A stretch of DNA of 64,000 bases, taken from assembly GCA_963514005.1 (NCBI GenBank), contig OY740814.1, positions 2,356,001 to 2,420,000 of the forward strand, read 5' to 3'. Shown here piece by piece: positions 1-64,000 of the stretch; the first letter of the stretch is position 1; each line of letters opens with the position of its first letter. Both the position numbers and the translations under genes were made by a program. Source of the DNA: Raja brachyura. Its lineage: Eukaryota. The notes beneath the pieces are model-generated. The model searched no databases and was not told the origin of the DNA. It was given only the letters and a program-made list of their open reading frames with translations.

Positions 1-60
1 ACTTACATTTGTCACCATTTTAAAGTTCTTCATAATTATGCATCTATTATGTGTATATTA

Positions 61-183
61 TTCTTCTTGTGTATGGCGTGCACAGCCTAACGTTGTAAGA
101 CAACTTGTTCTTTTTGTGCACAGCAGGTTGATTGCATTCGTCGAAACAGCTTGGACCACGTGAAGGTTGCAATCTCCCACCCC
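61..183 (-). mobile_element. Short retroposon (SINE/SIDE-like) with 5' HDV-like ribozyme, copy 1
   Basis: Homologous to 16103-16235 with the same 5' end (GGGGTGG on minus). AAG-rich tail. TGTATAT on both sides (52-58, 184-190) as a likely TSD. Confidence 0.8.
130..183 (-). ncRNA. Minimal HDV-like (CPEB3-type) ribozyme fold, P1 partly mismatched
   Basis: GGGGUGG-GA-GAUUGCA-ACC-UUCACGU-GGU-CCAAGCU-G-UUUCGA-CGAA-UGCAAUC. P2 7 bp, P3 3 bp, L3 UUCACGU, J4/2 CGAA with the catalytic C. P1 has two mismatches. Confidence 0.75.
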
Positions 184-395
184 TGTATATATTTAAAACG
201 CATAAATCTTTCATGCCGCAGTTATTATTCCCACCAGAGGTGGAGCCACCGCACCTTATTTTTGCATCGGTCGCCTAAAGTTAGAGACACAAGCGACTGT
301 CGAGGGTGAAACCTTGTGTGGAACAGCGTTGGAGTAACTCACTCCCACACGGACCCCTCTGTCCTACGCACGCAAGCAACTGCAGCTACAGTCCG

Positions 396-810
396 AGTCA
401 TACATTGTGGAAGCAGACCCTTCGACCCAACTTGCCCACGCCAACCAACATGCCCCGTCTGCCTGCGTTTGGCCCATATCCTTCCAAACCTGTCCTACCC
501 ATGTACCTGGATAATAAATGTCAGAATGTTTCTTAAACGTTGCGATAATACATCTACCTCCTCCGGCAGCTCGTTCCACGCCCCCACCACCCCTTGTGGG
601 AAAATGTTTCCCTACGGGTTCCTATTAAATAATTATAATAAATACTTTAATAACCCCCTTTTTGGGGGAAATTCAGATGTCCTTGCATCACACTAATAAA
701 AATACAACATAACATTAAAGAAGAGGTTTAACATAAAAACATTAAATCTTTCCCCTCTCAGCTTAAACCTATGTCCTCTGGTTCTTGATTCCCCCCAACT
801 TTGGGCAAGA
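396..810 (-). mobile_element. CR1/HER1 LINE 3' fragment, interrupted at ~630-740 by an AT-rich insert
   Basis: Encodes 'GESRTRGHRFKLRGERF'. The 3' tail resembles the other CR1 copies. ATTAAAT flanks the insert. Confidence 0.75.
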
Positions 811-989
811 GTACTCTTGGGTGTCGGGTTTATGGGGAGAAGGCAGGAGAATGGGGTTAGGAGATGAGATAGATCAGCCATCAATGAATGGCGGAGTAGA
901 CTTGATGGGCCGAATGGCTTAATTCTGCTCCTATTGCTTATGAACGACGAGACTCTGCATTTGATGGAAAGAACACAGACAGCTCCTAA

Positions 990-1305
990 GATCATAAGGA
1001 ATAGGAGTGGAATTAGGCCATTTGGCCCATCAAGTCTACTCCGCCATTCAATCATGCCTGATCTATCTCTCCCTCCTAACCCCATTCTCCTGCCTTCTCC
1101 CCATAACCTCTGACACCCGTACTAATCAAGAATCTGTCTATCTCTACCTGAAAAATATCCACTGACGGCCTCCACAGCCTTCTGTGGCAAAGAATTCCAC
1201 AGATTCACCACCCTCAGACTGAAGAAATTTAATTCTGTCCTTTAATTCCAAGGCTGTGACCTCTGGTCCACTCTCCACATCCACTCTATCCAAGCCTTTC
1301 ACTAT
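990..1305 (-). mobile_element. CR1/HER1 LINE 3' end
   Basis: Reverse complement of the recurrent 'ggggagaaggcaggagaatggggttag...gggccgaatggcctaattctgctcctat' terminus. An opposite-strand copy lies at 815-940. Confidence 0.8.
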
Positions 1306-1754
1306 TTTGGATCAAACCTGGGTCTCTAGCGCTATGAGGCAACAACTGTGCCGCTGTACTACTGTGTCATGATGAGCTAATATGCAGTTTATACAAGACA
1401 CATTGAAGACTGAAAAGCACAAGTGACTCCAAGACTTGGAGCTACCATTGCTCATCTCTCCCTGATAATATTCTAATATTTTTGTCTTGTGGACAATTAA
1501 TTCTCCGTCTATTCTGTCCGTCGATGAAAGAATTCCCCCTTGCAACCACAATAATTGTGTGGCTCTTTATTAAATGTCAAATTGACAGTGTGATGTTGCT
1601 TTTTCCTTCCACAGCCATGCGGATTTATTGAGATTTATTCATTACACATTCTTGGAGCTTGAAAGTGTTATAACTGACACACTACCAACCAATCGCCCAA
1701 CATTTGACTCTGTAAAAATGTAATCCCTCAGCATCCTTACGATGCAGAGAGCCG

Positions 1755-2105
1755 TCTACCCGATCTATTCCTCTGATGATTTTATACATCTCTATAAGAT
1801 CGCCCCTCATCTTCTTGCGCTCCAAGGAATGAAGTCCCAGCCTACTCAACCTCGGCCTATAGCTCAGACCCTCTAGTCCTGGCAACATCATCGTAAATCT
1901 TCTCTGCACCCTTCCCAGTTTGACAGCATCTTTCCTATAACATGGTGCCCAGAACTGAACACAACACTCTAAATATGGCCTCACCAACATCTTATACAAC
2001 TGCAACATGACCTCCCAACTTCTAGACTCAATGCTCTGGCTGATGAAGGCCAATATGCCAAAAGCCTTTTTGACCACCTTATCTTCCTGCGACTCCCACT
2101 TCAAG
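1755..2105 (-). mobile_element. CR1/HER1 LINE ORF2 C-terminal remnant
   Basis: 'VKKAFGILAFI...LYKMLVRPYLECCVQFWAPCYRKD...VQRRFT..LPGL..LSY..RL..LGLHSLE...RGDLIEMYKI', typical post-RT CR1 motifs. Confidence 0.92.
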
Positions 2106-2317
2106 GATGCAAGAGGCATGAGTTCAGTGTGTTTATGATGTAACTGGATGCTTAGGGACTCATAAGTTGTAGAAAAGGCCAATTCACTTGATTGTAATCA
2201 TGTATTGTCTTTTTGCTGACTGAATCGCTGGCAAGAAAAAAAGATTTTAATTGTACCTCGATACACGTGACAATAATAAACTGAACTAACTTGTAGGTGA
2301 AAATTACATAATAGATA

Positions 2318-2590
2318 ATTTAGTTTAGAGATAAAGTGTTGAGACAGGCCATTCGGCCAACTGAATCCGTGCCGACCAGCGATCATCCATACACTCGTTT
2401 TATCCTGAACCTCGGACAATTTACAGATGCCAAGCAACCTACACACCTGCAAGTCTTTGGAGCGTGGGAGGGAATCCCACACGGTCTCAGGGAGAAGGTA
2501 CAAACTCCACACAGACAGCACCTGCAGCCAGGATCGAACCCGGGTCGCTGGCACTGTGAGGCAGCAACTTGAACCCTGTGCCACCATGCT
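2318..2590 (-). mobile_element. HE1-type tRNA-derived V-SINE
   Basis: A/B-box-like head, V-domain and (CTAAA)n tail, matching the copy at 17346-17625. Confidence 0.85.
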
Positions 2591-3164
2591 GGAGTTACAT
2601 TTTAACACAGCCAGCAACCCAGTTTATGTGAAAACAATTGTGGATTGTGTTTAATTTGAGGAAAAGGGACAGAGTAAGGTAATAGGATCACTGTCGCTCA
2701 CACATTGCTGTTGTTGGTTCTCACAATATGTTTATGATACGTTGGTGAGTTCTACGTTTGTTCCTACGTGAATGATTTCTCATCAACATATGCGGGTGGT
2801 GACCTTCAACCAAACACACCCCCTGCTTATCTGACCAGTTTCGAACTTTGTTCACCCGTCGTCACACACAACGGAAGAAGGATATTTTACCAACATTAAT
2901 ACACCGTAGGAAAGAGAAAACAAACGACATTCTGAGAACAATGGACAAAGGTAGTTGTATTAATCCAAAATAAGTGAATTTCAAGTTGATGAAGTAAAGT
3001 AATGTTGTTTTGGGCTGTGTACATTCACCACAGTCAGCATTGCCGCTCAGTTTGAAGGTGCTGTCTACGTTTCTGTTTGGGCCAGGAATTTTGTTTATAC
3101 ATCTGAGGGTTCACCTGTTAAAGGAGAGAAACTATAGCAATTATGTGACTAGACGGCAGATTTG

Positions 3165-3510
3165 TTGTAATGAAAAGGAACTGCAGGTGCTGGTTTACAC
3201 CAAAGCTAGACCCAAAGTGCTAAAGTAAAAATGTTGCCTGATCTAGACACAAAAAGCTGGAGTAACTCAGCGGGACAGGCAGCATCTCTGGAGAGAAGGA
3301 ATGGGTGGCGTTTCGGGTCAGGGCCCTTTTTCTGAAGAAAGGTCTCAACCCGAAACATCACCCATTCCTTCTCTCCAGAGATGCTGCCTGTCCCGCTGAG
3401 TTACTCCAGCTTTTTGTGTCTATCTTCAGTTTAAACCAGCATCTGCAGTTCCTTCCTGCACAAGTTGCCTGATCTGCAGAGTTACTCCAGCATTTTCTAT
3501 CTATCTTTGG
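3165..3510. mobile_element. Penelope-like pseudo-LTR fragments in inverted (palindromic) arrangement
   Basis: Arm 3243-3325 is the reverse complement of 3345-3425. A hammerhead-like core lies at 3332-3359. Confidence 0.75.
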
Positions 3511-4063
3511 AAAATTTAGGTTTCTGGATTATTATTAGTCCAAGGACAATAAAGATTATTCATTTGAGAATGTGAGTTGAGTTTTTATAAATTTAATTTG
3601 GATGTAGAAGATCTGATGGGATTATGTCAAGACTGAGGTGATGATTGATTCTCTGATAACTGGGTTGGATGACATCAATGAAACAGATTCTTTGGTCATT
3701 TGTTAAATTAATAGTTATGGGATGTTGCTGTCCGCAGGCAAATTTACTGGCACATTCCCTCCATAACAACAGTGAGCACATTCTCACACCCAGCACTTTA
3801 ATTTACACTTCCAGTATGCATTGGGAAGACAAGTGGATAATTATCCCGCTAATTGCCAGCCTATTTACATGCATCTGACAAATGCCGACTATCACATTTG
3901 TTTTCAAATTAGGTTCATTTTCACTTGCAAAGGCATCACAAAGGCAATTGTGCAGGAAGAAACTGCAGATGCTGGTAGACACAAAGTGCTGGAGTAACAG
4001 GCAGCATCTCTGGGGAGAAGGAATGGGTGACGTTTTGGGTTGAGACCCTTCTTCACACTGTAA

Positions 4064-5518
4064 TGCCCCTGTCCCACTTAGGTGATTTTTTAGGCGACTA
4101 CATGCGACTAGGCTGTTGCTGGGGTGTCGCCTGTACGGCCGTGAGTCGTCTCCTCAGTCGCCCAAAGATTCGTAGCGTCTTTCTGGTCGCCGCTAGATTT
4201 TGAAGTGTTTGAAACTTTTCAGTGACAGTTGGCTTGATGCCAATGATCGTAGCCTGACGTAGGTGCTGTTGTAGGTTGTCGCCAGGAAGACGTAGGTTGT
4301 CGCCGATGCTGACTGAGTAGGTATGTTACAAAACTTACCTTGAGCGGCGCTGCAGTTCTGCCACTCCCCGTGTTCGCGACTTTGGCGCCTTTCAGAGGGG
4401 GGCGAGTTTAAAGTGCCGTTTTTCTACAGACAGTTCAAATCGATCCATCCCAGGGGATTTCATTGCTAAAGAGAAATCGCTCCAACATTTGAGAAATCGC
4501 TCCAACGTTTTATGAAGGTATTTTTAAACTACGCTAGATCATTTATTAGCTAGAGTAATTTAAAAATCATCTTCTAAAGCCGTGAGCGCCGACAACGGGA
4601 AGGATTTTACGTAGGGAATAAAATAAGGTACACAGTTTATTTTTACATAAAAACGTGCTTCTTAGGAAGCCTTTAATCAAATTTTCATGTTGCGAAAAGG
4701 GGACAAAAAGAAACGAACCGGCAGTGTTTTTCCTGCAGTCTGTGGGTTAAATTCACCGCAAACCGCAATGTTACAATCCACCGCATTCCACTAAAACCCA
4801 CTCGCAAGTTGATTTAAATGGCCATTAATTTACAGGCATTAAACACTAAATTCCTTCCACTTGGCCTATAAATTCATGAAAATGAGATTTAAGAATCATG
4901 TTATATTGTGAATTATTGTGTGAATGTTATTTGGACACTTAGGCAATTTAAAAAATGTTTATCTTTTCTTAAGAAATGGATAGATGTTTAGATCTAGTAA
5001 TTGAATTTTGTAATTAGCTACAATTGGGTAACTAACTAATTATATGCTTTAATTTCAGGTCATCCAAGTAAGATTGTTTCATATTTGTTTCAGAATGCTT
5101 CAATCTATAATAACTGAAAATTTCATTGAGTTCTCTTAATTTTTAAGAAAGTTATGGGGTTTTGACTGCCCTAGATCACAGCTTTTGAGTTAAGTCAATG
5201 GAAAGGCAATGGGGAACAAGATGACATTTTCCGAGTATGAAAATGGCCATAACTTTTTTAATACTGAAGATATGAAAATGAATTAGGTGTCAAATTAAAC
5301 TTCTTTTAATGCTTTATCTGATGGGATAAATTGCAGACTTGATTTTTAAAATCTCAAAATTTTGTAACATTGCTAGACTTTGTTTTTTGTTTGTTAAAGT
5401 ATGGTACTATTTTTAATTTTATGTCAAAGTGGGGTCCAGTCACTGTTTTTTCGGGGACCTGCTGCAACTATAACAGTCGCCGGCAGTCGCCTAAAGATCG
5501 GCAAGTGGGACAGGCCTA
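4064..5518. mobile_element. PIF/Harbinger-type MITE (family A) with nested insertion
   Basis: TIRs TGCCCCTGTCCCACTT / AAGTGGGACAGGCCTA, TAA on the left. Body homologous (inverted) to 35257-35532. Confidence 0.75.
4318..5375. mobile_element. Non-autonomous DNA transposon with TAG-starting TIRs
   Basis: TAGGTATGTTACAAAA ... TTTTGTAACATTGCTA imperfect TIR. The right ~190 bp recurs at 52880-53069. Confidence 0.7.
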
Positions 5519-6376
5519 TAGTTAATTACAGTTACAGCGAAAGTCTTGCTTTAACAGTGGTGCGGGGGGGGGGGGGGATATTCCTGCTGCTTTAAGGCCT
5601 TTCAATGTGTCCTGACTTTGTGGGGAGCTGCATGTCGACAGAGGGACAGTCAGGCTAATTCCAGCCTTTCCTGGCACCGCCATTGTGTTGTTTATTGAAT
5701 TCTAAAGGCTTAATATAGTGTTGATGGACACCTCAATTGCCTTGCATTGTCTGACATGGTTAAAGCCCTTCCCCCTTCACCAGCCCCCCCCCCCCCCCAC
5801 TTGTCACCACCCCTCACTAATTACAGAAGCCATGTGTATGTTACACACACACAATTTATGTGCTTTACACAAATGCACACACCTAGTGTGTGGGATCGTG
5901 TTAGTGTACGGGGATCACTGGTCGGTGCGGACTCGGTGGCCGAAGGGCCTGTTTTGGCACTGAATCTCTAAACTAAACACACACTGAAATACACAGAGAC
6001 ACAACATGCTCTCATTATACAGTCGAAACAAATTATTTTGTTTATACAAATTCTCTCTCTCGCTCTCTCGCTCTCTCTCTCGTTTGAATCTAACTATTCC
6101 CTCCAACATCTTATGGTGTATTTTAAGATTTTTGTAGATTATGTGTAAAATCAAAATAAGGATTTTTTTTTCCTTCTGGGAGTTACATGGGGCATTGATT
6201 GACATCCAGTCCAGGGTTTGTTATTTGAGGCAATAGAACAAGGTTTCCTGTTACTGAAGGGAATCCTAATTGTTGAGTCTTTCATTGATTTTTTGACTGG
6301 AGTGGGCGAGGCGTGCCGGCTTGGTGCTCTGTTCTCTATGAGGGGCCTTTCCTGCACAGCAACCAGCAATCTGATG

Positions 6377-6932
6377 TAGGAAGGAACTGCAGGCGCTGGT
6401 TTAAATCGAAGATGGACACTCAAAACGCTGGAGTAACTCAGCGGGGCAGGCAGCATCTCAGGAGAGAAGGAACGGGTGACGTTTTGGGTCAAGACCCTTC
6501 AGACTGAATCAGGGGAGAAGGAGATACAAGGAAAAGGAAACGTCAGATGTGAAAACGAGACAAAGGGGATGGAGATCAAGGAAAATGTAGAATAGATCGT
6601 TGTTAGCTAGCAGAAGGGAACAACAAAGCAATTAGAGATAAAATGTCTGTGGTAGCGAGTCTGGGTTACAACGTGGTGGCAGGGCTGGGAGCAGGAATCA
6701 CAGAGGGGGAGCAGTGAGAGAGGGCGTTGCACAACTTGTCACCTTCCCCTCACCCATCAATGAACCACTCTACACTTCCTTGATCAGCGTCTCCCTTGAT
6801 CTGTCATTTTCACACCTTACCTTTTCATATATCTGTGTCTCCCTCTCCCCGACACAGTCTGAAGAAGGGTCTCGACCCGAAACGTCACCCACTCCCCTTC
6901 AGGGATGTTACCCGTCCCGCTGAGTTACTCCA
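6377..6932. mobile_element. Penelope-like pseudo-LTRs, inverted pair
   Basis: Minus arm 6377-6645 and plus arm ~6740-6932, which carries an intact hammerhead core. Confidence 0.8.
6855..6890 (+). ncRNA. Minimal type I hammerhead ribozyme core (representative copy)
   Basis: agu-CUGAAGA-A-GGGU(CUCG)ACCC-GAAA-CG-UC^-ac. All core nucleotides present; palindromic ACGU stem III; stem I weak. Confidence 0.7.
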
Positions 6933-7130
6933 ACACACACTCACACTCAGACACACACACATACACACACACACACACCCTCAGACACACACACACACCC
7001 TCAGACACACACACACACCCTCAGACACACACACACACACACTCAGACACACACACCAACACACACACACACACTCACACTCACACTCACACACATACTC
7101 ACATACTCAGACACTCACTCACACGCACAA
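6933..7130. repeat. (CA)n-rich compound microsatellite with CTCAGACACACA units
   Basis: Direct inspection. Confidence 0.95.
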
Positions 7131-7920
7131 ACATCATCAATGGCTTTTAAAGCTGGAAGTCATTTATTTACCAGACAAAGCCACTATGAAGCACAATGTC
7201 ATGTATAAGATGGCAGATGAAAAATGGCACAATGGGTTTAAGCTGATATATTTACTTAGTGACTGTACAATATTTTAAACTTTGAAAGGATGCACCTTTG
7301 CTCATGATGCTACTGACAGCATACTTTATCTTCTCGCTGCTCCCAGCGTTTATTATATTCATTACCGATTGTCCAAGGTGTGATGTGATTACATCAGGTG
7401 TTGGTCGTTGTAACACAGCAACTTCTCATCTGCCTGAATTATCTGAACAAATTAGATTGTTCTAGGCGGGTTATGGCCACACTTACATACGTTAATGAGA
7501 TTACAGGGAATTGATTGAAATAATCTTCCTTGATTTGAATGTAGTTTAGTTGTCACATTATTATGCAGTAAAAAATAACAGTTCATATCGTTTGGTGGAA
7601 TTGCTGTAAGACGCGTTTCAGAGACAGCTATGCTGCTACCATGTGATGTATTGAACACTAAAGGCTTAACACTGTTTAATGTTGAATCCTTAAGACACAG
7701 ACGTCTGGAGGACGTCAATGGATATTGTTATAGATAGATTCTTAGTACGTGTGTCAGGGGTCATGGGGAGAAGGCAGGAGAATGGGGTTAGGAGGGAGAG
7801 ATAGATCAGCCATGATTGAATGGCGGAGTAGACTTGATGGGCCGAATGGCTTAATTCTACTCCTATCGCTGAGTGCTACAAAGTGCTAGAGTAACTAGCG
7901 GGTCAGGCACCATTTCTCAA

Positions 7921-7958
7921 AGGGTCTGAAGAAAGGTTCCAACCCGAAACGTCACCTA
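7921..7958 (+). ncRNA. Hammerhead core in PLE pseudo-LTR
   Basis: gggu-CUGAAGA-aaggu(ucca)accc-GAAACGUC-accu. Stem I can form 4 bp here. Confidence 0.55.
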
Positions 7959-8577
7959 TGCCATTTACGTAGAGATGCTGCTTGACCACTGTTACTTCAG
8001 CATTTTCTGTCTATCTTCAGTGTAATTCCTTCCTACACATTTGGAGTGTTGCGTGCAGTTCTGGTCACCCCATTACAGGATTGGATGAGGAGGCTTTGGA
8101 GATGGTGCAGAGGAGATTTGCCAAAATACTACCTGGATTGGAGGGTTTCCTATTTTTTCCATGTTCCAATTCCTGAACGTCTCATAGTCCTCACCCTAAT
8201 ACAGACTTCCACCCATCCACGACCTAAACGATGGAGATCAGAATCTTCTGGCATCCATTCCAGTTGGGTAATCCGCTCCACAAGGTTTACATTCTTAAAT
8301 GGGATTACAGAGGATTGATGGAAATAATTGTGAGAGGTTAGAAGCCACAGAGGCCGTTGGATGCTCTGTTAGTTTGTAGGAATTCAACTGTAAATCATAT
8401 TTTGTGAAGTTCAGATCAAGAGTACATTTGGGCACATACACAGTAGAATAATTGAAGATTTCAAAGCTGTTGAGCGATTTTTATTGAGTCTTAGGATTAA
8501 AAGGTAGTGCAGCCACTCTTGAATCACCCACACTCCAGCTGAATACCAGAGCAGCAAAATAGCCTTTACATGGCCTA

Positions 8578-8942
8578 ATGTGTGGGAAGGAACTGCAGAT
8601 GCTGCTCTACACCTAAGATAGACACAAAATGCTGGATTAACTCAGCGGGTCATGCAGCATCTCTGGGTAAAAGGAACAGGTGACGTTTCAGGTCGAGACC
8701 CTTCATCAGACTGAGAGTCATGGAGAGGGGAAACTGGAGATATGGGAAGGTGCAGAACAAAGCAGAGCCTGCAACAATGACTCGGGGGAAAGGTGGAGCC
8801 CACAATGGTCCATTGTTTGCTAGGGACGAGGCGACAACGAAGGAATACAAATGTTAAAATTAGCAAGAGGATTAGGGTGGGGGAGGGACAGAGAGAGAGG
8901 GAATGCAAGGGTTACTTGAAGTTGGAGAAATCAATATTGATG
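8578..8942 (-). mobile_element. Penelope-like pseudo-LTR, near complete (ORF end + 3' UTR + hammerhead + terminus)
   Basis: Begins with 'NIDFSNFK*' (GIY-YIG C-terminus). Canonical CUGAUGA-A-GGGU(CUCG)ACCU-GAAACGUC at 8682-8709. Confidence 0.85.
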
Positions 8943-9082
8943 TCGATGCCCATCGATCTTCCAGTGAGGCAGGCTAAAGTAGCACTTAATGGCAGATTAT
9001 TTTCTAATTCTAGTTTTGTGTAGAATTGTCACATGCACTGACGTACAATGAACAGCTTTTCCTTGCATGATATCCAGTCAAA

Positions 9083-9490
9083 GAAACATAGAAACATAGA
9101 AAATAAGTGCAGGAGTAGGCCATTCGGCCCTTCGAGCCTGCACCGCCATTCAATATGATCATGGCTGATCTTCCAACTCAGTATCCTGTACCTGCCTTCT
9201 CTCCATACCACCTGATCCACAAGGGCCACATCTAACCCCCTCTTAAATATAGCCAATGAACTGGCCTCAATGACTTTCTGTGGCAGAGAATTCCACAGAT
9301 TCACCACTCTGTGTGAAAAATATTTTTCTTATCTCGGTCTTAAAAGACTTCCCCCTTATCCTTAAACTGTGACCCCTTGTCCTGGACTTCCCCAACATTG
9401 GGAATAATCATCCTGCATCTAGCCTGTCTAACTCCTTAAGAATTTTGTAAGTTTCTATAAGATACCCCCTCAATCTTCTAAATTCTAGAA
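9083..9490 (-). mobile_element. CR1/HER1 LINE 3' end, (TTTCTATG)n-tailed subfamily
   Basis: 'VNLWNSLPQKVIEASSLAIFKRGLD' followed by 3' UTR and octamer tail. Confidence 0.9.
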
Positions 9491-9681
9491 AATAACTAAC
9501 ATGAAAACAATTAATATAATAATAAAATGTAATGAAAAGCAACTGCAGATACTGGTTTATACCAAAGATAGACACAAAGTGCTGGAGTAACTCAGCAAGT
9601 CATGCAGTATCTCTGGAGAAAATAGGTAGATGATGTTTCAGGTCGGGACCCTTCTTCTGATTGTGGGGGGGAGATGTCTGG

Positions 9682-9994
9682 CTTCAGTGTAAACCAGCAT
9701 CTACAGTTCCTTCCTACACATTTTCTCTGCCCAACCCTTTGATGCTGCAGCACAAGATGTCAAACTTCCTGGTTACAATATTCCTGGCTGTAATTAAATT
9801 ATGATCATCTTACAATGAAAATTGTGTCCGAAACCTTCACTGTATAGTCTGGATGGACCAAACTGAACCTAACTCATAGAAGAACCTCCCAAATCTTTAC
9901 AGAGAATACTTTAGGGTTCGGATTTGTTCGTTCAGTAAATGATGGGACTCAGATACAGACCCACCCACTGAGGAACTGGAGGGCAGATTAAATT
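9682..9994 (+). repeat. Inverted duplicate of 33582-34109
   Basis: Collinear reverse-complement match, including the pseudo-LTR/flank junction. Confidence 0.9.
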
Positions 9995-10239
9995 GATGGA
10001 ATTCTCCACTCATTAGTAACTGAGTAACTCATTAGTAACTCATTAGCTAACCGCCACCTTTCTGCATGATCCTGATGACCTTTTAAGTTTTCTGTAGTGC
10101 GGAAGTTTGTGACGGCCTTCAATCTTCTCTGATGTCGTCTGACCCGCTGAGTTACTCCAGCAGTTTGTTTGTATTTGCTTGTTCCTGGTTTACCGTGCAT
10201 TCGTCAGAGCTTTGCATGGCTTGTGCAGCACCCATGCAG

Positions 10240-10460
10240 CACGGTGGTAGAGTTGCGACCTTAGAGCGCCAGATACCCAGGACTGATCCTGATCTTGGAA
10301 GCTGCCTGTCTGGAGTTTGCACGTTCTCCCTGTGACCGCGCGGGTTTCCTCACGGTGCTCTGGTTTCATTCCACATCCCGATGACGTGCGGGTTTGTAGG
10401 TTAATTGGTTTCTATAAATTGTCCCTAGTGTGTAGGATGTGAAACTGGGACAACATAGTC
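10240..10460 (+). mobile_element. HE1-type SINE, diverged
   Basis: Head and V-domain similarity. Confidence 0.75.
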
Positions 10461-10461
10461 G

Positions 10462-10900
10462 TTCTTGGTTACTTGGTCCTCCAAAATATTCCAACTGGAA
10501 TTTAAACTGGAGGTGGTGAAGGGAGGGGTTTAGCCAGAGAGGGTTTATTGGGAAGAAAGTGCCACTTTAAATTTAGTTGCATCTGGCTGGGCAACCGTGG
10601 CTTGGTGGAGATTATTCCATGCTTTAATAGTGCGTGGAAAGAACAAATTGCTGTACACATCTGTCTTTGAGGCTGGGACCACAAATTGGATCGAATGCCC
10701 TCGTCTGCTCCTAATTGGTTTGGGGTTGGTGTAGGTCTTGTGATCTATGTCTAGCTGACCATTTAACATTTTGTAAAAACAGGTCAAACGGTGAGCTTCA
10801 CGTCTGTCTTGGAGAGGGTTCCACCCCAGAGAAATGTAGCAGTTTGGTGACACTCGCCTCTCGTAACAAATCGAGCGGCCTGTCTTTGGACACGTTCAAT
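10462..10900 (-). mobile_element. CR1/L2-group LINE ORF2 C-terminus + 3' UTR (distinct from HER1)
   Basis: 'LGWNPLQDRR..RLTCFYK...TDVYSNLFFPRTIKAWNNL' matches the CR1-group SFFPRT..WN.L terminal motif. Confidence 0.8.
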
Positions 10901-10929
10901 GGGTGGATGTAGTTCAGTAGTTTGTAGAT

Positions 10930-11190
10930 CTATCTCCTCATTGGTGATCCTCGGACTATCTTTTTGATCAGACTTTACTGGCTTTAACTTGTACTAAATC
11001 TGATAAAATATTTAACGTACTAAATCTGGTAAATATTGATAAAATCTGATTGATTAAATGTTATCCCCTTACCATGTATCTATACACTGTAAATGGCTCG
11101 ATTGTAATCATGTATTTTTCCACTGACCAGTTAGCACGCAACAAAAGCTTTTCACTGTACCTTGCTACACGTGACAAATAACTAAACTGA
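10930..11190 (+). mobile_element. Rex1/Babar-type LINE 3' UTR
   Basis: Continuous with the UTR following the Rex-like ORF end at 52225-52390. Similar ends at 2190-2290, 17640-17995 and 38005-38170. Confidence 0.6.
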
Positions 11191-11741
11191 GCTAGTGTGA
11201 GGGTGATCGATGGTCAGTGTGGATTCGGTGGGCTGAAGGACCTATTTCCACACTGTACCTCTAAAACAAAAAACTCAAACTATTCCCGCTCTCAGCAGTG
11301 TGTGGGCTCCACCTGCTATTTGCCTCTTGCTGTTGAATGGAATGAGATTCATTGGTGGTAAAATCCATACTGATCAATGACTGTAACATTAAAATTGAAC
11401 TGGCAGTACCAAGAGTTTAGTTTCTCTACAGTAAATGCAAGATGACACTTTGGCAGTGATATTGGGAAAATATAAGATTTTGTCGGTCTATTTACTTATG
11501 TACGTCTGCTGAATAATTCCATGGATTAGTCTTCAGAAAAGTCAAAGCGCAAAACGTTCAATAATTCTTTTAATAAACAACCGCAGGCCATAAATGGTTT
11601 AGTTGTTAGTTGTCAAATGCTTCATGTATTGGTACAAAGCCTGCGTGTAGGATTCCCTGGGCTGCGTGATACACGAGTCTAATCTGCATTTACCGCATTG
11701 CATCCTACAGATACATCCACTTCCTTCCCCTGTGGTGTGTT

Positions 11742-12452
11742 TTAGTTTATAGATACAGCATGGAATCAGGCCCTTCGGCCCTCTGAGTCCGTGCCGACCA
11801 GCGATCCCCACACACTAACACTATCCTACACACACCAGTGACAATTGTTTACATCTGTACCAAGACGATTAACGTGTATGTGTTTGGAGTGTGGGAGGAA
11901 ACCAAAGATCTCGTGGAAAGGTCACGCGGAAAACGTACAAACTCTATTTGAGTGTAGGAGCAAGAAGGTCCTACTGCAGTTGTCCAGGGCCCTGGTGAGA
12001 CTGCAGCTGGGGTTTTGTGTGCAGTTTTGGTCTCCTAATTTGAGGAAGGACATTCGTGCTATTGAGGAAATGCAGCGTTGGTTCACCAGGTTAATTCCTG
12101 GGATTGCTGGACTGACATATGATGAAAAAATGGATTGACTGGACTTGTATTCACTGGAATTTGGAAGGATGAGAGGGGTTCTTATAGAAACATGTAACAA
12201 TCTTAAGAGATTGGACAGGCTAGATGCAGGAAAAATGTTCCTGATGTCGGGCGAGTCCTAAGAGTCAGATTTAGTTCTTAGGGCTAACAGAATTAAGGGA
12301 TATGGGGAGAAAGCAGGAACGGGGTACTAATTTTGGATGATCTAACATGACCATATTGAATGGTGGGCCGAATGGCCTACTCCTGCACCTATTTTGTATG
12401 TTAACAGACAAGCACCCGTAGTCAGGATCGAATCCGTGTCTCTGGCGCTATA
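11742..12452. mobile_element. HE1 SINE (minus) interrupted by CR1 fragment (plus, 11945-12400)
   Basis: SINE halves flank 'LVRLQLGFCVQFWSPNLRKDI..IE.MQR.FTRLIPG'. Confidence 0.85.
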
Positions 12453-13009
12453 AGTCTGAAACAAAGGGATACTGCGCACACGTAAATGAATATTTTTTTG
12501 ATTCCCCAACTCTGGGTAAGAGACTTTGTGCATTTACTCAATCTATTCCTCCCATGACCTTGTACACCTCACATTCTCCCTGTCCCAGTGGTATAAAGAT
12601 GGTGAACGAAAATAGAGCTGAGGTAGAAATCCAGCCATGATCCTCTCGAAGACTGTGTGGCCTACTCCAGCTCCACTTCCCAATGCGCTGTTTATTTAGC
12701 TTCAGTGTAATGTATCCAAGGCTCAGAAGGTATTAACTTTAGATTAAAAAATCTCGAGGTGTCGAATGTGTGGAATGAATGACGTTCATGTCAATTCTCT
12801 GTAACAGTGTTATCTTTAGAACATTGTGGATGATATGTTGAAGAAAGGAAGGAATATGTGTATCAAGTCCTGTCAGAGTACCCCTTTTCTCACAAAGCAG
12901 AACCAAAGAAAACAAGAGAGAGAATATTGAATGATCCGTATAAAATGTTAGTTTCCCAAATAGACACTGCACTGGTGAAGTCATTTAGCTTTCCATCCTT
13001 AGCTTACTT

Positions 13010-13690
13010 TAGAAATACAGTGTGGAAACAGGCCCTTCGGCCCAGCGAGTCTGTGCCGACCATTGATCACCCGGACACTAGTTCTATGGCCTACACACCA
13101 GGGACAATTTACTTACAAACTTAACGTACAAACCTGCACGTCATTGGAATGTGTGATGAAACCGGAGGACCTGGAGAGAACCCACGTGGTCACGGGGAGA
13201 ACGTACAAATGTTGGGAGAGCCAGAACCATGTGTCACAGTTCAAGAATAAGACGTAGGCCATTTGGGACTGAGATGAGGAAAAACCTTTTCACCCAGAGA
13301 GTTGTGAATCTGGAATTCTCTGCCACAGAAGGCAGTGGAGGCCAATTCACTGGATGTTTTCAAGAGAGAGTTCGATATAGCTCTGAGGGCAAACGGAATC
13401 AAGGGTTAAGGGAAGAAAGCAGGAACGGAGTACTGATTTTGGATGATCAGCCATGATCATATCGAATGGTGGTGTAGGCTGGAAGGGCTGAATGGCCTAC
13501 TCCTGCACCTATTTTCTATGTTTCTATGAAACTGGACATCTTGCAGGACATCTTTCATGCATCATGACAACCCTTGCAGGTCACGGAGAGAGCGTACAAA
13601 CTCCGTACAGACAGTACCCGTAGCCAAGAATGGAACCTGGGTCTCTGGCGCTGTGAGGCAGCAACTCTATCACTGTGCTAATGTGCCCTC
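13010..13690. mobile_element. HE1 SINE (minus) interrupted by CR1 3' end (plus, 13210-13530)
   Basis: The SINE resumes at ~13575 after the TTTCTATG tail. Confidence 0.8.
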
Positions 13691-14084
13691 CACAATTTCC
13701 ATGGAACCCAGCCTCTTCCCCCAGGCAACGTGCTGCAGTTAATGAAACGCCGTGGTTGGGTTATGGATCTGGACCCGTACCAGTTTGGGAGAACAGACAG
13801 CTATCTGACATGCGAGATAATAGCATTTTAGCTTCACATCAGCAAGATGTATTGGGTGGGTAATTAAAGTAGTTTGATTGTGTATCAGTCTAACCCACCC
13901 ATGGTGTCTTTGTAGAGCGCTACAATTAGTCAGGTCTCCACATGTCAAGGGTTGGTGCACATGCAAGGTTGTTGGCTTCTCCCTCCAATAAGCTGCATGA
14001 CAAATCACTTGAATCAAAAGATGATGAAAGAGCATTGATGTGTCATCAACTTAATGGGCAAGATGTTTTCAAAGAAAAGATGAA

Positions 14085-14450
14085 GTCAATTAACCAACAA
14101 ACCTGTACGCCTTTGGGATGTGGGAGTCATTCGGAAGCACTCAGGCAAAACTTACGTGGTCACAGGGAGAACTTGCAAACTCTGTACAGACAGCACCCGT
14201 AGTCAGGAACGAATTCAGGTCTTTTTTAAAATGTTTATTTTGGGAGATACAGAGCGGAAACAGGCTCTGTGGCGCACCACGTCCACGGCAACCAGCGATC
14301 CCCGCACATTAACACTATCCCACACACATTTACCAAGCCAATTAACCTACAAACTTGCACATATTTGGAGTGTGGGAGGAAGTCGAAGATCACAGGAAAA
14401 ACCCATGCAGGTCACGGGAGAACGTACAAACTCTGTACAGACAGCACCCG
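14085..14450 (-). mobile_element. Two partial HE1 SINEs
   Basis: V-domain similarity. Confidence 0.75.
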
Positions 14451-14640
14451 TATCTGTATAGCTATCTCCCTGGGACGATCCATAAACGCAGTAACTGAGG
14501 CACAGTGGCACAGCTGGGGTTGCCTCTCAGCTTCAAATTAAATCTTTCCCCTGTGTTGCTGAAGCAACTGTTGGATGAGAAGACAAGCAGAAGTTTAATA
14601 AAAAAGGAAGTGCAGATGCAGGTTTATGCCAAAAATAGCC

Positions 14641-15007
14641 TGGTCTGAAGAAAGGTCCTGACTCAAAACGTCATCTATCCATGTTCTCCACAGATGCTGC
14701 CTGACCCGCTGAGTTACTCCAGCACTCTGTGAAGAATATGGATAGGTGACGTTTCACAGAGTGCTGGAGTAACTCAGTGGGTCAGGCAGCATCTGTGGAG
14801 AACATGGATAGGTGACGTTTCACAGAGTGCTGGAGTAACTCAGTGGGTCAGGCAGCATCTGTGGGGAACATGGATAGGTGACGTTTCACAGAGTGCTGGA
14901 GTAACTCAGCGGGTCAGGCAGCATCTGTGGGGAACATGGATAGGTGACGTTTCACAGAGATGCTGCCTGATTCTCTGAGTTACTCCAGCACTTTGTGTCT
15001 ATCTTTG
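14641..15007. repeat. PLE pseudo-LTR with internal inverted tandem array of a 66-bp unit (~3.3 copies)
   Basis: GTTTCACAGA recurs at 14751, 14817, 14883 and 14949. Confidence 0.9.
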
Positions 15008-15277
15008 ACATAGAAGTTTCCTTTATTTCTTCAAATTGCTCATTATTATATTTCACTTGAATCAACATTCCAGAATATGTGATTATGTTGGCACGCGTGC
15101 AGTTGCACAGTTCTGTGTGAAATACTCATTGTTGTGGTAAACTGGCATTTTAAACATTTGAAACCGTGCTAAGTCGGTCCAGATAACATCAACAGAAGAA
15201 CTCCTGTTTACTCTTTGGCCTCCAGTAGATGGATAACATCTTGTGCGCCTGTGGTGCGGGTTGTTTGCAGATGCTGA

Positions 15278-15527
15278 ATGTGTCGGAAGGAACTGCAGGT
15301 GCTGGTTTAGACCAAAGATAGACACAAAAAGCTGGAGTAATTCAGCGGGCCAGGCAGCATCTGTGGGGAGAAGGAATGGGTGACATTTCGACTAGTCTGA
15401 AGAAGGGTCTCTACCCGAAATGTCAACCTTTCCTTCTATCCAGAGATGCTGCCTGCCCCGCTGAGTTGCGCCAACTTTTAGTGCCTGTCTTCAGTTTAAA
15501 CCTGCATCTGCAGTTCCTTCCTACACA
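15278..15527. mobile_element. PLE pseudo-LTR inverted pair
   Basis: Near-palindrome centred at ~15393, bounded by tgtgt(c/a)ggaagg / ccttcctacaca. Confidence 0.8.
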
Positions 15528-16102
15528 TTTTGCTTGCAGATGCTGACTGCCACAGTGGGGACCACTTAACCTTATCGCAGAGAAGTATTACATGGAGGCA
15601 TTGTTCTTCAATGCTGGTCTCCTTGCATTTGAAGTTCCGGGCTGTTGATTACTTGGATGACTTGCAGAGTGACTGATGCCTGACGGGAACTCATGATCTG
15701 ATGGCCCTGTATGGGGGTGAACGCTACGCCTGCAATCAGGGTGGAAGCAACAGAGATTTCTGAGCCAGCACACAACTAAAGACTTGGATTTAAGAGAGAG
15801 AGAAAGATTAGCATCTGTTAAAAAAAAGTTTGTAATGGACAATGAGAATAAATCTTCATTGTATTGGAAGGAACTGCAGATGCTGGTTTACACTGAAGAT
15901 AGACACAAAATGCTGCAGTAACTCAGCGGGACAGGCAGCATCTCTGGAGAGAAGGAATAGGTGATGTTTCGGTTCGACACCCTTCTGCAGACTTTGAAGG
16001 CTCTCGACCTGAAATTCACCCATTCCTTCTCTCCAAAGAATGCATGAAGTTGGAGAAGTCAATATTCATACCGCTGGGTTGTAAGCTGCCCAAGTGAAAT
16101 AT

Positions 16103-16235
16103 CTTCTTTCATGTGGCGTGCACAGCCTTAAGTTGTAGGACAACATGTTCTATTTGTCCTTCCGTTTCTGCACGTCGAGTTGATTGCATTAATCGAAACA
16201 GGGCGGACCACGTGAAGGTTGCAATCTTCCACCCC
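16103..16235 (-). mobile_element. Short retroposon with 5' HDV-like ribozyme, copy 2
   Basis: 11-bp TSD AAGTG(A/T)AATAT at 16092-16102 and 16236-16246; AAAGAAG tail; homologous to 61-183. Confidence 0.88.
16182..16235 (-). ncRNA. Minimal HDV-like ribozyme fold, catalytic C replaced by U
   Basis: GGGGUGG-AA-GAUUGCA-ACC-UUCACGU-GGU-CCGCCCU-G-UUUCGA-UUAA-UGCAAUC. P1 7 bp with G1.U wobble, P2 7 bp, P3 3 bp. Confidence 0.8.
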
Positions 16236-16589
16236 AAGTGTAATATGAGGCACCATTCCTCCAGTTCCAGGCCCTTCGGCCCACTGAGACCATTCTTACC
16301 ATCAATCACCCGTTCACACTAGTTCTATGTTATCCCGCATTGGAATAATGTAGAACTAGTGAAGGGGTGATTGCTGGTCGGAACAGACTCAGTGGGCCGA
16401 AGGGCCTGTTTCCATGCTGTATTTCTAAATTAAGCTCTGGCTGTTCTGGTGGGTCAGGCTTCCATATCAAGGTTAAGAGACGGGATTTGTGCATTTGACT
16501 CCTGGGAGCAGTTATTGATGTTGGCAATCGGCCAACAATCATGCCACCACTTGAATCCCGGCTCTGTGCCCAAAGAGCTTTGACTGAGT

Positions 16590-17023
16590 TTTAGTGTCTG
16601 GAGATACAGCATGGAAACAGGCCCTTTGGCCTACCTGATCCATGCTAATCATCGATCACCCGTACACTAGTTCTACCCTACACACTTGGGACAATTTACA
16701 GAAACCAATTAACCTACTAACCCACACGTTTGGTTTAGAGATACAGTGTGGAAACAGGCCCTTCGGCCCATCGAGTCTGCTCCGACCAGCGATCCCCGCA
16801 CACTAACACTATCCTACACACACTAGGGATAATTTACAATAGTCAATTAACCGACAAACCTGTACGTCTTTGGAGTGTGGGAGGAAACTGGAGCTCTTGG
16901 AGAAAACCCACGCACGTCATGGGCTGAGCGTACAAACTCCGTACAGACAGCACCCGTAGTCAGGATTGAACCTGGGTCTCTGGCGTTGTGAGGCAGCAAC
17001 TCTACCGCTGCACCACCGTGCGG
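16590..17023 (-). mobile_element. HE1 SINE full length (16732-17023) plus partial copy
   Basis: Head, V-domain and tail all present. Confidence 0.9.
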
Positions 17024-17345
17024 GCCAGGGCTTAAGTGTTGAGGATTTGAGTTCCATCCTTGGTACAAGTTCATGACCTTGAACTATTGGGAGTGTCTCA
17101 GTGACTGGCAACTGGCCAAAGTGCAAGGCAGCAGGGACACAAGGAAGCCTGCTGCCTTGGGAAAGCGTGGTATTTGCTGCACTATTCTTCCAACCTCGTC
17201 TGGCTGACATCAACCACAGTTATTTGGCATCTTTTTGTCAGTCGAGGTGAAGCAGAGGTCCAGGCACAGATGTAGTCCTCATAGGGAATGTATGTGAGTG
17301 CACAAGTTGGGTTTCTACAATCGCCTCCTGATTCCCGCTTTGTAG

Positions 17346-17625
17346 ACGGCGGCACGGTGGCGCAGCGGTAGAGTTGCTGCCTCACAGCGCCAGAGACCCG
17401 GGCTTGATCCCGACTACGGAGTTTGTACGTTCTCCCCGTGACCTGCGTGGGTTTTCTCCGGGTGCTCTGGTTTCCTCCCACACTCCAAAGACGTACAGGT
17501 TTGTAGGTTAATTGGCTACAATAATATATTGTAAATTGTCCCTAGTGTGTGTAGAATAGTGTTAGTGCTGGGGATCGCTGGTCGGCGCGGACTCGGTGGG
17601 CCGAAGGGGCTGTTTCAGAGTGTAT
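17346..17625 (+). mobile_element. HE1-type V-SINE, near full length
   Basis: GGCACGGTGGCGCAGCGGTAGAG (A box)...GGCTTGATCCC (B-box-like), V-domain 'GGAGTTTGTACGTTCTCCCCGTG...TTTCCTCCCACACTCCAAA', CR1-shared 3' 'GGGCCGAAGGG'. Confidence 0.92.
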
Positions 17626-18114
17626 CTCACCTCCTGATCGGGGACTGATCCTTCTCGGCTGTAATCGGGCAACTGAACCGTCCTCTCACCAGCTGGAGTG
17701 CGGTCTTGTCCTCCCATTTCCCTCTGAACTATCTTTAAATAGACTTTATTGGACTCTTTATATAGACTCGACCTTACACTAAATTATATTCCCCTTTCCT
17801 GTATCTGTATACTGTGGACGGCGTGATTGGAATCGTGTCTAGTTATTTTGTGACTGGGCAGCACACAACAGCAAATCACTGCAGGATACGATACGATAGA
17901 ATATTTATCCCAGGAGGGAAATTGATCTGCCAACAGTCATAAAAACACAAAATATATGAAAATTAAAGTGCACCTTGGTACTCGTGACAAGAATACACTA
18001 GATTGAACAGAGGCACAGCCAGGTCAGTATTTTATTCAGTAATTGTGAAATCTCATGCTGTTAGCATGAGATAAATGTTCCTTTTAATAATTTGAGCCAG
18101 GTTCCTTTGTGTCC

Positions 18115-18250
18115 CCATCAGTCTGAAGAAGGGTTTCGGCCTGAAACGTTGCCTATCTCCTTCGCTCCATAGATGCTGCTGCACCCGCTGAATTTCTCCA
18201 GCACTTTGTGTACCCTCGATTTTCCAGCATCTGCAGTTCCTTCTTTAACT
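18115..18250 (+). mobile_element. PLE pseudo-LTR 3' end with hammerhead core variant
   Basis: CUGAAGA-A-GGGU(UUCG)GCCU-GAAACGUU. Stem II is retained through G.U pairs. Confidence 0.7.
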
Positions 18251-19899
18251 CCTTTGTGTAAATCCCAAGTTGTCCTCTTGCTTTGGAGTGTAAACAGGTG
18301 CAGCTAGAACCCCTGCCTTAACCCGGCTGACAAGACTGCAGAGACATCGACCTCAGCCTTGGCCCATTCGCTTGAAGTTCTGACCATGAAGGTTCTGGGT
18401 CTGTGTCTCTCCTTGTTTTAACTTTGTGCATGAATCACAAAAACAGCAGCTTGGCCTGTGAGGAGCCAGGAGAACAAGTGGAACATTGGCCTTTGTTGCA
18501 AAAGGCGTTGCAGTGTACAGGTAGCCAGGGTCTGTTACAATTGAACAGGCCGTTAGTGAACCTGCTTCTGTAGTGTAGAAAAATCATCTCTGGAGAACGT
18601 GGACAGGTCAAGTTTCAGGTCGAGTCCCTTCAGTCTGAAGAAGAGTCTGGACCCAAAACGTCATCTATCCATGTACCCAGACATGGTGCCTGTCCCGCTG
18701 AGTTACTCCAGCACTTTGTGTCCTTTTGTGTATTAACCAGCGTCTGCAGTTTAGTTTAGAGATTCAGCGAAAAAACAGCCTGTTTGGCCCAATGAGTCTG
18801 CGCCAAACAGCGATCCCCGCACACTCGCACTATCCTACTCGCACTAGGGACAATTTACAATTTTTACCAAAGCCAATTAACCTATAAATCTGTACCTCTT
18901 TGGAGTGTGGGAGGAAGCCAGAGCACCCGGCGAAAACAGGACTTTATAATCAAAATAATTAGCAGTGTTTGATCTGACAGGCGTGTGAAAGGTTAGACAT
19001 CTAAAGTATGTAAACAGCTACATGCATCACTGATGTTCTGGAAGAGGGTGTTTGGATAGTTTCTAAGTGGCAGCACATGTGTTGGAAGCAATCACCGTAA
19101 AAGCTCGACTACGTTAAATTGCATTTACACAATGCCAGAGTCACAATTAACTCAAAACACCAACACTTAAGTGCAGGAACTTTAGGCTGCAGTTCCCCAA
19201 AATTACACCCATCTAAACCTTTGTGTACAGAAAATAGCCAGCTCTGGTGGCCTGTGTTAATGGGGAGATACAGAAATATAGTTATTATAAAAGTTATGGT
19301 CAAGTTATAGATTATTATTTAAGTTTTTGGAATGGATATTCTAAGGAAAATATAAATTCCAAAGTAACTCAGCGGGACAGGCAACATTTCTAGAGAGAAG
19401 GAATGTGTGATGTTTTGGGTCGAGACCCTTCTTCAGACCTTCTCTCCAGAGATGCAGCCTGTCCCGCTGAGTTACTTAACCTATTTGTGTCTATCTTTGG
19501 TTTAAACCAGCATCTGCAATTCCTTCTTACACACATTAATACCGGAGATCCCTGGACTCTGCTCTTTGTCCAGTGATATCCTTCATTAAACCTCCTTGGT
19601 TAATCTGTGCTTCCCCGAAGAATTGGGACCACGTCGTAGTTTGGCTTGAACTCTGAACATGCTCTCTCTACCACCCCCCTCCCACCCCCCCCCCCCCCCC
19701 CCCAAAAGCACCTTTCAAATATATAAAACAACATATTTAATCAAGGAAACACAGAGTGAGAGTTGACGGGTCAGTCCATCATTTACTTAGTGCACAGTGG
19801 TGCAGCGGTAAAGTTGCTGCCTCACAGCGCCAGAGACCCAGATTCGATCCAGACCATGGGTGCTGTCGGTGCGGAGTTTGCATCTTCTCCCCGTGACCT

Positions 19900-20210
19900 G
19901 GAATCTATCTATCTCTGCCTTTAAAATATATCCACTGACTTGGCCTCCACAGCCTTCTGTGGCAAATAATTCTGCTGATTCACCATCCTCTGACCAAAGA
20001 AATATATCCTCATCTCCTTCCTGAAAGAACGTCCTTTAATTCTGAGGCTGTGACCTCTAGTCCTAGACTCTCCCACTGGTGGAAACATCCTCTCCACATC
20101 CAAGCCTTTCACTATTCTGTAAGTTTCAATGAGGTCTCCTCTCATTCTTCCAAACTCCAACGAGTACAGGCCCATTGCCGACAAACGCTCATCATAGGTT
20201 AACCTACTCA
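19900..20210 (-). mobile_element. CR1/HER1 ORF2 C-terminal fragment
   Basis: 'LTYDERLSAMGLYSLEFGRMRGDLIETYRIVKGLD...RTRGHSLRI'. Confidence 0.9.
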
Positions 20211-20604
20211 CTCCAAGCTGTATCTCTGCAGTCTAAAGGCTGTTAGTTGCCGCAGCGTTGTGGAATCTCAGCGTTGTGTTCTGTGGTTGGGGGTTACCAT
20301 TAGGAGTGCCTGTGGCTGGAACTCCACCCTGCAGTACAGAACATTGTGCATTCAGTTAATCTAAGTAGCAAAATCAACCAGGCGGCATACTTTGGATCTG
20401 TTTATGTAAATATAATACGCTAGGATTAAACACGAATTAGCCCGTGGACGTGCGGCTTTTTTCTTGAATCCATTAACGCGCTTCACTGCCTCTCAATTGT
20501 TGGACTGTTAGCTCACATCCTGAACTAGACACAAAAACATTTGTGGGGCATGGGGTGAGAATCACAATACACTGTGAAGAAAGATCCCATTGAGTGACAG
20601 AGCA

Positions 20605-20900
20605 TAAGTTCATAAATACATATATTGTAGGAGCAGAATTAGGCCATTTGGCCCATCGCGTCTATTCCGCCATTCAATCATGCCTGATCTATCTCCCCCT
20701 CAACCCGCATTCTCCTGCCTTCTCCCCATAACCCCTGACATCCGTACTAATCAATAATCTATCTATCTCTGCCTTAAAAATATCCACCGACTTGGCCTCC
20801 ACAGCCTTCTGTGGCAATTAATTCCACAGATTCACCACCCTCTGGCTAAAGAAATTCCTCCTCATCTCCTTTCTAAAGGCACGTTCTTTTATCTTGAGGA
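20605..20900 (-). mobile_element. CR1/HER1 3' end
   Basis: Same terminus as 990-1305. Confidence 0.85.
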
Positions 20901-20988
20901 GCAGGTTGAATAGCTGACATCTACAATTCTCTGTAATAGGAGGCAGTCTCCAATCATCTCCCTCCCTCAAAATACTGAAATAAAACTA

Positions 20989-21430
20989 GGTGGCGCAGTG
21001 GTAGAGTTGTTGCCGCACTGCCGGAGACCCGGGTTGGATCCTGATTACGAGTGCTGTATGCTCTCTCTGTGACCGCGTGGGTTTTCTCCGGGTGCTCCGG
21101 TTTCCTTCAACATTCCAAATTCGTGCAGGTTTGTAGGTTAATTGACTTCTGTAAATTGTCTCTAGTGGGTAGGATAGTGTGGAAACAGGCCCTTCGGCCG
21201 ACCGAGTCCACGACGAGCATCGATCACCCACCCGTACACTTATTCTACCTCACACACTATGGACGATTTACGGAAGCCAATTAACCTACATCCCTGCTCG
21301 TCTTTGGATTGTGGAAGGAAGCACCCGGAGGAAACCCACGCGGTCACAGGGAGAACGTGCACAATCCGTGCAAACAGCACCTGAGGTCAGGATTGAACCT
21401 GGGACTCTGGCGCTGCAAGATAGCAACTCT
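20989..21430. mobile_element. Two HE1 SINEs tail-to-tail
   Basis: Plus 20989-21175, minus 21175-21430. Confidence 0.8.
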
Positions 21431-21636
21431 GTGTCACCCTTAAAGTTGTTAAAGGGGGTGACGTGAATGCCCGTTGTTGTTGTAATTTTGCCAAAGTGAA
21501 CCAAACACAAATGTGCCAGAAAATATTCTGCGCTTGGATCAATCAGGCCTGAATACGGTGGATATGGAGAGGATGTTTCCACTAATGGAGAATCTAGGAC
21601 CAGAGGGCACAGACTCAGAATTAAAGCCTTTAGTGA

Positions 21637-21952
21637 ATCATAGAGTGATGCAGTGTGGATACTGGCCCTTCAGCCCTACTCACCCACACCGGCCAACATG
21701 TCCCAGCTTCACTAGTCCCACCTGCCCGCGTTTGGTCCATATCCCTCCAAACCTGTCCTATCCATGTACCTGACTAACTGTTTCTTCGATGTTGGGATCA
21801 TCCCAGCCTTAACTTCCTTCTCTGGCAGCTTGTTCCATACACCCACCACCCTTATGTGAAAAAGTTACCCCTCAGATCCCTATTAAATCTTTACCCCATC
21901 GCCTTAAACCTATGTTCTCTGGTCCTTGATTCACCTACTCTGGGTAAGAGAC
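21637..21952 (-). mobile_element. CR1/HER1 3' end (GACTCTAT-tailed subfamily)
   Basis: Homologous to 396-810, 39803-40360 and 45232-45527. Confidence 0.8.
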
Positions 21953-22840
21953 TGGTTTCCTCCCACACTCCAAAGACGTACAGGTTTGTAGATTACTGGC
22001 TTTGTATAAGTGTAAATTGTCCCTAGTGCGTGTTGGATAGTGTTAATGTACGGGGATCGCTGGCCGGTGCGGACTAGGTGGGCCGAAGGGCCTGTTTCTG
22101 AGCTGCATCTCTAACCCAAATTAAAAATTAAAATTAGAGAGGGAATTTATTGGTGTGAAATCAAATGCATTTTACCAGAAATCCTCCTCACTGTAACTTT
22201 TTGTTTCACATTTTAAATAATCTATGTTGTGTGTGTGTGTGTCAACAAAGATGGATGATTCCTTTCTAGTCCTGAGACGTAAGATTTGCAGATTGCAGGG
22301 CAAGCAACAGAAGTTATTAGCATCTGTTTATAATTGGAGACCAGACCTAGATACTCAGCCATGCAGTTCATTTGGTGGTGTAGGAAGGAACTGCAGATGC
22401 TGGTTTACATCGAAGATGGACACAAAATGCTGGAGTAACTCAGTGGGACAGGCAGCATTTCTGGAGAGAAGGAATGGGTGACCGATTCTTCAGTGTGAAG
22501 AAGGGTGTCAACCCAAAACGTCAACCATTGCTTCTGTGTTCTGAACAGTGTAGGAGCTTGGCAAGTCCTTGTTGAAGGTGTGGAATAGATAGATGTACCA
22601 GGATAGTACCAGGGATGTGAATCACTTGTTCTGTGGAGAGGGCAGAGAAAGTGCCATTGTTTCCGTTCCTGCCACAGGTGACACAGGTAATCCTGGTGTT
22701 CACTGTTATACTGAGATTCCGGGGATGAACAGAAGGGAGTTGGTTCCTGAAGCTGAGCACGGCGATCGAGTTTATTGCCGGATGCACAATGCGGCGAGGT
22801 ACAGGAACAATGTGAATCATAGCAGCATCACAGACACATA

Positions 22841-23130
22841 GGCGGCACGGTGGCACAGCGGTAGAGTTTCTGCCTCGCAGCGCTTACAGCACCAGGAACC
22901 CAGGTTCCACCCCGACTACGGGTGCTGTCTGTACGGGTTTTCTGCGAGATCTTTGGCTTCCTCCCACACTCCAAACACGTACAGGTTTGTAAGCTAATTG
23001 GCTTGGCATCAATGTAAAATTGTCCCTAGTGTGTGTAGGCTAATGTTAATGTGCGGGGATCGCTGGTCGGTGCGGACTCGGTGGGCCGAAGGGCCTGTTT
23101 CCGCGCTATGTCTCCAAACTAAAACTAAAA
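22841..23130 (+). mobile_element. HE1 SINE full length
   Basis: Head to AAACT tail. ACATAG on both sides is a possible TSD. Confidence 0.9.
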
Positions 23131-23699
23131 CATAGACTTCGACAACACACAAAACAGGGACAATTTACACTTATATCAAGCTAATTGACCTACAAACCTG
23201 AACATCTTTGGAGTGTGGGTGGAAACCAAAAATCCCGGCGAACATCTTGTAAAAATTTGGAAAAGCAAACAGATATTACAGTGGCATTTAAGAGAATTTT
23301 AGATGAGCACATGAAAATAGAGGGATATGGATCGTGTGCAGGCGGGTGGGGTTAGTTTAACTGGGCATTGTGTTTGGTACAGACATTTTGGGCCAAATGG
23401 CCTGTTCCTGTGTAGTACTATTCTGCTTTTTCACAGACCCATACAGCGTGGAAACAGGCCCTTCAGCCCAACTTGCCCACACCGACCAACATGGCCCATC
23501 TACACTAGCCCCACCTGCCAGTGTTTGGTCCAGACCCCTCCAAACCTGTCCTATCCATGTACCCGTCCAAATGTTTATTTAACATTGTGATAGTACCTGT
23601 GTTTTATGTTGCACAGGTGTATCGTGGCATTTAATGCTACCTTGCCCCCATTTAAAGGCAAACTCAGGTGCAGAGTTGGGGAGAAAAGAGCAAGATCGA

Positions 23700-23837
23700 T
23701 AATGTTTTATTATTAATGTTTAATGTTTTATGTGTCATTCCAAACAGTCACTCTATGTCATGTCACCTGCGGGCGGAGCACCAAGGCAAATTCCTTGTAT
23801 GTGAATACTTGGCCAATAAACCTATTAATTCATTCAA
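23700..23837 (+). mobile_element. LINE 3' end with AATAAA and ATTC-type tail (second copy 40443-40563, minus)
   Basis: Shared 'GGGCGGAGCACCAAGGCAAATTCCTTGTATGTGAATACTT.GCCAATAAAC'. Confidence 0.65.
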
Positions 23838-23884
23838 GAATATACAAATTAGACTTGTTAACATGATCAGTGTAGATTGTAAGT

Positions 23885-24057
23885 AGACAGAAATGCTGGA
23901 GAAACTCAGCGGGTGAGGCAGCATCTATGGAGTCTGAAAAAGGGTCTCGACCCGAAACGTCGCCTATTCATTCTCTCCATTGATGCTGCCTCACCCGCTG
24001 AGTTTCTCCAGCATTTTTGTCTACCTTTGGTTTTTCCAGCATCTGCAGTTCTTTCTA
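23885..24057. mobile_element. PLE pseudo-LTR inverted pair
   Basis: Hammerhead core with CUGAAAA (G8 mutated). GTGTAGATTGTAAG on both sides is a probable TSD. Confidence 0.75.
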
Positions 24058-24499
24058 CTCTACAGTGTAGATTGTAAGGAAGCTTTTGATGTTGTGTTAT
24101 GCTTATTACTGGAACTGTGTAACCTGTGGTTATATTCACATTCTGTTGTTAACTCTTGCACTCGGGTCATTGAGAAACCAATTTAAAATATAGAGTACGT
24201 ACTTTACACTGCAATGGTCAATGACAGTACATTTCACATAGTCAATGTCTCTCCTCCAACTTGATGCCAACATGAATAATTCACCTGCTGTGTGCACCTT
24301 CTCGGGTAAAGTGTAATAAGAATCCACCAGAACTAATCCAATGTTTACTTGTCGCTGAAGAGTTTCCACATAAACACCAACAAATTTCAAGCTGATAAAT
24401 ATTTACTGTGTACTTGCCAAGGAAATCTGCAGCCTAATTTTCCTTGTGACGTTTTTTGCAGTATCTTTGGCAGAAATGCGTTTTTTAGTTATGGCATGG

Positions 24500-24778
24500 C
24501 AAGAGGCCCTTCGGCCCACCAAGTCCGCGCTGACCAGCGATCACCAGCATACACTAGTTCTATCCTACACTCTAGGGAAAGTTTACAGAGGCCAATTAAC
24601 CTACTAACTTGCACGTCTTTGGAGTGTGGGAGGTAACCAGAGCACCCGGAGAAAACCTATGAGGTGACAAGGAGAATGTGCAAACTCTGCACAGACAGCA
24701 CCCATAGTCAGGATCGAACCCGGGTCTCTGGCGCTGTAGGGCAGCAAATCTACCGCTGCGCCACCGTGCCGCCCCCAA
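24500..24778 (-). mobile_element. HE1 SINE full length
   Basis: Consensus similarity. Confidence 0.9.
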
Positions 24779-25344
24779 ATCGAGTAGAACATTTCAGGGC
24801 TTTGGAAAACGGTATAGACTGAGAAGACACTAGAGGCTGTAAGAAACTGGAATCTTGTAAAAAAAAATACAAAAGACATTGTCCTTCAGTCTAGCCTTTC
24901 AGAAGGACAGGACCGGTGCATCAAAGGATGGCAGCTTTCTGGTAAATATTTATCTCTCAGCCAGCATGATGAAGATATATTAACTGGCCATTATTACATT
25001 GTGGTTTGGATAATTTTGCCAAGTGAAGATAAGTTGGCACATATCCTGCATCACTCTAATGACTCCACTTCACAAATTGTCTGCCAAGCACTTTGTCTTT
25101 TACTTTGAGCCATCCCTCGGCATTGAGAGTGACTTGCTTCTCCTTGGGTCTGAGAAGAGTCCCGACCCGAACCGTTGCCTATCCATGTTCTCCACAGATG
25201 CTGCCTGACCGACCCGCTGAGTTACTCCAGCACTCTGTGAAACGTCACCTATCCATGTTCTCCGCAGATATTGCCTGACCGACCCGCAGAGTTACTCCAG
25301 CACTCTGTGTCTTCCCTTTGTAGATTAGTAATGGCGGCCCATAG

Positions 25345-25630
25345 GCATAGCGGTAGAGTAGCTGATCACACCGTCGGAGACCAGGGTTCAATCCTGACCT
25401 CGGATGCTGTCTGTATGGAGTTTGCATGTTCTCCCTGTGTCCGCATAGGTTTTCTCCAAGTGCTCCAGTTTCCTCCCACATCCCAAAGATGTGCAGGTTT
25501 GTAGGTTAATTATTATCTGTAAATCGCCCCTAGTGCATAGGAAGCGAGACTATCTGCGGGTGATCGATGGTCAAGGAGGACTCAGTGGGCTGAAGGGCCT
25601 GTTTCCATGCTGTATCTCTAAACTAAACTA
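25345..25630 (+). mobile_element. HE1 SINE
   Basis: Consensus similarity; CTAAA tail. Confidence 0.8.
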
Positions 25631-25814
25631 AGAAATTGAATTTTCTTCCATGATCTAAAGACCCAGATCTGGCCAACCCCCCCCCCCCCCCCCCCAGCTG
25701 ACCCATCTCCAGCTCAGGGGTTACCTACTATCCTGCAATCTGGAGTCAACAATCAGTCCTCATTCACTAAATGATCAATGATCTCCCACCCACTATAAGG
25801 TGGGGGGGGGGGGG

Positions 25815-26150
25815 ATATGATTCAATAGGAGCCTAAGGGTTAACCTTTTTCACACAAAGGGTGGTGGGTGTATGGAATGAGCTACTTGTAGTTGAGGCTG
25901 GGACAATCGCACCGTTTAAGGAACATTTGGACAGGTATATGAATAGGACAAGTTTAGAGGGATATGGGCAGGTGCACTAGTGTAGATGGGACATGTTGGT
26001 TGTTGTGGGCATGTTGGGCCGAAGGGCCTGTTTCCACACTATGAGTCACTAGCTCTCTCTGACTCTCTGTGAGAATGACTATGGCTCTATATGATTATGG
26101 CTCCATGGCTATATGGCCCTATGAATTTATGGTTCAATGTCTCTCTGACT
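25815..26150 (+). mobile_element. CR1 3' end with degenerate octamer (CTATGACT/CTATGGCT) tail expansion
   Basis: CR1 terminus followed by ~100 bp of octamer-like repeats. Confidence 0.8.
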
Positions 26151-26249
26151 CTGCCCCTGACGGTGGCTCCAGGAGCAATCCCCTGGTTGGCCGCTCCAGG
26201 GCTGCTTGGCTAAGGCGAGGCGGTGATCTACAAGAATTATTGTTTCCAA

Positions 26250-26600
26250 ATTAATAGATGTTCATTTTAATAAATTAGTGGGGGACGAGACTCAGTTTCG
26301 CCAACATTAATAATTGAAAACCATGTCAAATTTGTAACATGAACAGCAACTAATGCAAAGCTGTAAATAGATTAATTTATGCAGATTACTAGCAATAATG
26401 TCAAGGCAGATTAGAAGAATATTTCATTTGCATGTTAAAATTCAATATTTCTGCTCTTCAAAAACATAGATGCGATGTGCAAACTGCATGTTAATCTGCT
26501 ACTGAATATTAACATAAAAAGCTGCAATCTTTTGATAAATATCAATGTGTTAACTCTGGAAATGGGGTCCTTAAATCTGCCTTAGTAAAGGCTTTCCATT
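26250..26600. promoter_or_regulatory. Candidate conserved non-coding element/enhancer
   Basis: Repeat-free, AT-rich; octamer ATTTGCAT, TAATGCAAA and several TAAT/ATTA cores. Confidence 0.35.
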
Positions 26601-26992
26601 CATACATGAAGAATGTTTCAAGTAATTGCCCACTGATTGCATCTGATACTGACAGTTGGCAGTGGAATGGAGATTGTCAACCATGTGAAAACTGTGGGAC
26701 TATTGTCTCCTTCATCCTTGCTGCTGGTGAGAAGGTTTGGATCAGTTTAGTTCAGTCTGCAGAGGATCCCAACCCGAAAATTCACCCATTCCTTCTCTCC
26801 AGAGATGCTGCCTGTCCCGCTGAGTTACTCCAGCATTTTGTGCCTGTCTTCGTTCAGTCCAGTTTAGTTTAATTTAGTTCAGTTCAGTGATAGAACACAG
26901 AAACAGGCCCTTTGGTCCACCAAGTCTGTGCCGACCAGTGATCCCCACGTGCTAAAACCATCCTACACACACTCGGGACAATTTACAATTAT

Positions 26993-27198
26993 TATTATTT
27001 TTTTACATAATATATTTTTATTAGAGGTAAACAATAAATTGGCAAACACATATTATGGTAGAAATATTTCGTGTACATCAATCATACATTATTAATATTA
27101 TCAATTGAATAATTCTGCCTCTAATTGTTTTTTTAATACATTATGAGTAATAAAAAAGAAAGAGAGAGAAAAAAAGAGGAAAAAAGATTGTTATTACT
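26993..27198 (-). mobile_element. 5'-truncated AT-rich LINE 3' end inserted in a SINE
   Basis: TSD AATTTACAATTAT on both sides; AATAAA and (AAT)n tail on minus. Confidence 0.6.
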
Positions 27199-28324
27199 AA
27201 TTTACAATTATACCAATTAACCTACAAACCCATAGCCAACAAAATTAATTGATTGAAAGATACAGCATGGAAACATGGAAACATTCAGCCCACCGTGTCC
27301 ACGCCGACCATCGATCACCTGTTCACACTAGTTCTATGCTATCCCACTCTCATGCAAATGCAGAAGCCAATTAACCTACAAACCCACATGTTTTTAGAAC
27401 GTGGGAGGAAATTCGTCTGGTCACAGGGTGATCATGCAAAGTTCACAGAGACAGAACCTGAGGTCGGGATTGAACCCGGGTGTTTGGCGCTGTGAGATAG
27501 CTGCTCCACTGTGCTGTTCCACAACCTGGTGACCTGAGGGAATACGGTGCTCTTTCATCTTCTGCCTCAGGGATATGAATTATTCAATGAAGTTCTGGAG
27601 CCAGAAGCAAAGTAATGGAGACACACGAAACTACCCCGTGACCACGTAGGGTTTCCCCGAGTGCTCTGGTTTCCTCCCACACTCCAAAGGAGTACAGGTT
27701 TGTAGGTGAATTGGCTTGGTGAATTTTTTAATTGTCCCTAGTGTGTGTAGGATAGTGTTAGTGTACAGAGTGATCGCTGGTCGGTGTGGATTCGGAGTAG
27801 ACTTGATGGGCCAAATGGCCTAATTCTGCCCGTATAACTCAAGAGGTTATATTTACGAGGTATCTGATCGTACCTGCCTCAACTACCTCCTCTGGAAGTG
27901 GCAGATTTTTGGTAGATTTTGCAGAATTGTTCATAAGTTCGAGGAACAGAATTAGGCCATTCGGCCCATCAAGTCTACACCATTCAGTCAAGGCTGATCT
28001 ATTTCTCCCTCTCAACCCCATTCTCCTGCCTTCTCCCCATAACCCTTGACACCCGTACTAATCAGGAATCTATCCATCTCGGCCTTAAAAATACCTATTG
28101 ACGGTCTCCACAGCCTTCTGTGGCAAAGAATTCCACAGATTCACCACCGATATTGTGCCGATATCATTTGCTGTGCTTGTTGATGGAATTCGCTTTGAAT
28201 GGTCATTGAAAAGCAGGTACATGTCTCTTTACTGTGGATTCACAGACACGCCCCAGTTTACCTGTTAATCCACACATTTTAACTAAATGAAAAGTAGACC
28301 ATTCAGGAACACCAAGCCTGTACA

Positions 28325-28982
28325 ACCCTCTCACTCCATTCCTCCCCCACCTGTCGCTGTACTCACTTCATTGTCGTCTTGTTAAGTCTCATTGTCTGCA
28401 GCTCGTTTTCACCAAAATCACAGCTAACAATGGCCTGTCTCCTTTATAATCCTTATTTTTGCTTATCCTTCATTCATTTGTTCTAAAGATAGACACAAAA
28501 TGCTGGAGTAACTCAGCGGGACAGGCAGCATCTCTGGAGAGAAGGAATGGGTGACGTTTCGGGTCCAGACCCTTCTTCAGACTTTGCTCGACATATTTTC
28601 TACATCGTGTTAAAGAAGGAACTGCAGATGCTGGAGAATCGAGGGTTACAGCAGTCTGAAGAAGGGTCTCGACCCGAAACGTCGCCTATCTCCTTTGCCC
28701 CTTAGATGCTGCTGCACCCGCTGAGTTTCTCCAGCATTTTTGTGTAACCCCATATTTTCTACATCTCCGCCTATATCACTCGTTTTCCCTTTCCTCTGAC
28801 TCTCAGTCTGAAGAAGGGTCTCGACCCAAAACGCCACCCGTTCCTTCTCTCCATAGATGCTCCCTGTCCCGCTGAGTTTCTCCAGCATTTTTGTGGCAGT
28901 TCTTTCTTAAACAGTCTGAAGAAGGGTCTCGACCCAAAACATCGCCTATTCCTTCCATCCAAAGATCCAGCATTTTGTGCCT
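28325..28982. mobile_element. Cluster of nested PLE pseudo-LTR fragments
   Basis: Four hammerhead-like cores; intact at 28554-28580 (minus) and 28656-28683 (plus). Confidence 0.8.
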
Positions 28983-30321
28983 GTCCTGGGCGTGTACCTT
29001 AATGTTCATGGAACAGTTTCATGTCGGTAACCTAATGGGTTATAATGTATGAGGCCAGCATTGCATTGCAGACTGTGGCATGATTAAACGAGGGGGGGGG
29101 GGGATAGGTTGCAAGGTTGTGGACAATGCATCGAACGCATTCTCCTTCTCGTTAGCGGGAACATAGAAGCTGAAACACATCTCGGCCAATCCCAATGCAA
29201 GGAGCTGGCCATTCAGAAACATCCCCGGTAATTAATTACAAACATCAATTTCAGGCTTAATAAGTTGCGCCGACCTGCTGGAAGGAATTGAATGAAAGAG
29301 CTCAGTGGCAGAGGGGATGATATGGGAATTAATGGGTATGTAAATTGCATTTTGTTTTTGCAAACCCATTAGACGGAACTGTCTTTAGAGGACGGATTGC
29401 AGTATCAGAGTGCCTGTCATTTGTTGCAGCCTTAAACCCATTACAATAATTCCTCTGGGACTCGCCTCGCCTCTCAGGCACGGCATTGGCAGGTTGTACA
29501 GCGCGACCCTCGCCCGTGATTACAGGAGCCTCTTCCAATCGATGTGTGGACGGGTGCAGCCCTTTCCCAGCTCTTGCTGTTCGTGGCAGCCCGCGTTGGT
29601 CAGACTGTCCAGAGGGATTCCCTCTCGGTGTCCGGCTCCCGGTAAGACCACGTCCTTCCCAAGCAGTCGGTGCCTTGGATCAAGAACGTTTTAGTTGTTG
29701 CTTTCTCCCCTCCCCTCGACACCCCACCCCACCGAATAAGGTTTGTTGCAGCCTCTCTGGCTACCATGGCGATAGAGTGGATCGCCTGCTCCTGTGTGTG
29801 TGTGTGTAGTAAGCTGCTGTAACCATGGTGAGAGAAGGGTTCTTCCAGTCGCCAGCCATAGACGGGAGGGATTTCCTCTGCTCCTGTCACTATGTGGTGT
29901 TATCAAGCAACACTAATTAATAACCTCATGTTTTTGTGCGCCTACAACTAACTGCTTCAAGTGAAGTTAGATTACTCCGCGTTCACTGTGGTAATTGTGA
30001 TGGAAATCAGGCTTTTAAATGTGAGTATTCCTCTGTTAAAACAATGTGTCTGCAGGTCTGGGAGGTAGAGGGGTTGGTCACAAGGAAACCACCAGCCAGT
30101 ATTACCACTGAGGGTTTTTACAATCCATTCAGCACATTGCTACATGTTTCTGACTATTTTCTTTTCCAAAGGAGCTTGTAATTTATGCTTGCGTTTCTCC
30201 TCCCCGTGAACAATAACTTGACTGTCTCCGACTTCACCGGTATGTTTGCGAGGAAATCACTAAGACTTTAATGCCTGCTTTTCAATTCCACAAGTGCCCG
30301 GCGGTGAACAACACTAATTCA

Positions 30322-30685
30322 TCGAAGATAGACACAAAAAGCTGGAGTAACTCAGCGGGACAGGCAGCATCTCTGGAGAGAAGGGACGGGTGAAGTTTCG
30401 GGTCGAGACCCTTCGTCAGACTGAGAGTCGGGTGAGAGGGAGACGTAGAGATATGGACGGGTAAGATGTGGAAGCGAGACATCAAAGAAGACAAAGGTCA
30501 AGGAACATGTGGAATAGATGATTGTTCGCTCGGGGAAAGTGACAATGAAGCAAACAAAGATAACAGTTAATCAGGAGGACCGTCAGACTGGTTGGAGAAC
30601 TAGGATGGGTGAGGGATGGAGAGAGAGAGAGGGAAAGCAAGGGTTGCTTCAAGTTGGAGAAGTCAATATTCATACAGCTGGGGTG
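30322..30685 (-). mobile_element. Penelope-like pseudo-LTR, near complete
   Basis: 'MNIDFSNLK' ORF end, pyrimidine-rich UTR, CUGACGA core, terminus. Confidence 0.85.
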
Positions 30686-30824
30686 CCAAGCACTGGCATC
30701 TTCGTGCTTCCAACTCTGAATGGATTGTTCTGGGATTAAATGTGTTCATTCGTTCTAAGCAACAAGATAGTTTTTCACCATTCCTCGGCACACGTGACAA
30801 TAGACTAAGCTAAACTAAGACTCG

Positions 30825-31533
30825 GGAGGCACGGTGGCGCAGCGGTAGAGTTGCTGCCTCACAGCGCCAGAGACCCAGGTTCGATCCTGACTACGGGTGC
30901 TGTCTGTAAGGAGTTTGCACGTTCTCCCTCTGACCGCGTGGGTTTTCTCCAGGATCTCCGGTTTCTCCCACGTTCCAAAGAAACACAGGTTAGTAGAAAC
31001 ATAGAAATTAGTTGCAGGAGTAGGCCATTCGGCCCTTCAAGCCTGCACCGCCATTCAATATGACCATGGCTGATCATCCAACTCGGTATCCCGTACCTGC
31101 CTTCTCTCCATACCCTCTGATCCCCTTAGCCACAAGGGCCACATCTAACTCCCTCTTAAATATAGCCAATGAACTGGCCTCAACTACCCTCTGTGGCAGA
31201 GAGTTCCAGAGACCCACCACTCTCTGTGTGAAAAAATTCCTTCTCATCTCGGTCCTAAAGGATTTCCCCCTTATCCTTAAGCTGTGACCCCTTGTCCTGG
31301 ACCTCCCCAACATCGGGAACAATCTTCCTGCATCTCACCTAGTACCTACTCATCTCATCTAGGGTCTCATCTAGCATCTCACATACTACATCTAGTAGGT
31401 TAATTGTCTTTATATAGTTGTAAATTGTCCCTAGTGTGTGTGTAGGTAGTGTAAATATGCAGGGACTGCCCGTCGGCACGGACTCGGTGGGCTGAAGGGC
31501 CTGTTCCCATTGTATCTGTAAACTAAACTAAAC
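30825..31533. mobile_element. HE1 SINE (plus) interrupted by CR1 3' end (minus, 30995-31335)
   Basis: 'RTRGHSLRIRGKSFRTEMRRNFFTQRVVGLWNSLP' lies between the SINE halves. Confidence 0.88.
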
Positions 31534-32523
31534 TCCTTTTCTGCTTTAGGTTTCATTAATTGACTACTTGCACATTCATAAATCATAGGAGCAGAATGAG
31601 GCCATTTGGCCCATCGAATCTCCTCCACCATTCAATAATGGCTGCTCTCTTTCCCATTCTCCTGCCTTCTCCCCATGACCTTTGACACCCCCTTACTAAT
31701 CACAAACCTGTCTATCTCCATCTTAAAAATACCCAATGACTTGGCCACCACAGCCCTCTGTGACCATGAATTCCACAGATTCACCACCCTCTGGCTAAAG
31801 GCTGATTGAATGGCGGATGAGACTTGATGGGCCGAATGGCCCAATTCTGCTCCTATCATTTATGATTTAATGACCTTATGAAGACTATCTTCCGGGGCAG
31901 CAGAGCGATGCAGTTGGTTCAAGTTGAGTCGCTGTCTCAGAGATCCAGTGACCTAGGCTCAATTCTGTCCTCCAGGTTTTCATGCTCTTATGCGGGGGTT
32001 CCCCATGTTGCCCGGTTTCCTCCCACATACCAAAGATGTAAAGGTTGGTCGGTTTATTGGCCATTGTAATCTTCCTCTGCTCTGCAGGTGAGTCGATGAA
32101 TCGGGGGAGTTGAGGAGAACTTATTGACAATAGGTGGCAGGGTAAAATGAGTGAGGAATGAGATTGCTGCATGAGCTGGCATGGACACGATGGGCAGAAT
32201 TGCCTCATGAAATGCGTGTGTGGGGGGTGGGTGGGTGGGGGGTGGGGGGGGGGGCGAAGCAAGCAAAACAACAGGTCAAATGTCCCTTTGTATTATGTGC
32301 TTTGGGTGGGGAATGTTTGAAGTGTATAACTGAACAAAGGGCTGGATATTGCAGGTGTACTTAAGGTCAGGCCAAGAAGGCTGTTCACTACCATCTGTTC
32401 GAGGACAATTAAAGACTGGTCAATAATGGTCTTATTGATGCCTGTAGATCCTGAGAATGAATATTTAAAATAATGCAAAGGTGGCAGAAATAGATAACTG
32501 CCCCCAAACAGGTAGATGAAGCA

Positions 32524-32768
32524 TGTAGGAAGGAACTGCTGGAAGATGCTGGTTTAAACCCAAGATAGACCCAAAATGCTGGAGAAAGTCAGCGGGACAG
32601 GCAGCATCTCTGGAGAGAAGGAATGGGTGACGTTTTGGGCCGAGACCTTCGTCAGACTCCTTCTTCCTTGGTCTGAAGGAGGGTCTCGACCCAAAACATC
32701 ATCCTTCCTCCTATCCAGAGATGATGCCTGTCCCGCTGACTTTCTCCAGCATTTTGGGTCTATCTTGA
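32524..32768. mobile_element. PLE pseudo-LTR inverted pair
   Basis: Arms share private variants (e.g. AAAGTCAGCGGG / CCCGCTGACTTT). Confidence 0.8.
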
Positions 32769-33581
32769 GTTGGGTGAAGAAACTGTTCTATCAAGAGTCT
32801 GTATTCTGTGGAGTTGAGATGAATGAGGGGTGACCTTATCAGACATATCAGATGTTCACTAGTGGGAAAGTGACCAACTTAGGACATACCTACATAAATA
32901 AGGGACAGCCGCTTAACCTGGGGTGCGTAGAAATGTCTGCTCTCAGAATGGAATAGAAGGAATGCTTTGTGAAACATAGGCACAGTGAAATTCTTCGCTT
33001 CCATACGCAATGTATAGAAATAGCGGCCACCTTCGCCGCTGGCAAAGTTACAAAGCACGCTGGCTCCTCCTTTGTTCCTCCCCCCAACCCCCCCCCCCCC
33101 CCCCCCCATAGCGGCTCCTCCATTGTCCATAGTTCTTCCCCCTCCCTCACAGCGGTCCCCCCACGCTCTCATCGGCTGCCGACCTCGGGGTTCCTTCTCC
33201 GCTGAATCCTGAAAGACTCTGTCCCCGCCTGCGGAGTGCTGTAGAGATATTCCACAGGGAGGAAGAGATCATGCTGAATGAATGAGAATGTTTGAGGGAC
33301 CAGGTCGCTTGCTCCTGCTCACTATTGTCTGGTGAAATAAGGTGGGAGGAAAACCAATATTAACCACTTGGGCTAAATAGTCGGTTCCTGGACTCTTACA
33401 CGTACTGTAGTCTACGCTATGAGTGTGATGTAGTATATTCTGAATTTGGTACTTCTATGCTACAAACTGCCCTCACTGACAGCACTTTGGGTGACAACGC
33501 AACAGCAGCTCGTCTGGCGAGGGAATGATCACACGCTGACTCACCCAGGATATAGCTGCGGCTTTAATTAAAATGTAATTT

Positions 33582-34109
33582 AATTTAATCTGCCCTCCAG
33601 TTCCTCAGTGGGTGGGTCTGTATCTGAGTCCCATCATTTACTGGGAAAGGATGAATCCAAACTCTTTTGAAATCTCGAGGTTTTGCCAGCTGACTCTTAC
33701 CATCTCCCGGTTGTTCAGTTGCAGAACGAACAAATCCGGACCCTAAAGTCGTCTCTGTTAAGAAGGATCTTGACCGGAAACGTCACCTATTAATTTGCGC
33801 CGTAGTTGCTGTCTCACCTGCTGAGTTTCTCCCAGCATTTTTGTCTACCTCCGATTTTCCCAGCATCTGCAGTTCTTTCTTAAACACTCTGTTAAGATTT
33901 GGGAGGTTCTTCTGGGAGATAGGTTCAGTTTGGTCCATCGAGACCAAACAGTGAAGGTTTCGGACACGATTTTCATTGTAAGATGATCATAATTTAATTA
34001 TAGCCAGGAATATTGTAACCGGGAAGTTTGAAATCTTGTGCTGCAGCATCAAAGGGTTGGGCAGAGAAAATGTGTAGGAAGGAACTGTGGATGCTGGTTT
34101 ACACTGAAG
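33582..34109 (-). repeat. Longer copy (probable source) of the segment duplicated at 9682-9994
   Basis: Contains ~80 bp absent from the 9.7 kb copy plus a later PLE insertion. Confidence 0.9.
33764..33886 (+). mobile_element. 5'-truncated PLE pseudo-LTR with TSD
   Basis: CTCTGTTAAGA at 33753-33763 and 33887-33897. A single copy of the site is present in the paralogous segment. Confidence 0.85.
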
Positions 34110-34817
34110 ATGGACAAAAAATGCTGGAATATCTCAGTGGGTCCGGCAGCATCTCTGGAGAAGCTGAAAAATCTGTCTTCATAACTAACAAACAAACAGT
34201 CTGAAGAAGGGTTCGGACTCGAAACATCCCCATTCCTTCTCTCTAGAGATGCTGCCTGTCCCGCTGAGTTACTCCAGCATTTTGTGTCTAACAGAGTTGG
34301 GGCTTGGTATCTCCTGTCCACACTCCCACTGCACACAGCGACTCGCAGATTCACTGGGTTGTTGAGATATCTTAACAGGCTAAAGGCTGAGGTTACCAGG
34401 ATGTTGACTCTCTTGCCTCCTCTCCTCCAGTGAGGTGACCTCACGGTCCCGTTAAGCTTAGAAATACAACGTGGAAACGGGTTCCAAAGGTTTGCAGTAT
34501 AATTGGCTTCTGTAAACTGTCCCTAGTGTGTGGGATAGAACTAGTGCACGGGTGATCGCTGGATGGCATGGACTCGCTGGGCCGAAGGGCCTGCTTCCAA
34601 CCCGCATCTCTAAACTACACTAAACTAAAAAACTCTTGTGTCTCGTGTAGCCAAACGAGCCACCTGAACTCTATGTAACCCGTGCTTGTTGAGTCATGTA
34701 TGTCATTGCAACACTGCTTCTAAATGTTACTAGCTGCTTGAGCAGAAGTGAGAGCTCTCACATCTAACGAGGAAACAGATTGCAACCAGATGAGACGCCA
34801 ATAAGTCAGCTTTGATA

Positions 34818-35052
34818 ATGTTTAAGAAAGAACTGCAGATGCTGGAAAAATCGAAGTTAGACAAAAATGCTGGAGGAACTCAGCGGGTGAGGCAGCATCC
34901 ATGGAGAGAAGGAATAGGTGACGTTTCGGGTCGAGACCCTTCTTCAGATGAGACTTCTGTAGAAGGGTCTCGACCTGAAACGTCGCCTATTCCATCTCTC
35001 CATAGATGCTGCCTCACCTGCTGAGTTCCATCAGCATTTTTGTTTACCTTCA
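34818..35052. mobile_element. PLE pseudo-LTR inverted pair
   Basis: Intact hammerhead core on minus at 34920-34947. CAGCTTT(G/T)ATAATGTTTA on both sides is a likely TSD. Confidence 0.8.
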
Positions 35053-35256
35053 GCTTTTATAATGTTTATTTTCTTTCTCAAGCCTGGAGGAGCAGCACAG
35101 CTCCTGATTAGGGAAGGTTTGATTTCTTCCTGCACTGATAGCAGGAGGTTTAACAGAGGAACAGGCCACAGGAACCACTGATTCTCCTGGGGTGAATGGT
35201 CTGGTAGCTGGTGGGAATTAGATGAGTTCTGGGTGAGTTTCTAATGTAAACCTTTA

Positions 35257-35532
35257 TGGGCTGTCCCACTTGGCGATTTTTTAGGCAACTGCCGGCGGCT
35301 GTCATAGTTGTAGCAGGTCGCCGAAAAACCGGCGACAACCTACGTCATCCTGGCGACAGCGCCTACGTTAGGAGAAGTCAAGCTACGCTCATTGGCGTCA
35401 AACCCACTGTCGCTGAACATTTAGCGGTGACCAGAAAGACGCTACGACTTATTGCGCTACTGAGGAGACGACTCCCGGCGAACATGTGGCGACAAACTAG
35501 TCCCCAGTAGTTGTCTAATTGGGACATGCCCA
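35257..35532. mobile_element. Harbinger-type MITE (family A)
   Basis: TGGGCTGTCCCA / TGGGACATGCCCA TIRs; TTA TSD. Confidence 0.8.
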
Positions 35533-35539
35533 TTAGTCT

Positions 35540-35822
35540 TTAGAGATACAATGTTGAAACAGGCCCTTCAGCCCACCGAGTCTACGTGACAATTGATCAT
35601 CCCGTACACCAGCAATATCCCACACACTAGGAACAATTTTGCAACTTAATGAAACCAATTAATCTACAAACCTATACGTTTTTTGGAATTTGGAAGGAAA
35701 CCGGAGCACCCGGAGAAAACCCACGTGGTCACAGGGAGAACGTACAAACTCCATACAGTGATCTGGATTGTACCCGGGCCTCTGGTGCTGTAAGGCAGCA
35801 ACTCTACCGCTGCACCACCGTA
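35540..35822 (-). mobile_element. HE1 SINE
   Basis: Consensus similarity. Confidence 0.85.
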
Positions 35823-36749
35823 ATAACAAACAAAAATGAAATTGAGTATGTATAGACCAAACAGTAACAGGATAAAAGGATTATCATTCATGGGCTGCTT
35901 CTCCCTCAGAAGGGATGGTCCAGTTTACTCTACCTTCTTGCCAATGTTGAGGAAGTAATTAGTTATTTTGGGACAACACTTGGCAGCAGACACAGAACGG
36001 ACCCAAGTCTGCAGCAACAGGTTAGTTATTAGTTATTCTTGCTCACTGTTCCGTGGTTTGGGCTCCGGTCCCAACAGGAAAGCTGAGGATGATCTATACT
36101 TGATGGCTACTGGGACCACGGCTTAAATGGGCGTTTGCCAATGTGGAAACTCAGCCTTAATAGCTCAGGGTTTCAGGCAAGTTGATACAATATTCAAGAC
36201 CAAGCCTTTTAGGAAGGATGATTGGGCAGCTTGGATACAGCAGAGTGCGTGGGAAAACTCTGCCTTGTATTGTGTTATGGTGCAGCAGCGATGGCCAATG
36301 AGGGATTCTGAGCAGCTGCAGAGTGGGCTATGGCAAGTTAATTCATCTTTTGTGGGTACCACCCTGCATCCACTCAGCTTGTTACAGCTAAATCAGCTCG
36401 GACAGCTGTGGAGACCAAGTCAATGATTTGCTATCTATGCTTCATTGTCACCTTCCCCTAGCTACCTTCGCCTTGCGCTTTTTCCCCTTTGATGTCTCAT
36501 TTCACACCTCACCCTTCCATATCTGTGTCTCCCCCTCTCCCATGACTCTCTGAAGAAGGGTCTCTACCCAAAATGTCACCCATTCCTTCTATCCAGAGAT
36601 GCTGCCTGACCCGTTGAGTTACTCCAGCACTCTGTGAAACGTCACCTATCCATGTTCTCCACAGATGCTGCCTGATAGTAATGAGAAATGATTAGGAAGC
36701 AAACAAACTAGGAGAAGCTGGTGATGCTTACACAGTGGCTGATGTCTTA

Positions 36750-37057
36750 AAGCCCTGTCCCACGGTACATTCCAAGAGCTCTCCCGAGTTTGCCCTGATT
36801 TGAACTTGGAGATTTACAGTAATGGCCACTCGTCGGTACTCTGGGCTCTCGTGGACATTTTTCAACATGTTGAAAAATCTTCACGAGTTTCTCGTGCTTA
36901 CCTGCCGTTAGCAAGCCTTCCCGAGTACCTGCCGTTAGCGCTAAGAGACTTCCCCGAGCTCCGACGTACCCGGTACGTTCATTCTCCGTGTTTACCATGA
37001 TTTGTTTTAAAACTCGGGAGAGCTCTTGGAATGAACTCGTACCGTGGGACAGGGCTG
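36750..37057. mobile_element. Harbinger-type MITE (family B)
   Basis: AGCCCTGTCCCACGGTAC / GTACCGTGGGACAGGGCT; TTA TSD; homologous to 44145-44440. Confidence 0.88.
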
Positions 37058-37509
37058 TTACTGTTTGATAGCATTTACCTGCTGGAAATCATTTTCAAAA
37101 CATCCACTAACCTTGGATTTTCGATCCTTGTAGAACGTCTTGATGGATTTTACAATTTGTTCTCTGCTGCAAATTAAACATTCTTCTTACAAAGTATTCT
37201 TCTTAAGTTGGCATTTGTTTACTTCTTGATTAAACAGCCTGTAATTTTGTCCCTTAGCTCGTCTCTAACTGGTATTTACTTGTTTGTATCAATGTTTATT
37301 CTTTACTACATAATCTGTTGGCTCTTCATTTGAAAGGATTAGCTTCCTTTTACCAAAGTCTCATGCCAAATGGAATTACGGGAAGATTCTGCGATACTCC
37401 AGTTCCTGTAATACTGTAGAACACTGCCAATTAAAATCATACTTTTTTTTTACAGTTAGAAACTATATCATTTGTGTGTTTAAAAAACAAAACTGAATAT
37501 GTTGGAAGC

Positions 37510-37785
37510 AAGGTGGTGCAGCGGTAGAGCTGCTGCCTTACAGAAACAGAAACTCGAGTTCGATCCTGACCACGGGTGCTGTCTGTACGGAGTTTTACGT
37601 TCTCCCTGTGACTGCGTGGGTTTTTTCCGGGTACGCCGATATCCTTCCACACTCCAAAGATGGGCAGGTTTGTAGGTTAATTGGCTTCTGTAAATTGTCC
37701 CCCAGTGTGTGGGATAGAACACATGTCAGCGCAGACTTGATGGGCTGAAGAGCCTGTTTCTGCGCTGTATCTATAAACTAAACTA
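37510..37785 (+). mobile_element. HE1 SINE
   Basis: Consensus similarity. Confidence 0.85.
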
Positions 37786-39802
37786 GAATTTCAGGTCAAT
37801 GGACCTCGACAGAATTAGGCAAATGAGAAACCAAGGTTATTAAGTTGCAATGAAGTGGAGAGAAGGGCACAGGGTGAAGTGCAAAGTTGTTGAGTTAACA
37901 ATTACCTTAAAGAAAACCGCTTCTGAGGTCAGAAATAAAAAGAAAAACAAATTAATTCTGTAAGACGCATCCAAGTATGTTGGCAGAGAGAAGGAAACGG
38001 CGCGATTTGTTTTGTTTATTGTCACGTGTACATATATACAATAAAAATAATGTTGTTGCGTGCTAACCAGTCAGCGGAAAGACTATACGTGATTACAATC
38101 GAGCCGCCCACAGTGTACAGATACAGGATGAAGGGAATGATGTATAGTGCAAGACAATGTGCAGCTATGTCTGACTAACGATAGTTGGATGGGTGGACTG
38201 AGGGCTGTCGTGGACCGAGGCAAGTAGCTCTGCAAGTTCACTTTCGGCTGCATTGGAGCAATGCGACTGGTTGAGTCAGCAAGGTTAAAATGTGAGTGGG
38301 ACTATGAATTAACGTGTACTTGCACTGCCCTTCCACCTGTATCCCTCTCTGCGGCATTGCATCTCTCCAGATCTCACACCCTTGTGTCTACTTTTCATAA
38401 GTTCATAAGTCATAGGAGCAGAATTAGGCCATTCAGCCCATCAAGTCTACTCCGCCATTCACTCATGGTTGATCTCTCTTTCCCTCTCAACCCTATTCTC
38501 CTGCCTTCTTCCCATAAACCCTGACACCTCTAGACTTTGTCACTTACTCCACCCATCTGCCAATTATACCTCCCCACCTGTATCCACCTATCACTTGCCA
38601 GGCTTTGTCCCGCTCCACCCCTCCTATTTCCAGCTTGTCCCCCCCCCCCCGCCCCCCCCCCCCCCCCCAATTTGAAGAAGGGTCCCTACTTGAAACGTCG
38701 CCTGCCCATTCCCTGGGCAGATGCTGCCTGACCTGCTGAGTTCCTCCAGCACTTTGTGTTTTGCACAAGATTCCAGCATCTGCAGTTTCTTGAGTCTACA
38801 AGGAATGAAAGAGGCAGGTGACTGGAAGCTCAGGGGTGGTCTTGTGGGCTCAGTAAAGGTGTCTACAGGTTGATCAGCCAATATGCACTGGCTTTCTTCA
38901 ATGTGTATCAGACAATATCTGCATTAAAAGCAAAATAGTTATTAGTCTATAATTACACCTCTCAGAACGATCTGTAGCATTATGAAACAGAAAATGGTTT
39001 GCAGGTTAATTTATGTGTCAAATTTTGAAGCATGGTTTTATATTATTGTGGATTAAGATTCACATACCATAGTCACCAAAGTCCTTTTTCCAAGACTCAA
39101 TTTTCTACTTTAACTTTTTGGTCATAAGTAAAGCCCCATCATCTTTTAAGAGCTTCCAAATTAGTCCACTGAGAAAATCTGATTGTATTTTATTTCCGTG
39201 TGATGTACGAATAATTTACCTGCAAGTTTCCTTTCTTTCAGTTGATGGATAATGTTCAGAAAATATGTGGGACGTCACGGTGGCGCAGCGGTAGAGTTGC
39301 TGCTTTGCAGCGCTAGTGACCTGGGTTCGATCCTGACTACGGGTGCTGTCTGTACAGAGTTTGTACGTTCTCCCTGTGACCGTGTGGGCTTTCTCTGGGT
39401 GCTGTGGGACAAGTCTCGGAGTGCAGGAATTGAAGAACAGAAGCTGGGTCAAAATAATGACTGCAAAAGTGAATTATGTAATATTGGATAATTCGGTATT
39501 GATTTGACGGCCCAAATTTAAAATACACTTTGAGGCATTCTAGAGGTGACGCCAATCTCCGTCTCTGCACTCTATTTGCATTTCCGGTCCTCAGTAGTAT
39601 TCGTTACTGCGTTACAAATACAAACTTCAACCCCAATGGTTGTGAGATTCATTTGAACTGAGAGTGGTCTGGAAAATAGACACTAATTGAACTGATGGGC
39701 TGGAGAATGAATGAACTAAGCAGCAGAGTACAAGCACTTTATTCGTCTTAGTCTTTGTAAAGTGTCGTCAATAGTGAGGCCATATGACATGCCCAGCAAG
39801 TC

Positions 39803-40360
39803 ATAGTAGAGTCATAGAGCCTCACAGTTTGGAAACAGGCCCCTCGGCCCAACTTGCCCACACCGCTCAACATGTCCCAACTACACTAGTCCCTCCAGCC
39901 CATGTTTGGCCCATATCCCTCTTAAACCTCTCCTATCCATGTACCTGTCTATATGGTTCTTAAACTTTGCGATAGTCCCTGCATCAACTACCTCCTCCAG
40001 CAGCTTGTTCCACCACACTTTGTGTGACAAAGTTACCCCTCAGGTTCCTATTAAATCTTTCCATCATCATCTTAACCCTATGTTCTCTGGTTTTCGATTC
40101 CCCTACTCTAGGCAAGAGGCTTCGTGCGTCGACCCGATCTATTCCTCTCATGACATTGTACACCTCTATAAGATTATCCCTCTCATGTGCTCCAAGGAAT
40201 AGAGTCCCAGCCTGCTCAGCCTCTCCCCACAGCTCAGACCCTCGAGTCCTGGCAACATCCTCGTCAAACTTCTCTGCACCCTTTCCAGCTTGATAACCTA
40301 TGTCCTCTGCTTCTCGACTCCCCTGCTCTGAGCAAGAGACTCTGTGCGCCTACCCGATCT
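39803..40360 (-). mobile_element. CR1/HER1 3' fragment with internal duplication
   Basis: Homologous to 1755-1925 and to the CR1 termini. Confidence 0.85.
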
Positions 40361-41114
40361 AGTCCTCCCATTGAATCCAAAGAAAAACTCGATCCAAATA
40401 ATGACAGGTGCAAATAGTCAGTTCTAAGACAGACATACAAGTAAGTTTATTGGCTAAGTATTCACATACAAGGAATTTGCCTTGGTGCTCCGCCCACAAG
40501 TAACAACATGACACACAGTGACAGTTACGAATGACTCAGAAAACACTTAACATTAATAATAATAGTGTGAATATAAAAGAGTGGATAAAGTAAAGTTGTA
40601 GATCCTGTATTGAATTAAAAAACAACTTGTTGGGGCAAGTAAGAGGTGACACCCATTTTCTTCTGTACACTCAATTTGAATGATTCTGTCAACCTTATCC
40701 CTGCTTTACAGAATACAGGTTTCACCACCCCCTGCTAGTGAGGTTCATTTAATCTGAAAGCCCTCTGGAATATCTGAGTCAACACTCGTGTCAACGATTT
40801 AGATGCATGAATTCACAATTGTGCTTCAGTTTGACTTCTGCAGGCACTTACAGGAACTTGCAGATGAGTATTTAATGCAGATTGTCACTCCTGTTGTTTA
40901 AAATATCGGATAAAAGGAGTGCTTCATCATCGCCCATTTTATCCATTTCCTGCACGAAGCTGAAGTCCAATCTGTTAAAGTAGGAAGTGGTGTTGGAGTT
41001 ATTTACTCAAAATGACCATTCTTCTGAATGAATTGAATGAGAATAAACTCAAAGCATTTACAGAGTTTATGAATTGACTCGGTGGGAGAGTAGAGGAAAT
41101 GTAAGCACCATGCA

Positions 41115-41408
41115 TTTAGTTTAGAGATACAGCGTGGAAACAGGCCCTTCTGCCCACCGAGTCCATGCTCCCAGCACGCTAACATTATCCTACACGCACG
41201 AGGGACAGTTTACACTTGTACCAAGTCAATTAACCTACAAAACGTGTACTGCTTTGGAGTGTGGGAGGAAACCGAAGATCCCGGAGAAAACCCACGCAGG
41301 TCACGGGGAGAACGTACAAACTCTGTACAGACGGCACCCGTGGTTGGGATCGAACCTGGGTCTCTGGCGCTGCAAGCGCTGTAAGGCAGCAACTCTACCG
41401 CTGTGCCA
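41115..41408 (-). mobile_element. HE1 SINE full length
   Basis: Consensus similarity. Confidence 0.9.
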
Positions 41409-42182
41409 TCTTCTAGGAACTGAGGTTAGACTATAGATTTGTACTATTAAGGTTAGCATAATATTACTTTAATGTATTTTTGATATTCATATATTATCTG
41501 CTTGTTACCGCGTTTGCGGGCCTGTTGTGTTGCAGCAAATAAGAATCGAATTGTTCCGTTATCGGTACATGTGACAATTAAACACTCTTGAATGCCGACA
41601 TATTTAAATAAAACTGATCTCCATTCAACTTGCTCCAGAATATGGCAATGTGGTCCAAACCTGTGCAGAATGCTGAGTTCTATTGATTTTTTAAGTCTGA
41701 AGTGGTCAGTAACTTGGCTGTGTTACACGCGATTTCTGTCAGAAACATTTGTTCCCATTGAGAAGGCCATATTTCATGGTGAGGCGGAGTGACGGATTGA
41801 ATGGTGCGCTGATTCCATGTCACCGCAGTGACTGCTGTTGCATTGTGCAACAAATGCAACGGGAAAAAAGATGACAATAAAGCGTGCGACACTGTCATTT
41901 TGTTTTTGTTCTGGCCTTTAAAAGGCCCTGAAGTGTGTCAACACGTTCTCCCTGCGTCTTTCAGATTCCATAGTAAATCACCAGCGATATAAAAGCACAC
42001 CTCACTGCCAGCTGACTGATAACATGAATCATCTCCCATAAATATTATGACAACTGGGATTAGAATGTGGGTGGTGTAAGGGGCCTAATAACTCTGGCCA
42101 GGGCCCCAGAAATGAGAAGCTCATTTTATTCAGCAGCGCCAGTAAACATTAAATGCAGATGTTGCTTCAACTCTATGGGGGT

Positions 42183-42830
42183 GGCGCGGCACGGTGGCGC
42201 AGCGGTAGAGTTGCTGCCTCACAGCGCCAGGGTCCCGGGTTCAATCCTGACAATGGGTGCTGTCTGTACGGTGTTTGTATGTTCTCCCCTATGAGTTTTC
42301 TCCGGGTGCTCCGGTTTCCTCCTGCACTCCAAAGACATGCAGGTTTGTAGGTTAATTGGTTTTGGTACAATTGTAACGAATTGTTAGGCAATAGATTCTT
42401 ATAATACAGGTCTGGAGGTTGGGCATTGAACAGGCATGTTATAATGTTGAATGCTGGTCGGTGCCGACTGAATGGGCATAAGGGCCTGTTTCTGTTCTGT
42501 ATCACTAAACTAAACCAAGATCCTACTGTCCGACAACTGGCTAGGATGTAAAAACCAGATAGACACAAAAAGCTGCACCGACCAGTGATCCCCGCACATT
42601 AACACTACCCTACACATACTGGGGAAAATTCACATTTACACCAAGCCAATTAACCTACATACCTGTACGTCTTTGGAGTGTGGGAGGAAACTGAAGAACT
42701 CGGAGAAAATCCACGCAGGTCACGGGGAGAACGTACAAACTCTGCACAGACAGCACCTGTAGTCAGAATTGAACCCAGGTCTCCAACGCTGTGAGGCAGC
42801 AACTCTACCGCTGCACGACTGTGCCTCCCT
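42183..42830. mobile_element. Two HE1 SINEs (plus 42183-42515; minus 42575-42830)
   Basis: Consensus similarity. Confidence 0.85.
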
Positions 42831-43619
42831 TGTTCAGAGATGTTGCTTGATCCACTGAGTTACTCTAGCGTTCTGTACGTATCTTCTCTTCTATCCAACT
42901 TTTCCCAATCTTCCCCGCTTTTGAAAACAACCTTATTTTCTCTCTTTCCTGGTTCTGAGGAAGAATCCCAGACGCCAAGCATTAATGCTGTTTCTTTTCC
43001 CACAGATGCTGCCTGACCTGCGGGGCATTCCCTGTATCTTCTGGCTTTATTTCAGGCATGCAGCATCTGCAGATATTTGCATTTGCTCCCACTGCAGATA
43101 CAGTCCAATCATTATCATGCGTCGACGGTAATTCTTCACAAAGCAAGTTATTTGCTATTCTCCATTCATCTTTCCCCTGTGTCCCTGGTATTGCTATAAC
43201 CACGGAATAATCCAATCATTCACACAACTCGAGAAGCACATTTAAATGACTTCTGAAATATTCACATGCACATGGATTGCAATGTTGAATAGATTGAAGC
43301 AACGGACTTCATGTTAAGTAGAAAATTGCTTTTGGGATCAATGCACATGATAAAACCGCAATTAATTTGCAGCCACAGTGAGTTGAATTTGTGCCAAGTA
43401 GTTTGGGTTAGGGACATTTTAATAGTCGTGTGTCATTCCTCGGTGGAGAATGTAAACATAATGTTGACGTATTTATATTAAGCAGGCTAACTAACCCCTT
43501 GGTACCATTAATATCAATTCAGAAGTATCATGTACATAACACGCACCATTGTCGTGGGAAATAACGTTCTCACTGGATCATACTGTACGTTCCCTTAAAC
43601 ATACATTGGCTTCCCAGCA

Positions 43620-43965
43620 TTTGACGGCACTGGGCCTGTACTCGCTGGAGTTTAGAAGGATGAGGGGAGACCTCAGTGATACTTAATGAATAGTTAAAGG
43701 CCTGGGTAGAGTGGATGTGGAGAAGATGTTTCCACTAGTGGGAGAGTGTAGGACCAGACGCCATAGCCTCAGAATTAAAGGACGTTCCATTAGGAAGGAG
43801 GCGAGGAGGAATTTCTTTAGTCAGAGGTGGGTGAATCTGTGGAATTATTTGCCACAGAGGCTCAGGAGACCAAGTCAGGGATATTTTTAAGGCAGAGATA
43901 GTTAGATTCGTGATTAGTACGGATGTCAGGGGTTGCGGGGAGAAGGCAGGAGAATGGGGTTAGAT
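43620..43965 (+). mobile_element. CR1/HER1 3' fragment
   Basis: 'LGLYSLEFRRMRGDL' region onward. Confidence 0.85.
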
Positions 43966-43967
43966 GG

Positions 43968-44090
43968 AATCAGTGGAAGGGAGGTTGGCTTGTGTGATGG
44001 TCTGGGCTGCATCTGCAATTCTCTGTCATTTCTTGCTGCCTTGGGTGGAGCAGTTCCCAAACCATGGTGTGATGCATCCCGATAAAATGA
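43968..44090 (-). mobile_element. Rex1/Babar LINE ORF remnant
   Basis: Minus frame 'ILSGCITPWFGNCSTQGSKK*QRIADAAQTI' resembles the Rex1 'SILTGCITAWYGNC...LQRVV..AQ' motif. Confidence 0.7.
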
Positions 44091-44144
44091 TAAAATGCTA
44101 TTATGCATTGTTTTGGCAGAGAGGACAATCTTCAGTAAACCTTA

Positions 44145-44440
44145 AGGGGCTGTCCCACTGTTCGAGCTAATTCAAGAGTTTCCCCTGATTTGAACTTGGA
44201 GAATTACGGTAATAGCTGCTCGTAGGTATCGGAGCTCTCGTGGACATTTTTCAACATGTTGAAAAATCTTCACGAGCTTACCGCGTTTCCCGAGTACCTG
44301 CCGTTAGCGTTACGAGCCGCTAAGAGACGTCCCGCGCTCCGACGAACCTGCTACGTATATTCTACGTGCTTGCCATGAGTTTGATTTTTGTTTAAACTTG
44401 GGAGAGCTCTTGAATTAGCTCGTACAGTGGGACAGCCCCT
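44145..44440. mobile_element. Harbinger-type MITE (family B)
   Basis: AGGGGCTGTCCCACTGT..GAGCTAATTCAAGAG TIRs; TTA TSD. Confidence 0.9.
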
Positions 44441-45231
44441 TTAGACGTAACAATCTGATTTACTCTTAATGGTGCAAAACCCAATGGAGTCAATGAATAT
44501 GGCGTGATTGGCCCTTTGAGCTGTTTTTATCCACAGTATAGATGGGGATCTGACTCACTATATCAGTGGGTGTCATCACATCTTCTGAAATCTTGAAAAC
44601 AAACCACTTATTGTAAACAAAACAAGGGTGCACTTGGTTTGTGGGAACTTTATGAGGCACCAAACCACATTTATCAACATCAGGCCAAGAAAATCAAGAT
44701 ATTGTGGCTTCCAAGACGTCATTGTGGATTGGAGTTTCTGACTTGCAAACCCAGGTTCCTTGATGAGGCTTTTTCAACTGGAGACGCTGGGACACCAGTA
44801 AACAACGCAAAAGTCATTCCGTAACAAGTGACCTTCAACTAAGTGTGGCTGCAATCACTATTAACATTTGCCTTTATTTTTCATTCCTGCATCTTTTCAG
44901 TCATGAAGTGCCCATTTGACTTACTAAGTCATTTTAGATTTAGAACCGTTCAGTGGGAACTTTGTATATTGCATTTTGGTTTCAATGTGTAGTTATTTTA
45001 TGTCTTTGCAACACTTTTTATGAATTGTACATTTTGTGATAGGTGCAGAATGTAGAAGTATTTTAATGAGACTGAGTGTAATATGAAGCATCGCTTATTA
45101 CTAAGCTGCAACCCAATTTCAAATGTGATATGGATTGGTGCACAAGGCTGTAGAGAGAACGGAGCTGGTTTAGCTCAGTACATGGCTCTGTAAGATGGTG
45201 GTTTCTCAGCCTGGAATCTAATGGCGTGCTG

Positions 45232-46287
45232 CATAGAGTTATACAGCATGGAAACAGGCCCTTTGGCCCAACCTGCCCATGCTGTCCAAGCTACCCCGTC
45301 TGTACTAGTCCCACCTGCCTGCATTTGGCCCATATCCCTCTAAATGTTTCCTGTCCATTGTTCCTGTCCAAATGCCTTTTAAATGTTGCTATAGTACTTG
45401 CCTCAACTACATCGTCTGGCAGCTCATTCCATAAACCCACCATCCTCTGTGTGAAACAGTTGCCCCTCAGATTCCTATTAACTCTTTCCCCTTTCACCTT
45501 CGACCTCAACTCTGGGTAAAATACTCTGTTGTATTGTCACCTTTTGGCCAAACCCTTGTCCAATGGCTCCTTTGCAGTTGTGGTAGTTGTCGTCTATTTT
45601 CCTTTGGAAGGCATCTTCTCCCAGAGTGCTCCGGTCTCCCCCCATATTCCAAAGACGTGGAGGTTGGTAGGTTAATTGGCTCCTGTAAAATTGCCTCTAG
45701 TGTGTAGGATAGAACTAGTGTGCAGATAGATGATAGCTGGTCGGCATGGACTTGGTGTGCCATAGGGCCAGTTTCTACAATGTATCTCCAAACTAAGCTA
45801 AAGATCAAGCTGCAGGGAACGGAGGGATATGAATCATGGACAGGCAGATGAGATCAGTTCGGCACAAACATTGCGGACCGAAGGGCCTGCCCCATGTTTT
45901 ATGGTTGTGGGAGAGAGAATTCCAGAGCTTTGGAAGTTAGTGTAGCATTGGATTGAAATTGGCTTAAGGTCATAAGTAATAGGAGTAGAATTAGGCCATT
46001 CGGCCCATCAAGTCTATTCCGCCATACAATCATGGCTGATCTATTTCTCCCTCCTAACCTCATTCTCCTGCCTTCTCCCCATAACCTCCGACACCCGTAC
46101 TAATCTGGAATCTATCTATCATTGCCTTAAAAATATATCCACTGACTTGGCCTCCACAGCCTTCTGTGGCAAAAAATTCCACAGATTCGCCACCGACTAA
46201 AGAAATTTCTCCTCATCTGTTTCCTAAAAGAACGTCTTTTAATTCTGAGGATATGGCCTCTAGTCCTAGACTCTCCCACTAGTGGAA
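45232..46287. mobile_element. CR1 3' ends (45232-45527, 45965-46287 minus) and partial HE1 SINE (45620-45800 plus)
   Basis: 'FTQRMVGLWNELP...TFKRHLD' and shared termini. Confidence 0.8.
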
Positions 46288-46831
46288 GGCGGAGAAGTGC
46301 TGGGATGTTGGGTTGGATAGGGCTTGTTGGGTTTGTTGGTTTATCGATCTGGTTGGATTGGACTTGTTGGGTTTGTCGAGCTGGGTGAGGTTGCAGAAAC
46401 CCAAGCCCGTGGAGGGGTTTGAAAATAATGATAAGAAAACGGAGACATTGTGGATTTGTAAGCTTTGCAGATCAATCAGAACAAGTTAGTCTTTGTCTAC
46501 CATTGTCAGCTCACCTGCCCGTTAATAATGAAAGAGTTCTTTTGAAAGGAAACGCAGAAGGGATGTAATTGACTGCAGGAGATGAACAAGTGTGGAAAGC
46601 AGAGATGACGCCGGCAGCAGGTGTAGGCTAATGGTCCCTCTCTGATGCTGCTTGCGTTTAGCGAGGAGAATAGTTTGACATTTAACTGTAAATGTATCTG
46701 ACTGGCAAACAGTCCCAACTTCATTATTCCCCCAGTCTACAGCAGCTGCCTGTAAATTGGTGAGGTTAATTAGTGGAGGGGAAATGGCTCGCTATTTCTG
46801 TAATTTGCAACGTACAAACCAGGAGGATAGA

Positions 46832-47087
46832 AAAGAGGGTGGTGAATCTTTAGTCAGAGGCCGGTGAATCTGTGGAATTATTTGCCACAGAAGGCTGTGG
46901 AGGCAATCAGAGGATATTTTTAAGGCAGAGATAGATATTCTTGATTAGTACAGGTGTCAGTGGTTACGGGGAGAAGGCAGGAGAATGGCGTTAGGAGGGA
47001 GAGATAGATCAGCCTTGATTGAATGGTGGAGTAGACTTGATGGGCCGAATGGCCTAATTCTGCTCCTATCCCTTATGATCTTATGAC
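46832..47087 (+). mobile_element. CR1/HER1 3' end
   Basis: Shared terminus. Confidence 0.85.
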
Positions 47088-47494
47088 CACTGGATGTAGA
47101 TACAGAATTTGATCACCTGACCTCGCTTGGCACCTCCCGCTCAACACAAGCCATTGGCTGTCCGTTCACCTGTCCATCCTCCTAGATGGTCCCCCATGCC
47201 AGATGGACAATGCCCAATAGGACAATTGACCACAAGTCCGTTTCCTTCCTTGTCCGCAAATCTATTTCTTTTACCCAGAGATAATGAACTGCAGGTACTG
47301 GTTTACCCAGTAAAGACGTAAAGTGCTGGAGTAACTCAGCGGGTCAGGCAGCATCTCTGGAGAACATGGATAGGTGACGTTTCGGGTCTGGAAAAGAGTC
47401 CTGCTCCGAAATGTCCCCTGTCCATGTTCTCCAGAGATGCTGCCTGACCCGCTGAGTTACCTTCTGGGACACTTTGTGTCTTTCCTGTTCCTTC

Positions 47495-47735
47495 TATATG
47501 TATATGTATCATGTATATGTCTATGTATGTGTGTATACATGGGTCGTTGTCTGTGTGTGGCTGTGCATATATATGTATGTATACATATATGTCTATGCGG
47601 TTATGTGCATATTTATGTATATATATATATATCTCTACCTATATATGTGTGTGCGTATATAAATATATATGTGTGTGTATGTATGCATATATGTGTGTGT
47701 GTATATATGCGTGTGTATAAATATATATGTGTGCA
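47495..47735. repeat. Degenerate (TA/TG)n microsatellite
   Basis: Direct inspection; lies between PLE fragments. Confidence 0.95.
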
Positions 47736-48329
47736 AATGAGTCTGAAGAACGGTCTTGACGCAAAACATCACTTATAACTTCTCTCCAGAGATGCTGCTG
47801 ACCCAGCTTTTTGAGTTACTCCAGTTTTTTGTGTCTAACTTTGGTTTAAACCAGCATCTGCAGTACCAGGGAGTTAAAATCCAGCTCTCAGAAGTAAAAC
47901 TGAGAAAAAATCTACTAGTCCAAAACACTGCAGGTACAATCACTATGCTTAAAAAGACATTCTGACAGGTACATGTCATAGGACAGGTTTAGAGGGATCT
48001 GGTCCAAATGCAGGCAGGTCGGACTAGTGCAGATGTGACATATTGGATGGCATGGGCAAGTTGGGCAGAAGGGCCTGTTTCCACACTGTGTGACTCTAAG
48101 AGTTGTCTTCTTTAGAGAAACTGTTTAGTTCAGCCTCATTTGTGGGCTAAATTCCGAGGCAACGCTAGGCTAATGTTATGATTGGATTCCGAACACCAAG
48201 CTGATTTCTAGTTAATGAACTGTAACTAACAACAAGTTCCAGTGCTTCTTTCCCGTTAACAATGGGTCTGGGTCTGGATGTAATACGCAACTGAGTGACT
48301 CCGAGACAGTTTTTTAAAACATTTTATCA

Positions 48330-48512
48330 AGTCAATTAACTAACAAACCTTCACGTCTTGAGTGTGGGAGGAAACCGAAGATCTCGGAGAAAACCCACGC
48401 GGAGAACGTACAAACTCCATACAGACAGCACCCGTAGTCGGGATCAAATCCGGGTCTCTGGCGCTGCATTTTGCTGTAAGGCAGCAACTCTGCCGCTGCG
48501 CCACCGTGCCTG
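48330..48512 (-). mobile_element. HE1 SINE 5' part
   Basis: Head + V-domain. Confidence 0.85.
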
Positions 48513-48979
48513 CCCATATTGACACTGCAGGTTCATCTTGTTATTGTAGAAAGCACAGTTTATTCTTTCAGCGGGACGTGATCCAGAGACATGGGAATGG
48601 ATTCTGGTCCTGGCTGTCCTCCAGCTAAGTATTGGTATCTCTGCTGGGCCTCCAGAAAAAACAGCAAGTTTTAAACTCCTTGCTGCAAATCACACACAGT
48701 TTATTATTCCTGAGGACTGTGACAATCCCACTTTGGTGTGCAAGTTGACATGTTCCCTTGTGAAAATGCAAAGGGCACTGACACAGAAGGGCCTTTGCCC
48801 CACTGCCAGTCCTAGGGGAAATGTGCTTCAGTGATGTACTGGGCGTGTGTTTAAATTCTGTGTCACTTGTGTTGATAACTAATCATTCTCAGCAACCGAA
48901 TAAGGCACAAGACGTTCTCAGTCTATCCACAAATATACAGAAAGCAAAATACAGCTTGAAAAAGCAGCAAAGGATGATG

Positions 48980-49490
48980 GGCGTCACGGTGGTGCAGCGG
49001 TAGAGTCGCTGCCTCTCAGCCCCAGAGACCCGGGTTCGATCCTGACCCTGGGTGCTGTCTGCATGGGTTTCCTCCGGGTGCTCCAGTTTCCTCCCACGTC
49101 CCAAAGACGTGCAGGTTTGTAGGTTGATTGGCCTCAGTAAGTGTGCAGGGAGTGGACGAGCATGTGGGATAACATAGCACTAGTGTGAACGGTGGGAGAG
49201 TCGGGGACCAGAGGTCACAGCCTCAGAATTAAAGGGTGCTCTTATAGAAAGGAGGTGAGGAGGAACTTCTTTAGTCAGAGGGTGATGAATCTGTGGAACT
49301 CATTACCACAGAGGGCTGTGGAGGCCAAGTCAGTGGATATTGTTTAGGCAGAGATAGACAAATTCTTGATTAGAACGGGTGTCAAGGTTAATGGGGAGAA
49401 GGCAGGAAAATGTGATTAGGAGGCAGACATCAGCCATGATTGAATGGCGAAGTGGACTCGAAGGGCCGAACGGCCTAATTCTCCTCCTAG
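48980..49490 (+). mobile_element. HE1 SINE followed by CR1 3' end (49192-49490)
   Basis: Consensus similarity. Confidence 0.8.
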
Positions 49491-50533
49491 GACTTGTCAA
49501 AGTCAAAAGAGTTTATTGTCATGTGTCCCTGACAGGACAATGAAAATCTTTCTTTGCATAACACAACAGAACATAGTAGGCATTGACTACAATTATATAC
49601 ATAAATACACACATGAATGAATAAATTGATAAAGTGCAAATAACAGATGGAGGGGTATTAATGTTCAGAGTTTTGTCCGAGCCAAGTTTAATAGCCTGAT
49701 GGCTGTGGGGACTTGTGAATGGGTGATTGATGGACTCGGTATCAATCAATCAACCAATTGCTCAGTCTCTTGAAGCTTTATCTGAGAAGTCATTAATTCC
49801 AAACTTGCCTGTGATATCTGTCCCACTGCCACAGGGAGCTCTGATGACATTGAGGAGGCGTACATTTCTTTTAAGGCAACTTTCACTCACAATTGCATTT
49901 AACACAGTTTAACAATCTAACCTCTCTTGGGAAATTAGAAATACTTGGCAGGAAGGAATGCAGATGCCAGTTTACACCAAAGTTAGACACAAAATGATGG
50001 AGTAACTCAGAGGGACCGGCAGCATCACTGAAGAGAAGGAATGGGTGATGTTTCTGGTCGAGACCCTTCTTCAGACTGAGAGTCGTGGAGAGGGAGACAG
50101 AGATAAGTCCTCTTAGTTATTGCAGTTGGTAGAAGGTTGTTTTCATTTTGTCAAAGTGTCTTAACTAGTTGTAACTTGTTTCTGTGCGTTCTTCCCAACT
50201 AGTGGAAAAAGGAAAACAGCCGGGCGAGATTTATATTGCGTAATATGAAGATCTAATGGATTGTTCCTTAAGAATAATGTTTACTCGGGTAAAATGGTTG
50301 GTTTGAGTGTGTGCGTTCTGCCAACAATGAGAAAGGAGGAGCAGTTTAGACAGCGGGTGGTGCCGCATAGTACCGAGGTCACAGTGGACACCGGGGCTCT
50401 GCTACTCTCCCTCTCCCCCCTCCTCACGACCCGACGGTCCACCTGTCACTACTGGCACTCGTGGAATAGGCAACCTTAGTAAACTCGCACTGACCCTATG
50501 TGGTCTCGTGTCAGAGTTTCCCACTTGGTTTCA

Positions 50534-50852
50534 GCACGGAGCTCCCTCCCCTGTGGTCTTTGCACGGAGCTCCCTCCCCTGTGGTCTTTGCACGGAGCTC
50601 CCTCCCCTGTGGTCTTTGCGCGGAGCTCCCTCCCCTGTGGTCTTTGCGCGGAGCTCCCTCCCCTGTGGTCTTTGCACGGAGCTCCCTCCCCCGTGGTCTC
50701 TGCACGGAGCTCCCTCCCCCGTGGTCTCTGCACGGAGCTCCCCCCCGTGGTCTCTGCACGGAGCTCCCCCCCATGGCCTTTGCATGGAGCTCCCCCGTGG
50801 TCTCTGCAAAGAGCTCCCTCCCCCGTGGTCTCAGCACGGAGCTCCCTCTGTG
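50534..50852. repeat. 28-bp GC-rich minisatellite (~11-12 units)
   Basis: Unit GCACGGAGCTCCCTCCCCTGTGGTCTTT (starts 50534, 50562, ...). Confidence 0.95.
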
Positions 50853-50859
50853 GCATAGT

Positions 50860-51147
50860 ATAGTTTAGAGATACATCGTGAGACAGGCCCTTCAGCCCAC
50901 CGGGTCCGCACTGATCAGCGATCCACACACAATAACACTACCCTATACACACTAGGGACAATTTATATTTATATCGTCAATTAATCTGCAAACATGCACG
51001 TCTTCGGGATGTGGGAGGAAACCTGCGAAAACCCATGCAGTCACGGGGAGTACGTACAAACTCCGTACAGACCGTGCCCGTAGTCAGGATCGAACCCGGG
51101 TCTCTGGCGCGGTGAGGCAGCAACTCTACCGCTGCATCACCGTGCCG
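50860..51147 (-). mobile_element. HE1 SINE full length
   Basis: Consensus similarity. Confidence 0.9.
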
Positions 51148-51379
51148 TATCAGAGCACCCCGTGGTCTCCAGGTCAAACAGTAAATTCTCACGTTCAAAG
51201 TAAAACTTCTGCTTCCGATTTACGTAACATCTGATTAACCCAGGGGTCCGTGGGACGTAAGCCCTTGTGTAAGTCGGGGAGTGTCTGTCTATTCATTTGA
51301 TGCAAAAAAAAAGCACAAGATGATATCTCTAAATGAAAGTTTCCCAATATTTGCAATAACCTCCCCCAACCTCTCGTCT

Positions 51380-51770
51380 GATGAATTGATGCGGGTATGT
51401 ATAGTTCCTTTTTGTTTATCTACAGATTAGATTATTTTCCAAATTTAAATGAATTAGTCAATAAACAAATGACAGCGTGTCGGGGAGTTAATTTGGATGT
51501 CGTGTATCCAAGAGTTATTTGATAAGTAATTACACACTGATTAAATGATCCAGTAATTTGCCACAAGTTCCACGTAATAAACTTCCCATCTTAATTTCTC
51601 TAATGACAGGCCATTAGCAGTCTCCCAGAAATAGTTTGTTGTTGACAGGGTTATTACTGCATTGGGTAGAAGGAGCTTGATCTGGAGTTCATTAACAATG
51701 TTTACATAATTAATAAGCTTTATTAACATACTTTGGAATTGGCATCATAAAACAGTATGATCATTCAGTC
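51380..51770. promoter_or_regulatory. Candidate conserved non-coding element/enhancer
   Basis: Repeat-free; TAAACA/TGTTTAC (Fox), TGACAG x3 (Meis), AACAAT (Sox), TAATTA. Confidence 0.35.
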
Positions 51771-51846
51771 AGTCCGCTATTTAACTTCAATGCACCGAAG
51801 AAGTTTAGGGGAGGCACAGTGGCGCAGCGGTAGAGTTGCTGCCTTA

Positions 51847-52126
51847 TGCCCCTGTCCCACTTGGGAAACCTGAACGGAAACCTCTGGAGACTTTGCGCCC
51901 CACCCAAGGTTTCCGTGTGGTTCCCGGAGGTTTTTGTCCTCCGGCAACCACCTTCAACTAGCATCGCAACTGGCTTTGACTAAAAAAATTACCGATTTTT
52001 AAAATGGAAACTACTTTCGACCATTAGGGAGACTGACAAAAACCTCCCGGAACCGCAAGGAAACCTTGGGTGGGGCGCAAAGTCTCCAGAGGTTTCCGTT
52101 CAGGTTTCCTAAGTGGGACAGGGGCA
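51847..52126. mobile_element. Harbinger-type MITE (family C) inserted in an HE1 SINE (51808-52220)
   Basis: ~95-bp TIRs TGCCCCTGTCCCACTT...; TTA TSD; the SINE sequence resumes exactly after the element. Confidence 0.92.
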
Positions 52127-52224
52127 TTACAGTGCCAGAGAACCGGGTCCGATCCTGACTACAAGTGCTGTCTGTACGGAGTTTGTATGTTCTCCCTGTA
52201 ACTGCGTGGGTTTTCTCTGAGTAC

Positions 52225-52390
52225 TGTATAGTCCGATTAAAGATAGTCCAAGGGTCTCCAATGAGGGAGGTCAGGACTGCTCTCTTGTTGGTGAGAGGAT
52301 GGTTTAGTTGCTTGATAACAGCTGGGAAGAAACTGTACCTGAATCTGGAGGTGTGCGGTTTCACACTTCTGCACCTCTTGCCCGATGGGA
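52225..52390 (-). mobile_element. Rex1/Babar LINE ORF C-terminus
   Basis: 'PLPSGKRCRSVKPHTSRFRYSFFPAVIKQLN'. Confidence 0.8.
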
Positions 52391-52879
52391 GAGGGGGAAG
52401 AGGGAGTGGCAGTACTCTAACCATATAAACTCCAAAGGATATAGACCCACTATTATCTGCCATTCTTGGGTTCCCACAATTTGCTGGTTTGGATTTACCA
52501 CAACCCAACCTCCACAGCCCAATACACCCTTGCAGGTACAAGAACAACATTTCATCACCAATGTGCTTTATGAAGCAATGTGACGCTGAGAACTAAGTGT
52601 CAAGAGTAAACCACTGGGGAAACTTAATGACATCCTCAATTACCACTGAATTTTGTAATCTCCGTCTGATATTTCCTCACACACTTGCTCCTCTCACCAG
52701 CCTCGGACTCTACCATGGAACGTTTCCAATACACTTACAGAACTGTATCTGTGCCTGGGATGTCAAACCAACCCGTCCTTCTCTCAGAGTTACTTCAGCA
52801 AACTACAGGTGTGCTGGGTAATAAACGTCAAATTGTATCGTATATATTCTCCGTCTCTCTCTGTCTCACTCTGTCTCTG

Positions 52880-53069
52880 GAGTTAAGTCAATGGAAAGGC
52901 AATGGGGAACAAGATGCTATTTTCTGAGTATGAAAATGGCCATAACCTTTTTAATACTGAAGATATGAAAGTGAATTAGGTGTCAAATGAAACTTCTTTT
53001 AATGCTTTATCTGATGGGATAAATTGCAGACTTGAGTTTTTAAAATCTCAAAATTTTGTAACATTGCTA
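52880..53069 (+). mobile_element. Right end of the TAG-TIR element seen at 4318-5375
   Basis: Near-identical to 5188-5375. Confidence 0.85.
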
Positions 53070-53804
53070 CTCACAGCGCCTAAGACCCGGGTTCGATCCT
53101 GACTACGGGTGCTGTCTGTATGGAGTTTGTACGTTCTCCCTGTGACCGCGTGGGTTTTCTCCGGGTGCACTGGTTTCATTCCACATTGTAAAGATGTAGG
53201 ATTCTGTAAATTGCCCCTTGTGTGTAGGATAGAACTAGCGTCCAGGTGATTGTTGGTCAGTGTGGATTTGGTGGGCTGAAGGGATGAGATACTCCATCGA
53301 AGTGCTTTAGATGAAATTTCACACCAAAGTTCCTTTTGCTATCTCACAGAATCCCACAGATATATTTTGGAAAAGTGCATGGATGTTATCCTCAGTGTCC
53401 TGGTGAATTTCCCCAACAACAAAGTTTTAAGCAAAAATTGTTGGATCATTGATCATGTGGGCCTTTAGTCAGTTCATCTCATGTTTGTTGCCTGACACAT
53501 CTCTTTCACAAGTACACTTGCTAGAGTTGAAATGTCTTAATTAGCTGTCAAACACTTTGCTCTCAAAAGACAGTTGAGAAATACAGGTTTTTCCATTTCA
53601 GTCCTATCGCTAGTTACTCTAAAAATAAACAAATTAAACAAACATAAAGGCAAGCAGAAAAAAAACTACAGGTGGTGAAAATCTGAAATAAAAACAGCAC
53701 ATCCTGGAAGCAAAGATTGACACGGAGTGCTGGAGTAACTCGGTGAGTCCGGCAGCATCTCTGGAGAAATAGGATGGGTGATGTTTCAGGTTAGGACCCT
53801 TCTA

Positions 53805-54025
53805 CAGAGAGTGGTGAATCTGTGGAATTCTCTGCCACAGAAGGTAGTTGAGGCCAGTTCCTTGGCTATATTTAAGAGGGAGTTAGATGTGGCCCTTGTG
53901 GCTAAAGGGATCAGGGGGTATGGAGAGAAGGCAGGTACGGGGTACTGAGTTGGATGATCATATTGAATGGCGGTGCAGGTTCGAAGGGCCAAATGGCCTG
54001 CTCCTGCACCTATTTTCTATGTTTC
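53805..54025 (+). mobile_element. CR1/HER1 3' end
   Basis: TTTCTATG tail subfamily. Confidence 0.85.
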
Positions 54026-54229
54026 TTCAGACTTTCTGCAGAACAGGCAGCATCTGGGGAGAGGAACAGAGTGACTTTTATTAAAGGGGGAAAAAAACTG
54101 GGAGGTCAAATGAGTTTGAGGCGAGAAGATGGAAAGAGATAAAAAATAAAGTCTACTGTACATGGCTGTGTAATTCCAGCATTTTTATTTTGATTAAATA
54201 ATTGAAAAGAATGCGCAAAGTTCTCAGCT

Positions 54230-54466
54230 AGCTCACAGCTAGCAATGGCCTTTGTCATTGTTACTTTTTTGCATATCTTTCATTCATTTGTTCTACATCA
54301 CCGTCTATATCTCTCCTTTCCCCCGACTCTCAGTCTGAAGAAGGGTCTCGACCCGAAACGTCACCCATTCCTTCTTTCCAGAGATGCTGCCTGACCAGCT
54401 GAGTTACTCCAGCATTTTGTGTCTATCTTCGGTTTAAACTGGCATCTGCAGTTCTTTCCTACACAC
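54230..54466 (+). mobile_element. PLE pseudo-LTR with intact hammerhead core (54335-54362)
   Basis: CTGAAGAAGGGTCTCGACCCGAAACGTC. Confidence 0.85.
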
Positions 54467-55012
54467 ACTGCTTAAGTGCAATTGAATGATGTTCCAATAT
54501 TAAAATTAAAGGATTTAAGCATCAGGTGAGTTAAAATTAAATTAAATAGTGTATTGCTATTTAAGAATCCCAATCAGTATTATGAGGATTTAATAGGTTT
54601 ATCACCACTTTGAAGGAGAAATCCAATGGAAGGAACACAGTAATAAAATGATTTTTTTCTTTTTGATTAGAAAAACAAGAAAGGCCCTAGTTCTTATTAG
54701 ATTGTAAAATCTCAATTCACATTTGCTGTTTATTGCAATCATATTATTTTTGAAGGACTTTTGTTAAAGAAGCACTTCTGGTCATTTAAAAAATGGGATC
54801 AAAGTAGAATTGTTGTAGAAGGGATGGTTGGCATGGACATGTGTAGGAAGGAACTGCAGATGCTGGTTTAAACCAAAGATAGACACAAAAAGCTGTGGTA
54901 ACTGAGCGGGACAGGCAGCATCTCTGGAGAGAAGGACTGGGTGGCGTTTCGGGTCGAGACCCTTCTTCAGACAGAGTCGGGGGAAAGGAGAGATATAGAC
55001 AGTGATGTACAG

Positions 55013-55900
55013 CAGTGCTTCTTAAACTATTTCAGTGTCATTCACCCTCGAGTCTTTATCACAAAATTTCATTCACCCTCGAGTGAATTTTCTGATGTTT
55101 TTTTTGGTAATTTTCATCTTATTCTCCCTTGTGTATAATTTTATATATAATTTATTTTGTCACATGAGCAAAAAAGATAAATTAACTCATTTCGTAAGTG
55201 TTTATTTTATTAAACTTTTTGAATATCCTAAAAATATGTAAAGAAAGCTAAGAGTGAAAAAAAAAAGTTTAATTGCCACTGGAGTTGGAATATCATTCTA
55301 TTAGAATGATTTTTTAAAAAACCATCCCAACGTCTAAACACTGGGCTCCAGCCCCATCAACCCCTTTTGGGCTTTGATTACTGCAGTTTTTTTCTTGGAA
55401 GACTAGCTCAAAAAGCCATGGACTATGTGGTTTTATATGTTAGTATCCAACTAATATAACTTTCTATAACTCTCCCCGACCAAAGCTCATAATACCACCA
55501 AGTATCAACTTTGGTAGCTAAATTGCTACACAAAATAAAGTTACAGTTCAACAGTTGCCTACGGCGACCCTCCAGTGTTGCCTTTTATAAATTTATGATC
55601 CCAATAGCTCCTCTGGTCTTCCCTAAAAGGTTATTTTACGGTAAATTTGGGAAATATCCAGCTACTTGGAAATTAGAAAACCATAGGTAGAGAGAAAAAA
55701 AACATATTAAATTTCCAGCTCCACTGCCATTAAAACCAATAAGAGCTTACTAACCTCTTTAAAGGCAATGCCCTTTTTCAGTATAGAAAAAAATATATAA
55801 ATATCTGAATAAATCAAGTAATTCACTCGTCGAGTTTCATTCACCCGCAAATAATTTCAACCTCCCTTGGGTGAACCATTTACCAGTTTAAGAAGCACTG
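55013..55900. mobile_element. Non-autonomous hAT (Charlie-like) element
   Basis: Perfect 16-bp TIR CAGTGCTTCTTAAACT; 8-bp TSD-like ATGTACAG / CTGTAGAG; subterminal ATTCACCC repeats. Confidence 0.88.
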
Positions 55901-55907
55901 CTGTAGA

Positions 55908-56155
55908 GAGATTAGATTAGATTCAACTTTATTGTCATTGCACATAGTACAAGTACAGGACAACAAAATGCAGTTTTGCATCTAACCCGGGTGCAAAGTA
56001 GTAAAGTGCTGATTAAGACAATATATACAAATGGGGATATATTGGTGTATGTACTCAGGCATATGCAGATAGTTGTTAAGGTGCAAAAGATTGACATGTG
56101 CTATATTCTGGTGAATAAGAGTTTAACTATAAATTATATAAATTATAAATAAGGG
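55908..56155 (-). mobile_element. LINE 3' end with AATAAA and (CTAAT)n tail (Rex/L2-like)
   Basis: ATTAGATTAGATTCAACTTTATTGTCATTG at the left end. Confidence 0.6.
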
Positions 56156-56369
56156 GGGGGGCTAGATGTAGTACAAATGAACAAAAGATATGCAAAAAAG
56201 TAACGATGATAAAGGAAACGAGCCATTGTTAGCTGTGGACTTGGTGAAAACGAGTTACAGACAATGAGACTCAACAAGACGACTTTGAAGTGAGTATCAC
56301 GACTGGGGGGGGGGGGGTTACTTGAAGTTGGAGAAATCAATATTCATACTGCTGGGTTGCAAGCTGCCT

Positions 56370-56770
56370 TTTATTGTACTTCTGTTCACCCCCATTACAG
56401 GGAGGATGGGGCAGTTTACAGCAGGGTGGAGAGGAGGTTTACCAGAATGGTGCCAGGATTAGAGGGAGAGGTTGGCTAGACTTGAATTGTTTTGTCTGGG
56501 ACATTGGAGGTTGAGGGAAGACGATAGAAGTTTATACAATTATGAAAGGCACAGATAGGGTAGACAGTCAGAGCCTTTTTTTCCCAGGGTGGAGATGTCC
56601 AACGCTAGAGGGCATAGCTGTAAGGTGAGAGGGGGAAAGTTTAATAGAGATGTGTGGGGCCTGGGACTACTGCCAGGGGTGGTGGTGGAGGTAGATACAA
56701 TAGTGGTGTTTAAGAGGCTTTTGGATAGGCACATGGATGTGCAGGGAATGGAGGGATATGGATCATGTAC
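56370..56770 (+). mobile_element. CR1 ORF2 3' fragment
   Basis: 'SNARGHSCKVRGGKF...VFKRLLDRHM'. Confidence 0.8.
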
Positions 56771-57094
56771 ATGCACCTCTTTTCCAGCTATTCCCCGGCT
56801 CCAGTCACTGCAAAAAATGGTCCTGACCCAAAACTACAAACGCATATCCCATGCTCAGATGCTGCCTGACCTGCTGAGTTTCTCCAGCACTTTGTTTTTC
56901 GCTTAAGATTCCAGCATCTGTAGTTTCTGGTTTCTTTTATAAGTTCAAGTGGGTTTTGCGTGGAACTTTACAGGGAAAAAAACCATGAGATTCATTTAAT
57001 TTAGCTTCATGATCGGCATCAACATTGTGGGCCGAAGGGCCTGTTCCTGTGCTGTACTGTTCTATGTTCTATATTAAAATTTCACTGCTACATT

Positions 57095-57378
57095 AACTTC
57101 AGAATTAATGGACTATCTTTTTGGAAGGAGATGAGGAGGATTTTCTTCAGCCAGAGCGTGGTGAATCTGTGAATTCTTTGCCACAGATGGCTGTGGAGGC
57201 CAAGACAGTGGATATTTTTATGGGAGAGATAGATAGATTCTTGATCAGTACGGGTGTCGGGTTATGGGGGGAAGGCAGGAGAATGGGGCTCGGAGGGAAA
57301 GATAGGTCAGCCATGAATGAATGGCGGGGCAGACAGGAAGGCCCGAATGGCCTAATTCTGTTCCTATCACTTATGACC
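57095..57378 (+). mobile_element. CR1/HER1 3' end
   Basis: Shared terminus. Confidence 0.85.
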
Positions 57379-57749
57379 TTGTGACATGATGTGAGTCAGT
57401 GAGAAAATTAGTTCGGTGTAGGAAGTGAAAAATAAATAACTCTGAATGCAAGACTGAAATAATTCGCCATGTCTTACAGACTTGTAAAGGTAGAGTACAA
57501 CCTGTTTGTTAAATGTTAATCCTTTAATTGTCTCGGCCACTATTGTTAACTTCTTAAAAGGATTCTGGAAAACACACACGCCAGTATTTCATTGGCTTCC
57601 CAATGCAGCTTCCAGTTTATGCTGGCAGTAATTGCTGCTACATTCGTCAATGCCTCAATCATGTTCATACATGAACTTGAACTGAAATCTTGCACTGATA
57701 TTTCGCAACTTGGCCAGTATTGACAATGTTAAGTACTGAAACAAATCTC

Positions 57750-59400
57750 GGGTGGCACGGTGGTGCAGTGGTAGAGTTGCTGCCTCACATCGACAGGGAC
57801 CCGGGTTTGATCCTGACCTCGGTTGCTGTCTGTACAGAGTTTGTACGTTCTCCCTGTGACTGTGGGTTTTCTCTGGGATCTCCGGTTTCCTCCCACACTC
57901 CAAAGATGTGCAGGTTTGTTGGTTAATTGCCTTCTGTAAATTGTTCCTAGGATAGAACTAGTGTATGGGTGATCGCTGGTCGATGGACTAGAGGGGCCAA
58001 ACGGCCTGTTTCCACGCTGTATCTCTAAAATTACAGCTAAAACTCTGGAGTAAACTTAATTCACAAAGAAGAATTCAGAGCAACAAATCCAATCATCATT
58101 CTATTACCTTTATCAGGGATAGGTTTGATCTATAATATCTTTGGTAGTCAGGTTTAGTTTAGTATGGAGATACAGCAAGGGAACAGCCCTTTGGCCCACC
58201 AGGTCCATGCTGGCCATCGATCATCCATACATCAGTTCTATGTCCTACATGCTTGGGGCAATTTACAGAAGCCAATTAACCTGCAAACCTGAAATGTGCT
58301 GGAGTTACTGAACAGGTCAGGCAGCATCTCTGGAAAATGGGACAGGTGACGTTTCGGGTCCGAACCATTCCAGTGCAACCTACTAACCTGCCCCTGATTG
58401 GGGTGAGGGAGGAAACTGGACCATCTAGAGAAAACCCACGTAGTCACTGCGAGGACATCCAAACTCCTGGTGCCAGGATCAAACCTGGATCTCTTGTGCT
58501 GTGAAGCAGCAACTTTACCGCTGTGCCAAATGGATTATTCCTGCATTAAAATGATACTGATTACAAAACAGATCATAGTGCACTGCAACAGGCCCATCCG
58601 CCCAATACATCCATGCTAACCATTAACTAGCATGAAGGCATGGTGGCGCAGTGGTAGAGCTACTGCCTTCCAGCACCAGACACCCACGATCGATCCTGGC
58701 TATGGGTGCTGTCAGTATGGAGTTTCACGTTCTCCCTGTGACCTGCGTGGGTTTTCTCTGAGAGCTTCGGTTTCCACCGACATTCCAAAGACGTACAGGT
58801 TTGTAGGTTAATTGGCTTGGTATGAAATGTAAAATTGTCCCCAGTGTGTGTAGGGTAGTGTTAATGTGCGGGGATCGCTAGTCGGTGTGGACTCAGTGTG
58901 CCGAAGAGCCTGTCTCTTAACTAAACTAAATTAAACTAACCTATTAATATTAATTTGCTTACCCAGCAGTGGGTCTGTAGCCTTCTACGCTTTGGTGATT
59001 GATGCTTATCTAGGTATTTCTGAAATGTTGGGAGAATCTCCTTCCTCAGGCAATGCATTCCAGATTCTACCTGCCCTCCGAGTGACCAAGTGACAGCACG
59101 GTGGCGCAGCGGTAGAGTTGCTGCCTTACCGCGAATGTAGCGCCGTAGCCCGGGTTTGATCCTGACTACAGCCGCTGTCTGTACGGAGTTTGCACGTTCT
59201 CCCCGTGACCTGCGTGGATTTTCTCAGAGATCTTCGGTTTCCTCCCACATTCCAAAGACGTGTAGGTTTATTGGCTTGGTAAATGTAAAAAATGTCCCCA
59301 GTGGGACTAGGGTAGTGTTAATGTGCGGGGATCACTGGTCAGCACGGACCCGGTGGGCCGAAGGGCCTGTTTCCGCGCTGTATCTTGACACTAAACTAAA
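57750..59400. mobile_element. Cluster of four HE1 SINEs (57750-58030 +, 58152-58527 -, 58638-58940 +, 59095-59400 +)
   Basis: Consensus similarity; the minus copy contains a PLE fragment at 58292-58370. Confidence 0.85.
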
Positions 59401-61454
59401 AATGCTTTCTCCAAGCCTCCGAGATTACTCCACATCTCTTAGCCCCGAGCCTACGCTCATCTATTTTCTCGAGTTGTTTACAGCTCTGCTGTGGCCAAAA
59501 ATGTCACCCTGTACCTCTCATAAGTTTGTATATGATGAATTTAGGAATATATAATCACAATGTACATAAACAAACATCTTTACAAAAAATTGTATTTAAT
59601 ATAGTTTGGACTATTTTACGGTGTTAAATCTATTAATGCTTATTCGATGGAACACATCCATTCTCTTGAATCAACCTCACTAGTTTTCTCTCTGCTACCT
59701 AGCAGGGGTCTGTCTGTAGCAGAGGATCCAAAATGTAGCCACAAAAAGCTGGAGTAACTCAGCGGGACAGGCAGCATCTCTGGAGAGAAGGAATGGGTGA
59801 GGTTTCGGGTCGAGACCCTTCTTCCTTGCCTCACATTCAACATGTAGCCATGGGTTAGACCACATAGTGGCTGATTAATTTAGCTGATTGTGTTCACTTC
59901 AGTTAACTCAGTAATGCAAGTAACGGATAAAGATGTTTGTCTGCTGAAAGGAATTCTAAAACTGATAACATTTTGGGGAAAAACATGCGGGTGCCGAAGA
60001 AATGTTCATATTCTTATCTCCAAATCTCTGCTTTTTGCATATCTTCCATTCATTGTTTTTTATCAGTCTACATCATCGGCTATATCACTCATTTCCCGTA
60101 TCCCTGACCAGTCTGAAGTAGGGTCTTGAACCGAAACGTCACCCATTCCTTCTCTCCAGAGATGCTTCCCGTCCCGCTGAGTTACTCCAGTTTTTTGTCT
60201 CTCTATTCTGTTTCAACAAGCTCCTGCAGTTCCTTCCTACACCTATTGCATGCTTTGTCAAGCCTCTTCTCTCTCCCACCTTTCTTTCCCTCTCTCCCCC
60301 ACCTCCCACGCACGCACACACACACAATCTGTCGGAAGAAGGGTCCCAACATATCCATGTTCTCCAGAGAAGCTGCCTGTGTTACTCCAACACTTTCTGC
60401 ATGTAACATCAGACTCTGACCATGTGTCTGTGCACAATCTGAGAGCAGGTCCATATACACAGACGGAAACTTGCTGATGTGCCTGAATCTGAGGCTGGGT
60501 CAGAGTGAATCTATCAGAGTACCTTATTCAAAGATTGTGATCATATATGTACCTGAAGGCAAGCAAGTTTGTGGGTTAATTGGCTCCTGTAACTTGCCCC
60601 GAGTGTGTAGGACATAGAACTGGTGTCTGGTTGATCGATAGTTGGCATGAACTCAGGGGGCTGAAGCGCCTGTTTTTACACTGCATATCTAAAACTAAAA
60701 CCAAAACCAGGTTTGTGGAGCACATTCTGAGACCGGAACTCTTAGAAAAAAACTGTAAAGTCGTTTTAATTTTGTTTTAGAAATACAGCGTGGAAACTGG
60801 CCCTTCGGCCCACCGAGTCCACACCGACCAGCGATCTCCGCACACTAACACTATCCTTTGGTGAGAAAATGTTAAAACCTTATCACACATTAAACCAGTT
60901 CAGGACCTGGCTCCCTCTCGAGGGTTAGCCAAGGAGCAAAGCAGCTGAAAGTACAAGCATACGCACTTTGATACTTTTAAGCTTCATGCTTTAAAACAAA
61001 AGAATGCCGAAAATTATTGGTTAGGAAGAGGCAAACATGCAAATGTCCCCCCGCCAACCAAAACATCAACTGGAGTCGTTCCCACATTCCACTTCAGATC
61101 TGTGATAGCACTCACACTATAATGCCTGTTTATTCCACATTCCTAACCAATGTGTTCCACTTGACAACAATTAAAATATCCCCATCCAGGACCACCCTCC
61201 ACTTCAAACATTCCCTGCCACATATCTGGGATATATGGGTGCAGATTAAATTCTAACATGTTTTTGCAATGACTTGAAGAAGAACTCTTAATGGTGGCCA
61301 CCTTTACTGCAGTTGCCTTGTGACCTCCCTTCACTCTCTCCTGGGCTATTTCCCGAATCGATGATTCTGTCAAAGACTAGTTACATCCCACTGCTCTCCT
61401 CCAGATATTGTGGTGGGTTTAACTCACTCAGTCGCTCATTGAGTATCATCCCAA

Positions 61455-61803
61455 ATGGACACAAGGTCCTGGAGTAACTTACTAGGTCAGGCAGCATATG
61501 TGGAGAACGTGGATAGGTGACGTTTCAGGTCTCGACCCATCTACAGACCTTTCTTCAGACTATTCAGTTTGAATGAGGGTCTCGACTTGAAACGTCACCT
61601 GTTCATGTTCTGAAGAGATGCTGCCTGACCCGCTGAGTTACTCCAGTACTTCAACAACTGTGTACACACCCTTGTGCAGGAAGGAACAGCAGATGCTGGT
61701 TTACACCCTAGATAGACACAAAAAGCTGGAGTAGCTCAGCAGGACAGTCAGAATATTTGGAGAGAAGGAATGGGTGACATTTTGGGTCGAGACCCTTCTT
61801 CAC
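61455..61803. mobile_element. PLE pseudo-LTR fragments (inverted pair plus minus arm)
   Basis: Similarity to the other copies. Confidence 0.75.
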
Positions 61804-61887
61804 ATGTGACAAGTCACAGTCAAATTCTTTGGTATGCGAACAGTCACCACGTAGAGGGTGCTTACAAAGTACAAAGTACCCCCACAC

Positions 61888-62065
61888 CATAGAAACGTAG
61901 AAAATAGGTGCAGGAGTAGGCTGTTCGGCCCTTCGAGCCAGCACCGCCATTCAATATGATCATGGCTGATCATCCAAAATCAGTACCCCCCCCCCCCCCC
62001 CCCCCCCGTTCCTGCGTTCTCCCCATATCCCTTGATTCCGTTAGCCCGAAGAGCTAAATCTGACT
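61888..62065 (-). mobile_element. CR1/HER1 3' end with internal poly-C expansion
   Basis: Shared terminus; C-run at 61986-62007. Confidence 0.8.
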
Positions 62066-63634
62066 CTTAGGTTAGTGCCAGGTCCCCTTTTGTTCTTCCC
62101 CTCCCTCACGGCGGCCCCCCCAGGCCGGGTCCTCCTTTGTTCTTGCATGTACTCATGCTTTACCTCTCAGCACACAAACAAAAGTGTTTCACTGTGTCTG
62201 GGTCCACATGAGATTAATACACCCATCCCAACGTGTCAGGTTTCATATCACTTTTCTCAGGTTAGAAACCTGTTCATCAAAATGTAAAAATGACCTTCAC
62301 TGAAGAAGTTTAATGCCTCATCCCAAAGCTGACCCCTCCAAGAGTGTCGTCAATACACCTGTGATTCTCAGAATTAATCTATAGCCTGCTGACTCACCAT
62401 AGTAGAAATTCAAGTATTGATGTACCTGAGAATGTCAGCAAGCCTTTGGCATGGCACGACACGCATGTATATTCATGTGAGCATTCATGTATAATTTATA
62501 CACATATATTTATGTATAATTTACGTGTTGTGTGTTGTCTGAGTCTGCGAGCAGGACTTTGATTACACTGGTATCTCACCACACTCATGCAAATGTCATT
62601 AAGCTCGACTCGAATCGATATGACTTGGCCGTGGTTCACACAACACACCCAGTCACTGACTGCAACTTCCCTGGAAACTGTGTAAGAAAGAACTGCAGAT
62701 GCTAGTTTAAATCAAAGGTAGACACAAAATGCTGGAGTAACTCAGCGGGCGAGGCAGCATCTCTGGAGAGAAGGAATTGGTGATGTTTTGGGTCGAGATC
62801 CTTCTTCAGACTGGAAACTGCCTACAGTGGAACTAGACATGTTACAGTGCAGTATTATATCCCTGATTAACATTGGGCAACATTGCTGCCCCACCTCAAC
62901 AATTGCCTCCTTGTCAGGCAGCATCCATGGAGAACATGCATCAGTGACGTGTCAGGTTCTTCAGACTGATGTGGGGGGTTTGGGAAGGAAAAATGAAGGA
63001 AAGCTGGAAAAACTCTTCCACAATCTTCTCCCCCTCACCCCTCCGTACAAGCAGTCTACAGAAGGGTCTCGACACGAAACAACACCTATCCATGTTCTCC
63101 ATAGATGCTACCAAACGCATTGAGTTGATCCAGCACTTTGTGTCCTTACATGTACCAACCAACATTTGCAGCTCCTTGTTTCTACGTTTTGCCTACTTCT
63201 CCATTCCACTTGAGCTCATCTGTTCCTCAAATCTTCATCCATTGCTTTGTCCCATCAGGGTTTGGACCATTGCCTAGCGGCTGGAACATGGTGTAGCCAC
63301 CATGAACTTGAGATTGTACGAAACTCTACTGCCCAATGTCCAAACTAGCAGCAGGCCCCATTCACCCATCATCCAGAGCTTGCTGAACTACAGAATTAAT
63401 CTGCGTCTAGGGACAATTTACACATACACCAAGCCAACTGACCTACAAACCTGTACGTCTTTGGAGTGTGGGACACATGACAATGAACGAAAACTAAACT
63501 AAACTGCATGAGTTGAGGTCTGAGGAAGGGTCTCGACATGAAACGTCACCCATTCCTTCTCTCCAGAGATGGGGGGGGGGGGGGCAGGAAAAAGAAAAGA
63601 AGATCTTCAGGTCAATAGTTCCTTTATCAACATT

Positions 63635-63818
63635 GTGGCCAGTTCATTGGCTATATTTAAGAGTGAGTTAGATGTGGCTAAGGGGATCAGAGGATATGGA
63701 GAGAAGGCAGGTACAGGATACTGAGTTGGATGATCAGCCATGATCATATTGAATGGCGGTGCAGGCTCAAAGGGCCGAATGGCCTACTCTACTCCTGCAC
63801 CTAATTTCTATGTTTCTA
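63635..63818 (+). mobile_element. CR1/HER1 3' end
   Basis: TTTCTATG tail. Confidence 0.85.
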
Positions 63819-64000
63819 TCAGTACTTTTTCGCATATCTCTCATTCATTTGTTCTATATCTCTCTACGTCACTGTCGATATCTCTCATTTAATTTCCCAT
63901 TGATTGTCAGTCTGAAGAAGGGTCCCGACCCATTCCTTCTCTCCAGACCAGAGATGCTGCCTGTCCCTCTGTGTTACTCCAGCATTTTGTGTCAGCCTTC

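Follow-up and report, generated by a model that had tools for sequence, protein, structure and literature searches.

A short dispersed retroposon of Raja brachyura that opens with a minimal HDV-like ribozyme fold

Whether self-cleavage in vivo sets the 5′ end of a dispersed retroposon is a standing question, and the element described here makes it testable with existing RNA data. It is a 133-nt non-coding retroposon, one copy of which lies on the minus strand of the window (by which we mean the whole 64,000-nt stretch of contig OY740814.1 that was analysed) at positions 16235–16103. A sequence-only reading of this locus had proposed a non-autonomous retroposon of a new SINE kind, whose first base, G1, would be the cleavage site of a CPEB3-type ribozyme. 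We examined the copy, its genomic family, RNA reads that cover the family and the LINEs of the same genome, and we describe which parts of that proposal stand and what probably sets the 5′ end.

The element and its genomic family

Every helix and linker claimed for a nested double pseudoknot in the first 54 nt is present in the sequence as written (Table 1), including G37 opposite C22, a P4 remnant of 6 nt that is, to our knowledge, at the known minimum, and a 4-nt J4/2 that leads into the 3′ strand of P2. With 18 of 18 pairs formed and a 7-bp P1 running from G1, we assign the predicted fold to the HDV-like class, as defined by its nested double pseudoknot of P1, P2, P3 and P1.1. The U noted at the catalytic position is there as well, and the window copy is a C-to-U mutant of a family that has C. 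The hairpin predicted in the body is not significant against shuffles (z −1.27 and −1.54), and a coding origin of the body was set aside, as a C-terminal profile of the homologous LINE proteins did not match it. The window is otherwise dense in short interspersed repeats unrelated to the element (families D1, D2, D4, D7, D13, D14 and D17; 10–25 copies each) and holds tandem arrays at about 6885–7160, at 14726–14960 (66-nt unit) and at 50491–50800 (28-nt unit); none of its ORFs of 150 aa resembles an intact gene.

Table 1 Features of the short element in the window.
Feature	Position in window	Strand	Remarks
Whole copy of the short non-autonomous retroposon, young subfamily, 133 nt	16103–16235	−	Member of a family of about 35,000 copies
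Minimal HDV-like ribozyme head (predicted), 54 nt: P1, J1/2, P2, P3, L3, single-pair P1.1, 6-nt P4 remnant, J4/2	16182–16235	−	From sequence, descriptor and family alignment
P1	16235–16229/16206–16200	−	7 bp, opening with G1·U36
P2	16226–16220/16188–16182	−	7 bp; J1/2 is 2 nt
P3	16219–16217/16209–16207	−	3 bp
L3	16216–16210	−	7 nt
G1	16235	−	Element 5′ end, predicted cleavage site and adapter junction in RNA reads of family copies
Catalytic position (predicted), first base of J4/2, element position 44	16192	−	U in window copy, C in family
ATG, last A of J4/2 and first UG of P2′	16187–16189	−	Same place as ORF start of LINE families A and B
Body with predicted hairpin inside a longer stem	16115–16181	−	Not significant relative to shuffled sequence
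3′ end and start of (GAA)n tail	16103–16118	−	
5′ copy of 11-bp target-site duplication (TSD)	16236–16246	−	
3′ copy of TSD	16092–16102	−	One mismatch; then GGG, a 3-nt microhomology with the element start
Second window copy, older subfamily	63–183	−	J4/2 CGAA, with the catalytic C; P1 lacks two of its pairs; TSD of 10 bp

A search of the species' own genome (2.70 Gb) returned 2,365 candidates, from which 40 were scored and the best 30 fetched. All 44 BLAST matches in the fetched loci and the window start at element position 1; one is the window copy seen twice and another is cut by a locus edge, which leaves 42 for counts. G1 is present in 42/42 aligned copies and the catalytic C in 37/42, in a set that is biased towards full length because 29 of the 42 were picked as best matches. 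Copies met incidentally give the same picture (12/12 start at position 1 and 11/12 have the catalytic C), as does a random sample of 38 stretches of 10 kb (380 kb), in which all five copies found are full length and from which we estimate about 35,500 copies per genome (95% interval 11,500–83,000). An exact 35-nt core that spans the catalytic site has at least 4,714 matches genome-wide, 4,467 with C and 247 with U at that site (C in 95%); the reversed pattern, used as a control, has none. The sequence-only reading had staked its case on copies whose 5′ ends do not extend heterogeneously past G1 and on a consensus that keeps the P1, P2 and P3 pairs and the C of J4/2, and this is what the family has.

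The family has kept the putative catalytic C that the window copy lost. By hand count, the CpG (CGAA) context occurs in 71 of the first 100 U copies listed versus 29 of the first 100 C copies listed, an excess that fits the decay expected after insertion, and no U subfamily has been amplified among the exact core matches. The young and older subfamilies differ at 2 of 54 head columns, in J1/2 and at the second base of J4/2 (CUAA in the young, CGAA in the older subfamily), both unpaired and non-catalytic, and at 12 body columns (old group n = 7).

TSDs of 10–15 bp were located in 38 of 41 copies examined, abutting G1 in 28 and lying 1–2 nt off in 10, and tails are (GAA)n. The proposal that an 11-bp TSD puts the boundary exactly at G1 does not hold for the window copy taken alone, which has one mismatch and whose target runs on with GGG, leaving the junction uncertain by up to 3 nt; it does hold at the level of the family. 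A dispersed, high-copy element with TSDs, a simple-repeat tail and no ORF is a non-autonomous non-LTR retroposon, as had been claimed. A T at position −1, present in 29/41 copies, was considered as a signal and rejected as mostly a selection artefact, since the search query included the window copy's own −1 T; among incidental copies it occurs in 3/11.

RNA 5′ ends at G1 and what may set them

At least half of the sampled element words are present in 20 runs from 11 studies, eight labelled organisms among others. Three raw RNA runs (X22, single-cell; X23 and X24, bulk; 3–5% of each) and a contig run (X17) were aligned to an intact copy in which G1 is position 1502; the organism that the reads come from may be a relative of the window's host and not the same species, and the figures below apply among the loose-end rows listed. 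In X22, at least 1,132 reads carry loose, unaligned letters upstream of G1, with a median length of 31 nt and an agreement of 0.75. Their consensus is identical throughout to the template-switch oligo given in 10.1101/2025.06.03.657745, ending in GGG beside the four G of the element itself. Had the adapter invaded the strand at this GGGG, a total of four G would be seen and the loose end would sit one base earlier; the consensus is instead the GGG of the adapter followed by the element's own start, and we rejected strand invasion as an artefact. Weaker template-switch consensuses precede G1 in X23 (at least 442 reads, agreement 0.42) and X24 (at least 567 reads, agreement 0.45), with a variant ending that we take to be the oligo of a common kit; contig run X17 shows no template-switch consensus before G1 among the rows listed.

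Adapters joined directly to G1 show that some RNAs begin at the predicted cut site. Loose ends that begin one base before G1 (at least 311, 559 and 316 reads in X22, X23 and X24, respectively) are longer and resemble genomic flanks, so that RNAs starting at G1 occur beside RNAs running in from the flanks. In X22 the loose 3′ ends consist of A-runs, as would be expected of oligo-dT priming in the tail. Short cDNAs are favoured in these runs, and the reads starting at G1 are pooled over catalytic-site genotypes, among which the C-to-U copies form a built-in control for the question of cleavage in vivo. At element position 32 (L014:1533), 15–27% of reads have a G-to-A change that turns the U5·G32 wobble into a U–A pair; position 32 is also a CpG site, so a subfamily and decay are indistinguishable there.

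In our view, self-cleavage of longer transcripts probably produces the G1 ends, and a Vingi-type protein probably copies the products in trans. A copy would be transcribed within a longer RNA, and the many reads that run into the flanks may represent such precursors. The head would then fold and cleave 5′ of G1, releasing a compact 5′-OH RNA that begins with the first base of the element; this chemistry we infer from the fold and the conserved catalytic C. A Vingi-type APE/RT, the candidate partner, would bind the 3′ end in trans, nick the DNA and reverse-transcribe, yielding full-length copies with the TSDs and tails that are seen. The short element would accordingly have retained the 5′ HDV-like ribozyme of a LINE, now almost without P4, together with a LINE-type 3′ end, and copies losing the catalytic C, the window copy among them, would be dead ends.

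The same element could instead have its 5′ end set by a promoter inside the head, of the kind described for Pr77, with a pseudoknot that is weakly active or only protects the RNA or binds the LINE protein, a reading that we regard as unlikely. The heads of L1Tc and NARTc are described as promoter and ribozyme in one (PMC3383444; here and below, statements cited to PMC numbers refer to the parts of those papers available to us), and because the Pr77 head is both, excision from read-through transcripts in place of a promoter is put conditionally here. Template switching works on 5′-OH, 5′-phosphate and capped ends, works best on capped RNA and prefers a 5′ G (PMC6885630), so the G1 ends may be transcription starts that are over-represented. 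Moreover, no cleavage was observed for some SIDER heads of trypanosomatids whose fold is plausible (PMC4035085), and an HDV-like fold has been proposed to aid R2 insertion by stabilizing the template RNA (PMC11331408). On the other hand, the catalytic C is present in the short element and in all three LINE head families described below, and in 95% of the exact core matches, while the neighbouring base varies; this argues against a purely protective fold, which would not need a catalytic C. An internal promoter and cleavage are, in any case, not mutually exclusive.

LINE families with related 5′ ends

The candidate partner for copying in trans comes from LINEs of the same genome. Among 20 extra endonuclease loci, L110:742–3903 is a decayed copy, about 3.1 kb long, of a LINE that we call family A. 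It has APE and RT domains and a C-terminal cysteine/histidine motif, with no RNase H match in a domain search, and it begins with an HDV-like fold whose P4 region is 41 nt. The first 16 nt of this copy also occur as a short tandem duplication. Full-length protein relatives are about 1,000–1,050 aa long with APE and RT, and the RNase H Pfam domain is found in 0 of 120 listed homologues; no named Vingi reference is among these homologues, and PDB matches are only to L1 and R2 relatives. The Vingi layout is described as a compact single ORF with APE and RT and without RNase H (PMC13708176), and we class families A to C as putatively Vingi-type by this architecture, not by a tree with named references, and for B and C from the 5′ part only.

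Searching the genome with the L110 endonuclease recovered family A at about 80–89% identity, family B at about 50–57% and weaker groups at about 30–46%. Family B too begins with an HDV-like fold, and both families were reached through their protein, not through the fold; at least two Vingi-type LINE families with 5′ HDV-like folds are thus seen at L110:742–3903 and L149–L178. A third head, family C, was found as a 5′ fragment at L147:779–845 (plus strand, on C5), followed by the start of a similar ORF. This head, 67 nt long with a 5-bp P4 and J4/2 CGAA, has its catalytic C at base 57, in agreement with the CPEB3 numbering, and scores 35.2 bits (E = 1.2e-5) on the Rfam model HDV-F-prausnitzii. 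At L147:779–1000 the first codons of the Vingi-type ORF have ACG in place of the ATG of the other families, and the sequence breaks off beside an RTE relic.

In families A and B the junction of J4/2 with P2′ supplies the start codon, whose A is the final base of J4/2 and whose UG is the first two bases of P2′. With anchors set by eye, 15/17 copies have an ATG at this junction; it is in frame with the start of the endonuclease in 15/17, of which three read across an internal stop. The same Met begins P0003, a homologue that was called independently, and an ATG is also retained at the corresponding position of the short element. Its head shares 26/37 core positions with family A, 24/37 with family C and 19/37 with family B. 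We therefore take its 5′ end to be homologous, as judged from sequence, to LINE 5′ ends of the same genome. At the other end, the older short subfamily finishes with ...CATACGCAAGAAG, similar to the ...CATTCGCAAGAAG of L110, with the common tail ...CGCAAGAAG; its last ~17 nt match the 3′ end of family A, as does the (GAA)n tail. The fold and start-codon place that it shares with Vingi-type LINEs point to an internally deleted LINE derivative like SIDEs and NARTc, not to the new SINE class that had been claimed, and the short element is best read as a bipartite non-autonomous LINE derivative of the SIDE/NARTc/RIME type that probably inherited its ribozyme head from a longer reverse-transcriptase element.

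A parent LINE with exactly this head or body was not found among families A, B and C, the ~17 nt of tail being common to family A, and the body has no match outside the short-element family in 970 kb of fetched loci. Such a pattern would also be left by a hybrid, in which a Vingi-type head was joined by a template switch to a body and tail of other origin and is mobilized by a LINE other than the head donor; R2/R1 hybrid SIDEs are indeed known (PMC3414825). We hold this to be quite improbable, given the match of the last ~17 nt and the tail to family A and the lack of similarity between the short element and the genome's RTE family. RTE was rejected as a partner on the latter ground, 30 loci of the PF20049 family being without similarity to the ends of the short element, and the best 30 PF14529 loci gave no BLAST match to it either. 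The RTE-type family (L119–L148, PF20049) is itself abundant and decayed, with 847 candidates.

Two further observations concern these LINEs. Family B copies at L165–L167, L170 and L177 (versus L175 and L178) keep the ATG while other sequence replaces the ribozyme, and their clustering on C6 near 91.08–91.14 Mb suggests DNA-level duplication of a 5′-replaced copy. At L169:1307–1435 a short-element copy is inserted antisense inside a family A copy, beside a G-run, and is therefore younger than that LINE copy.

Very unlikely, too, is a conventional Pol III SINE whose tRNA-type head has degenerated and starts at G1. The element is short, has discrete 5′ ends and contains no run of four T within the unit, as such a SINE might. 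Yet, as the earlier reading had said of the A and B boxes, tRNA features are wanting: no tRNA was called in four loci, and the best matches to the A- and B-box consensus sequences are no better than shuffles (37–97% of 2,000 shuffles score as well). The homologous heads, moreover, belong to protein-coding LINEs. The element is thus not a SINE in the strict sense of a tRNA-, 5S-, 7SL- or snRNA-derived head with internal Pol III boxes.

Returning to the LINE-derived head and its fold, a strict HDV descriptor found 32 matches in 1,034,752 bases searched, all within the four head families (short element, A, B and C), against none in 2,069,504 bases of shuffled sequence; the 54-nt head shuffled 100,000 times gave none either. 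The fold of the short-element head is far beyond chance. Compared over 18 pairs, the four heads have 0/54 comparisons broken and 21/54 changed on both sides, and 13/18 pairs covary, a count that is partly circular because the heads were parsed with a descriptor demanding those pairs. The covariation that the sequence-only reading had looked to is seen in this count across heads, and it is nearly absent within the family because copies are only 2–7% from the consensus. Rfam at its gathering threshold has no match in the whole window, and at E ≤ 10 none for the window copy or for a mutated old copy; an intact copy has sub-threshold matches only, to HDV-F-prausnitzii (16 bits against a cut-off of 44), over precisely the 54 nt of the head, and to HDV_ribozyme (14.7 bits against a cut-off of 50). 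Since these models include the P4 helix, the low scores lessen the support for those Rfam families and not for the fold class. That a repeat should show this pseudoknot by chance can hardly be credited in view of the shuffled controls, the both-side changes across four independent heads and the family C score, for all that the Rfam scores of the short element lie below cut-offs and its nested-fold energy is not unusual (z −0.04, by a method blind to pseudoknots).

Comparison with known ribozyme-headed elements

As read here, the element works like NARTc, RIME, SIDERs and R2 SIDEs, so its kind is already known; ribozyme-headed short retroposons have so far come from trypanosomes and fly rDNA. 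NARTc, RIME and SIDER (Ingi clade, Pr77/L1TcRz head) are likewise short non-coding partners of an APE-type LINE, with an HDV-like ribozyme, a cut site at +1 and a common short 3′ end, and differ in their trypanosomatid hosts and in a 77-nt head with a P4 helix (PMC3383444, PMC4035085), whereas in the short element the head spans 54 nt and P4 is all but missing, the tail is (GAA)n and copies number about 10^4 in an animal genome of 2.7 Gb. Drosophila R2 SIDEs and R2/R1 hybrid SIDEs also combine a 5′ ribozyme with the 3′ end of a LINE and target-primed reverse transcription (TPRT) in trans; they are rare and site-specific in rDNA (PMC3414825), whereas the short element occurs dispersed in many copies and its candidate partner is of the APE type. 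Vingi-1_EE is similarly a bipartite derivative of a compact, single-ORF LINE without RNase H (as cited in PMC5786205).

Among ribozymes, drz-Mtgn-1 and the theta ribozymes resemble the head in lacking a P4 domain and in having the catalytic C first in J4/2, and C-to-U served as the inactive control for such minimal HDV-like ribozymes (PMC10879173). Nearly 99% of the latter lie in tailed phages, often beside tRNAs, in a survey whose eukaryotes were human, mouse and protists (PMC10879173), whereas the fold described here heads an animal retroposon. The mammalian CPEB3 ribozyme shares with it G1·U36, U20/G25, C22, a single G–C pair with U–U beside it in P1.1 and a 4-nt J4/2, and differs in being single-copy, intronic and endowed with a full P4 (PMC4836649, PMC9901934). 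The designation 'CPEB3-type' was therefore too strong: with a P4 of only 6 nt and no match of the Rfam CPEB3 model at E ≤ 10 to any of the three heads scanned (short element, families A and C), the likeness is a lead within the HDV-like fold class and not membership.

In the article texts available to us we found no report of the short-element family, which may already be listed in repeat catalogues. Nor did these texts yield an HDV-like ribozyme that is ascribed to Vingi by name, or an animal retroposon that starts with a ribozyme lacking P4. Some of the ribozymes reported in 2011 for animal 'Ingi' elements may belong to Vingi. The available part of an elephant-shark SINE paper mentions neither a ribozyme nor Vingi (PMC5499810), and HDV-like ribozymes have already been reported from lamprey, lancelet and sea urchin (PMC8256844).

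Beyond the probable self-cleavage at G1, we offer a wider reading as a speculation with somewhat less than even prospects: that a P4-less 54-nt ribozyme is active in vivo at thousands of animal-genome sites, freeing a promoterless retroposon from host transcripts and incidentally cutting sense-strand host pre-mRNAs, and that Vingi-type LINEs generally start with HDV-like ribozymes, the start codon being drawn from J4/2–P2′, whose relics could be a source of solitary vertebrate ribozymes such as CPEB3. Isolated HDV-like ribozymes of vertebrates would thereby gain a candidate origin, and no natural collection of HDV-like ribozyme mutants would be larger than a family of tens of thousands of near-minimal copies. 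The LINE heads described here point to HDV-like ribozymes in Vingi-type LINEs, which are under development as gene-insertion tools (PMC13708176), and the function of their 5′ UTR would then have a mechanism.
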